From: Squalus acanthias
Taxonomy: Eukaryota
Length of the DNA: 64,000 bases
Reading direction: 5' to 3'
Assembly (NCBI GenBank): GCA_030390025.1
Contig: CM059432.1
Span: forward strand, 91,514,001 to 91,578,000
Position numbers and translations under genes: made by a program. This document shows positions 1-64,000 of this stretch, one piece after another. The notes below the pieces were generated by a model that ran no database searches, had not been told where the DNA came from, and saw only the letters and a list, made by a program, of their open reading frames with translations. Numbering within the stretch: the first letter of the stretch is position 1; the number at the start of each line of letters is the position of its first letter.

Positions 1-110
1 GGTCAATTTATCATAGCCAAATCAACCTAACCCGCACATTTTTGGACTGTGGGAGGAAACCGGAGCACCCGGAGGAAACCCACGCAGACACGGGGAGAAT
101 GTGCAAACTC
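1..110 (-). mobile_element. V-domain (HE1-like) SINE fragment, 5'-truncated, abutting a Harbinger MITE
   Basis: Reverse complement reads GAGTTTGCACATTCTCCCCGTGTCTGCGTGGGTTTCCTCCGGGTGCTCCGGTTTCCTCCCACAGTCC; near-identical to the copies at 34406 and 59561. Confidence 0.85.
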
Positions 111-588
111 TCTGCCAGTGAGATGCGGGAGTCTCCGGTTCCCCAACTGTTGAAGCCTGCAGGAAGAAACAAAGGTAAGTAAACATTTTCTATCACTTTT
201 CACTCACCTCACATACTTACCTCTCCACACTTGCACCCATCACTTACCTCGACAGCGCACTTTTGGACCCTTCCGACCCCCTCCGACCCACTGCTCGCCT
301 TGGTGACCCTGGCAGGGTTTCCCGACGTCAGGAATCTCGCACCTCTGCTGGAAAAATGGGGATACTCCTCTTAACTGCCTGTTAACTACCTGTTAACAGG
401 CAGTTAAGTGGCTGTAATCCCCTTCCCGCCTCCAGGAGACGGGACCCGGCGTGGGTCAGCTACCTGCCTCCTGGGAAGATGGCATGGAGGCGGGTTGGGG
501 GTGGGATGGGTACCCGTCCCCAGATTCTGCCATTTTCTCGGCAGTCCCGCCTCCAAACCCACCTCCCCAGGGCTGGCAAAATCGCCCC
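111..588. mobile_element. Harbinger MITE, right part
   Basis: Closely matches 63312-63792; ends in the TIR AAAATCGCCCCC. Confidence 0.85.
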
Positions 589-742
589 CAAAGTATTTGT
601 TTAATTTCTCAGCCATTTCCTTATTCCCCATTATAATTTCTCCTGTCTCAGCCTGTAAGGAACCCACATTTACTTTCGCTAATCTTTTCCTTTTTACATA
701 CCGATAGAAGCTTTTACAGTCTGTTTTTATGTCTCTCGCTAT
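589..742 (-). mobile_element. CR1 LINE ORF2 fragment
   Basis: Translates KSFYRYVKRKRLAKVNVGSLQAETGEIIMGNKEMAEKLNKYF, like the ORF at 55399-57597. Confidence 0.85.
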
Positions 743-769
743 TACTGCTCCGCAATCACAAACTGGCAC

Positions 770-1580
770 ATATCTCTTTCCAAGAATATGTTGTACAGCA
801 GACAGCATACCGTTCTCATTTTGCCAGCTATCTCTGGGGCATACTGTTGCACCTCGGTTTTGCCATAAACATCAGCACTATTGTTTCAACACACCATATC
901 TGCTCTGAGATTTTTGCCTCTTGCATGTGCTTCGTTGTAGAGTATTTTCTGGGAGCAGTCTAATGATCTATTCAACCTGTTGTCATAGTGGAATATGTGA
1001 GGGATCTTTTATTCCCATGATAAGGGGATCCACGAAAATAAGGTGTTGACCTGCAGAATTCTTTGCTGATAGTCGAACAGCATTTGGACATTTATATAGA
1101 ATGGCATTCTTTTCTGTTGATGAACATGGTGGATGTTGTACAGTGTTTCAGTGACCACATTGTGCACCCTGAAAATGCCACGTCTTTCCAAAACCCTTGT
1201 GTGCCTCTTCTGCTCCTGCCATTTCTCATTTAATGTAGTCACCAGCACGTCAAAAAGGACATCTGTGAGCTCTTTTGCCATTGCCTAGTAAGAGGCAATG
1301 GCAAAAGTAGTTGAATGCCATTGTCACGTTTGCCACTATTAGCAGCATTTTGCTGATGTTGCTTCTCAGTTGCAGGTCACATTTCATCTGTGGCTTCCTT
1401 GTGAGACAAAGCCTTCTCATGAAGTTGTCCTTAATGAGGTTGAGTTAGCTCTACCATCTGCAGTAGAGACACTGACTGGTGGTAGCAAGACCTGGTGGTT
1501 CTCTTTCTATGTCCTTGAATCTTTCTGGCTCTGCTCTGCTGATGCTTTCCTCCCCCAGCATGTCCAATATTGGTAATTAA
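770..1580 (-). pseudogene. Very old, degenerate Harbinger transposase remnant
   Basis: Fragmentary motifs DLQLRSNISKMLLIVANVTMAFNYF, YINVQMLFDYQQRILQVN, YNEAHAR and QYAPE...VCCLLYNI, colinear with the transposase at 46798-47971. Confidence 0.7.
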
Positions 1581-2680
1581 TCCTTGCTGCTGTGTGCACT
1601 AAAACAGTTGAGTTTCTTCTTTGAATGTAACATGCTGTGCTCTGAGTTGGACCACTGCCTCAACTACACCTTTTAGAAAGGCCATCAGTAAGGTGATGTG
1701 AGCTGGAAGGCAAGCATGAGCAAATTTTTTGCATTTGCCTTTAATTAGTATTTAACAAGCCAGTACCATTAGCACTGGGTCTGTGCATTAACCTGGATTA
1801 CTCTCTGGAGAAATGTTAGGGACATAGACAAAAATTAGCAAACAATGTTTTACTGCTAATGCACAAAATTACATGAGTGCAGCCTTACCATCTGTATTAG
1901 GTCTAATGCACAAAAGAATTTAATTCCTTTGGAAAGCTGGAGACTGATCTATTAACAATAACCTGAAAAGGGCTAGACTTCAGAAGTGAAGAAGCTCACA
2001 GGGATAGTTATTTGGACAGCGTGTTTGTACAGTTGTAGTGGAAGCTCCATCTTTGATTTGGAGTGATTAATTGATCAAATTACCTGCAGCAATGCTTTAA
2101 TCTTGAGAAGCTAATGTACTTATAATGGAAGCTTTACCTTGGTTGTCAGAAGGAAGCAGTTAGGTTTTGTAAATGGGCGGGCTGCGAAATTCCCGTGCTT
2201 AGCGCTGGCTGTTATGGCTGGTTTGAAGAAAAAAAAAATGGTGCTCACAACGCTTCTGGTGACATCCGGTGTGGGCGGCGCTGGTCGTCACATTAGGAAG
2301 GGTGATAGAGCGGCCGTTGTCTTCGTGCACTGGAAGAATTTAAATGAGGCAGGTCGTGACCTCAATCAGCGTGTAACTCTGATTTGACGCACGACCTGCT
2401 ATTTTAGATGTCGCCGCTCCACTGTATGCCCCCTCCTAAGCACGCACAGCTGAATGTACGTTCAGCTGCACGACGGACCCCCCCACCAGCACTACTTACA
2501 GGGACACATGCAACTTTGAGGTAAGTTGCTTTTTGCCTTTGTGCTGGTTCCTATACAGTTTATTTGTGGCTTGGTGTGAGACATTAAGAAGTTGTTAATG
2601 TGTGCAGGGAGTGCTGCTGGACATTTGCAAGGTCTTGTCTCTTGAAGGAAGGCTTCTGAGAACACCACTTTCTTCCAGTC

Positions 2681-3757
2681 CTGGGGGCTCTAGTTGCAGT
2701 CCCCCTTGGGCTGCAGCATGACATGGCGATGGAGCAGAGGCAGCAAAGAAGACAAGCTGCTCGCAAAGTGAGGAGGAGGAGGAGGAGGAGGAGGGTTCTC
2801 CGCAGGAGGCCGTACCCACCTAGGGTTTTTAGGGAGTACTTCTACCTGCGCCTAAGCCAGGAGAAGTGTGTTCGTCAGCTCCGCTTCATCAAAGAGGTGG
2901 TCACGGAACACTGCCACCTCCTGCAACCAGGCTTGGAGCCCCCGAGCAGGGTGAGGACGGTGCTGCCAGTAGCCCTCAAGGTGACCGTGGCCCTCAATTT
3001 CTTTACCAACGGATCCTTACAGGCTGGAACATCTCGCAGTTTGCCGTCTATCGCTGCATCTGGGAGGTCACGGGCCCTGTATGCTAGGAGAAGGGACTTC
3101 ATTGTCAAGAGAAGCAGGAGGAGCGTGCACATGGCTTTGCCAGGATATTGGCCTTCCTCATGGTGCAGGACGCCATCGACTGCACACGTGGCTTTGCGGG
3201 CTCCACATCTCAATGGTGAGATGTACCACAACTGCAATGGCTACCACTCACTTAATGTACAGTGGGTGTGCGACCACGCCCAGCACGTCATGCAGATGAA
3301 TGCCCGCTATCTTGGCAGCAGAGGTGATGCCTTCATCCTGTGCCAGGAATATTCCAGCCACCACGTCAAGTCCGAGGATGGCTGCTCGGCGACAAGGGCT
3401 ATTCGCTCCACCTCTGTCTGATGACTCCCCTCCACAACCCCACCACTGGTGGCCAGCAATCATTCAATGAGAGCCATGCTGCCACGACGAACGTCATCGA
3501 GCAGACCATCGGCGTGCTAAAGCTTTGGTTCCACTGCCGTGCTCAGGAGAGCTCACCAGTACTCGCCGGAGCGGATGTCCCATTTCGTGGTGGTCTGCTC
3601 CATCCTGCACAACTTGGCCATCATGAGGACGCAGCCCTTGCCACCACTGGTTCCACCACCCCCTCAGGAGGAGGAAGAGGAACAGAGGAGACGGCCTGCC
3701 AATCCACATTCAGGACGGGCTTTCCATGAGCACATCATCAGACTCCACTTCCCCTGA
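2681..3757 (+). pseudogene. Harbinger (HARBI1-like) DDE transposase, frameshifted
   Basis: KVTVALNFF, AIDC, GYHSLNVQWVCD, GWLLGDKGY, NESHAATTNVIEQTIG and CSILHN spread over several frames. Confidence 0.9.
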
Positions 3758-4257
3758 CTTAAAACCCAGACCCTCATTACTCAACACTTCACCACCTTAC
3801 AATCACTCTGTCACAGACCATCACAGTGTCCTCTTGGCTTTCATTTCAGGATTGTGGCCAACACAAAACAAACATTCCAAACACAATTTATCAATCAAAT
3901 GGTACATATCAAAGTCAACTAATCACTCTTGTGCATTCCCTTAGTGCCTGTCTTGCTTGTTCCTTTGCCTGTTCTAGTTGTCCTACGAAGTGCTACACCA
4001 GTGGCTGCAGCATGGCTGGTGGAAGGCTGCTGACTTTCAGTGGAGGAGACTGCAGATGGCCTTGCAGGACAACCTCGAGCAGCTCTGGGCCTAGAAGGCT
4101 CGGCAGCGGACTGCATCACCTCAGTATGGGCAGCAGCAGTCTGGGCTGGCTGGCTGACAGGCAACAACAAGGGCACTGGCAGAGTGTCCTGAGGGAGGAC
4201 AGCAGGTTTGTCCTCCACAGAGCCACTGCCACTCCCTCCGGGCGGCACCTCATCTAT

Positions 4258-7037
4258 CCGAGTTATGAAGACAGAGTTGGCTAAAGTGGACTGGGAAATT
4301 AGATTAAAAGGTAAGACGGTAGATGAGCAGTGGCAGACTTTTAAGGAGATATTTCATAACTCTCTCCAAAGATATATTCCAGTGAGAAAGAAAGACTCTG
4401 AGAAGGATGAACCATCCATGGCTAACTAAGGGAAGTTAAGGAGGGTATCAAATTGAAAGAAAAAGCATACAATGCTGCGAAGATTAGTGGTAGGCCACAA
4501 GATTGGGAATTTTTTTTAGAAACTTGCAAATGATGACTAAAAAAATAATAGAGGGAGAAAATAGATTGAGAGTAAACTAGCAAGAAATATAAATACAGAC
4601 CGTAAGCGCTTCTAAAAGTATATAAAAGGAATAGAGTAGCTAAAGTAAACGTTGGTCCCTTAGAAGATGAGACTGGGGAATTAATAATGGGAAACAAGGA
4701 AATGGCAGAGACTTTGAACAAATATTTTGTATCTGTCTTCACGGTAGAAGATACAAAATGTATCCCAATAATAGTGGAAAATCAAGGGGCAAAAGGGAGG
4801 GAGGAATTTAAAACTATCACTAGAGAAAAAGTACTCGACAAACTAATGGGACTAAAGGCTGACAAGTACCCTGGATCTGATAGCCTGCATCCTAGGGTCT
4901 TAAAAGAAGTGGCTGCAGAGATAGTGGATGCATTGGTTCTAATCTTCCAAAATTCCCTAGATTCTGGAAAGGTCCCAGCGGATTGGAAAACCGCAAATGT
5001 AACGCCCCTATTCAAGTAAGGAGGGAGACAGAAAGCAGGAAACTATAGGCCAGTTAGCCGAACATCTGTCATTGGGGAAATGCTGGTATCCATTATTAAG
5101 GAAGTAATAGCAGGACATTTAGAAAATCATAATCCAATCAAGCAGAGTTAACATGGTTTTATGAAAGGGAAATCGTGTTTGACAAATTTATTAGAGTTCT
5201 TTGAGGATGTAACGAGCAGAATGGATAAAGGGGAACCAGTAGATGTAGTGTATTTGGATTTCCAAAAGGCATTTCCAAGGTGCCATATAAAAGGTTACTG
5301 CACAAGATAAGAGCTCATGGTGTTGGGGGTAATATATTCGCATGGATAGAGGATTGGCTAACTAACAGAAAACAGAGAGTCGGGATAAATGGGTTATTTT
5401 CAGGTTGGCAAACTAACTTGTGGGGTGCCAAGGATCAGTGCTGGGGCCTCAACTATTTACAATCTATATTAATGACTTGGATGAAGGGACTGAGTGTACT
5501 GTAGCCAAATTTGCTGACAATACAAAGATAGGTGGGAAAGCAAGTTGTGAGGAGTACAAAGGGCAGAATTTTCATTGACCCGTGGAGGTGGGTTTGGAGG
5601 CGTGTGGGGGGGTTAAAATTGCGAAAACTGGCGGGCGGGTACAAGCCCGCCTCCATCACGCCTCCACGCAATTTTCATTAAATCGTGTCTGCTGGTCCTG
5701 ACTCCGTCCCGCCTCTAAGAGGCGGGATAGGCTGTTAAGGCCCTTAACAAGCACTAAATTGCCTCTATAATGCCATTTTGAAAGGCCTTTATGATTTTAA
5801 CCCTTTTTCTACGTGAAGCACGCCTGTTCTGAAGCACGAATGTGAAACCTGGCGGGAGCACATTTGGATAGCTGACTATCAGCTGCAGGTCCACTATTAC
5901 AACGGAGATGTAGTAGGAGGAGGAGGAGATATATCTGGGAGTGGTGGTGGTACAAAAATATCTGGGAGCAGACTTAGGGCTGCTGCTGCTCATTTTGCCT
6001 CCAGGTCCTCTCACAGCAAAGGCCAGGCAGTCTTTGCAGACCTTCAATACAGCAGCAATGATGACATCATCAGAGGCGACTTTCAGACTGAAAACACTAA
6101 TTGGGTCATGGGTTCCCACATGCTGGAACTCAATTGCCCAATTAGGTGAAAATCGCATCAATCGCCCACATCCAATTGCAGTCGGGTGGATAACACGACC
6201 CCAACCCGCCCCAGTATCAAAATCCAGCCCATAGAGTCTGCAAAGGGAAATAGATAGATTAAGTGAGTGGGCAAAAATTTAGCAGATGGTGTATAATGTG
6301 GGAAAATGTGAGGTTATCTACTTTGGTAGGAAGAATAGAAAAGCAAAATATTATTTAAATGGAGAGACTACAGAATGCTGCGGTACAGAGGGATCTGGGT
6401 GTCCTCGTACATGAAACACAAAAAGTTAGCATGCAGGTGCAACAAGTAATTAGGAAGGCAAATGGAATGTTGGCCTTTATTGCAAGGGGGATGGAGTATA
6501 AAAGTAGGGAAGTCTTACTACAACTGTACAGGGCCACACCTAGAGTACTGCATACAGTTTTGGTCTCCTTATTTAAGGAGGGATATACTTGTATTGGAGG
6601 CAGTTCAGAGAAGGTTCACTAGGTTGATTCCTGAGATGAAAGCGTTGTCTTATGAAGAAAGTTGGAGTTTAGAAGAATGAGAGGTGATCTTATTGAAATA
6701 TACAAGATTCTGAGGGGGCTTGACAGGGTAGATGCTGAGAAAATGTTTCCCCTGGTGGGGGAATCCATTTAAGATGGAGATGAGGAGGAATTTCTTCACT
6801 CAGAGGGTCGTGAATCTTTGGAATTCTCTACCCCAGAGAGCTGTGGAGGCTGAGTCATTGAATATATTCAAGGCTGAGATAGACAGATTTTTGAACTACA
6901 GTAGAGTCGAGGGTTATGGGGAACAGGCACAAATGCGGAATTGAGGCCTAGATCAGATCAGCCATGATCTTATTGAATGGCGGAGCAGGCTCGAGGGGCC
7001 GAATGGCCTACTCCTGCTCCTATTTCTTATGCTCTTA
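4258..7037 (+). mobile_element. 5'-truncated CR1 LINE with degenerate RT
   Basis: ORF2 motifs (WKTANVTPLFK, HLEYCIQFWSPY, RRNFFTQRVVNLWNSLP); 3' tail GGCCGAATGGCCTACTCCTGCTCCTATTTCTTATG. Confidence 0.92.
5561..6230. mobile_element. Harbinger MITE inserted in CR1 RT
   Basis: TIRs GGGCAGAATTTT / AAAATCCAGCCC; flanks AAA/ATA; CR1 sequence resumes across it; paralog at 42098-42849. Confidence 0.9.
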
Positions 7038-8057
7038 AATCTGTGAGGGTGAGGTGCAGCTAGGAATGTGAAATGTGCCTCGTATTTGGTAGAGATTGTT
7101 GGTAGGTGAGTGATGGAGGGGGTGTTGTGCATTGAGCAGATGTGCCAGTGGTGCAGTCAGTAGGAGATGGCTTTTGAAGATGCATTCACTAACCTTGACC
7201 ACTCATCTGAGGTAATTAAACTTTTGGCACTGGAGCCACGTCCTGGGGGCAACACTGCTGGCAGTGACCGCCTCTGCGATCTGGTCACAAATCCTTCTCA
7301 GTGTTTCTGGTGAGCCTCCTGTCCCCCTGTGGGTACAGGACCTCTCTTCGAGTGTTCACCCCCTGCACAAAGGCCTTGAGTGCTGAGTAAGACCTGGGTG
7401 CCCTTTCCCTGGCCTGTTGAGCCATTTTGGTTTGTGCTGAAGCAGTTTTAACATTTTTGATAAGCAGAAGGCAGTTCACCTTTAAGAGGTGCAGACTGCC
7501 TTGAAGAGGCGCAGGCTAGCCTCGCGCGAACATTGCAAACTTCGGCTCCCTGCTGTGCGCACAGCCAGTCAGCAGCGCATTCTGTGCTGGGCTGTGCGCT
7601 GCTATCATGCAAAGTAGCAAGCAGCACGAAGTTTACGTGCTGCCTGCAATCCTTTCAACGGGCGCTGGCTGATCATGCATCGCGATCCTCGCACCCATTT
7701 TCAGACCTAATCGAACTTTTAGCCCGAGAAATCCTAAGAGCTCTGTTGGTAGTGTTTAATATGTTTACAGTTTTTAAGCTCAATCCAGAGAGAACAATGA
7801 CCTGCTGCACCACAACATGTCGCAGTGTAATCCAGCAGTGAACTCAGTAATAAGTTAAGAGAAACTTAGTATAGTTCAGTAGTAGAAGTGCATGTGTTAG
7901 CTGAAACTTAGGAACAGAAAGCTGCCAATGAACTAAGAGAAAGAATGATTCCTGTGGCTGTTTTCGTTTATGTTGGACAATTAAAGAGCCAAATTAGGTA
8001 GCACACATAAAACTCCTAGACACGAACCTGAATCCTGATCCATTATTCCTACATATA

Positions 8058-8702
8058 GAGGCCAAAATTCCTGGGTTGGTTGAGGATGAAAAAGCCAAAT
8101 TCCACCCAAGCAGCCCAGAAATGTGGGCCAGATCCTCGTTCTGCTGGGATTCTACCTCGAACAAAGTGCCCGCCTATATTCCAGTCTGGTATATGGGTGG
8201 GGGGCGGTGGTGGAAGAGGGTGAATTTTCTGTCTGCATCGCCCCTCAACAAAGAGGCATGCCTGGGGGAGTTCTGGACTACTCTGGGAACTCCATACATT
8301 ACGTCCTCGGCAGACTTCAATGGAACACTCACCAGCTAAGAGCTGGCATAAGTCACGTTAGGGATCCAAACCTTTAGGCACCAAAGGTGGTTGATTAGCT
8401 TCAAATAATGCCCCTCTGGTACCATTAGGTGCTGAAGATTGTAAAAACCTACCTGTTTGGGCCATTCCCAGGTCTCCTTTCCTTCGTCAGGGAGGCATGG
8501 CGCCACTCTGACTTTGCCACTGGTGGATCAAGGTGGGCACCGTTGATGGGTTCTTGCAGATGCAGGCTGCCTATCCCGAGTATGTAGATGATCCCATCCC
8601 TGAGATTTGGGTCAGAATCCGTGTCTTTAGTATATGGATGGCTGGGAGTCCAGCTCCACTAAATTTTTGCTGGTGGAACAGGACTCCCAGAATTTTGGGA
8701 CC
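8058..8702. mobile_element. Old Harbinger-type MITE
   Basis: Imperfect TIRs GAGGCCAAAATTCCTGGG / CCCAGAATTTTGGGACC; ATA on both flanks. Confidence 0.65.
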
Positions 8703-8957
8703 ATAGTATTTATTACATAAGTAAGTATTTATTACATAAGTAAGATTGTCATCAGATGAAATACCAGCTTCAGAAGTGTAAAAAAAATCATGTCTGTTCA
8801 CATTAAATATTCTGATTTTTTAATAATTGCTAGCAGATTGACTATGGGATTGTTTACAGTGAATTGGAGAAGTGCTGTACCATGTAATACACAATATATT
8901 AGTTGATCTCTTGTAGCATTGTTCAAGGGCAAAAGTAATCTTTCTTTCTATAACTGT

Positions 8958-9461
8958 GGCCCCGATATTTACTGGGGCGTGCGTTTGGATTGGGGTAGGA
9001 GTTATGGTTGACAGGCTAGCTGCCTGTCTGGGGGGCGGGGGTGATGGGGGGCAGGTGGTGGGGGAGTGGAAAGATTGCTTTGGGGGGTGGGTGGTTTACA
9101 GGTTAGCTTGTTGAACCTGAAGGAAATACTCCTGCTCCTCCTGGCCCACAAGCAGTGCTGTTAATGCACTTATTTGATGGATCCAGCCCTATACTCCTCC
9201 TTTCACTTGCCGGGTTTCCTGAGGCCTGGGAAGCCCGGCCGACATGGGTTAAAAATAGAAATCTTGTTAAAATGGAAGTACGCAGCCTCCTTTAAAAGGT
9301 TTTCCCGACCGACCAGCCTCCTAAGAGTTGATTGGTCACCCGTCCTTCGTCCCGCCTTCGGTAAAAGCGGATGTGGGTGGGTGCGAGGCAGGTTAGGTTC
9401 AGAATTGAATTTTTTTTACATTTCAACTTCCCCCCTGTTTTTAGTGGTTAAAATTCTCGCC
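8958..9461. mobile_element. Harbinger-type MITE, G-rich family
   Basis: Starts GGCCCCGATATTTACTGGG like 22546; ends AAAATTCTCGCC. Confidence 0.7.
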
Positions 9462-10261
9462 GTGCCTCTGCTTCTTTCCCACTGAAATCCTTTTTGTGTG
9501 GATCTGTATCTTTGTTTTCTTCCTTCTCCCTCTTTTTCTTTGACTCTCGTCATTACAGCACTGAAATAGGCTATTTGGCCTATTAAGTCTGTGCCAATGT
9601 TTTTCTCCACTTGAGCCACTTAGTCTGATCCCACTCTTCTGTTTGATCTTTAATAGTCCTCTTTTCCAAGTAACTATCAAATTCTCTAGAATTTTTAGAC
9701 TTTATTTCAACAGCAATTTGTGATGGTGAACTCTACATTCTACCCAATGCCTGTGTAAAGGAAAAAGTAAGATGCTGGAAATCTGAAATAAAAACGTACA
9801 GCAAGTCAGGCAGCATCTGTGTAAAGAGGAAGGTAGGGTTAATATTTTCTGTTGAAGATCTTTGTGTAACAATGGCTTTTTTCCTAGCCTCCCCAGTAAT
9901 TCTTTGTCAATATCTTAAATATGTGCCCTTTTGTTAATGTCCACCTCCAAGTAAAAACAAATCTATCCCTATTCACCTTAAAACCGATCATAATCTTGAA
10001 AGACCTTTTATGGAGTCGCCAAGGTCTCTTTGTTACTTTACTCCATTGAAAGTCTTGCCAGTTAAGGTTATATTTCCTATTCTTACTTCCAAAATGTATT
10101 ACCTCTGAAGATCGTGCAGAGTTGGAGTAAAATACCTCAAGGACAGGCAGAGACCTGGTGTAGCGTAGAATACTGCTGCTTAAAGGTCTTACAAACCAGG
10201 AAATTATAGACCTGTTAGTCTAACATCTATTGCAAGGAAGTTGTTTTAAAAAAAAAAAAAT

Positions 10262-11190
10262 GCTTCCTAATGTCTCCTCTAGGTCTCTTGCCAATCACCT
10301 TAAATCTGTGTCCTCTGGTTTACCACCCTGCTGCCACTGGAAACAATTTCTCTGTATTTACTCTATCAAAACCATTCATGATTTTGAACACCTCTATCAA
10401 ATCTCCCCTTAACCTTCTCTGCTCTTAAGGAGAACAACCCCAGCTGCTCCAGTCTCTCCACGTAACTGAAGTCCCTCGTCCCTGATACCATTCTAGTAAA
10501 TCTCTTCTGTACCCTCTCCAAAGCCTTGACATCCTTCCTAAAGTGTAGTGCCCAGAATTGAACACAATACTCTAGCTGAAACCTAGCCAATGTTTTTTAT
10601 ATAGGTTTAGCATAACTTCTTTGCTTTTGTACTCTATTCTTCTATTCAAGGATTACATATGCTTTTTTTAACAGCCTTCTCAACTTATCCTGCAGACTTC
10701 AAAGATTTGTGTACATACACCCCAGGTCTCTCTGATCCTGCACCCCCTTTAAAATGTTACCATTTAGTTCATATTGCCTCTCCTTATTCTTCCTACCAAA
10801 ATGTATCACTTCACACTTCTCTGCTTTAAATTCCATCTACCATGTGTGTGCCCATTTTACCAGTCTGTCTATGTCCTCCTTATGTCTGTTACTATCCTCC
10901 TCATTGTTTACTACATTTCTGAGTTTTGTGTCATCTGTAAACTTTGAAATTATGCCCTGTATACCCAAGTCCAGGACATTAATATATCTCAAAGCGAGAC
11001 TGACCCTAACACCACTGATGTACATCCCTCCAGTATGATAAAACAACCGTTCACCACTACTCTCTGCTTTCTGTCCCTTAGCCAATTTTGTATCCCTGCT
11101 GCCACTGTCCCTTTAATCCCATGGGCTTTAATTTTGCTAGCAAGTCCATTATGTGATACTTTGTCAAACGCCTTTCAATAGTCCATGCAC
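10262..11190 (-). mobile_element. Degenerate CR1 RT / 3' fragment
   Basis: LEYCVQFW...RKDVKALERVQKRFTRM and ISKFTDDTKL motifs. Confidence 0.85.
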
Positions 11191-11271
11191 AGTTGAGAAA
11201 AGATTTTTCTAATTGCTTCAGTCAAAGCTGATGTTTCAATGTTTGTGGACATTAAAACCTGTAATCTCAAT

Positions 11272-11900
11272 CATAGGAACAAGAGTAGACCATTCAGTCC
11301 CTTGAGCCTGTTCCGCCTCCATTCAATTAGCAAACGGCAATTGATGCTAGGTCAATTGTTAATTTTAAATCTGAGATTGATAGCTTTTTGTTAACCAAAA
11401 GTATTAAGGGATATGGACCAAAGGCGGATATCTGGATTTAGATTGCAGATCAGCTATGATCTCATTGAATGGCGGAACAGGCTCGAGGGGCTGAATGGTC
11501 TACTCCTATATTCCTAGATCATGGCTGATCTGCACCTACACTCCATTTACCCGTCTTTGATCCATATGCCTTGATACCATCACCAAATAAAAATTGGTTG
11601 ATCTCAGCCTTGATAATTTCAATTAACCCAGCATCCATAGCCTTTTGGTGGAGAGAATTCCACATTTCCACTACTCTTTGTGTGAAAATGTGCTTCCTGA
11701 TTTCACTCCTGTATGGCCTAGCTCTAATTGTAAGAATGTGCCTCTTTGTTCTGGAGTCCCCCACCAGAGGAAATAGCTTTTCTCTATCTACTCTATTGAA
11801 TCGTTTTATCATTTTAAACACCTCAATTAGCTCACATCTCATCCTTCTAAACTCAAGGGAATACAACCCAAGTTAATGCAACTTGTCCTCTTAATTTAGC
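11272..11900. mobile_element. Nested CR1 3' ends: a + strand tail (about 11330-11515) inside a - strand CR1 3' fragment
   Basis: ORF 11519-11866 (-) is the CR1 ORF2 C-terminus; tail motifs occur in both orientations. Confidence 0.8.
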
Positions 11901-12911
11901 CCTTTAAGCTTCGGTCTCGACCGGTTCTCATAATTTAACCCATTAAGCCATTGTCTCAGCCCCCTCTAATATGGGGTCCCAAGTAAGGGGTGCATGAAGG
12001 TTTCATTTCTTACTGGGCCCTATGGGTCCCTGCCATTTTTCAGTAGCTTCTGCTGGTCTCCTACTGGAGTTATGGTGGGAGACTGGCAAAACCCCAAGCA
12101 ATTTTGGCCCATGATGTTTTTTGGCATAAGATACCATCTGTACATTCATAGGATTGAAGCCTTTCCTGCTAATGTAAATGTGTGTTCTTGACAGGTATGT
12201 GATTAGTTAGTTCCCAAACATTGAGCGAGACTGTAATGATAAAAGATGTCTGGCCCACTCCTACTTCTGCAGAGACATTAACATGATGAGACATCCATCT
12301 AAGTAAAGCAGTAACTTGAGAAATTGCATGTTATTGAGTGACTGATGCCCACGGATACTCTGAGTGCCAGTGAGCACAGTGGCCACCCTCACTGGACCTG
12401 GTGGGGCATAATTGATACTGACACGCCAGATTCTTTTTGAGCCATCACTTAGACCATATGGCATTTACTTGTTAAATGTAAATCCCTATGAGCACTGTGT
12501 GTCAGTCTAATCAATAAAACTAATGTGATGTCTGTAAAACCTGAGGTGACATTTCCTTCCCAAATTCCAGTACTACTGATAGCAAGCATGCTTCAGCTTC
12601 AAAAAGAGAATTCAGAGAGCGTACCTTTTCGAGGTTAGTGGTTAATGAAAGTAACCTAAAACAATATTTGCTATGTCAGGAAAAGAGGGCACTGGTTTAA
12701 GTTTGTAAAGGGCAAATTTAGGACACAAATCAAGAGTATTTCTTCACGCATAGAGTGACCAACAGCTGGAACATGTTACCAGCAGAAGTGGTTGAGGCTC
12801 GGACACAGGGCTCATTTTGGCAACAGTTAGACGGTAGAGTTTGTAGTTTGGAAGAATGAGACCAAATGGGCTAAAGGGCATTATTGATCTCAACTCATCT
12901 TGCGATCTTGT

Positions 12912-13779
12912 GGGTGAATTTTCTTGGGGGTGTATTTTCTCGGGGTTTCTGCCGCTCCACCAGTGTAACTTTGGAGGCAATCGTTTATGCACGTAAATGG
13001 AATTTCTGCCAAAGTTACAGTGGTGGAGTGGGAGAAGCCCTGAGGCAATTTACCCAATGTGATTTTTGAAGCATTTTTTTGTTACTGGTATGAAAATCTG
13101 TATAAAAATTGATGCACAATGCAAAATATTTCACAATGTTGCGCAAGGTCAATTGGAGTCGATTTTGGCTTTTCGGCAGCCAACTGGCCGGCTGCCCTTT
13201 CACGGCGAAGGGGCAGCCGTGATTTTGAGGCCCTAGCCTCATTTGAATTTGGTAGGCGAGCTCCGGGGGCAATAAGGCATCCTGATGGCTCTCTCCTCTC
13301 TTCAGCCTCAGGAATGTCAGTCGGCTGGGATGCCCGCAGAGACCCACAGGCAGGTGCTCAAAGGGATGCAAAGCCAAGGCGGGGTGAGGCCAGGCCAGCA
13401 GCGGCCCACCGTATTTTTGTGGAGCCAGGAGAAGAGCTCCTGTTCCTTCTGAGTACTCAAACATTTCTTTGAACAGTTTCTGTCTGTTTCCTGATCGGAA
13501 CCCCAGTACACATGGGTGGAGCGTTCGTATCACAAGCTCCACTTGTGTCCCTTTAAAATTGCAATCAGCGTCCTATCCTAATTACGTCATTAGGCCCCTG
13601 ATTTACATGTGAAAGAGGCTTACTGCTTGTTTTAGGCAGGCTCTTCGGCCATCCAACAGCAGGCCTCTGAACATTAAAGCGGGCCAGTCGTTGGGGTTCA
13701 TGAGGCGGTATGGCTATCGAGCCCATTTTTAGGCCCTTACTGCCCATTAACACTGATTTTCCCCAAGTGAAAATCGGCT
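12912..13779. mobile_element. Probable Harbinger-type MITE
   Basis: GGGTGAATTTTCTTGGGG ... CCCCAAGTGAAAATCGGC imperfect inverted termini; GC-rich interior. Confidence 0.55.
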
Positions 13780-14869
13780 GTGGCAAGGAATCTTGGTATA
13801 GAACCTGGACCAAAATTTGAATTGACCTCAGGTTTTCAAATGCTGTATTCCGAGTTGGCTCAGAACTCCAGCATTTAGCCTTTGACTCTAGGAGGTCACT
13901 ACTTCAAGTTCCATTTACTTATTTGTCTCATGGGTGTGCAGTTTGTCAGTTCTCTGCTGGGCAACTGGAAGAATTGCCATGTGATAGCTTTCTGTCTCGA
14001 GGGGAGGGAAAAACATGCATTATCTGGCTCGTCCTATTTGAATTCTGCCTGCAGCTGTTTGGTAAAAGAGAGACATTGACAGTTACAGAGAAGGTAACAG
14101 CCAGAGCATTTAGCAGAAGGGAAGGATGTGAAAGTGATCTTTTGCAATCATAATTTAAAATTTAGAACAGGATTTTATAAAAGATAATCATTTATGCTAC
14201 TGAACAATGTTAATTTCTTGATGTATTATGTCTAAGAAGAGTTAGTTTATTATTTATATTTTAAATTTACAATTTGAGTTGAATTTTTATACTCGCACAC
14301 TCCCAGTCATGTGCAGGACTGTAAATGCTGGGTAATTAATTTATATTTTTTCTTCAGATTTTTTTCTTTAGACCATTTCGTACAAAGGCAAGCCTATGCA
14401 GCGCTGCTCTTTAACCAGCTGTTCATGAGAGCAGCCTGTGATTCATCATCAACCTTCCCTTTTCTTCCTGTGGGAAGCACCTCATGTAGCCACCCAGCTG
14501 ACATCAGGAACTCATCCGGCTAGGGAAATGTGAATGCAAACCTATATTCTACCCCCTATGGTGCAACACTGGAATACGAGGACACAGTGTCCTACTGATT
14601 TATGTCTAGAACATATTCAATTTGTGCATTCAGTCTGAATCTCCCTTTTTTATTATTTCTCTTGACCCCTTTTGGGCCCTTCTCTTCTGTCTCCTCTGCT
14701 TCCCATCACCCAGCCATCTCACCATTCATTTCTCCTCCCTCAAGTATTTGTCCCAAACCTCTACTATTCCTTTGCTTTTGTGCTTTCTGCCACTGTCCCA
14801 GGCTTTAATCACTTTTGGATAAACCCATAGCTATGCTCTGTGCCTCTCTTGGCATTCTCTGAAGGGCGC

Positions 14870-16792
14870 ATTGAGTCACCTGTTGTTGCCTCCTTATGAG
14901 CAGCAAACTAAACTGCGCCATGCTCCTCTCTTGGTTGTTCCCCCTGGTATGGCCCCTATGCTGCCTCAAGTCCAAGGTGTGCAGACTTGAATGTATCTTG
15001 CACACAACTGGTCTAGTCATCCATTGCTAGATCTGGCTGGACCACATCAAGCACTGTTGAGCAGTCCTCTACCAAAACCACTCACTACTCTAGGATTATT
15101 CTGGAATGCAAAGATAACCTTTGACATCTTTTCTCCGCTACAAACTATCTTTTTGAATCCCTGCACCCTCCACCCTCACCTCCAATAACAAGTGCAAGGA
15201 GCCCGCGGACTTCTTTGTCACTAAGATTGAGGCCATCCATTCAGCTGCCTTTGCTGCAGCACTCCTTCCCCTTGTTCAAAAAACTTCCCCCATACCCTAG
15301 TCCTGAATCTGTGTTTTTCTCCAACTTACTAAATATCTCCCCTCATGCCCTCTCCGAGCTCATCTTGTCTATGAGGCTCATCTTCAGCTCTATCAACCCC
15401 ATTCCCACTAAACTGCTGACCACCCAACTTCCCTTCCTGGCCTCCATGCTAGTTGACATAAATGTTTCCTTTTCCTCAGGAACTGTCCTCCTCCCTTTCA
15501 AAACCACCATCATCACCACACCTTCTCAAAAAACCCACCCTTGATCCCTCTGTCCTTGCAAACTACCCCTCCCCCCCTCCCACCCATCTTCAATATCCCT
15601 TTTCTCTCAAGTCCTTCAATGGGTTGTCGCTTCTGGAATTCGTGCCTATCTTTCCCGCAACTCCATGCATAAATCTCTCCAATTAGGTTTCCACCCCTGC
15701 CACAGCTTCTCTTTCTTTCCCCTGGAGAGTTACCTCAAGTCCCCCAAGGAACCATCCTTGATCCCCTCCTATTTTTTATCTACAAGCCTTCCCCCCCCCC
15801 CCCCACCCCCCACCCCTCCGCAACATCATCCGATGAGATTGCATCAAGTTCCACATGTACACTGATGACACCTAGCTCTGCCTCTCCACTAACTCTCTCG
15901 ACCCCTCCACTGCCTCTGTGTTGTAAGCCTGCTTGTTCAACATCCAGTCCTGGATCAGCCACAATTTCCTCCAGTTGGGAAGATCAAAGCCCTAATCTTT
16001 GGTCTCCCGCCACAAACTCTGTTCTCTTGCCATCGATTACAGCCCCCTCCCAAGCTACTGTCTCAGGTTGAACCAGACTGTTTACAACCTCGGTATCTTA
16101 TTTGATCCTGAGCTGAGCTTCTAACTCCATATCCTCTCCATCACAAAGACTGCCTACTTCCACCTCCGTAACATCGCCCACCTCCACCTTGACCTCCGCT
16201 TATCTGCTGCTTAAACCCTAATCCATGCCTTTGTAACCTCCAGTCTCAACTATTCCAATTCTCTCCTGGCTGGTCTCCCATCCTCTACCCTCCATGAACT
16301 TCAGTGAATCCAAAATCTGCTGTACATATCCTAAACCCAACCATGTTCCGCTCACCTGTCACCCTTGTCCTGACCTACATTGGCTTCCAGTCCTCCAACG
16401 TCTCCAATTTAAAATTCTCATCCTCATGTCCAAGTCACTTCATGGCCTCACTGATCTGATCTGTAACCTCCTCCAGCCCTACAACCCTGCGTTCCTGCAA
16501 CTCTGACCTATGCATTCCCCACTCCCTTCGCCCCACCATTGGTGGCTGTGCCTTCAACTGTCTAGCTCTTAACTGGAATTCCCTCTCTATCCCTCTCTGC
16601 CTCTCCAACTCTCTCTCTCCCCTCTTTTAAGACCCTGCTTAAAACCCACCACTTTGACTAAGCCTTTAGTCACACCTATAATATCTCCTTTGTCTCTGTG
16701 TCAATTTTTGTCTGATTACAATTCTGTTAAGGGCCTAGGGATGTTTTTCTATATTAAAGGCGCTATTTAAAAGCAAGTTGCTGTTGTTGTTG
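14870..16792 (+). mobile_element. Degenerate L2 LINE
   Basis: LHWLPVLQRLQFKILILMSKSLHG; C/T-rich coding strand; tail GGCGCTATTTAAAAGCAAGTTGCTGTTGTTG. Confidence 0.85.
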
Positions 16793-16856
16793 TAGAAGTT
16801 AAATAAAAATATTCTGGCAGTTCAGCAGTCTGAATGTTACAGGTGCATCCTCTGAA

Positions 16857-19845
16857 TTTATTTTATTCATTCATGGGATGTGGGTGTCACTGGCAAGGCC
16901 AGTATTTATTGCCCATCCCCAATTGCCCTTGAGAAGGTCATGGTGAGCTGGCTTCTGGAACCGCTACAGTCTGTGAGGTAAGGGCTGTTAGGGAGGGAGT
17001 ACCAGGATTTTGATCCAGTGACAATCAAGGAACGGCGATCTATTTCCAAGTCAGGATGGTGTGTGACTTGGAGGGGAACTTGGAGGTGATGGTGTTCCCA
17101 TGCCCCTGTTGCCCTTATCCTTCTAGGTGGTAGAAATCGCGGGTTTGGGAGGTGCTGTCGAAGAAGCCTTGACAAGTTGCTGCAGTGTATCTTGTAGATG
17201 GTACGTACTGCAGCCATAGTGCACCGGTGGTGGAGGGAGTGAATGTTTACGGTGGTGGATGGGCTGCTAATCAAGCGGGCTGCTTTGTCCTGGATGGTGT
17301 CGAGCTTGAGTGTTGTTGGAGCTGCACTCATCCAGGCAAGTGGAGAGTATTCCATCACACTTCTGACTTGTTCCTTGTAGATGATAGAAAGGCTTTGGGG
17401 AGTCAGGAGATGCATCACTTGCCGCAGAATACCCAGCCTCTGACATGCTCTTGTAGCCACAGTATTTATGTGGCTGGTCCAGTTATGTTTCTGGTCCATG
17501 GTGACCACCAGGATGCTGATGTTGGGGAATTTGGCGCTGGCAATGCCGTTGAATGTCAAGGGGAGGTGGCTAGCCTCTCTCTTTTTGTAGATGGATATTG
17601 CCTGGCACTTGTGTGGCACGAATGTTACTTGCCACTTATCAGCCCAAGCCTGAATGTTGTCCAGGTCTTGCTGCATGCAGGCATGAGTGCTTCATTATCT
17701 GAGGAGTTGCGAATGGAACTGAACACTGCAATCATCAGCGAACATCCCCACTTCCGACCTTATGATGGAGGGAAGGACATTGATGAAGCAGCTGAAGATG
17801 GTTGGGCTCTGGACACTGCCCTGAGGAACTCCTGCAGTGATATCCTGGGGCTGAGATGATTGGCCTCCAACAACCACAACCATCTTCCTTTGTGCTAGGT
17901 ATGACTCCAGCCAGTGGTGAGTTTTGTCCCTGATTCCCATTTAATTTTACCAGGAGTCCTTGATGCCACAATCGGTCAAATGCCTACCTTGATGTCAAGG
18001 GCAGTCACTCTCACCTCATCTCTATAATTCAGCTCTTTTGTCCATGTTTGGACCAAGGCTGTAATGAGGTCTGGAGCCAAGTGGTCCTGGCTGAACCCAA
18101 ATTGAGCATTGGTGAGCAGGTTATTGGTGAGTAAGTGCTGCTTATTGACGACACCTTCCATCACTTTGCTGATGATTGAGAGTAGCCTGATGGGGCGGTA
18201 ATTGGCCGGATTGGATTTGTCCTGCTTTTTGTGGATAGGTCACACCTGGGCAATTTTCCACTTTGTCGGGTAGATGCCAGTGTTGTAGCTGTACTGGAAC
18301 AGCTTGGCTAGAGGTGCGGCTAGTTCTGGAGCACATGTCTTCAGCACTACAGCCAGGATGTTGTCGGGGCCCATAGCCTTTGCTGGATCCAGTGCGCTGA
18401 ACCGTTTCTTAATATCACGTGGAGTGAATCGAATTGGCTGAAGACTGATGGTGGGGACCTCAGGAGGAGGCTGATATAGATCATCCACTCGGCACTTCTG
18501 GCTGAAGATGGTTCCAAACGCTTCAGCCTTGTCTTTTGCAGTCATGTGCTGGGCTCTGCCATTATTGAGGATGGGGATTTTTATGGAGCCTCCTCCTCCC
18601 AGTTAGTTGTTTAATTGTCCATCACTATTCATGACTGAATGTGGCAGGACTGCAGAGCTTTGGTCTGATCCATTGGTGGTGGGATCGTTAGCTCTGTCTA
18701 TAGCATGCTGCTTCTGCTGTTTAGCATGCATGTGGTCCTGTGTTGTAGCTTCACCAGATTGGCACCTCATTTTTAGGTATGCCTGGTGCTGCTCCTGACA
18801 TGCTCTTCTACACTCCTCATTGAACCAGGGTTGGTCCCCTGGCTTGATGGTAATGGTAGAGTGAGGGATATGCCGGGCCATGAGGTTACAGTTTGTGGTG
18901 GAATACAATTCTGCTGCTGCTGATGGCCCACAGCGCCTCATGGATGCCCAGTTTTGAGCTGCTAGATCTGTTCTGAATCTATCCCATTTAGCACGGTGGT
19001 AGTGCTACACAACACGATGGGGGAGTGTCCTCAGTGTGAAGACAGGACTTTGTCTCCACAAGGACTGTCCGGTGGCCACTCCTACCAATACTGTCATGGA
19101 CAGGTGCATCTGCGACAGGTAGATTGGTGAGGACGAGGTCAAGTAGGTGTTTCCCTCGTGTTGGTTCTCTAGCCATCTGCCGCAGGCCCAGTCTGGCACC
19201 TATATCCTTCAGGGCTCAGCCAACTCGGTCAGTAGTGGTGCTACCGAGCCACTCTGGGGATGGACATTGAATTCCCCCACCCAAAGTATGTCTGTGCCCT
19301 TGATACCCTCAGTGCTTCTTCCAAGTGGTGTTCAGCCTGGAGGAGTACTGATTCATCAGCTGAGGGAGGGCGGTAGGGGGTAATCAGTAGGCGGTTTCCT
19401 TGCCCATGTTTGACCTGATGCCATTGTTGAGGACTCCCAGGGCCAATCCTTCATGACTGTATACCTCTGGTGGGTCTGTCCTGCCGGTGGGACTGGACCT
19501 ACCCGGGGATGGTGATGGAGGAGTCTTGGACGTTGGCTGAAAGGTACAATTCTGTGAGTATGACTGTCAGGCTGTTGCTTGTCTAGTCTGTGGGACAGCT
19601 CTCTCCATTTTGGCACAAGTCCCCAGATGTTAGTGAGAATGACTTTGCAGGGCTGGGTGTGCCTTTGCCATGTCTGAATCCGGTGCCTAGGTTGATGCTG
19701 CGTGGTCCGTCCGGTTTTATTCTTATTGCTTTTCCAACAGTTTGATACAACTGAGTGGCTTACTAGGCCATTTCAGAAGGCAATTAAGAGTCAACCACAT
19801 TGCTATGGATCTGGTGTCAGATATGGGCCAGACCAGGTAAGGGTG
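16857..19845 (-). mobile_element. Second CR1-group LINE family: EN-RT ORF2 only, decayed, with a SINE-like 5' segment
   Basis: EN (LDLVLTN...SIGRSGH), RT (GVPQGSV, MFADD) and C-terminal (MEYSPLAW) motifs; tail AAGGGCAATTGGGGATGGGCAATAAAT...ATGAATGAATAAA. Confidence 0.88.
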
Positions 19846-20268
19846 GATACTTGAGAAGGTGGCGGTGAGCCACCTTCTTGAACCGCTGCAGTCCATGTGG
19901 TGAAGGTACTCCCACAGTGCCGTTGGGGAGGGAGTTTCAGGATTTTGACCCAGCGGCGATGAAGGATTGGCAATATACTTCCATGTCAGGATGGTGTGGG
20001 GAGAGAGCGGGAATATGGTATTGAGATAGAGGATCAGTCATGATCATATTGAATGGTGGAGCAGGCTCGAATGGCCTACTCCTGCTTCTATTTTTCTATG
20101 TTTCTGTGTGTGTGTGACTTGAAGGGGAACTTGGAGGTGGTGGTGTTCCCATGCGCCTGCTGCCCTCTTCTTTCTAGGTGGAAGAGGTCGCGGGTTTGGG
20201 AGATGCTGCCGAAGAAGGTTTTGCGAGTTGCTGCAGTGCATCTTGTAGATAGTACACACTGCAGCCTG
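19846..20268 (-). mobile_element. 3' fragment of the second CR1-group family containing a + strand CR1 tail (about 20000-20105)
   Basis: Matches 16920-17215; internal GGCTCGAATGGCCTACTCCTGCTTCTATTTTTCTATG. Confidence 0.8.
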
Positions 20269-20269
20269 G

Positions 20270-22287
20270 ATTAACTGGATGAGTAGAAATTTCTTCCAAT
20301 TAAATATCGGGAAGACCAAAGCCATTGTCTTCGATTCACGCCACAGACTCCATTCCCTTTCCACTGATTCAGTCTCTCTCCCTGGCAACTGTCTAAGGCT
20401 GATCAAATTTTGATAAGGTCCCACATGGCAGACTGGTCACGAAAGTGAAAGCCCATGGGATCCAGGGCAAAGTGTCAAGTTGGATCCAAAATTGGCTGAG
20501 GCAGGAAGCAAAGGGTAATGGTCGACGGGTGTTTTTGTGACTGGAAGGCTGTTTCCAGTGGGGTTCCGCAGGGCTCAGTACTAGGTCCCTTGCTTTTTGT
20601 GGTATATATCAGTGATTTAGACTTGAATGTAGGGGGTATGATTAAGAAGTTTGCAGATGATACTAAAATCAGCTGTGTGGTTGATCATGAAGAAGAAAGC
20701 TGTAGACTGCAGGAAGATATCAATGAACTGGTGAGGTGGGCAGAACAGTGGCAAATGGAATTCAATCTGGAGAAGTATGAGGTAATGCGTTTGGGGAGGG
20801 CTAACAAGGCAAGGGAATACACTATAAATGGTAGGACACTGAGAAGCGTAGAGGAACAAAGGGACCTTGGAGTGCAGGTCCACAGATCCCTGAAGGTAGT
20901 AGGCCAAGTAGATAAGGTGGTTAAGAAGGCAAATGGAATACTTGCCTTTATTACCGAGGCATAGAATACAAGAGCAGGGAGGTTATGCTTGAACTGTATA
21001 AAACACTAGTTAGGCCACAGCTAGAATGCTACCTACAGTTCTGGTCACCACATGATTGCACTAGAGAGGGTACAGAGGGGATTTATGACGATGTTGCCTG
21101 GACGAGAATTTTAGCTACGAGGAAAGATTGGATAGGCTGGGTTTGTTTTCTTTGGAATATAGGAGGCTGAGGGGAGACTTTATTGAGGTGTGTAAAATTA
21201 TGAGGGGCCTAGATAGAGTGGATAGGCAGAACCCTTAGCAGAGGGGTCAACAACCAGGGGGGCATAGATTTAAAGTAATTGGTCGGAGGTTTAGAGGGGA
21301 TTTGAGGGGAAATTTCTTCACCCACAGGGTGGTGGGGGTCTGGAACTCACTGCCTGAAAGGGTGGTAGAGGCAGAACCCCTCATCACATTTAAAAAGTGC
21401 TTGGATGTGCACTTGAAGTGCCGTAACCTACATGGCTACGGACCAAGAGTTGGAAAGTGGGATTAGGCTGGATAGCTCCTTGTCAGCCAGCGTGGACATG
21501 ATGGGCTGAAATGGCCGCCTTCCGTGCTGTAAATTTCTATGATTCTATGAAGTCTGTTCGCAACCTTGGTGTCATATTTGATCACGAATTGAGCTTCCCA
21601 CCTCATATCCGTTATATCACTAAGACTGCCCATTTCCACCTTTGGAATATCGCCTGTCTCCGCCCTTACCTCAACTTATCTGCTGCTGAAACCCTCATCC
21701 ATGCCTTTATCACCTCTAGACTTGACTATTCCAATGCACTCCTGGCTGGCCTCCCTAGTTCTACCCTCTATAAACTTGAGGTCATCCAAAATTCTGCCAC
21801 CCGTGTGCTAACTTGTACCAAGTCCCGTTCACCCATCTCCCCTGTGCTCGCTGACCTACATTGACTTCCAGTTAAGCAACACCTCGATTTTAAAATTCAA
21901 ATCCTTGTTTTCAAATCCCTCCATGGCCTTGCCCCTCCTTATCTCTGTAATCTCCTCCAGCCCTATAATTCCCCTAGACCTCTGCGCTCCACCTATTCAG
22001 GACTCTTGAACATGCCCGATTTTAATTGCTCCATCATTTGCATTCGTGCCTTCAGCTGCCTGGGTTCTAAGCTCTGGAATTCCCTCCCTAAATCGCTCCG
22101 CCTCTCCACTTCTCTTTCCTCCTTTTAAGACTCTCTTTTAAAACCTACCTCTTCGATCAAGCTTTTGGTCAGCTGCCCTAACATTTCCTTATATGGCTCG
22201 ATGTCATTTTTTTTGATAACACTCCTGTGAAGCGCCTTGGGACGTATTATTATGTTAAAGGCACTATATAAATATAAATTGTTGTTA
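20270..22287 (+). mobile_element. L2 3' fragment split by a CR1 insertion
   Basis: SVRNLGVIFD, LIHAFITSRLDYSNALL; L2 sequence is contiguous across 20405-21549; TTGTTG tail. Confidence 0.88.
20405..21549 (+). mobile_element. 5'-truncated CR1 LINE
   Basis: SGVPQGSVLGP, KFADDTK; tail (TTCTATGA)n. Confidence 0.9.
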
Positions 22288-22372
22288 TAAATTCCACAGC
22301 TGCCATGGTGGGATTGAATTCATGTCCCTGGATTCGTAGTCCAGGAACATAACCACTATGCTACCGTTCCCA
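22288..22372 (-). mobile_element. tRNA-derived SINE head fragment
   Basis: Reverse complement GGGAACGGTAGCATAGTGGTTATG matches 63847 onward. Confidence 0.7.
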
Positions 22373-22431
22373 TTAATTGGGTAACTTCACATGCTCACAG
22401 TGCAAAATCTTTATTCAGATAAAAGAATCAT

Positions 22432-23600
22432 GAGTGGTTTTTAATTTGTTCTCTGGATGTGGATGATGCTGGCAAGGATATATTTATTACCCATCCTTAG
22501 TTTCCCTGATTGATTGACTTGCTAAATCACTTCAGCAGGCATTAAGGCCCCGATATTTACTGGGCGGGATTTCCAAGTAGCGGGGAGGAGTTTTGGTTGG
22601 GATCAACGTTCCCGCGAAGGCCGCGCAGCGGTCTGGAGGTCCTGTGTAGGCCACTCAACAGTTTTTAAACGGGGAAAAACTGCATATGTGCGAAAATTTG
22701 AATGGGCTGTGCAGCCAGCTCAAAGGGTCCGCACAGGGGAAAAAAAAAAGAGGGAACATTGGTTGGGATCCCCGAACGCTGTGGAGTTTGAACTCCACAG
22801 TGTGCTTTTTGTTTTAGGAGGTTCCCTGCCCAGAAGCCAGCCTGATTGACAGGCTTTGCTCCTGTCGGGCGGGAACGCTCCAGAAGAGGCCGCAGCCCAG
22901 GAGCAGGTCGCTTTCCTGCTCCTCAGGGTAGAGATCATGAGGGGGGTGGGTACAGCATGGTTTGGTGGGTCGGGGTGATCGCGGGAGAGGGGTTGTAGAG
23001 ATGTCAGGGGCTCGGCAATCGCGGGGTGGGGGGTGCTCGGTGAACGCCAGTGGGTCCGATCGCGGGGAAGGAAGCAGGTTAGCTTGGTGGACCGGGGAGA
23101 AGCACTCCTGCTCCTCCTGGCCCACAAGCAGTACTGGAAAGGCACTTTCCTCTTCCACGCAGCAGTCCTCGTCTCCCTTTATCTGCCGAGTTTCCCAAGT
23201 GCAGGGAAACCCATCCGGCCAGAGTTAAACCTGGAAGAGAGCTAAAATCTGAGGCACAAAGCCTCATTAAAATATTTAAATGAGCCACCCATCTCCTGGG
23301 AGCAGGCTGGTTACCCGTCCCGCCTCTGTTAAAATCAGAAGTGGGTGGGTTCGAGGCGGGTGGATTCAGGTTTGAGATTTTAAAAATGTTAATATCCCAC
23401 CCGACCCAAACCCACCCATTTTTGGGAGTCAAAATTGCCCCCCCCCCCCAGAGTCAACTATGTAGTCTTGTCCTGGAGTCACATTGGCCAGACCAAGTAG
23501 GGGCGGCAGGTTATCTTTCCTGAAGAACATTAGTGAACCAGTTGGGTTTTTATGACAATCCAGTAGCTTTCATGGTCATTGTTTTCTGGTGCTTATCCAC
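22432..23600 (-). mobile_element. SINE body plus LINE-type tail, split by the MITE at 22546-23449
   Basis: 23530-23575 matches 63960-64000; 23450-23520 matches 19788-19845; 22440-22510 matches the LINE tail at 16857-16935. Confidence 0.75.
22546..23449. mobile_element. Harbinger-type MITE, G-rich family
   Basis: TAA|GGCCCCGATATTT ... AAAATTGCCCCC; homologous to 61356-62404. Confidence 0.85.
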
Positions 23601-24294
23601 AATTACCAGAATTATATTAGAATTCTTATAGGAAATGTTTACATCGCAATTGTCAATGGAACGTATGTAAGAATTAAAAAATGTTAGTTATGCATATAAC
23701 ATTAATTAAACTCTACCTGGAATTATTATATAGTATATTTTTCTAATGACTGCAAAATATGTTCATAATTCAATACCTTACTTTGTCATATGATACATGA
23801 TACTTTATATCTTTAATCCCATATCAATGTTGTCACATTACTGTGGAAAAATGAACACTATCTGAAAAAATACAATATGCAAGCAACTGACAGTAAATTT
23901 TAAGAACTTATCCAGTATCTGGCTTCTGCTGACATTCATTGAATTGCTGCCTTGTTAACGCACAACCAGCCATCCATTACCCTAAATATAGCAGGATTTT
24001 TAATGGGAGAATTTTGTTCAGTTGCTGTAATTAAATAGTGTGAGAATGTTGTCTTACGATTTTTCCCATTGCAGCCAATTATAAAACATTCATATTAGAC
24101 ATCATATAGAGAGATAGATTTGTTATCCTGAAGTTGTACTTTAAAAGCCAACCAGTATTTGGGGAGATAAGTTGCAGGCTGCTTTTAATAAAAGATTAAA
24201 AAAAAATATCATCATGGTCTAATGAACAAATCCATTGATACTGTACATACTTGTGATTTTTGAATATTCCAAATTGTAGAAGATTAAAAGGTAA

Positions 24295-24405
24295 TCGAAA
24301 CGTTAACTCTGTCTCTCTCCACAGATGCTGCCTCACCTGCTGAGTATTTCCAGCATTTTGTGTTTTTATTTCAGATTTCCAGCATCCGCAGTATTTTGCT
24401 TTTGT
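24295..24405 (+). repeat. Penelope-type terminal repeat fragment with a partial hammerhead
   Basis: Reverse-complement match to 42865-42972; keeps GAAACGTTAACT but lacks CTGATGA. Confidence 0.65.
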
Positions 24406-25171
24406 AGAAGATTAATTTGATCCATGAATCCGTATAATATATAACTGTGACCAATAACAGATGGTAAAGTCAATAAGTGACTCTGTACCGGATTTTCCTT
24501 GCGTGAAAGCCTTTGGGTGGCTTAATGATACCTTACATAATGTAAACTGATCTAAGATTGGATGCAGAAACAACATGGGTGAGTATTTTTCACAAGTGCT
24601 AGCTTGTATTTTATACACTGATGCTATATAGCAGGCCAAAGGTGACTGCAACTGAAATGGAATATTATTGAGTTGCTGTGATATCAAATGAATTCGCAGC
24701 AAGTCAAATATTTGTCCTTGGTAGCTCAAGAAAGGGCAAGAAACTTACAGGAGCAGATGAAAATGTCTCTGTTGCTGTTTAGTTAATTATATTTCATAAA
24801 GAGAAGTAACATTTTGCTAAGGAACATATCTGCTTATTTCCTTGTTTCGTCAAGTAACAGAGCTAGATCGTTAAAGGACAATTATTGGAGGTAGCTGGAC
24901 CCATGCTGACATTGAAACAAAAGCAAAATACTGCAGATGCTGGATTTCTGTTTTTATTCCTTGCTTGCATTGCTTTTTTTTGTTGGGGTGGGTGGCAGGG
25001 GAGGGTCAGGAGTGGAAGGAGGAGTTTTATCAAGTTTGGTCTGTCCAATATTGCTCCTAATTCAGTACAAATCCCTGATGGTCCATAACCTCCTGCCTCG
25101 AGAGTTGGGCAAGTTCTTGATTTGATCCTTGTCTTACATGTCAACTGTTTGAGCTTTTTTAAAGGGCTGGG

Positions 25172-25565
25172 AAAAGACTTGCATTTATATAGCACCTTTC
25201 ATGACCTCAGGACATCCCAAAGCACTTTACAGCCAATGAAGTACTTTTTGAAGTTGTAATGTAGGAAACACAGAAGCCAATTTGTGCTCCCACAAGGACC
25301 AATATGATGATGACCAGATAATCTGTTTTTGTGATGTTGATTAATTGATGAGTGCCATGGGATCTTTTACATCCACCTGTGCGAGCAGACAGGGCCTCGG
25401 TTTGATGTCTCATCCGAAAGACGGCACCTCAGACAGTGCAGCACTCCCTCAGTACTGCACTGGAGTGTCAGCCTAGATTTTTGTGCTCAAGTCTCTGGAA
25501 TGGGACTTGAACCCACAACCTTCTGACTCAGGCGAGAGTGCTACCAATTGAGTCACGGCTGACAC
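25172..25565 (-). mobile_element. Deu-domain SINE (SacSINE1/AmnSINE1-like) with tRNA head and L2-type tail
   Basis: GAGGTGCCGTCTTTCGGATGAGAC...CAGGTGGATGTAAAAGATCCCATGGCAC core; B box GGTTCAAGTCCC; tail GGTGCTATATAAATGCAAGTCTTT. Confidence 0.85.
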
Positions 25566-26859
25566 TTGGCAAGTAACCCCATAGCAAGTAACAATGACTC
25601 AAGCACAAAGCTTGCCAGTATTCTAGCCCAGAGTTTATTGAACTATTAACTGAATCGAAGTCAGGGCTCCTAAAATGAAAGTGGTCGTTGGCCACTAAGA
25701 GCATGGGCCTGAGAATGTCCAGTCACAGGCCGCACCAACTCAGTGGTTGCCAGAAATGTTATCCTCCAAAGAGATTACAATATCTTCCATGTCCATGACT
25801 GTTCTTGCTTCTGTGCTCTGGTTCAACCCTCCGAAGAGACACGATTACCAACATCAAGTGACAATGCATCTTCCTGAAGGGGTGGAGGTGGAACCATTCT
25901 CGGGCAGGGGAGGGACCCGGAACAGCAGCGGCTCTGGTTGTTTTGTCAAGTGCAGAGGATCAATAAAACTTTGGGGTGGTCCACCAGCTAATATTGGGCC
26001 GGGCCGGGCATGCACAATGCACATTTGCCAACTAGTGTCCTAAAATGGCAATCGGGATCCTATGCATGTCCTAGGACCCTGATTTGCATATTAAAAGAGC
26101 CTACCACCTGGCTCAGGTGGGTGCTCTAGTCGTCCAGTGGTAGGCCCTGAGGAAGATAGGAAAGGCCACTCGGGGTGGTAAGTCATTCCCCACCATTTTT
26201 GGGCACGACTGCCCTGTTTCATCCAGGTGGGAGGCCTCAAACTCACCCCCATCTTTAGCTCAGTATTTTAAAGTTAAAGCTTCATTCATTGCTTATCGCT
26301 TGCACTGCAAGAATTTCTGACTCGGCTCATGCACTTAATATTTATTGCCTATTTTTTCTCATTTCTATACATGACTGATCAGTAGTTAGAGACTCAGATA
26401 CTAAAGGCATTTGAAACCTCTGTTTCCCACCCGCAGCCAGCCAGAATGAGAGGGAGGAAGGGATCGCATGGGGGGTGGTCGGAGCAGCACAGGGAAGGCC
26501 AGTGGGGTGGGGGTGGGGGTGGGGGGATAGTTGGGACCGTTTGGAGGAGCGTGGTGGTGGTGGAGGGGGTGGGGGGTCAGGGGTTGGGACCAATTGGGGG
26601 GGCGGCAGAGGTAAATCGGCGGGGGGGGTTGCGGCATCATCGGAGGGCCAGCAGGAGCACGGGGGGGGGCAGAGGACATCGGAGGGCCAGAGGAGTGGAG
26701 GGGGTGGGATCGGAGGCCTTGTGCGGGTGGGTCTCCGATCATGGGGGGTGGGTTAGGCAGGGATGCTGAATCTAGGAGGCACGTATAAAGGCACTTACCC
26801 CCTGGATCCAGCAGTCCTCACCTTCCATTAGCTGGCGGGTTTCACGAGGCCTGCAAAAT

Positions 26860-29243
26860 AGTTTTTGCACAGTGTGTGCAGGAGGGTTTCCTGACACAAT
26901 ATGTGGATAGGCCGACAAGAGGTGGGGCCACGTTGGATTTGGTACTGGGTAATGAACCGGGCCAAGTGTTTGATTTGTATGTGGGAGAGCACTTTGGAGA
27001 TAGTGACCACAATTCGGTAACTTTCACTATTGCAATGGAGAGGGATAGGGCCATACGGCAGGGCAGGGTTTATAATTGGGGGAGGGGTAATTATGATGCG
27101 ATTAGGCAAGAATTAGGGAGTATAAGATGGGAACAGAAACTATCAGGGAAAGGCACAAACGAAAAGTGGAGCTTTTTCATGGAGCAATTACTGCGTGTCC
27201 TTGATAGGTATGTCCCTGTCAGGCAGGGAGGAAATGGCCGAGTGAGAGAACCATGGTTCACAAAAGAGGTTGAATGTCTAGTCAAGAGGAAAAAGGAAGC
27301 GTATGTAAGGATGAGAAAACAAGGTTCAGTTGGGTCGATTGAGGGGTACAAGGTAGCAAGGAATGAGCTAAAAAAAGAGCTTAGGAGAGCTAGGAGGGGG
27401 CATGAGAAGTCCTTGGCGGGTCGGATCAAGAAAAACCCCAAGGCTTTTTACTCTTATGTGAGAAATAAAAGAATGACCAGGGTGAGGGTAGGGCCGGTCA
27501 AGGACAGTAGTGGGAACTTGTGCATGGAGTCAGAAGAGATAGGAGAGGTGATGAATGAATACTTTTCGTCAGTGTTCACCGAGGAGAGGGGCCATGTTCT
27601 TGAGGATGAGAGTGTGATAAAGGTGGATAGGCTGGAGGTGGTAGATGTTCTGAGGGAAGATGTTTTAGCAATTTTGAAGAACCTGAGGGTCGATAAGTCC
27701 CCTGGGCCAGATGGGATATATCCTAGGATTCTTTGGGAGGCAAGGGAGGAGATTGCAGAGCCTCTGGCTTTGATCTTTGGGTCCTCACTGTCCACGGGGA
27801 TGGTGCCAGAGGACTGGAGAGTGGCGAATGTTGTTCCTCTCTTCAAGAAAGGAAATAGGAATGACCCTGGTAATTATAGGCCGGTTAGTCTTACTTCGGT
27901 GGTTGGTAAGATAATGGAAAAGGTCCTGAGGGATAGGATTTATGACCATTTGGAAAGGGGCAACTTAATCAGGGATAGTCAACACGGATTCGTGAAGGGT
28001 AAGTCTTGCCTAACAAATTTGATTGAATTCTTTGAGGAGGTAACTAAGTGTGTAGATGAAGGTAGAGCAGTTGATGTCGTATACATGGATTTTAGTAAGG
28101 CGTTTGATAAGGTTCTCCATGGTCGTCTCATGAAGAAAGTAAGGAGTTGTGGGATAGAGGGAAATTTGGCCGATTGGATAAGTAACTGGCTATCTCATAG
28201 AAGGCAGAGGGTGGTGGTGGATGGAACATTTTCGGACTGGAGACCAGTTACCAGCGGTGTGCCACAGGGGTCGGTGCTGGGTCCTCTGCTGTTTGTGATT
28301 TTTATCAATGACTTGGAGGAGGGAACTGAAGGGTGGATCAGTAAATTTGCTGATGACACCAAGATTGGTGGAGTAGTGGATGAGGTGGAGGGCAGTTGTA
28401 GGCTGCAAAGAGACATTGATAGGATGCAGAGCTGGGCCGAAAAATGGCAGATGGAATTTAACCCTGATAAGTGCGAGGTGATTCATTTTGGTAGGACAAA
28501 TTTGAATAATGATTACAGTGTCAATGGCAGGGTTCTGAGGAACGTGGAGGAGCAGAGGGATCTGGGGGTTCATATCCACAGATCTCTGAAGGTTGCCACT
28601 CAAGTGGATAGAGCAGTAAAGAAGGCCTATGGTGTGTTGGCGTTTATTAACAGAGGGTTTGAGTTTAAGAACCGTGAGGTTATGCTGCAACTGTACAGGA
28701 CCTTGGTGAGACCACATTTGGAATATTGTGTGCAGTTCTGGTCACCTCACTATAGGAAGGACGTGGAAGCATTGGAAAGAGTGCAAAGGAGATTTACCAG
28801 GATGCTGCCTGGTTTGGGGGGGAGGTCTTATGAGGAAAGATTGAGGGAGTTGGGGCTTTTCTCTTTAGAGCGGAGGAGGATGAGAGGCGACTTAATAGAG
28901 GTTTATAAGATGATGAGGGGGATAGATAGAGTGGATGTTCAGAGACTATTTCCTCGGGTAGAGGCAGCTGTTACAAGGGGGCATAACTATAAGGTGCATG
29001 GGGGAGATATAGAAGGGATGTCCGAGGTAGATTCTTTACTCAGAGAGTGGTTGGGGTGTGGAATGGACTGCCTGCTGTGATAGTGGAGTCGGACACTTTA
29101 GGAACTTTCAAGCGGTTATTGGATAAGCACATGGAGCACACCAGAGTGATAGGGAGTGTGATAGCTTGATCTTGGTCTCGGACAATGCTCGGCACAACAT
29201 CGAGGGCCGAAGGGCCTGTACTGTGCTGTACTGTTATATGTAT
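26860..29243 (+). mobile_element. Young 5'-truncated CR1 LINE; ORF2 open for 734 aa (26876-29080), frameshift near 29000
   Basis: End of EN (LDLVL, SDH) and complete RT (NYRPVSLTS, YMDFSKAFD, GVPQGSVLGP, FADD). Confidence 0.95.
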
Positions 29244-29316
29244 CTAAAACCTGACCAGCTACAGTTAAATTTAAAAATGGAGGTTAAATCTGAGGCATGG
29301 CAGCCTCATTATATTA

Positions 29317-29567
29317 CAGTAAACTCTTTCGTATCCGGCACCTACGGGACCGGGATGGTGCCGGTTGATGAAAAATTCCGGATAACAGAGAGGTAGGCAA
29401 TTTTTAACACACAAAAAGTAAAAACCACTGACTAACTCGGCCACCGCGGGAAATTCGGACTCAGAAAAACGAAAAATGGATGGATTCGGCAAGATTACCG
29501 GCTATCTATTTTGCCGGTTATTAAAGAATTCCGGATGATGAAGTGCCGTTTAAACAAGAGTTTACTA
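29317..29567. mobile_element. Tc1/mariner (pogo/Tigger-like) MITE, 251 bp
   Basis: TA|CAGTAAACTCT ... AGAGTTTACTA|TA; absent from the paralogous site near 62220. Confidence 0.85.
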
Positions 29568-31417
29568 TATTTAAATGAACGACCCGCCTCCTGGGAGCGG
29601 GTTGGCTGCCCGGCCCCCGACCTGTCTCCGTTAAAACCGGAAGTGGGTGGGTTGGAGTCTGGGTCTGGTCAGGATTCAGATTTTTAGCACCATAGCTCCC
29701 CAAACGACCCCAACCCACCCCTTTTTTGGGGGGGTTAAAATTCTCCCCTTAATATTTCATTTGAACCAATTTATTTTAGCAGCTTTTTATCTTTGCTCAA
29801 ACTTTTAAAGGTTGTGCCATGAATAGGACATGACACTTGAGTGGATGGAGGAAACTTCTGCTCACTCTTTGGAGTATGGAATAACCTCAATGCATAGCTT
29901 TGGGCCAAGCTAAATGAGACAATGGTGTTGCTTTTAACCCCCAGTGGGTTTTGGGCAGGCGGAGTGAGTGTAAAATGCACACACCAGCCTACATTTGCGA
30001 TGCGGGTTATTTTAGCTCTTGGGCCTCATCTGCATGTCAGGGTGTGACGTCTCGCACCCCTCTGTGCCTTCATTACGGGCACTGCCATATTGGCAAAGGC
30101 ATCTTAGCAGGTGTCCTGGCAGCTGCCTTAAACAGACATTGGGGCCTAGAAATTGGATGAGGCCCGAAAACTGGCGCGGGCAGCGCAAAGCACTGTGTGC
30201 CCGCACCCATTCAAAGTGGTGCAGGCAGTACGCAAAATTCGTGCTGCCTGGTTATTATAATGATTGCATAGCTGATCTTAGCGCTAAACACGCAGCTGAT
30301 TGGCGTAACGCTGAACAGGGGGGCCAATACTCAGTGCAGACTACTGGCCAATAAAGTTTGGCCCAGGCACTCTCTGCTAATTAGAGGGGAGATGCTTCAT
30401 TGCAGAAGCACCTCGTGGTCATTGTGGAAAATGCCATGGCCCAACAGCCAAGAGAGAAGGCGAGGAGATTTTCTGATACAGCGCTGGAGTCCTTGGTCCT
30501 GGGGGTTCAAAGGCGCTGTGAGGTCCTCTACCCGCAGTGGGGCAGGAGACCTTAAAGGTACAACAGCAGAAAGCTGTGGTAGGAGATAGCTGAAGCCGTC
30601 AGTGTGACTAGAGTTGTCCCAGGACTTGGATCCAGTGCCACAAGAAGCTTAATGACCTCACACGAGTGGTCAAGGTGAGTGAATGCATCTTCAAATGCCA
30701 TATCCCACCATTTGCGCCAGTAGCCTCACACACTGCTCAATGCACCACACCATCACTCACCTACCAATAATCTCTACCTATCACCACTCATACCTCACCA
30801 TCATAGCTTTACTTCATCCTCACACTTGCCACTGCTGCAAGACTCACACCCACATCTCACACCTTGCACACACTGCCAGCTATTCAACCACAGCAAGTAC
30901 ATCACCCACCTTGCAGCACACTCACTGACACACTTCCCTTTCTCTTGCAGGCAAAGGTAGCTCATCACTCCCGGGAGCAGCAGCAGACGAGTGGAGGGGA
31001 AGCCCGTCTGCAGAACCTGTCAGAGCTGGAGGAAGCAGTGCTGGATATTGTTGGTGGGGCTGTCACTAAGGCCGTGGCGAACGGCGAAGTTCAAAGCATT
31101 GCTGATGATGACAGTATGTTCATACCTAATCCTTCTTCTCACATCCCACTTCCCCCTCATCCCACATTCTCTTCTCACTTACAAGCATGGACATCTTGCT
31201 TTCCCCCCACCATGCACCAGCGCTATTTAAAGGGATACATCCAACTTGCAGGTAAGTTGATTATTTCTCTTGTACTGCCTCTTGCAGAGTTTATATCAAT
31301 ACTGGCTTGCTGGAAGACATTTATAAAGTTGGTAAAGTGTGCAGAGAGTGCTGCTGGACGTTGGGAAGGGGTTGGCTGCTACTGGAAGGCCTCTGATCAC
31401 ACCACTTGCTCCCAGTC

Positions 31418-32502
31418 ATGGGGGCTCTAGTTGCAGTCCCCCTCGCGGTGCAGCATGACAGGGAGATGGAGCAGAGGCAGCGAAGACGAGCTGCTCGTAG
31501 AGGGAGGGGGAGGAGGGCTCTTGGCAGGAGGCCTTACCCACCTAGGGTCTCCAGGGAGCACTTCATTTACCTGCACCTAAGCCAGGAGCAGTGAGTTCGC
31601 CAGCTCCGCTTCACTAAGGACGTGGTCACAGAACTGCTATCTCTTGCAACCAGACCTGCAGTCTCCGAGCAGGGCGATGACTGCACTGCCAGTGTCCAAG
31701 GCCCTGAATTTTTTCGCCAGGGTATCCTTCCAGGCTGGAATAGGTAACATAGCAAACATCTCGCAGTTCGCCATCCATCGCTGCATCCAGGAGGTCACAG
31801 AGGCTCTGTACTCTCGGAGAATAGACTTCTTCATCTTCTCTCTAAACAGAGAGAAGCAGGAGGAGCACGCAGGTGGCTTTGTCATGATGTTGGGTTTCTA
31901 CATGGTGCAGGGCCCATCGACTGCCTACATGTGGCTTTGCGGGCACCACATATCAGTGCTGAGATGTTCCGTAAAAGACTACCACTCACTTAATGTGCAG
32001 TTGGTGTGCGACCACGCCCAGTACATCATGATAGTGAATGCCCACTATCCTGGCAGCAGTCATGATGCCGTCATCCTGCGCCAGTCCGGTGTGCCATCAA
32101 TCTTCCAGCCACCACGTCAAACCCGAGGGTGGCTGCTCGGAGACCAGGACTATCCGCTCTACACCTGGCTGATGACGCCCCTCCGCAACCCCACCACTCG
32201 TGGCCAGCAATCATATAATGAGAGCCATGCTGCCACAAGGGACCTCATGGAGCAGACCATCGGGGCACTCGAGCAACAGTTCCGCTGCCTTGAGCGCTCA
32301 GGAGAAGCCCTCCAGTACTCATTGGACCAGGTCTCCCAATTCGTGGTGGTCTGCTGCATCCTTCACAAGTTGCCCGTCATCAGGGCGCAGCTCTTGCCAC
32401 CACGGATTCCGCGACCACCTCAGGAGGCGGAGGAGGCAGCCTGCAAAACCCCGTTCCAGATGGGCTGTCCGTGAGAGCCTCATCAGACTCCAGTTCCCCT
32501 AA
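31418..32502 (+). pseudogene. Harbinger DDE transposase with stops and frameshifts
   Basis: YHSLNVQLVCD, YPGSSHDA, GWLLGDQDY, YNESHAATRDLMEQTIG, CCILH. Confidence 0.92.
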
Positions 32503-33269
32503 ATGAAACCGCAGAGCCATGTTGCTCAATACTTCCCCACCTTAGCATCCCTCTGTCATGGAACATCAGTGTCCTCCAATGCTGAAATGAGAGCCACCAC
32601 AAAACAAACATTCCAAACATAATTTTTAAATGATTAATTCCAATATTACATAACAGTCAACTAATCACCCTTGTGCTTTCCCTTAGTGTCTGTCTTTCGT
32701 GTTCCTTTACCTATTCCAGTGCTTCTATGAAGTGTTATCCCAGTGGCTTCAGCATAGTTGGTGGAAGGCTGCTAATTTTCCATGGGGGACACTGCAGATG
32801 GTCTTGCAGGATGACCTTGAGCAGCTCTGAGCCCAGAAGGCCCGGCTGTAGACTGCACCAACTCGGCATGGGTGGCAGGAGTCTGGGCTGGCTGGCTGCC
32901 AGGCAACTACAATGGCACTGGTGGAGTGGCAGTGGTGGAAGTACGAATGCTGTCATCCTCAGAGAGGACAGCAGGTTCTTGCTCCAGGGAGCTGCTTCCA
33001 CTTCCCGAGGTGGCGCCTCAGCATTCCTAGTAATCTGTTGGAGGACAGATTGCTGGAGTGCTGCGACACCCTGCAAGCCCCTTTCCACACTCGTAAACCC
33101 AGCCACGATGGCGGCAGTCTGCGCTTGCGTGGCAGCTGGCCCTGCATGACCGAAGTCTGAGCTTCCACTGCAGCACTCAACATTGGGTCGCTTCCCATTG
33201 TGCTGCAATGGAAGCTGCGACATCGCCCATCACACCCAGCATCATGGTTGGGTCCACAAGTGCGCTACT

Positions 33270-33666
33270 GAAAGAAAAAAGGAAGAATTGGATTTATATC
33301 GCGCCTTTCAAGACCACTGGACGTCCCAAAGCGCTTTACAGCCAATAAAGTACTTTTTGAAATGTAATCACTGTTGTAATGTGGGAAATGCAGCAGCCAA
33401 TTTGCACACAGCGAGCTCCCATAAACCAATGTGATAATGACCAGATAATCTGTTTTAATTATGTTGATCGAGGGATAAATGTTGACCAGGACCCCGGGGA
33501 TACCTCCCCTGCTCTTCAAAATAGTGTCATGGGATCTTTTACATCCACCTGAGAGAGCAGACGGGGCCTCGGTTTAACGTCTCATCCGAAAGACGGCACC
33601 TCCGACAGTGCAGCACTCCCTCAGCACTGCACTGGAGTGTCAGCCTAGATTTATGTGCTCAAGTCC
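33270..33666 (-). mobile_element. Deu-domain SINE (SacSINE1-like), head truncated
   Basis: Homologous to 25172-25565; inserted in Myb exon 3 of element B. Confidence 0.85.
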
Positions 33667-33907
33667 TTGTAATAGAGTTGCCCATCACTTCCATCCTGGA
33701 AATCATGGGCTCCAAGCTCTGCGCAAAGCCCTATGCAATGTTGGAGCTGGACTCCTCGTTGCTCCTTGACAGTGACAAGAGGCTCTCTGGCAGGCCTGCC
33801 ATTGCACCAAGCATTTCTGTATGCGTGCCTATCACCCTTCTTCTGGAGGCCGCCCCATTGAAATCCTCATCTGAGTTCTCTGCAGCAGAGCATGTGTGCA
33901 ACACTTT

Positions 33908-34405
33908 AGGAAGGATGTCAAGGCCCTTGAGAGGGTGTAGAGGAGATTTACCAGAATGGTTCCGGGGATGGGGGATCTTAGCTACAAGGACAGTTTGGAG
34001 AAGCTGGATTTGTTTTCATTAGAGCAAAGGAGGTTGAGGGGTGATTTGATAGAGGTGTACAAGATTATGACAGGTTTGGATAGGCTAGAAGGGGAAAGGC
34101 TATTCCCACTAGTTGATGGTACAAGGACTAGGGGACACAGATTTAAGGTTTTGGGTAACAGATACAGGGGGGATGTGAGGGAAAACTTTTTTACGCAGCG
34201 AGTGGTGATGACCTGGAACTCGCTGCCGACGGAAGTGGTGGAAGCGGACACACTCAATGTATTCAAGGGGAGACTGGATAGCCACTTGAGGGAAATAAAC
34301 TTGTAGGGCTACAGGGATAGAGCGGGGGAATGGGACTGACTGGATTGCTCTGCAGAGAGCTGGCACAGACTCGATGGGCCGAATGGCCTCCTTCTGTGCC
34401 GTCAC
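33908..34405 (+). mobile_element. CR1 3' fragment; its (ATGACTCT)n tail continues at 34841-34852 and 38851-38860
   Basis: LFSLEQRRLRGDLIEVYKI...FFTQRVVMTWNSLP; Myb sequence of element B rejoins at 33906/38861. Confidence 0.9.
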
Positions 34406-34840
34406 GGCAACACGGTGGCATAGTGGTTAGCACTGGTGCCTCACAGCGCCAGAGACCCGGGTTCGAATCTGACCTCGGGTGACTGTCTGTGTGGAGTTTG
34501 CACATTCTCCCCGTGTCTGCGTGGGTTTCCTCCGGGTGCTCCGGTTTCCTCCCACAGTCCAAAAATGTGCGGGTTAGGTTGATTTGGCTATGATAAATTG
34601 ACCCTTTGTGTTAGGGGGGATTAAATATGTGGGGTTATGTGGATAGGATGGGATATGTTAAGGGGAATTAAATATGTGGGGTTACGGGGGTAGGGTGGGA
34701 TATGTGTACTGTGGGGATTAAAGCAGGGACAGGGTACTGGATTTGGATGATCAGCCATGATCGTATTGAATGGCGGAACAGGCTCGACGGGCCGAATGGC
34801 CTACTCCTGCTCCTAGATTCTATGTTTCTATGTTTCTATG
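34406..34840 (+). mobile_element. Full-length V-domain (HE1-like) SINE with CR1-derived tail
   Basis: A box TGGCATAGTGG, B box GGTTCGAATC, V core, internal duplicated GGATTAAATATGTGGGGTTA, tail (TTCTATGT)n, TSD-like GTCAC/GTCAT. Confidence 0.9.
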
Positions 34841-35150
34841 TCATGACTCTATGGGCTGGATTTTGTCAGTGTGGGCGGGCTGGGGCGTGTCAGGTGGAAA
34901 TCGTGTCAGGACCCCGACTCCTAAGTGAAGTGCTGAAAAAGTGGGATTTTCCCCTAATTGGGCAATTGATTTCCTGCGTGTGGGAACACCTGGCCCAATG
35001 AGTCTTTTCATACAGAAAGTCGCCTCCGATGACGTCATCAATGCTGCTGGATTTAAGACCTGCAAGCAGCCTTGCTTCCTCTGGAGACTGCAAAGGCTCT
35101 GCAAATTGTATGAAGGTGTTGATTCCCCGACAATATCCACGATCAAGCAA

Positions 35151-37845
35151 ATGTGTGCACCTCGGTTTGATGAGCCCTCCCTCCAAGCTCTGGTGCACGG
35201 AGCCAGATGTAATAAGGAGGTGCTGTTCCCTTCCTCGGGGAGAAAAAAGCCACCCCAGAAGACAAAAGCTGTGTGGCTGCAAGTGGCCCAGGAGGTCAAC
35301 TCCATTTCGCAGAGCCGCAGAACCTGGCTGCAATGCAGGAAGAGGTTTCATGATTGGAATTCTCTACCACAGAAGGTTGTTGAGGCCAGTTCGCTAAATA
35401 TATTCAAAAGGGAGTTAGATATAATACTCACAACTAGGGGGATCAAGGGGTATGGCGAGAAAGCAGGAATAGGGTACTGAGGTAGCATGTTCAGCCATGA
35501 ACGCATTGAATGGCAGTGCAGGCTCGAAGGACCGAATGGTCTACTCCTGCACCTATTTTCTATGTCTATGTTTTCTATAGCGAAAGGGTTTGAGTATAGG
35601 AACAGGGATGTCCTGCTGCAGTTGTACAGGGCCTTGGTGAGACCACACCTTGAGTACTGTGTGCAGTTTTGGTCGCCTTATCTGAGGAAGGATGTTCTTG
35701 CCATGGAAGGAGTTCAGCGAAGATTTACCAGACTGATACCTGGGATGGCAGGAATGACATATGAGGGGAGATTGGGTCGATTGGGCTTATACTCGCTGGA
35801 GTGTGGAGGGATGAGAGGGGATCTCATCGAAACATATAAAATTCTGACAGGTCTGGACAGACTGGATGCAGGAAGAATGTTCCCGATGGTCGGAGAGTCC
35901 AGAACCAGGGGTTATAGTCTAGGGATAGGGGGTAGGCCATTTGGGACAGAAGTGAGGAGGAATTTCTTCACCCAGAGAGTGGTGAACCTGTGGAATTCTC
36001 TACCACAGAAGGTAGTTGAGGCCAAGTCATTAAATATATTCAAGAATGAGTTAGATATATTTCTTAAAGCTAAAGGTATCAAGGGATATGGGGAGAAGGC
36101 AGGTACAGGGTACTGAGTCTGGATGATCAGCCATGATCTCATTGAATGGCGGAGCAGGCTCGAGGGGCCGAATGGCCTACTCCTGCTCCTATCTTCTATG
36201 TTTCTATGATCTTCTCCGCACAGGAAAAGTGAGTATGACTTTCCCATCACCCTCAATCTGATCCCCATCGCCTCTCCTCACCAGCACTCTGCTTTGCCAA
36301 CCTCTTCCTCCACATGCCACTTGACACTTACATGCCTGCACCCTTACCCATTCCCTCTCTCTTGAAGGTCACATTCACTTAAATATTCGACCATGCAGCC
36401 CTCACACTCCCTATCACTGTGATGCCATGACAACAACTTTCAACACACAGGGATGGTCCTTTGTATCCTTCTAAGCATCTATGCTATGGATTCTCTACAC
36501 TCACACCTTCATTCTCACTCAAACTCCACTTGTGTCCCTCATTGCAGGAAAAGAGAGCCCACAATAAGAGGGAACGAGCCATGACAGGAGGAGGGCCACC
36601 CTCAGTAGCCCAGCTCACCACCTCAGAGGAGGCGACCCAGGAAATCGCCGGGATCGAGGAGGATTCCCAAGTGGGGGACGGACAGATGGGCACATCGCAG
36701 CAAGCTGGTAACAGAATAGTTTGGCATCTCTCTCATTGACATTGCATGAGTCACTGATAATGAATCTGATGCTCTAACAGATTGACTTATGATCATCTGC
36801 ACTATTCAATGTTCATGTAACCTTGACCTCACATCTCTAACTCTTTCCTTTACTCCCCCACAGGACCATCGAGAGCCCCCGTCCCCACTGTCCAGGAAGA
36901 AGAGCCTGAGCTTCCAGACTCCTCAGAGGAAGCTGCAACCTCTGAGGGCGCAGCTTCAGCAGAATTCAGCACACCCAGCGCCAGCGCACCTGGTGTATCA
37001 CAGCTCACAAGTGAGCATCAGCAGATGGTGGAGACAGGGACAGCAGTGGAGAGTCCTCATCAGAGGGCACAGGACTCGGCCAGCTCGGCTCAGCTGCATG
37101 TCAACCCTGTGCCTCCGGGTCCATCCAGAACTCCAGGAACAGGTGCAAGAGTCTCTGGCAGGTTTTTGTCTCCAGGGTCGCTGCGAGTGTCGAGCGAATG
37201 GAGGAGTCCATCACGAACATGAGCAGAGCCTTTGTGGAGGCATTGGCGCATGAATGCATCACCATGGAAAGGATGGCTACAGTAGAAGAGAGGATGGCTA
37301 CGGCCATGGAGGAGCTAAGTCGCCAGAGAGTAGAAAACATGGTAATTGTTCAGAATAGACTGGCATCTCTTGAGGAGTGATGGTCAGCTACTGAGCATAG
37401 AAACCAAACCTTCATGGAAGTCCTCTGGAGTAGGACTGCCAGTACAGAAACGGATCCTCATGGCCCCCCTGAAGTGCAGCAAGGTGCTGTCAAGCCACTT
37501 GTTAGCTCTGAAGTGGGGCTGACCCATGAGAGGGATGTTGGTGGCAGACAACAAGGAAGTGGGGGCTCCTCTCCAAGCGCTCAAACGACCATGCCACTGT
37601 AAAGCCCTCAGTCAGAGCCCCACCAGAGTCCTCACCCAACTGAGATGGGCGTCTCATCCCCTGCACAGCCGCAGGAGCAGCAGACTGTTGCCGAGCCCTC
37701 ACAGGTTCGCAACCCCAGAGGACGGCCGCCAAAGGTGTCGCAACAGGAGCAGCAAGAAAGTGAGCAAGGGGCCTCCACATCTGCTGAAGCCACAGGGGAA
37801 GCACCATGTAGGAGCACGCGTAAGAGGAAGATAATGCACAAGTAG
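35151..37845 (+). pseudogene. Three-exon Myb/SANT-like gene of element C (35151-35354 plus 36211-36228; 36548-36707; 36864-37845)
   Basis: APRFDEPSLQALV...WLQVAQEVNS...RTWLQCRKRFHDLLR, GTGAGT donor, EKRAHNKRERAMTGGG; GT-AG junctions in phase. Confidence 0.85.
35355..36208 (+). mobile_element. Two tandem CR1 3' fragments (about 35355-35578 and 35579-36208) in Myb exon 1
   Basis: Two ORF2 C-termini and two tails; ATGAT on both flanks. Confidence 0.9.
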
Positions 37846-40800
37846 TCACAAGGGTAGTCACTTGGATGTTATGTTGTGTTTATTTTTGAAATGCCACCAG
37901 TTGCTTGTTGTGATAAAAAAATTCTGATGGCAAACTGTTGAAGTTGTGGCCTGTGTCATTTCACAAATGGGACTTCCACATTGAGGGCTTAGAGCGACAT
38001 GCAATTGTCAGTATGGTGGTCAGAGTGATAGGAATCCGTAGGTTCTTGTCCATTGTCGATGCTCTGGTAAGAAGGTGCGAGGCAAAAGTGTTTGATTGTA
38101 CAGGCTAAGCAAATGTGACCAACATGAGTGCGTTCCTTGCATCCCGGGCAGCAATATGGTCGTGCTCTGGCGACTTCTGGCCTGTGCATCTTCAGGTGGG
38201 TGACTACCAGCTTGGCGCTCCTGTTGTTGGTGCTGCTGTTGCTCATGGTTCTGCTGCTGCCGCGGCTGGTCTTCATCCGAATCTGATGTCCAGGAGGAAA
38301 GGAATTAAATGGTCGCCATGCTTCTGGTATATGCCTCAGTTGAGGAAGCGCTTAGTCAAGGTGGGGAGAGGAGTTTCCCAGGAGGTCACACTGGAGATGG
38401 GTGTCAGGTTCCAAACTTCCACACCACTGAGTATGCCTGCTAAAAGTTCCCCCAGACCTGAAACAACAAAGTTCTGCCACCTGCAAATGATCATTGGTGA
38501 AAACTCCTTTTGTAAGGGAGGCGCTGCAGCTGTTCGTAAGCAATCCACTTGTGAGGCCGCCAGCATTACCTATCGTGTTCCAGAGGAGGTGTGAGGGATG
38601 GGGGGAATGACTAAAAATCGGAAAGGCCTCTCAAAATGGGATTATAGAGGCTATTAAGTGGTTGTTAATGGCCTTAAGGGCCTATCCGGCCTCTTGGAGG
38701 CGGGATGGAAAGGGGGTCAGAAAACACGCTTTTGGGAAAATTGCTCGGAGGCGGGATGGAGGCTGGATCGGGCCCGCCCGCCATTTTTCGTGATTTTAAC
38801 AACTCACACGCCTCCAATCCTGCCTCCTCAGGCCTGGCAAAATCGAGCCCTTTGACTCTAGCCCTTCGGGGAGCTGGCAGCAGCACTCTCCTTTCCCCCT
38901 GGCCTAGTTGCAGCCCACTTGTGCCCGGTGACTCACCATGTGCAGATCACACCTCTATACTACCCTCTAAAGTTTGCGCAGTGCCATTTTCTGAGCTGGT
39001 GCCTGGGAATGTCTGATCGAGTGATGGTGTCTCGTCTCTTCACCACCCTCCTCGTCTACTTCTTCCTGCTCAGGCTGGGCGGGTGCCAGTTCTTTGGTAT
39101 CTGAAAGGAGAAAGGCACAAGGGTTGGGTTGTGGGGGAGAGGGGGGGAATGCAAGATGTGCATGCTTACACCATCAGCAGCTTGTAAGTGAGAAGAGATT
39201 GAGAGATGAGGGGGAAGTGGGATGTGAGAAGAAGGATTAGGTATGAACATACGGTCATCATCAATGCTTACAGCCTCGCCGAACACCACGGCTCCTCCAC
39301 TTATCTCCAGAACTGTCTCCTTGAGCTGGGTCAGGTTCTGCGTGCTTGCCCCCTGTCTATTTGCTCCTGCTCTCGCCAGTTGTGAGCCACCTTGGCCTGC
39401 AAGAGAAAGGGAAGTGTGTCAGTGATTGTGGTGCAATGTGTTTGGGTGATGTGCCTGTCATGGTTGAATAGCTGACATTGTGTGCAAGGTGTGAGGATTG
39501 CAGCAGTGGTAGGTGTGTGAGGGTAAGGTGAAGCTATGATTGTGATGTATGAGTCTTGATTGATGGAGATTATTGGTAGGTGAGTGATGGGGGTGTGGTG
39601 CATTAAGCAATGTGTGAGGCTAGTGGTGCAGTTGGTGGGTTATGGCATTTGAAGATGCATTCACTGACCTTGACCACTCGTGTGAGGTCATTAAACTTCT
39701 TCCTGCACTGGATCCATATCCTGGGGGATACGACTGGTGGTACTGACCGCTTCAGCGATCTCCTCCCACTGCCTTCGAACAGTGTGTCTTGAAGGCCTCC
39801 TGGCTCCCTGTGGGTAGAGGACGTGTCTCCTCCTATCGACCCCCTGCACCAAGGTCTCCAGTGCTGCATCTGAGAACTTAAGGTGCCCTTTCTCTGCCCT
39901 GTTGTGACATTGCTAACTTCCTGCTCTCGCAAAGCACCTCCCCTTTAAGAAGTGCAGACAGCCTTTCACTCTGCAGGCAACCCTTAAATAGAGAGCAGAC
40001 TTCCCACGACATTGCTCCCTCTGTTGGGTGCTGAGCCAACCAGCAGCGCGTTTAGTGCTGGGCTCAACACTGCAATCATGTTCATGAGCAGGCAGCACGA
40101 ATTTCACCTGATGCATGCACTACTTTCAACGGGTGTGGGCAGATCGCCCAGCGAGATGTCCGCGCCCCTTTTTGAGCCTCATCCAATTTAGCCCCCCATA
40201 AGTCCAAAGTTACCTTTTTCCTCACTGCTACACTTACCACATGTCATATCTGAAATTACTCTCATACTGTATTCCAAAATGTTGTTTTCTGAAATAAATT
40301 TATCTAATTTCCATTTCTGAGTGTCAAAACAGCTTTGCATCGTGAAAATGATTGCCTTCCGACACTAACAGGAGTGTGGATGACAAGACTGGCACAAAAA
40401 TACTGCCAAGGCAGGTATAGGCCTAGAAATTTGTTTAGGCCAGGAAGTGCCCGGTGCCACTGTGGGCCGAGGTTAACAGCCACCCGCAAAAAGAGCACAG
40501 GCAGCACTGGTATTTTGGTGATCGAAGCGCAGAACCTACTGTGTAACACATTGTTTCAGGCGGTAGTCCCAGCAGGAGGCCCAATGTAGCGTGGCCCAAG
40601 CATCCCTGGAGCGAGGCAGCATTGTCTTAAAGCTAGCCTGTCATTTTAGAAAGCAGTGTCAAGCCTTTAAAGGGAAACTGCCTTCTAAAATGAAAAAAAT
40701 TAAAATCATTGAAAAATAAGTAGTCTATAGCCCTTAGAGCTCAACTGTTTCTGAAAAAAATAAACATTAAGAATAATTCCAACAGTCTTCAACTTTTAAA

Positions 40801-42097
40801 GCTGAACTGCCTTCTGCACATTAAAAAAAATGGTAATAGTGCTTCAGCGCTAACACAAATGGGTCAACAAGCCAACTTTGTGCAGGGGATCAACACTACA
40901 AGAGAGATCCTCTACCACAGGTGCCAGGAGGTCCTCCAGAAAGAACAATATGGGACCAGATCACCAAGGCTGTCACTGCCAGCAGTGTCACCCCCCCCAC
41001 CACCTGACTCTAGTGCCCAAAGAAGTTTCATGACAGCAGACCAGTGGTCAAGGTCAGTGAATGCATCTTCAAAAGCCATCACTTACCAACTGTACCACGA
41101 GCCTTACACACGGCTCAATGCATGACTCCCCACCCGCCCCAATCACTCACCTGCCAACAATCTGTACCAAACGCAAGGCACACCTCACATTCCTAGCTTC
41201 ACCTCACCCCCTTTGAGGAGACGGTGCTGGCCATTTTTGGCAGGGACATGAGTGAGCCCTTGGCCAGCAGTGGGGCTGAAAGGATACAAGATGCCGGTAT
41301 CCTCATACATTATCCTCCTCCTCACATCCCACTTGCCTCTCATCCCATAATCTCTTCTGATTTACTCGGTGCGCATGGTGTAAGTATGCAGCTCTTGCTT
41401 TCCTGCCCTCCGCTCGCCACAACTCTACCCTTGTGCCTTCCTTATTTCAGAAATGCAGCCTGCCCAGCCAGTGGTTGACCAAGGAGAGTGAAGAAGAAGG
41501 AGACACACCGTCACTCAATTTGACACTCCCAGCCAGCAGCTCCTTGAGGTCTGCAGTGTCCCCCACTGAAATTCAGCCATGCTGCAGCCACTGTGGTAGC
41601 ATTTCATAGGAGTACTAGAATAGGCAAAGGCAGACACAAGACACTCATTAAGGGAATGCAGAAGCGTGATTAGTTGATTTCTTGATGCCATATTGGATGC
41701 CTATATGGATAAAGTTGGATTGGAAAGTTAGCTTTGTGGTGGCTTTTATTTCAGTATTGTGGCCAAGATGACGCTGTGATGGTCAGTAACAGAGGGAAGG
41801 TAAGGTGTGGGACAAATGTTGAAAGGGGAATTGGGGTTTTGGTCACTGGTATCGCAGGCGGATGATTCCATCCCGTATACCCCGGCCAGAAAGGGGCTGA
41901 CTGGGTTGCAGCCTTCCCTCTGCTTACTCCTCTTCTGCTTCCTCCTCTTCCCTCTGTAAGCAACTTGTCCCCTTTGCTGCCTCTGATTCATCTCCTTGTG
42001 CCCCCCAGGACTGTGAGCAAGTGTTTTTCCCAGAGGCCAAACAATGCAGATGCAGGAAATACTCAGCAGGTCAGGCAGCGTCTCAACCTGAGACATT

Positions 42098-42849
42098 GGG
42101 CTGGATTTTGAATGACCCATGGAGTCGGGTTTGGAGGCGTGTGGGGGGTTAAATTTGCGGGGTCGGGGGTTCCGACTCCATCCCGCCTCCACGCAATTTT
42201 GACAAAATCAGTCGCGGGGTTCCCGACTCCATCCCACCTCCAAGAGGCGGGAGAGGCCATTAAAGCCCTTAACAAGCCCTAAATTGGCTCTGTAATGCCA
42301 TTTTGAAACGTTTTAGCTAGTTTAACCCTTTTCTGACGTGAAGTACGCCTGGTGTGAAACACTCCAGTGAAACCTGGCGGGAGCACAAGTGGACAGCTGA
42401 CTATCAGCTGCAGGTCCACTATTACAACGGAGATGTAATGAAGGTAGTATTAGGTCTGAAAGTCGCCGCTGCTGCATTGAATGTGTTCAGAGACTGCCTG
42501 GCCTTTGCTGTGAGAGGACTTGGATGCAAAAAAAAATTCTCTCTCCTTCTCTCTCCTTCTCCCCCCCCCCCCCCCTATTTTGCATCCAGGTCCACTCACA
42601 TCAAAAGCAAGCCAGGCAGGTCCTCTCTCACCAACAGTCTCTGAGACTAGGCAGTCAGCAATGATGACATCATCAGAGGCGACTTTCAGACTGAAACCAC
42701 TAATTGTTTCATGGGTTCCCACATGCTGGAACTCAATTGCCCAATTAAGTGAAAATTGCATCATTCATCCACATTAATCTGGAGTCGGGGGGGAAACACG
42801 AAATGCGGATGACACGACCCCAACCCGACCCCAAGACAAAATCCAGCCC
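42098..42849. mobile_element. Harbinger MITE
   Basis: Perfect 12-bp TIR GGGCTGGATTTT / AAAATCCAGCCC with an ATT target duplication. Confidence 0.92.
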
Positions 42850-42864
42850 ATTAACTCTGTACAA

Positions 42865-43228
42865 TAGCAAAATACTGCGGATGCTGGAAATCTGAAATAA
42901 CAACAGAAAATGCTGGAAGCACTCAGCAGGCCAGGCAGCATCCGTAGAGAGAGAAACAGAGTTAACGTTTCAGGTCTGTGACCCTTCATCAGAACTGGAA
43001 TAGGTTAGAGATGTAACAGGTTTTAAGCAGGTGCAGGGAAAGGGGGAGGGGAGGAAGGAACTGAAGGAATAGTCTGTGCTAGGGTAGGAGGCAAGAGAGA
43101 TTAAATGTTGCAAATGGGGATGGCAGAATCATAAACAGCCTGAAAAATGGGGGCAGGAGTTATAGTCTGAAATTGTTTCTCTGTCTACGGATGCTGTCTG
43201 ACGTGCTGAGTATTTCTAGCATTTTCTG
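42865..43228. mobile_element. Penelope-like element remnant with an inverted partial terminal repeat
   Basis: 43175-43228 is an inverted copy of 42905-42958; contains a hammerhead core; the PLE assignment is inference. Confidence 0.65.
42960..42996 (-). ncRNA. Minimal type I hammerhead ribozyme motif
   Basis: AGUU-CUGAUGA-AGGGUCACAGACCU-GAAA-CGU-U-AACU: conserved core, stem I AGUU/AACU, stem II, palindromic ACGU in place of stem III. Confidence 0.7.
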
Positions 43229-44109
43229 TCTTCTCAGAGGCCTTCTTTTACCATCTGAAGCCTTGCAAGTGTCTAGCAGCACGCCCTGCACACTTAAAAA
43301 ATGTATGAAATCTATTGCACCAAGCTACTACTTCAATCAAATATTAAAAAGCAGTCCAAAAACTGAAAGATGTGTGTGTGTCCCATTAAGAAGCACTGAC
43401 AGCACTTCTGCAGGGCTGCTTCACACATGCTTTTCTGTGCATGGTTCGGACCCAGCATAACGGAGAGCGAGAATGTCCAAATTAGCAGCTGCGGCATCAA
43501 ATCAGGCATTGCATGGCGATTGATGTCATGATCTGCTTATTTAAACTTGAGAGGCCTGCACTGTCAACGGCAGTGCTATGGCCCTTACCAAAATTGTAGC
43601 CGCCATGCCCCACGCCAGAAGCGGGTGGAAGCGAGGCAGCCACCGTTTTTTCTATAAAACCGGCCTTAACGAATTTCTAGGCCAAGAAGTTTAGAAAGAA
43701 CTCTCGGAACAATTCACTACCTGCTGGACAGAGATTCCACAGCTTCATTGTCGCCTTTGTGGGCCTCCATGGTTGAGTGTCAGGCCGAGACCATAAATCA
43801 TGTCATTAGCAGGGTCCTCTACGACATTAATTATCAGCCCTAAATGGCTGTGGCAAGAATAATGTGGATTAATGTCGTAAATCCAGCAATTTCATGATCG
43901 CCATTAACTTCAATGTGGAGCATCACTGTGAGCGGGGAGTTTTATCGGCTTTGGCGAGGCTAACAGCGGAACAGCGCAAATCAGCCAACAATTCACGGAG
44001 AACCGGAACTCATGATGTATCTCTTACACCGCAAATTGCTGGATTTTTAACAAATTAATATTGACGAGCACCGTCAATGCGTCATTATTTTTCCAGCAAT
44101 ATCTAGCCC

Positions 44110-44220
44110 AATGTCCCTGATGATGCAGCACTACCTTAGTACTGCACTGGCGTGTCAGCCTAGAATGACTCAAGTCCTAGGAAAGGGATCACAACCCTCT
44201 GCCTCACACCCACCAGAAAC
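44110..44220 (-). mobile_element. Degenerate Deu-SINE head fragment
   Basis: GCAGCACTACCTTAGTACTGCACTGGCGTGTCAGCCTAGA matches 25437-25478. Confidence 0.6.
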
Positions 44221-44729
44221 TGGATTGATATTGCCCTTACTCACTTCATTCAGGTCACTTAGAGGAGAGTGGAGGTCCATTGTTTCAGCCTGGTTTAAAC
44301 AATGGTTTAATTCACCCGCTACTTGATCATCTGGAAAAGATGATCTGTAACACTGATTTGCAAGAATTAAGGGGGTGAGATTCATTATCGCCCAGGAATG
44401 GGCGCTAACTTCGGAAAAGTTTCACATTTAGCGACAGGCGCTAACGAATCTCGCTGCATGCAAAATTCAGTGTCATCGCTCAAAGAAAGGACGGGAGCGC
44501 TAAATCAAGTGCTAATGGCCTAGCTCAGTGGCACTACACTCAAAGTGCTAACCAATATCAGGTGCAGTCTAATCGCTAGTCGTCATTGCCACAGGCTCTT
44601 TCCAGTTATTAAAGGGGAGGTTCATTCATGCTGCAGAACCTCATTCTCAGCATTGCTGGCTGTGAACCTGTGTCAGCAAGCAGGAACAGGCCAAGCCCAA
44701 GGACCCAGATGACTCGAGCAGGTTTCATA

Positions 44730-46634
44730 ATGGCAGATCCACACCCCAGGGAGAGAGCCTGCAGATTTTCGGATCAAGCATTGGAGGAGTTGATGTCTGC
44801 TGTGGAGAGACGGGGGGTGGTGTTCTACCCGGCAAGTGGCAGGAGGCCCTCGCCGCAAGTCTTCCGTGTCACATAGAGGGAGGTAGCCCATCAGGTCTCG
44901 GGCAGCACTGTGGTCTCCAGGACCCACACATATGCAGAAAGAAATTTAACGACCTCACTCAGGTGGTCAGAGTGAGTCAATGCCTCAACAAATGCTACAT
45001 ACCACCATCTGAACCACAGTCTGCACACACTGGCCAAAACACCACACCCCCAGCACTCACCCACCAACAATCTCTACCTACCAACACTCACACCCACATC
45101 TCACACCTTGCACACAATTACAGCTATTCAACAATGGAAGGCACATCACCCAAACACATTGCTCCACACTCACTCACACACTTTCCTCTCTCTTGCAGGC
45201 CAAGGTGGCCCATAATAGGAGGGAGCAGGAGCCCACAGGCATGGGACAAGCCAACACCCAACCACTGTCTGTGCTGGAGAATAGAGTGTTGGAGATCATT
45301 GGGCGCCAGGTGGTGGGCGCCGTGGCCACCGGCGACATTGACCCCCTTGGGGACAACAACAGTATGTTCATCCCTACTCCTTCTTCTCACATCCCACTTC
45401 CTCCTCACCCCACAAGCCTTTCGCACTTTCCAGCTAACCATGCTGTATGCATGCATTTCTCCCTTCCTGACCCTCTCCCCTCACCTTAACCCGACTCTTG
45501 TGCCTTTCTGCTTTCAGATAATGAGCAAGCACCTGAGCAGTCTATCACTGAGGACATCATAGAGAGCGAGGAGGGAGAAGAGGAGGAGGAAGAACACACC
45601 GCGTCGCTGCATGTCTCACCCGCAGGCACCAGCTCAGATACTAGCAGTACGCGTTCTTTAGAGGCTAGTATAGTAGCGGGAACTGCACAGGGTGAGGCAC
45701 TGGGGACGAGTGGCCTGCAGCAAGGCCAGGAGGAAAGGGTAGCTCGGGGGCCAGCTCCCTGGAGGGCAAGTTCAAGCACGAGTTCTGCTGCACAGGACTC
45801 AGATGAGGACCTCGATGGGGTGGCCTTTAGAAGAAGGGTGATGGGCATGCACACGGAAATCATAGGTGCAATGGCAAGGGTGCCCGAGAGCCTGTCGGCA
45901 ATGATAAGAAGTGTGGAGGAGTCCGCCTCCAACATTGCACAAAGCTCACGCACAACTTGGAGCCCATAATTTCCAGTCTGAAAGGATTGTAAACTCCCAG
46001 AGAGACCATGGCGAACCAGACCTGATGCCACGTGTGATGGGCGATCTGGCAGCTTCCATTGCAGCACAGGCGGAAGCGACGCAACGTCTTAGTGCTGTAA
46101 TGCAGTCTATGGTTGGTACCATTCAATCTCAGATTGCTCTCATGCAGTCTCAGCTTGATGCCACGCAAGCTCTGACTGCTGCCATCATGGCTGGGCCTAC
46201 CACCGTCGACCGGGGCTTTCACGGTGTCACAGCAGGCCAGCAATCTGTGCTCCAACAGATTGTTAGGGATGCTGAGGTGCTACCCCAGGGGCAGTGGCAG
46301 TGGGTCAGTGGAGCAGGAACCTGCTGTCCTCTCTCAGGATAATAGCATTCCTGCTCCCACCACTGACACTCCACCATTGCCCTTGTTGCTGCCTGTCATC
46401 CAGCCAGTCTAGACTGCTGCTGCCCATGCTGAGGTGGTGCAGTCTACATCTGTGACTTCCAGGCCCAGAGCTGGTCGAGGGCATCCTGCAAGACCATCTG
46501 AAGTCTCCCGCACGGATATTCAGCAGCCTTCCACCAGCCCTGCTGCAGCCACTGGGCCAACACTTCATAGGAGCACTAGAGTAGGCAAAGGCACAGTAAC
46601 AAGAGGCGCTAAAGCATTGCACAAGGGTGAATAG
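44730..46634 (+). pseudogene. Three-exon Myb/SANT-like gene (44730-44971; 45199-45361; 45518-46634), disrupted
   Basis: RERACRFSDQALEEL...CRKKFNDLTQVVR then GTGAGT; TTGCAG then AKVAHNRREQEPTG; acidic and coiled-coil-like exon 3. Confidence 0.88.
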
Positions 46635-46797
46635 TAAATATTGCTGTTGTAAAGATGTGTTCACTGATTATTGATAAATTTATTAATACACTAGATAATT
46701 TTGTACTGTCTCTCATTTCAGCTTTGTGTTGTAATATGGCCTACGACAGGGATGGAATGATGGGGATGTGGTGAGCAACGGGGATCTGGGGTTGAAT

Positions 46798-47971
46798 TTA
46801 CTGGAACTGCAGTCTGATGAGACAGTCACGGACCACCCTTCTGGAAGGCCGATTGAGTGGCTGCCTCCTCCCTCGCTCCTGTTCCTCCTCCTCCTCATCT
46901 TCCTCGTCCTCCTCCTCCTCCTCTCCCTCTTCCTCCTCCTGAGGTGGTCCCGCAATCCCTGCTGGCAAGGGCTGAGCCCTCATGATGGCCTGATTGTGGG
47001 CATACAGCACACCACGACGAAATGGGACACCCGCTCCACCGAGCACTGGAGGGCTCCTCCTGAGCGGTCAAGGCAGCGGAACCATTACTTGAGCACCCTG
47101 ATGGTTTGCTCGATGATGTTCCTGGTGGCAGCATGGCTCTCATTATATGAGTGCTGGGCACGAGTGTTGGGGTTGCGGAGAGGAGTCATGAGCCAGGTGG
47201 AGAGCGGATAGCCCTTGTCTCCGACCAGCCAGCCGCAAGCTTGATGTGATGGCTGGAAGAGGGCTGGCACACCAGTCAGATGCAGGATGAACGCATTGTG
47301 GCTGCTGCCAGGAGAGCGGGCATTCACCTTGAGGATTCGCTGTCTGTGGTCGCACACCAACTGCACATTAAGTGAGTGGTAGCCTTTGCGGTTACGTAAG
47401 ATCTCAGGATTGTTATGTGATGCCTGCAAAGCTACATGGGTGCAGTCAATGGCGCCATGCACCATGGGGAATCCCACTATCCTGGCAAAGCCACATGCAC
47501 GCTCATCCTGCTTCTCTCTGGTGATGGGGAAGGAAATATAATCCCTTCTCCTACTGTAGAGACCCTCTGTGACCTGTCGGATGTAGCGATGGACGACGAA
47601 CTGCGAGATGTTACCTATGTCTCCTGTTGCAGACTGGAAGGTTCCGCTGGTGAAGAAATTAAGGGCAACGGTGACCTTGACTGCCGCTGAGAGAGCCATG
47701 GTTGCCCTGATCTGAGGCTGGAGGTCTGGTTGCAGGAGGTAGCAGAGTTCTGTGACCACCTCCTTGCTGAAGTGGAGCCTTCTAATACACTGCTCCTCGC
47801 TTAATTGGAGGTAGAAGTGCTGTCGGAATACGCTCGGAGGGACAGGCCTCCAGTTGAGAGCCCTGATGACCCTCCTCCTCCCTCTGGCCACATGTTCAAT
47901 CTTTCTCGCTGCCTCCGCTCTCTCCGCAGTAGATCCTGGAGGGCGAGGTCGACTGCCAGTACAGCCCCCAT
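46798..47971 (-). pseudogene. Harbinger DDE transposase, nearly intact
   Basis: 268-aa open core 47085-47891 with GAIDCTH, LVGDKGY and IIEQTI (D-D-E); N-terminal frameshift and premature stop. Confidence 0.93.
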
Positions 47972-49439
47972 TAATGTAAGGAAGTGCAGCACTTTGTTAT
48001 TTTGTGAGAATAAATGTAACTAATTGTTAGTAGCCACAACACTCCGGAGACTAACCAACCTTTAAATAACTGAATTAAACTGTTGCACAATGTCAAACTG
48101 ACAAAGAAGCAGTGAAACTGCACTAACATGACAGCTGCGACTCATTACTCATGAACCCTTTAAGTATCGCCCCTGGAGCCGGCTACTGACTGCTTCATGC
48201 CTCCTCTCCCTGCCGCTATTGGGGCAAGGCGCTAAGGCAGGGGGCGATACTCAATTTGGCAGATCGGCCGCCCAGTGAGCGTTGCACGCTCACTGACATC
48301 ACGATCTGCCTGGCGCTGCAGTCCCCGGCGCTAACTCGTAGCGGCGGCGCTACGGGGGGGGGGGGGGCGAATTTGGCGTGCGGCGCTGGATTCGCCACGC
48401 TGCGGCGCTACTACCTCAGCATCCCATTAGCGCCCCCACCAGGCGCTAACTGGAGGTGCTAACCAACCAAATTTCTCCCCCTAAGAGTGTGGAAAAATCC
48501 AATTGTGTTTTTTTAAAAAAAGAATTATTATGCAGTATTAGAAATTTTAATTAGCCATTAATGTTGACTAATGATGGAGACACATTGGTTAGCACATCTA
48601 TTGAAAATTGTCAGTCACCAGGTCTATCGCAACAGCAATCCCTGAGCCTGGGTTTAGTTACCCAATACTGTTATAACATTTTTAGTGGTCTTGTACAATG
48701 ATGCACAACATGTTTATCATCTGTGGCTGCCACAATAGGTAGCATGGCTTGGATATGAGAGGGAGACTAGGCTGCTTTTTTCAGTGACTTTTTGGAGATA
48801 AATACTGTAGAAGTGCCGGACTGCACCTAATAAATTTGACCTTATATCTTTATGACATTGGGAATGCTTTATTGGAGATGCGAGGATTCTTCAAATTGTC
48901 ATTCTGTGAGTCCTATCCAGAGCTAGGTTACATGAACAAGTTTCCATTCCATGGATGAAAAATATTTGCAATGTATATGCTACATTCAACCAAGTGTTCA
49001 AATAAATAAGCGGTGTTATCCAGGAGTGTTTACTGCCCCAGGAAATTGAAAGCTGGCTGGATGATTGAGGAGTCTTTCATTCAACTGGTATATCTTCAGT
49101 TTTATGCTACAATGCAATCACAGGTATGATGTAATGACTATTTAATTAGTGATATTATTTATATAAAAGTTTTCTGAGCATCTGTGATAGTTTATATAAA
49201 ATAAGACATCAACAAATCACTAATATTTAAAAAGGAAAAAGAAACCTAGTTATTTCCTGCTGAATGTTTGAAGGGATAAACTACCATCCCTACAAACAAT
49301 AAAATCTTATGTATGATGCCAGGCAATGCTCAGCATCTGACGTTAGATACTTTAACTGGTGTTGTCAAGTAAAATGTTTTTACTACTGGCACTAACATGA
49401 GGCCTAATCATTTGCTGCAAAAATGACAAAATAATGTAA

Positions 49440-49880
49440 CACATCCAGACAAAGCAGTCCATCCAGGGCAAAGTAGTCCGCTTGATCGGCACCCATCCAA
49501 CCAACTTAAGCATCTACGCTCTCCGCCACCAATTTACCATGGCTGCAGTGTGTACTATCCACAGGATGCACCCAGCAAGTCCAAGGCTTCTTCGGCAGCA
49601 CATCCCAAACTCACGACCTCCAGCACCTAGAAGGACAAAGGCAGCAGGTGCATGGGAACACCATCACTTCAAAGTCGCGCACCATCCTGACTTGAACATA
49701 TATCGCCGATCCTTCATCGTTGCTCGGTCAAAATCCTGGAACTCCCTAACTAACAGCACTGTGAGAGCACCTTTATCCCATGGACTGCAGCGGTTCAAAA
49801 AGAAGGCCCATCATCACCACCTCAAGGGCAATTAGGAATGGGCAATAAAATGCCAGCAATGCCCACATCCCAAGAATAAT
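49440..49880 (+). mobile_element. 3' fragment of the second CR1-group LINE family
   Basis: AAVCTIHRMH...SKSWNSL...HHHLKGN; tail AAGGGCAATTAGGAATGGGCAATAAA. Confidence 0.85.
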
Positions 49881-50060
49881 AAATAGAAATTGGTGGCGTG
49901 AAAGAGGATTTCTGATTTCATTTCTACCTTCTGATATAAAGCATGATGCAACATATTGATATTATAGATTTCACAATCAAGCAGTCCCAACGGAGAATAG
50001 TTTTTCCACAGTGCACATCTCTGCAAATAACAGAATCACCCCTGTAGTTTCAGCGTATGT

Positions 50061-50950
50061 GGGGGAAAAGTTCAGTTGGTTGCGCCTCCCGTTAGCGCCT
50101 TAAGAGGGCGCTAATGGGACGCAAAACAACTAGCGCCCGGGCGCGGCGATGTTTGCGCCGCTCGCAAAATTAACTAGACATTTTGCGGCGGCGCTAAACA
50201 CTACTGCCACGATCTCCTGCGCCGGCAGATCGTGACGTCAGTCGAGTGCGTAATGCCCCGGTAGTGCCCCGGAGCGGAAATTGAGTGGCGCCCCCTGCCT
50301 TACCGCCTGCCGCTAGCAACGACAGGTTGAGGGGAGTGTTTTGCAGTCAGGAAGGGACTGGGGGAGCGATATTTAAAGGCGACCGCTTCCTGCCTTTTTT
50401 TGTTGGTGACATTTTTGAACCACGCAATCTGAGAGAGAGAGAGACTTCTGGAGAGATTCAACGCCATGTGAAGGAGTTTTGGGTACTGAGCAGCACTTTG
50501 CAGGGTCATTTTGATTTGCCCTTCCTTGTATCGATTTAGAAGAGACTGTGGGGGTTGCACTCTGAGCTCTTTCCCTGGGCCTCTCCATTGTTCTTTCCAG
50601 CAGATTTGATGTACAGGTCTCTCCCGGCCGAGTTTCAAGGCTGCAATGAGCAGGATGTGGATGGAGAGCAAGATCAACATATCCCTTTAAGAACTGGCCA
50701 GCGCCATTGTGTCTTGTGTTCCATTGCTGACTGACATCACATGAGCTTCGCCAGCGCTCTGAGTTAGCGCCTCGCTCCTCGGCCTTTGCGCCTTAAGACA
50801 GGTGTGAAGCGCCTGATTTAGCGCTCCAATCACCTCCAGGGGCGATAAAAGTCAAGTTTGCAGTCGGAGGCGATAATTAGCGGCAGGCGCTAATCTTTGC
50901 GCCCGGCCGATAATTGCGCCCCAAACGGGGCGAAACTGAATTTTTCCCCC
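50061..50950. mobile_element. Young CpG-rich Harbinger MITE related to element D
   Basis: TIR GGGGGAAAAGTTCAGTT / AACTGAATTTTTCCCCC (16 of 17); many GCGCTAA/TTAGCGC motifs. Confidence 0.88.
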
Positions 50951-50952
50951 TT

Positions 50953-52585
50953 AGTCCTTTTAGAATTATTATTTACTGTAGCCCTGTTTGATTTACACCC
51001 TTGATTTCTCTGCCTTCCACTTTTGCTTTTCTCCTTCCTGTCTTTTGCTTCTATCCTTGCTTCCCTTTCCTCTGTTTCCCTGCACAGGTTCCCAACCCCC
51101 TGCCATTTAGTTTAAACCCTCCCCAACAGCACTAGCAAACACTTCCCCTAGGACATCGGTCCCGGTCCTGCCCAGGTGCAAACCGTCCAGTTTGTACTGG
51201 TTCCACCTCCCCCAGAACCGGTTCCAATGTCCCAGGAATTTGAATCCCTCCCCCTTGCACCATTCCTCTAGCCACGTATTCATCTGAAATATCCTTCTGA
51301 CTAGTACATGGCACCGGTAGCAATCCTGAGATTACTACCTTTGAGGTCCTATTTTTTAATTTACCTCCTAACTCCCTATATTCAGCTTTTAGGACCTCAT
51401 CCCGTTTTTTACCTATATCGTTGGTACCTATATGCACCATGACAACTGGCTGTTCACCCTCCCCCTCCAGAATGCCCTGCAGCCGCTCCGAGACATCCTT
51501 CAATCTTGCACCAGGGAGGCAATATACCATCCTGGAGTCTCGTTTGCGGCCGCAGAAACGCCTATCTATTCCCCTTACAATAGAATCCCCTATCACTATA
51601 GCTCTCCCGCTCTTTTTCCTCCCGTCCTGTGCAGCAGAACCACCCATGGTGCCAGGAAGTTGGCTGCTGCAGCCTTCCCCCGATAAGCCATCTCCCTCAA
51701 CAATATCCAAAGTGGTATATCTGTTTGAGAGGGGCGATGTCCACAGGGGACCCCTGCAGTACCTGCCTGCGCCTACTACTCTGCCTGGTGGTCACCCATT
51801 CCCTTCCTGCCTGTGCAGCCTTTACCCGCGGTGTGACCAACTCCCTAAACGTGCTATCCACGATGTCCTCAGCATCGCGAATGCTCCAGTATGCATCCAT
51901 TCGCAGCTCCAGCGCCGCAATGCGGTCTGCCAGTAGCTGCAGCTGGATACACTTCCCGCACACATGGTCAACAGGGACACAGGAAGTGTCCCTGATTTCC
52001 CACATAGTGTAGGAGGAGCATGCCATGGGGCCGAGCTGTGCTGCCATGACTTACCCTTTAATTAATTTAAATTAACTAAAATCAATACCACAAATTACAC
52101 TACAATTAAATGATATACTCAAGGGCCCTTGTATACTAGCACTCCCTGCTACACAACAGAGACCTTAGAAACTATAACCACAAAAATTAGGACCTTCTAA
52201 ACTTTATAAACTATTAACCTTAACTGTCAAACTATAGAGTAGTATAAATACTCACCTGGCCGTACTCACCCAATCAGCTGCTTCCTCTTGTCCGCGTCAC
52301 TTTTTGAATTGTGACGTGGCTCTGGAACGCCACCACCGGTCTGTGAGATTGCTAAGCCTCTGTAAAAAAAGCCCGCGAAAGTGAGTTTAAATACTCACTG
52401 TGCTGCTGCTCTCTCCGCTCCTGACACTGGCCTCTGTAAAAAAAAGCCCGCGAAAGTGAGTTTAAATACTCACTGTGCTGCTGCTCTCTCCGCTCCTGAC
52501 ACTGGCCTCTGAAAAAAAAGCCCGCAAAAATGAGTTTAAATACTTACTGTGCTGCTGCTCTCTCCGCTCCCGACACTGGCCTCTC
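50953..52585 (-). mobile_element. CR1 5' half only (5'UTR, ORF1 and inter-ORF region)
   Basis: ORF1 52047 to about 51107 with frameshifts: CSSYTMW...CGKC, LxxxxxxL heptads, IGDSIVR, HIGTND (SGNH esterase). Confidence 0.88.
52356..52585. repeat. Tandem array of three 74-75 bp units at the CR1 5' end
   Basis: GCCTCT recurs at 52356, 52430, 52505 and 52579. Confidence 0.95.
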
Positions 52586-52689
52586 TGGGTAGTTTTATTC
52601 CATTTTGGTCCTGTTTGTTTTTCACTGCAGCAAGTGCCATAGTGGATACTGACCACCAGTGTGTGCCATGTAGTCGGTGTGTGATAATT

Positions 52690-54868
52690 ACATAGAATTT
52701 CACAGAATGCACAGTGCAGAAACAGGCTATTTGGCTCAACAGGTCTATGCTGGTGTTTTTGCTCCACACGAGCCTCCTCCTATTCTACTTCGTCTAACCT
52801 TACCAGCATATCCTTCTATTCCTTTCTCCCTCAAATGCTTATCTAGCTTCTCTTTAATGCACCTTCACTTTTTCTTTTATTTGTTTATGGGATCTGGGCG
52901 TCGCTGGCATGGCCAGCATTTATTGCCCATCCCTAATTGCCCTTGAGAAGGTGGTGGTGAGCCACCTTCTTGAACCGCTGCAGTCTGTGTGGTGAAGGTA
53001 CTCCCATAGTGTTATTAGTGAGGGAGTTCCATGATTCTGACTCAGTGACGATGAAGGAACGGCGATATACTTCCAAGTTAGGATGGTGTGTGACTTGGAG
53101 GGGAACTTGGAGGTGGTGGTGGGAGTGAATGTTTAAGGTGGTGGATGGGGTACCAATCAAGCGGGCTGCTTTTTCCTGAATGGTGTTGAGCTTCTTGAGT
53201 GTTGTTGGAGCTGCACTCATCCAGGCAAGTGGAGAGTATTCCATCACACTCCTCACTTGTGCCTTGTAGATGGTAGAAAGACTTTGGGGAGTCAGGAGGT
53301 GAGACTTGCTGCAGAATACCTAGCCTCTGACCTGCTCTTGTTGCCACAGTATTTATGTGACTGGTCCAGTTAAGTTTCTGGTCAATGGTGACCCCCAGGA
53401 TGTTGATGGTGGGGGATTTGGCGATGGTATTGCCGTTGAAAGTCAAGGGGCGGTGGTTAGACTCTCGCTTGTTGGAGATAGTCATTGCCTGGCACTTGTG
53501 GGGCGCGAATGTTACCTGCCACATATCAGCCCAAGCCTGAATGTCGTCCAGGTCTTGTTGCATGCGGGCATGGACTGCTTCATTATCTGAGGAGTTTGCC
53601 TCAACTGTTCCTGTGGTAGCGAGTTCCACATTCTAACCACTCTCTGGCTAAAGAAGTTTCTCCTGAATTCCCTATTGGATTTATTAGTGACTAATACATT
53701 TGTGACCACTAGTTTTGGACTCCCCCACAAGTGGAAACATTTTCTTCACATCTACCCTATCAAACTCTTTCATTATCTTAAAGACCTCTATCAGTTCAGC
53801 CCTTAGCCTTCTCTTTTCTCGAGAAAAGAGCCCCAGCCTGTTCAGCCTTTCCTGATAAGTATATCCTCTCAGTTCTGCTATCATTCTTGTGAATCTTTTT
53901 TGCACCGTCACCAATTCTTCTACATCCTTTTTATAATATGGAGACCAGAACTGTCCACAATACTCCAAGTGTGGTCTAACCATGGTTCGATACAAGTTTA
54001 ACATTACTTCTCTGCTTTTTGGGTCTATCCCTCTAGAAATGAACTCCAGTGGTTGGTTTTCTTTTTTTTAATGACTTTTTTAACCTGCATCACTACTTTT
54101 ATGATTGGAGTATCTGTACCCCTAGATCCCTTTTCTCCTCTATCCCATTCAGACTCTTATTACCAAGCAATATGTGGCCTCCTTATTCTTCATACCAAAA
54201 TGTACCACCTCACATTTATTTATATTGAAATTCATTTACCAACATACCCATGCTGCAAGCTTATTAATGTCTTCCTATATTTTGTCATATTCTTCCTTTG
54301 TGTTAACTATAGCTCCCAATTTGATGTTGACTGCAAATTTTGAAATTGTACTTCCGATTCTTGAGTCCAAATCATTAATGTAAATTGTAAGTCCAAATCA
54401 TTAATGTAAATTGTGAACAGTGGTCCCAGTACTTATCCCTGTGGAACACCACTTCCCACCTTTTGCCTTTCTGAGTAGCTACCCGACCCACTATTCTCTG
54501 TTTTCTGTTTTGTAGCCAACTTACTAACCATTCTGCTACCTGTCCCCTGACTCCACGTGCTCTGACCTTAGTCATGAGTCTACTGTGCGGTACTTTATCA
54601 AAGGCCTTTTGGAAATCCAAATATATTACATCAACTACATTACCCTTGTCTACTCTTTCTGTTACTTCTTCAAATAATTCAACAAGGTTGGTCAAGCAAG
54701 ACCTTCCCTTTTGAAATCCATGCTGACTACTCTATTTTATTTTTGGTTTCTATATGTTTTTCTATTGCATTTTTGAGCAAGGATTCCATTTTCTTTTCTA
54801 CCACAGACATTAAGCTAACTGGTCTATAGTTCACGGAACTTGTTCTATCTTCCTTTTTAAATATAGGA
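52690..54868 (-). mobile_element. Degenerate CR1 RT and 3' end, with a second-family LINE fragment inserted at about 52868-53595
   Basis: [25 protein letters not shown]; the insert has QQDLDDIQAWADMWQVTF. Confidence 0.85.
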
Positions 54869-55398
54869 CACGAGTCATGTTTAGCTTGAAGTTTAATGAC
54901 TGTAATGCAGTTGTTCTAAATTAATCCACAGCTGATTAGTGCAAAGTAATAGTCAGTACACATGAGTTTAAATTCAGTTTATTTTGAATTTAGGTAATCC
55001 AATCTCTAACTTCAACTCATGACAAGGACTAGATAGTTTTCTTTTTTTTTAAATCTAGCCTTTTTTTACTTTGCATGAGTATATTTAATATCTTCTGCAC
55101 CCAGTGTATTACTACACCTTACTGCATTAAAACCACTAAACTGCAGTGGTTGGTCTGCAATGATACTGCTCTTTTGTTTAATAATTCTATGCTGCTAAGT
55201 TTAAAGTGCCTCATATATATAAAAATATTCAAAGACTCTGCTTCCACCGCCCTCTGAGGAAGAGAGTTCCAAAGACTCACGACCCTCTGTGAGAAAACAT
55301 TTACATAAGAACATAAGAAGTAGGAGCAGGAGTAGGCCATATGGCCCCTCGGGCCTGCTCCGCCATTCAATAGGATCATGGCTGATCCGAACCTAGAC

Positions 55399-58336
55399 TC
55401 ACGTCCTCTTCCCTGCCTGCTCCCCATAACCCTTAATTCCCTTATCAGCTAGGAAACTGTCTATCTCCGTTTTAAATTTATTTAATGTCGCAGCTTCCAC
55501 AGCTCTCTGAGGTAGCAAATTCCATAGATTTACTACCCTCTGAGTGAAGAAGTTTCTCCTCATCTCAGTTTTGAAACGGCAGCCCCTTATTCTAAGACTA
55601 TGCCCCCTAGTTCTAGTCTCACCCATCAGTGGAAACATCCTCCCCGCTTCCACCCGATCAAGCCCCCTCACAATCTTATATGTTTCGATAAGATCGCCTC
55701 TCATTCTTCTGAATTCCAATGAGTAGAGGCCCAACCTACTCAACCTTTCCTCATAAGTCAACCCCCTCATCTCCGGAATCAACCGAGTGAACCTTCTCTG
55801 AACTGCCTCGAGAGCAAGTATATCTTTTCTTAAATATGGAAACCAAAACTGTACGCAGTATTCCAGGTGTGGCCTCACCAGTATCTTGTATAACTGAAGC
55901 AAGACTTCCCTGCTTTTATACTCCATCCCCCTTGCAATAAAAGCCAAGATTCCATTGGCCTTCCTGATCACCTGCTGTACCTGCATACTAGCCTTCTGTG
56001 TTTCATGCACCAGGACCCCCAGATCCATTTGTACTGTAGCACTTTGCAGTTTCTTTCCATTTAGATAATAACTTGCTCTTTGATTTTTTCTGCCAAAGTG
56101 CATAACCTTACACTTTCCAACATTATATTCCATCTGCCAAATTTCCGCCCACTCACTTAGCCTGTCTATGTCCTTTTGCAGGTTTTTTATGTCCTCCTCA
56201 CTCACTGCTTTTCCTCCCATCTTTGTATCATCAGCAAACTTGGATACGTTGCACTTGGTCCCCTCCTCCAAATCGTTAATATAGATTGTAAAGAGTTGGG
56301 GTCCCAGCACTGACCCTTGCGGAACACCACTAGTTATTGATTGCCAACCCGAGAATGAACCATTTATCCCAACTCTCTGTTTTCTGTTAGATAGCCAATC
56401 TTCCACCCATGCCAGTATATTACCCCCAATCCCGTGATTTTTTACCTTGTGCAGTAATCTTTTGTGTGGCACTTTATCAAATGCCTTTTGGAAGTCCAAA
56501 TACACCACATCCACTGGTTCCCCTTTATCCACCCTGTTTGTTACGTCCTCAAAGAATTCGAGCAAATTTGTCAAGCATGATTTCCCCTTCATAAAACCAT
56601 GCTGACTCTGTCCGATTAAATTATGCTTATCCAAATGTCCTGTTACTGCTTCCTTAATAATGGACTCCAACATTTTACCAACCACAGCTGTTAGGCTAAC
56701 TGGTCTATAGTTTCCAGCCTTTTGTCTACCTCCCTTTTTAAATAAGGGCGTTACATTAGCAGTTTTCCAATCTGCTGGGACCTTTCCCGAATCCAGGGAG
56801 TTTTGGAAAATTACCACCAATGCATCCGCAATCCCTACCGCTGCTTCTCTCAAGACCCTAGAATGTAAGCCATCAGGTCCAGGGGATTTATTCGCTTTAA
56901 GTCCCATTATCTTACCGAGTACCATCTCCTTAGAGATTTTAATCGTGTTTAGCTCCTCCCCCCCCATAGCCCCCCGTTTGTCCAGTGTTGGGATATTTTT
57001 AGTATCCTCTACTGTAAAGACTGATACAAAATATTTGTTCAGCGTATTTGCCATCTCCGTGTTCCCCACTACTAATTTCCCGGTCTCGTCCTCTAAGGGA
57101 CCAACATTCACTTTAGCCACCCTTTTTCTTTTTATATAACTGTAGAAACTCTTGCTATCTGTTTTTATATTTTTTGCTAGTTTACTTTCATAATCCATCT
57201 TCCCCTTCTTAATTAATCTTTTAGTTATTCTTTGCTGGCTTTTAAATGCTTCCCAATCTTCTATCCTCCCACTAGATTTGGCTACTTTATCTGCCCTTGT
57301 TTTCAGTCGGATACTATCCTTTATTACTTTACTTAGCCACGGATGGCTGTCTTTTCTTTTACGCCCCTTTTTCCTCAGTGGAATATATTTTTCTTGAAAG
57401 TTGTGAAATACCTCCTTGAATGTACACCACTGCTCCTGTACCGTCTTACACCTTAATCTATTTTCCCAGTCCACTTTAGTCAACTCTGCTCTCATACCTT
57501 CATAGTCTCCTTTATTTAAGCTTAGTACGCTGGTTTGAGATCCAACTCTCTCACCCTCCAACTGAATTTGGAATTCAACCATGTTATGGTCACTCATTCC
57601 AAGGGGATTCTTTACTAGGACATTTTTTATTAATCCTGTCTCATTACACAGGACCAGATCTAAGATTGCCTGCCCCCGGTTGGTTCAGTAACATACTGCT
57701 CAAGGAACCCATCCCTAATGCACTCTATGAACTCTTCCTCAAGGCTGCCCTGCCCAATTTGATTTGTCCAGTCAATATGAAAGTTAAAATCTCCCATGAT
57801 TATAGTTGTTCCCTTATTACAAGCCCCAACTATTTCCTGATTTATACTCCGACCAATAGGGTTACAACTGTTAGGAGGCCTATAGACTACGCCCACTAGT
57901 GACTTCTTCCCCTTATTATTCCTTATCTCCACCCAAACTGTTTCACTATCCTGATCCTTTGACCCAATATCATTTCTCACTATCACAGTGATTCCATCCT
58001 TTATTAACATAGCCACCCCACCTCCCTTTCCTTCCTAATAGTCAAATACCCCTGGATGTTTAGTTCCCAGTCATGGTCACCTCGCAGCCATGTTTCTGTA
58101 ATGGCCACCAGATCATACCCATGTGTAGTTATTTGTACCGTCAACTCGTCTATTTTGTTACGAATGCTGCGTGCATTCAGATAAAGAACTTTTAAACATG
58201 TTTTGTGACAATTTATTCCTGCTTTTACCCCCTTTATTACTTTACCTTTATCTTTATATATTCTGTCCCTTCCTGACACGCTCTGGTTTTTAATTTCCCC
58301 ACTGCTAATTTGTTCCATTGCCTTCTCCGCTGACAT
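55399..58336 (-). pseudogene. CR1 ORF2 (AP endonuclease and RT); two frameshifts in EN, last 732 aa open
   Basis: YLNARS, AITETW, YRPP, MGDFN, SDH; RT FADD. Confidence 0.93.
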
Positions 58337-58374
58337 TTTTATTCTTCGCTCTCTTGAAACCTCCCCCCCACTAA

Positions 58375-59331
58375 TTAGTTTAAAGCCCTCTCTACAGCCC
58401 TAGTTATTCGATTCGCCAGGATTCTAGTCCCAGCATTGGCCAAGTGAAGTCCGTCCCAATGGAACAGCTCTCTCCCGTCCCAGTACTGGTGCCAGTGTCC
58501 CAAGAAGCAAAACCCATTTCTCCCACACCAGTCTTTGAACCACGCATTTAACTCTCTGATTTTGTTTACCCTAGCCAAATTTGCTCGTGGCTCAGGTAGT
58601 AATCCAGAGATTATTACCCTTGTGGTTCTGCTTTTTAATTTGGCCCCTAGCTGCTCATACTCCCTCAGCAGAACCTCTTTCCTTGTCCTATCTATGTCGT
58701 TGGTACCAACATGGACCATGACAACTGGATCCTCCCCCTCCCACTCCAAGTTTCTCTCCAGCCCAGAGGAGATGTCCTTAACCCTGGCACCGGGCAAGCA
58801 ACACAACCTTCGGGACTCTCGTTCTCGGCTGCAAAGAACCCTATCTATCCCCCTTATGATACTATCCCCTACCACTACAACATTTCTTTTTACTCCCCCC
58901 ACTTGAATGGCCCCCCGTTCCACGGTGCTGTGGCCAGGTTGCTCATCCTCCCTGCAGTCCCTGCTCCCGTCCTCACAGGGAGTAAGAGCCTCGAACCTGT
59001 TGGACAAGAGCAAGGGCTGCGGCTCCTCCAACACTACCTCCTGGATCCCCGTACCTGCCTCACTCATAGTCACACCCTCCTGTCCCTGACCACGGACTAC
59101 ATCTGAATTAGTTAATCTAATTGGTGTGACTACTTCCTGGAACACAGAGTCCAGGTAACTCTCCCCCTCCCTGATGTGTCGCAGTGTTTGAAGCTCGGAC
59201 TCCAGCTCATCAACACGGAGCTGGAGTTCCTCGAGCAGCCAACACTTACTACAAATGTGATCACCGTGAGCATCAATGGTGTCCACCAGCTCCCACATAT
59301 TGCAGCAGTAACACATCACCTGCTCTCCCAT
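58375..59331 (-). CDS. CR1 ORF1, intact 318 aa: zinc finger, leucine zipper and SGNH esterase
   Basis: CYCCNMW...CSKC; LQLRVDELESEL; VVGDSII, HVGTND, DGLHL. Confidence 0.92.
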   Translation of the reverse strand: MGEQVMCYCCNMWELVDTIDAHGDHICSKCWLLEELQLRVDELESELQTLRHIREGESYLDSVFQEVVTPIRLTNSDVVRGQGQEGVTMSEAGTGIQEVVLEEPQPLLLSNRFEALTPCEDGSRDCREDEQPGHSTVERGAIQVGGVKRNVVVVGDSIIRGIDRVLCSRERESRRLCCLPGARVKDISSGLERNLEWEGEDPVVMVHVGTNDIDRTRKEVLLREYEQLGAKLKSRTTRVIISGLLPEPRANLARVNKIRELNAWFKDWCGRNGFCFLGHWHQYWDGRELFHWDGLHLANAGTRILANRITRAVERALN

Positions 59332-59560
59332 TCTATGTAATTAATTAAATTTATTAATATTTTTTAATACCCTCTGCCCCGCCTGATGAATATCACGCCT
59401 TAGAAACTATAAACCACAGAGTTTAAGTTTAAAAAGAGAGAAATACTCACCAACCAATTACTTACCTGCTTTCTGGTGACGTCACACCTCGATTATTTTT
59501 TACCTCCCTCCCTCCGAGTTCGGAGACTGGTCCCGCCTTACCTGGTCTCTGGAGCCTTTT

Positions 59561-59988
59561 ACATAGAAACATAGAATCTAGGAGCAGGAGTAGGCCATTC
59601 GGCCCGTCGAGCCTGCTCCGCCATTCAATACGATCATGGCTGATCATCCAAATCCAGTACCCTGTCCCTGCTTTAATCCCCACAGTACACATATCCCACC
59701 CTACCCCCGTAACCCCATGTATTTAATTCCCCCTAACATATCCCATCCTATCCCATAACCCCACATATTTAATCCCCCCTAACACTAAGGGTCAATTTAT
59801 CATAGCCAAATCAACCTAACCCACACATTTTTGGACTGTGGGAGGAAACCGGAGCACCCGGAGGAAACCCACGCAGACACGGGGAGAATGTGCAAACTCC
59901 ACACAGACAGTCACCCGAGGTCAGATTCGAACCCGGGTCTCTGGCGCTGTGAGGCACCAGTGCTAACCACTATGCCACCGTGTTGCCC
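59561..59988 (-). mobile_element. Full-length V-domain (HE1-like) SINE in the CR1 5'UTR
   Basis: Near-identical reverse complement of 34406-34840; ACATAGAA on both sides. Confidence 0.92.
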
Positions 59989-61355
59989 ACATAGAATGGG
60001 AGAGCAGGTGATGTGTTTTAAACCCTCTGCCGCCGCCTCGCCTCATGCAGGTCCACCGCCGCACCAGGAAGCTGACAAAGATGGAAAAAGGAAGGAACAC
60101 CTCCCTCCCTGAACTCCCTCACTCACCAAACTCGCAGCTTAACACTCTGTTCCAATCTGCACTCCATGACAAACTGCACTCTAGTCTCCCTTATTTATAC
60201 TGTTGAGATTTAAATAAGTGAGCTCTCTGGCAGTTACAGAACCAGATTAGACCAGTTAATTAATTAATTACTCCTCAGCTCTGTCTTAAATGGACGACCC
60301 CTTATTTTTAAACAGTGACCCCTAGTTCTAGATACTCCCACAAGAGGAAACATCCTCTCCACATCCACCCTGTCCAGACCCTTCAGGATCTTATATGTTT
60401 CAATCAAGTCACCTCTTATTCTTCTAAACTCCAGCGGATACAAGCCTAGCCTGTCCAACTTTCCTCATAAGACAACCCACCCATTCCAGGTATTAGTCTA
60501 GTAAACCTTCTGTGAACTGCTTCCAACGCATTTACATCCTTCCTTAAATAAGGAGACCAATACTGTACACAGTACTCCAGATGTGGTCTCACCAATGCCC
60601 TGTATAACTGAAGCATAACCTCCCTACTTTTGTATTCAATTCCATTCGCAATAAACGATAACATTCTATTAGCTTTCCTAATTACTTGCTGTACCTGCAT
60701 AATAACCTTTTGTGATTCATGCACTAGGACACCCAGATCCCTCTGCATCTCAGAGCTCTGCAATCTCTCACCATTTAGATAATATGCTTTTTTATTCTTC
60801 CTGCCAAAATGGACAACTTCACATTTTCCCACATTATACTCCATTTGCCAGATCTTTGCCCACTCACTTAACTTATCGATATCCATTTGTAGCCTCCTTA
60901 TGTCCTCTTCACAATTTACTTTCCTACCTATCTTTGTGTCATCAGCAAATTTAGCAACCATACCTTCGGTCCCTTCATCCAAGTCATTTATATAAATTGT
61001 AAAAAGTTGAGGCCCCAGCACTGATCCCTGTGGCACACCACTCGTTACATCTTGCCAATCAGAAAATGACCCATTTATGCCTACTCTCTGTTTCCTGTTA
61101 GCTAGCCAATCTTCTATCCATACACTTTTTCACCAGACTATATTTATCAAGATGATTACTGAGCAATACCATTTACGCAAGTGGCGGAAGATCAGTCTAA
61201 ACCGATATCGAGCAATTCGAGTAACAGTAACTGAAAATATTGATTTAGTCCACATCTAAATCAGCAATTAATACTAATACATCATTTCCCACAATAGATT
61301 TGGCTTGTATGTCTATATGTACAATACAGCACAAATGAAGTGTGTGGAAAAACAC

Positions 61356-62404
61356 GGGCCAGAATTTTAATCTGGAGGCGGGTCGGGAGCGGTGGGGGTA
61401 CTGGAAAGCAGTCGGGAAACTCAGGAGAATGGGTTTCCCACAGGCTTTGCCGAATTTAACGGCACGGCCTGATTTGCATTTCTAAGCTCTGTTTCCCGCC
61501 CGCAGCTAGCCAGCCTCTCCATCTAGGCCACAGAGAGGAGGAGGGAGGGATCGGATCAGGTTGATCGGGGTCGGAGGAGTGTCAAGGGGCGGGGATGGTG
61601 GAGAGAGGATCATGGCCGACTGGAAGAGCATGGTGGGGGGTGGGGGGTGGTGAAAGAGGATCGAGGCCAGCCGGAGGAGCATCAGGCAGGTGGGAGAGTA
61701 TCGGGGCTGGAGAATAGAAACACAGAAAAATAGGAGCAGGAGTAGGCCATTCGGCCCTTCGAGCCTGCTCCGCTATTCACTATGATCATGGCTGATCCTC
61801 TATCTCAATACCATATTCATGCTCTCTCCCCATACCCCTTGATGCCTTGATGGATCGGGACTGGAGGAGCGTCGGGGCTGGAGGGGGGACTCCGGAAAGG
61901 TGATCGGGGGCCGGAGGGGGGCGGTGTCAGCGGCTCGTGGGAGGAATCGGAGGCCTCGGGGGGGTGGTGGAATCGGAGGCGTTGGGGGTGGTAGGAGGCA
62001 TCGTGGGAGGTTGAGGGGGTGATCGGAGGCCTCATGGGAGGGATCAGAAGCCTCAAGGGGGTGTCCTTGCAGTGGGTGGGTGAAGCAGGGATGTTAGATC
62101 CAGGAGGTAAAGGCACATACAGTTTTCACTTCACTTTAGCTGGCGGGTTCCCCAAGGCCTGAGAAACCCAACCAGCCAAATTTAAAATGGTGGTTAAATC
62201 TGAGACACGCAGACTCATTATAATATTTAAATGGGGGACCCGCCTCCTGGGAGTGGGTTGGCTGCCCGCCTACCCGTCCCGTCTCCGTTAAAACCGGAAG
62301 TGGGCGTGTTGGAAGTGGGTTGGGGTCGGGATTCAGTTTATTAACACTTTAACCTCCCACCCGACCCCAACCCACCCATTTTCTGGGGTTAAAATTTCCC
62401 CCCC
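61356..62404. mobile_element. G-rich Harbinger-type MITE containing a CR1 tail fragment (about 61712-61850, -)
   Basis: GGGCCAGAATTTTAA / TTAAAATTTCCCCC termini. Confidence 0.85.
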
Positions 62405-63049
62405 TTGGTTCTGTTTGCTCAGTAAATTAATAAATGTGGCGAGGAATAAGTGCTTAAAGCCAAAATCAGGTATTTTTAGGCCCTTCACTATTCTTGAATA
62501 TTTTTGCAAGCATTAGCAGCTGCTGCAACTGGTCCTTAAACATCATTTCATTTACGTGAAGCTAGCTATCTGTTGGATTAAACTGCAGCAAAGGGCTTTT
62601 CTATATCGAAGGCAGCTTTATGAAATAAAGTGAATCATGCGATAGTGCTGCTATTTTAGATGTCTGCTGGCACACTGGCAGAGACAGCTGCACGAGATTT
62701 GACGGAAGGTGATGAGATCTTAATAAACCAAAATAGAATAGGAGCTTGGGATTCTGGGAACTACTTGCCTGAAGACAAAAATATTTACAGTTGCCTAAGG
62801 CAACCTGCAGAATTTCTGAAAACAGATCTAGTAACAGTCAGCCACATTTGAAATCCTCTAGGTGGCTGTTCATGATTTTTCGTGGGGCAGCTGTGCTTAT
62901 GCTTGGAATGATAGCCTATTGTTTTTAATATATAATTAATCTGTATGGTTATGGAATAAACTTTTTCCCTTGCCAACTATTTGAAAATTTATTGAGATTC
63001 ACAAATTATTTCAATGAGCAGGTACATAGAAAATACTTCTTGAGACATA

Positions 63050-63792
63050 GGGGTGATTTTGTGAATGGGGGTGCGTTGGAGGCGGGACTGCTGCTTGTCG
63101 GGTTTAAGTCCCGCCTCCATCGACTTGTGGCCAATCCACGCTATTTTCCCTTGATTGACCTTGTTAAGCCCGCCCAGCGGGCTTAGCAGGCCAATTAAGG
63201 GGAAGCCGGTTACAAAGAACGCCAGCGTATGACGTTTCATCTGTCAAAACCTATTTTGTGAGCAGAAAGCAGATGGCTGTTGCATCGGAGAATGCAGCAG
63301 CCATTCTGTCATCTCTGCCACTGAGATGCCAGAGCCTCTGCATCCCCAACGATTGAAGCCTTCAGGAAGAAACAAAGGTAAGGAAACTTTTTCTATCACT
63401 TTTCACTCACCTCACATACTTACCTCTCCACACTTGCACCCATCACTCACCTCCACAGCGCACTTTTGGACCCCTCCGACCCCCGCAGACCCACTGCTCG
63501 CTTCGCTGACCCTGTCGGGGTTTCCCGACGTCGGGAAGCTTGCACCTCTAATGGAAAAATGGGGATAATCCTTTTAACTGCCTGTTAACTACCTGTTAAC
63601 AGGCAGTTAAGTGGCTGTAATCCCCTTCCCGCCTCCAGGAGACGGGACCTGGCGCGGGTCGGGTACCCGCCTCCTGGGAAGATGGCACAGAGGCGGGTTG
63701 GGGGCGGGATGGGCACCCGCCCCCAGATTCTGCCATTTTCCCGGCAGTTCCGCCTCCAAACCCGCCTCCCCAGGGCTGGCAAAATCGTCCCC
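63050..63792. mobile_element. Complete Harbinger MITE
   Basis: ATA|GGGGTGATTTTG ... CAAAATCGTCCCC|ATA. Confidence 0.9.
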
Positions 63793-63846
63793 ATAGTGAT
63801 CTGGATTTTCCTCCCTTTGGCAGGTTTGTGGCAACTCTAATAATGT

Positions 63847-64000
63847 GGGTACGGTAGCATAGTGGTTATGTTACTGGACTAGTAATCCAGGGATACGAGT
63901 TCAAATCCCATCACGGTATCTGTGGAATTAAAAAAATTCAGTTAATTAAATAAATAGTATGAAACCACCGGATTGTTGTAAAAACCCATCTGGTTCACTA
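63847..64000 (+). mobile_element. tRNA-headed SINE (or LINE 5' end) running off the window
   Basis: A box TAGCATAGTGG, B box GAGTTCAAATCCC; 63960-64000 matches the reverse complement of 23530-23575. Confidence 0.8.

Follow-up and report, generated by a model that had tools for sequence, protein, structure and literature searches.

Introduction

LINEs are coding elements transcribed by RNA polymerase II (Pol II), while SINEs are non-coding and rely on RNA polymerase III (Pol III) for transcription; this is the usual division between the two. Several described systems pair a SINE with a LINE that shares part of its sequence. In the bipartite systems of the RTE and Vingi groups, such as Bov-tA with BovB and SINE2-1_ACar, the SINE has both its 5′ region and its tail in common with the LINE, and the tRNA-derived head sits on the SINE only (Kojima 2018, PMC5786205). 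[quoted passage not shown] Among sharks, SacSINE1 and the DeuSINEs are tRNA-headed SINEs with a LINE-derived tail, the partner being L2-2_CM (PMC5499810, PMC4824008); SacSINE1 has only its tail in common with L2-2_CM (PMC5499810), and its head and body differ from those reported below. In mammals, tRNA/L1 chimeras are described as one-off insertions, mostly half-length and antisense (PMC13174262). Recruitment of a SINE head by a mammalian L1 was considered as a further precedent and dropped, since it was not found in the available part of PMC5381506.

Closest among described families are the elasmobranch Zenon elements, classed in the CR1 group (Stuart et al. 2026, PMC13343379), which were reported from five sharks and rays as >84% alike, lacking ORF1 and ending in a poly-A tail, and were not formally deposited in a repeat repository. 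Zenon has also been described as a tail donor to bivalve SINEs (PMC11481361). The words tRNA, promoter, Deu and Pol III are absent from the main text of PMC13343379, where SINE occurs once, in the title of a reference. That paper makes no comment on a SINE head, a derived short element or a deficit of T runs, as reported below, although the Zenon sequences themselves are already public. Among the papers listed from the largely open full-text literature, no title or abstract opening concerned a Zenon with a tRNA head or a coding LINE driven by Pol III, and no text combined Zenon, shark, tRNA and SINE.

Here we characterize a decayed member of this family in a 64,000-nt stretch of Squalus acanthias DNA (the window), together with a short element that shares both of its ends.

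Results

Layout of the LINE copy

The LINE copy at 16870–19845 (minus strand) is a 5′-truncated, dead elasmobranch Zenon of a family about 3.3 kb long. It has one endonuclease/reverse-transcriptase ORF and no ORF1. Its leader stops within the body at 19845, so that the upstream body and the head are missing, as the initial annotation had recognized for the head. The copy and its relatives in the window are laid out as follows.

16870–16935, minus strand: 3′ tail, ending A-rich and holding a stem-loop (42/53 identity to the short element at 22455–22507)
16906–~19715, minus strand: single ORF (APE endonuclease and reverse transcriptase), decayed (tblastn with L001 and other full-length relatives)
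19653–19749, minus strand: A-rich linker, variable in length, followed by basic N-terminal sequence that is in frame with the endonuclease (contig loose-end consensus at 19740/19741; alignment to the N-terminus of P0028)
19750–19845, minus strand: 3′ part of the SINE-like body, which forms the 5′ leader of the LINE (matches to 23450–23520 and 22505–22545)
19850–20266, minus strand: distinct 3′ piece of this LINE family, ending just before the tail (75–87% matches to 16928–17215)
49459–49883, plus strand: older 5′-truncated copy of the same LINE family (74% to 16862–17297)
52871–53596, minus strand: 5′-truncated copy of the same LINE family (82–89% to 16857–17708)

The ORF is interrupted by stops, frameshifts and deletions. 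Its first endonuclease catalytic motif lies at ~19652–19620, which agrees with an earlier placement of the endonuclease start near 19650. The endonuclease start aligns to the N-termini of two of the seven full-length relatives (P0028 and P0030), with scores above all 500 shuffles, and its alignment to the N-termini of the other five is not significant. The rest of ORF2 aligns lengthwise to the intact relative L001 (E 1e-131), and the full-length relatives of the LINE carry Exo_endo_phos and RVT_1 domains. Only ~100 nt separate the body from the catalytic motif, and the longest stop-free frame in 19600–20420 spans 124 codons, the endonuclease start included. There is therefore no space for an ORF1, and the reading of 19740–19845 as something other than ORF1 is borne out. 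All four ATGs in 19600–19845 are out of frame with the endonuclease.

The LINE copy also lacks the esterase-type ORF1 of canonical vertebrate CR1 elements. The same window contains a CR1 element whose ORF1, at 58375–59340 (minus strand), is of the esterase type (Lipase_GDSL_2, E 5e-11). This canonical CR1 (55399–59340, minus strand), which is long and retains a 761-codon open reverse-transcriptase stretch, served as a control. The reverse transcriptase of the Zenon copy is 27% identical to that of the window CR1 and falls on a separate branch in a quick tree of 40 rows, which holds relatives only and no named reverse-transcriptase references. It groups with single-ORF proteins among the best 150 of 6,842 matches (E up to 0.001).

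The tail stem-loop is the same in two LINE copies (z −1.2 and −2.5); it could not be recovered from the short element, which is decayed (z 0.2). The 3′ end is A-rich yet short and interrupted in three window copies; the 3′ ends of the published elements are not visible in the rows compared. No target-site duplication was found flanking the LINE copy or the old, interrupted short element.

A short element with a tRNA-derived head shares both ends of the LINE

The leader and the tail of the LINE recur in a short element, which is split by an unrelated repeat, and the upstream part of that element recurs behind a tRNA-derived head at the end of the window.

22290–22372, minus strand: fragment of a second tRNA-derived head, including an A box and a B box (86% over 84 nt to 63846–63929)
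22440–22545, minus strand: 3′ half of the short element, the body end fused directly to the LINE tail (sequence matches; the same joined form in contig loose ends)
22546–23455, no strand assigned: unrelated interspersed repeat of ~910 bp inserted in the short element (68–75% matches at 9.1, 26.8, 29.6 and 62.1 kb)
23450–23575, minus strand: 5′ half of the body of the short element (matches to the leader and to 63959–64000)
63846–64000, plus strand: tRNA-derived head and body start, cut by the window end (Rfam tRNA, boxes, body match)

The leader is identical to the short element at 44/57 positions in 23450–23520 and at 28/36 positions in 22505–22545, and the direct joint of the short element to the LINE tail rests on the 42/53 match listed above; none of 500 shuffles reaches any of these three scores. 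Upstream, 23531–23573 matches 63959–64000 at 86% over 43 nt (E 4e-8). All of these relations had been proposed in the initial annotation, as had a tRNA head with A and B boxes near 63847. The boxes lie at 63855–63865 (A) and 63897–63909 (B), and 63854–63912 matches the Rfam tRNA model with 26.4 bits (E 0.0011), below the gathering score of 29; ARAGORN called no tRNA within the 64-kb window.

The short element thus has three features of a SINE2/tRNA element: a tRNA-derived head with A and B boxes, a tail in common with its partner LINE, and multiple copies. Its link from head to body is seen at 63846–64000, while the copy at 22–23 kb has no head directly attached. The head-plus-body at 63846–64000 could belong to either the long or the short form. 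The isolated head at 22290–22372 lies ~70 nt downstream of the tail of the short element, in the same orientation.

The body was also compared with known SINE domains. Its identification as the Deu domain of SacSINE1/AmnSINE1 was rejected, because the supplement of PMC5786205 prints a different head for SacSINE1 and a different Deu sequence. A Deu-type copy within the window, at ~33480–33700 (minus strand), aligns to none of the body, head, leader or tail (P 0.15–0.99). This copy is SacSINE1-like by its core motif, and a second core motif lies at 25364 (minus strand). The body matches none of the sequences printed in the main texts searched, and the available parts of the supplements of PMC4824008 and PMC5804259 gave no matches. 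Against Rfam, the leader and the leader of L001 showed no ribozyme and no other credible family.

The ~910-bp repeat is GC-rich, begins with a G run and is possibly a non-autonomous DNA transposon. Elsewhere in the window, DDE_Tnp_4 (Harbinger-type) transposase frames lie at 31581–32474 (plus strand, E 1e-26) and 47085–47996 (minus strand, E 2e-23), and a frame at 2660–3421 looks similar to these by appearance only.

Published elasmobranch Zenons carry head, body and ORF

Sequence matches place the LINE family in the elasmobranch Zenon of PMC13343379. Two body motifs from the window match the supplement of that paper exactly, 6 and 5 times, and only in elasmobranch Zenon rows. As compared by eye over the first 400 letters, the leader and the endonuclease start of the window copy agree with these rows. 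With no ORF1, one endonuclease/reverse-transcriptase ORF and an A-rich tail, the window copy does not differ in kind from the published family.

By the same comparison by eye, all seven elasmobranch consensuses open with an A box and a B box, followed by the body, the A-rich linker and then the leader on the endonuclease side. Both boxes are kept in 7/7 consensuses from five species, and the endonuclease side follows within ~400 nt after the head and body. The 5′ ends therefore fit the predicted autonomous partner, in which a tRNA head is followed by the body, ORF2 and the tail. The other three vertebrate Zenon rows (two hagfish, one coelacanth) have neither tRNA head nor body.

The seven elasmobranch consensuses are 2,886–3,314 nt long. 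In five families the longest genomic insertion comes within ~2% of the consensus length (consensus 3,288, 3,293, 3,314, 3,283 and 2,886 nt; longest insertion 3,299, 3,299, 3,322, 3,220 and 2,870 nt), and in the other two it exceeds the consensus. If the supplement column means what its name says, real copies span head to tail. It is in these published consensuses, built from automatically extended seeds (PMC13343379), that head and ORF are linked. The initial annotation had reasoned that its proposal would fall if the longest copies carried an ORF1 and no head; the long consensuses are headed and have no ORF1. Intact ORFs are very rare in the legible cells of the supplement (0/2313, 1/1419, 3/612, 1/294, 0/59 and 0/396; one cell is unreadable).

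Headless relatives

L001 (440–3720 of an AT-rich metagenome contig) is an apparently intact single-ORF LINE with an open frame of 1004 codons, a leader of ~250 nt and a (TAA)n end. It aligns along the LINE ORF at 30–48% identity and carries Exo_endo_phos and RVT_1 in one ORF, with no ORF1. It is probably a Zenon element of invertebrate type. Its leader gave no tRNA call, no Rfam tRNA match and no match to the body. A 17-nt match between the L001 5′ region and the tRNA head (P 0.01, the best of four comparisons) has no support from the tRNA model and was dismissed as chance. Since L001 and the hagfish and coelacanth elements lack head and body, these are specific to the elasmobranch lineage among the elements examined. 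The coelacanth and hagfish Zenons and L001 are likewise single-ORF elements without ORF1; they differ from the elasmobranch family in the missing tRNA head and body and in the presence of TTTT runs. The initial annotation had set the missing ORF1 against canonical CR1-group LINEs, which have one. The absence holds, but it is no oddity, as Zenon elements universally lack ORF1 (PMC13343379) and the headless L001 lacks it too.

A protein-based scan of metagenomes found seven related loci, one of them full length; the same scan of viral and prokaryote contigs found none. A 2A-like motif is absent from the closest full-length relatives, and one of 18 long proteins, the distant P0001, has one.

The body-to-endonuclease junction recurs in four public runs

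Assembled contigs of four public runs (four organism labels and studies) were aligned to 19250–19900 at 80% likeness, which yielded 44,997, 13,721, 25,369 and 2,414 aligned contigs. One of the runs, X19, may be RNA, and its contigs were not counted as evidence of expression. At least four contigs cross the junction and extend 31 letters or more to either side of it, one from run X19 and three from X3, among the 32 pieces listed (with 87,734 more); they differ from the window at 18–48 positions. At least three joints, among 15 listed (with 706 more), link endonuclease and body across a linker of variable length, and together they cover all four runs. The link between body and endonuclease is thus not unique to this locus; uniqueness would have spoken against the initial proposal. 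In three of the four runs contig depth over the body exceeds that over the endonuclease, depth not being a measure of copy number. Patterns for the junction and body had no matches in viral and metagenome contigs.

Loose ends of the contigs reveal several forms (24 rows listed, with 2,440 more, so that all figures are lower bounds). At 19740/19741 the body runs into an A-rich linker in at least 333 contigs of run X1 and at least 264 and 204 of X8; because agreement is low, some of these may be poly-A-ended short forms. At 19747/19749 the body runs into the LINE tail, which is the short form (at least 313 contigs in X1 and at least 35 in X19); such body-to-tail ends were seen in two of the four runs among the 24 rows listed. 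At 19745 the body is joined to a longer LINE 3′ piece (at least 22 contigs, X19), and at 19842 it continues into more body upstream (at least 38 contigs, X19). The body end is also joined further up the LINE 3′ region in all four runs (at least 3, 3, 4 and 2 contigs), and at least three body-to-3′-end breakpoints occur among the contigs listed. Since the head lies outside the aligned stretch 19250–19900, the contigs carry no head-to-ORF link.

The 5′ end of the LINE copy adjoins, head-to-tail, the tail-less fragment at 19850–20266, which is itself interrupted by a CR1-type 3′ piece at 19993–20110. Counterparts of this fragment normally continue into the tail in the four runs (at least 746, 257, 661 and 84 contigs), so the joint at 19850 looks local, and it did not recur among the loose ends listed. 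For this arrangement of the LINE copy behind a piece of its own family, nested insertion is one possibility and a dimer that underwent deletion is another.

The sense strand is poor in T runs

The initial annotation had called for a check on T4+ Pol III terminators. The sense strand of 16870–19845 contains no TTTT in 2976 nt, compared with 4.1 expected under base shuffles (P 0.014) and 2.1 under dinucleotide shuffles (P 0.10, not significant). When codons were permuted synonymously over 2,301 in-frame nt, TTT occurred 5 times against 10.7 expected (P 0.008) and TTTT 0 times against 2.0 (P 0.089, not significant), and runs of A, C and G were normal. Weak terminator-like words occurred 4 times against 11.7 expected (P 0.005), with no deficit in the controls. 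Pooled with four shorter fragments of the family, which overlap and are therefore non-independent, TTTT is absent from 4,450 nt (P 0.005 and 0.027).

In 8,385 nt of CR1 there are 27 TTTT runs, and L001 and two window CR1s show no T deficit (9, 6 and 11 TTTT runs). By eye, TTTT is absent from the first 400 letters of all seven headed consensuses and present in all three headless Zenons. Measured against dinucleotide shuffles, CCC, GGG and TTT are depleted alike (z −3.3, −2.9 and −2.6), and the family of the Zenon copy favours C-ending codons generally. The deficit was set against a number of nulls, in essence for a single decayed copy, and is suggestive, but no proof, of Pol III transcription.

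Discussion

We propose that an ancestral headless Zenon gained the tRNA-derived head, and probably the body too, in the shark-and-ray lineage, when reverse transcription switched template to a SINE RNA. Both boxes, A and B, would then have become the internal promoter of the element, from which Pol III would read through the entire ORF, purged of T-run terminators, and stop in flanking DNA. ORF2p would bind the 3′ stem-loop and insert copies by target-primed reverse transcription, a step well established for LINEs. Ready-made SINEs would arise repeatedly, and with different breakpoints, through internal deletions that spare the promoter and the tail. To this whole explanation, from the head gained by template switching to the SINEs formed by deletion, we assign a probability of roughly 0.55. 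We are more tentative about Zenon as an autonomous coding element that is transcribed end to end by Pol III, translated independently of cap and AUG, and a standing source of SINEs by deletion, a combined claim that we place a little short of even odds.

The order of events may have been different. The body could be the native 5′ UTR of Zenon, of which a deletion product gained a tRNA head and became the SINE, the LINE later regaining the head from this SINE of its own. This order, which we lean against, follows the Bov-tA route documented for RTE and Vingi (PMC5786205) and is compatible with either polymerase. It fits a body that matches no Deu-type copy and no sequence in the main texts searched, but the 5′ ends of the coelacanth and hagfish elements (by eye) and of L001 have no body-like sequence, though these relatives are distant, and the A-rich linker that follows the body resembles what would remain of a captured SINE's tail. 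The initial annotation had offered deletion of the LINE into a SINE and capture of a SINE by the LINE as alternatives; the evidence suggests both, one after the other.

Pol II may instead produce the full-length transcript, starting in the head region or reading through from host promoters, with the tRNA-like head as a passenger or a processing signal that sets the 5′ end and the low T content otherwise caused. LINEs are regarded as Pol II transcripts (PMC10886601, PMC5786205), and Pol III is considered too weakly processive for autonomous elements (Kojima 2024, PMC10886601). A capped RNA would also solve the translation of the ORF, and both the general preference for C-ending codons and the low CCC and GGG counts under one null fit a cause unrelated to Pol III. 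However, once protein and codon counts are fixed, depletion is confined to T runs and is absent from the three controls; the A and B boxes are kept in all seven consensuses from five species (by eye); and the headless relative L001 has normal T runs. We therefore consider transcription by Pol II unlikely.

Pol III transcription of the headed Zenon, as predicted here from sequence, raises a difficulty of its own. The RNA would lack a cap, as Pol III transcripts do, and there is no in-frame ATG ahead of the endonuclease motif, which leaves translation unexplained. In the one published row that shows both the linker ATG and the motif, the ATG is out of frame (by eye). Because the phase between body and ORF varies between published rows (by eye), the body is unlikely to be coding. 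A division of labour, in which Pol III makes the template RNA and ORF2p comes in trans from Pol II read-through of a few copies, would account for both the purge of T runs and the missing in-frame start, and the element would behave as a giant SINE with a coding passenger. The reported rarity of intact ORFs agrees with such an arrangement but may reflect age only, and upkeep of the ORF across sharks and rays, where consensuses are >84% alike, normally needs cis preference; we judge this arrangement quite improbable.

That the elements are adjacent by chance at this locus, and that the published consensuses are chimeras of an abundant SINE and a LINE, is almost certainly wrong: the LINE copy does adjoin another element at 19850, and consensus building can fuse repeats, but independent contigs with 18–48 differences cross the junction, split contigs link its two sides in four organisms, seven consensuses from five species agree on it, and the 19850 joint, by contrast, does not recur among the loose ends listed.

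A headed, T-run-poor, 3.3-kb coding family across sharks and rays makes the division of polymerases between LINEs and SINEs directly testable, and Pol III read-through of the Zenon ORF would pose the problem of translating an RNA that has no cap. In shark genomes, headed Zenons will be split or mislabelled by repeat annotation. Even if Pol II is used, the derivation of a SINE body from the 5′ end of a LINE extends from RTE and Vingi to the CR1 group, where the coding LINE itself is headed, and the reverse flow, from SINE to LINE, is indicated as well.
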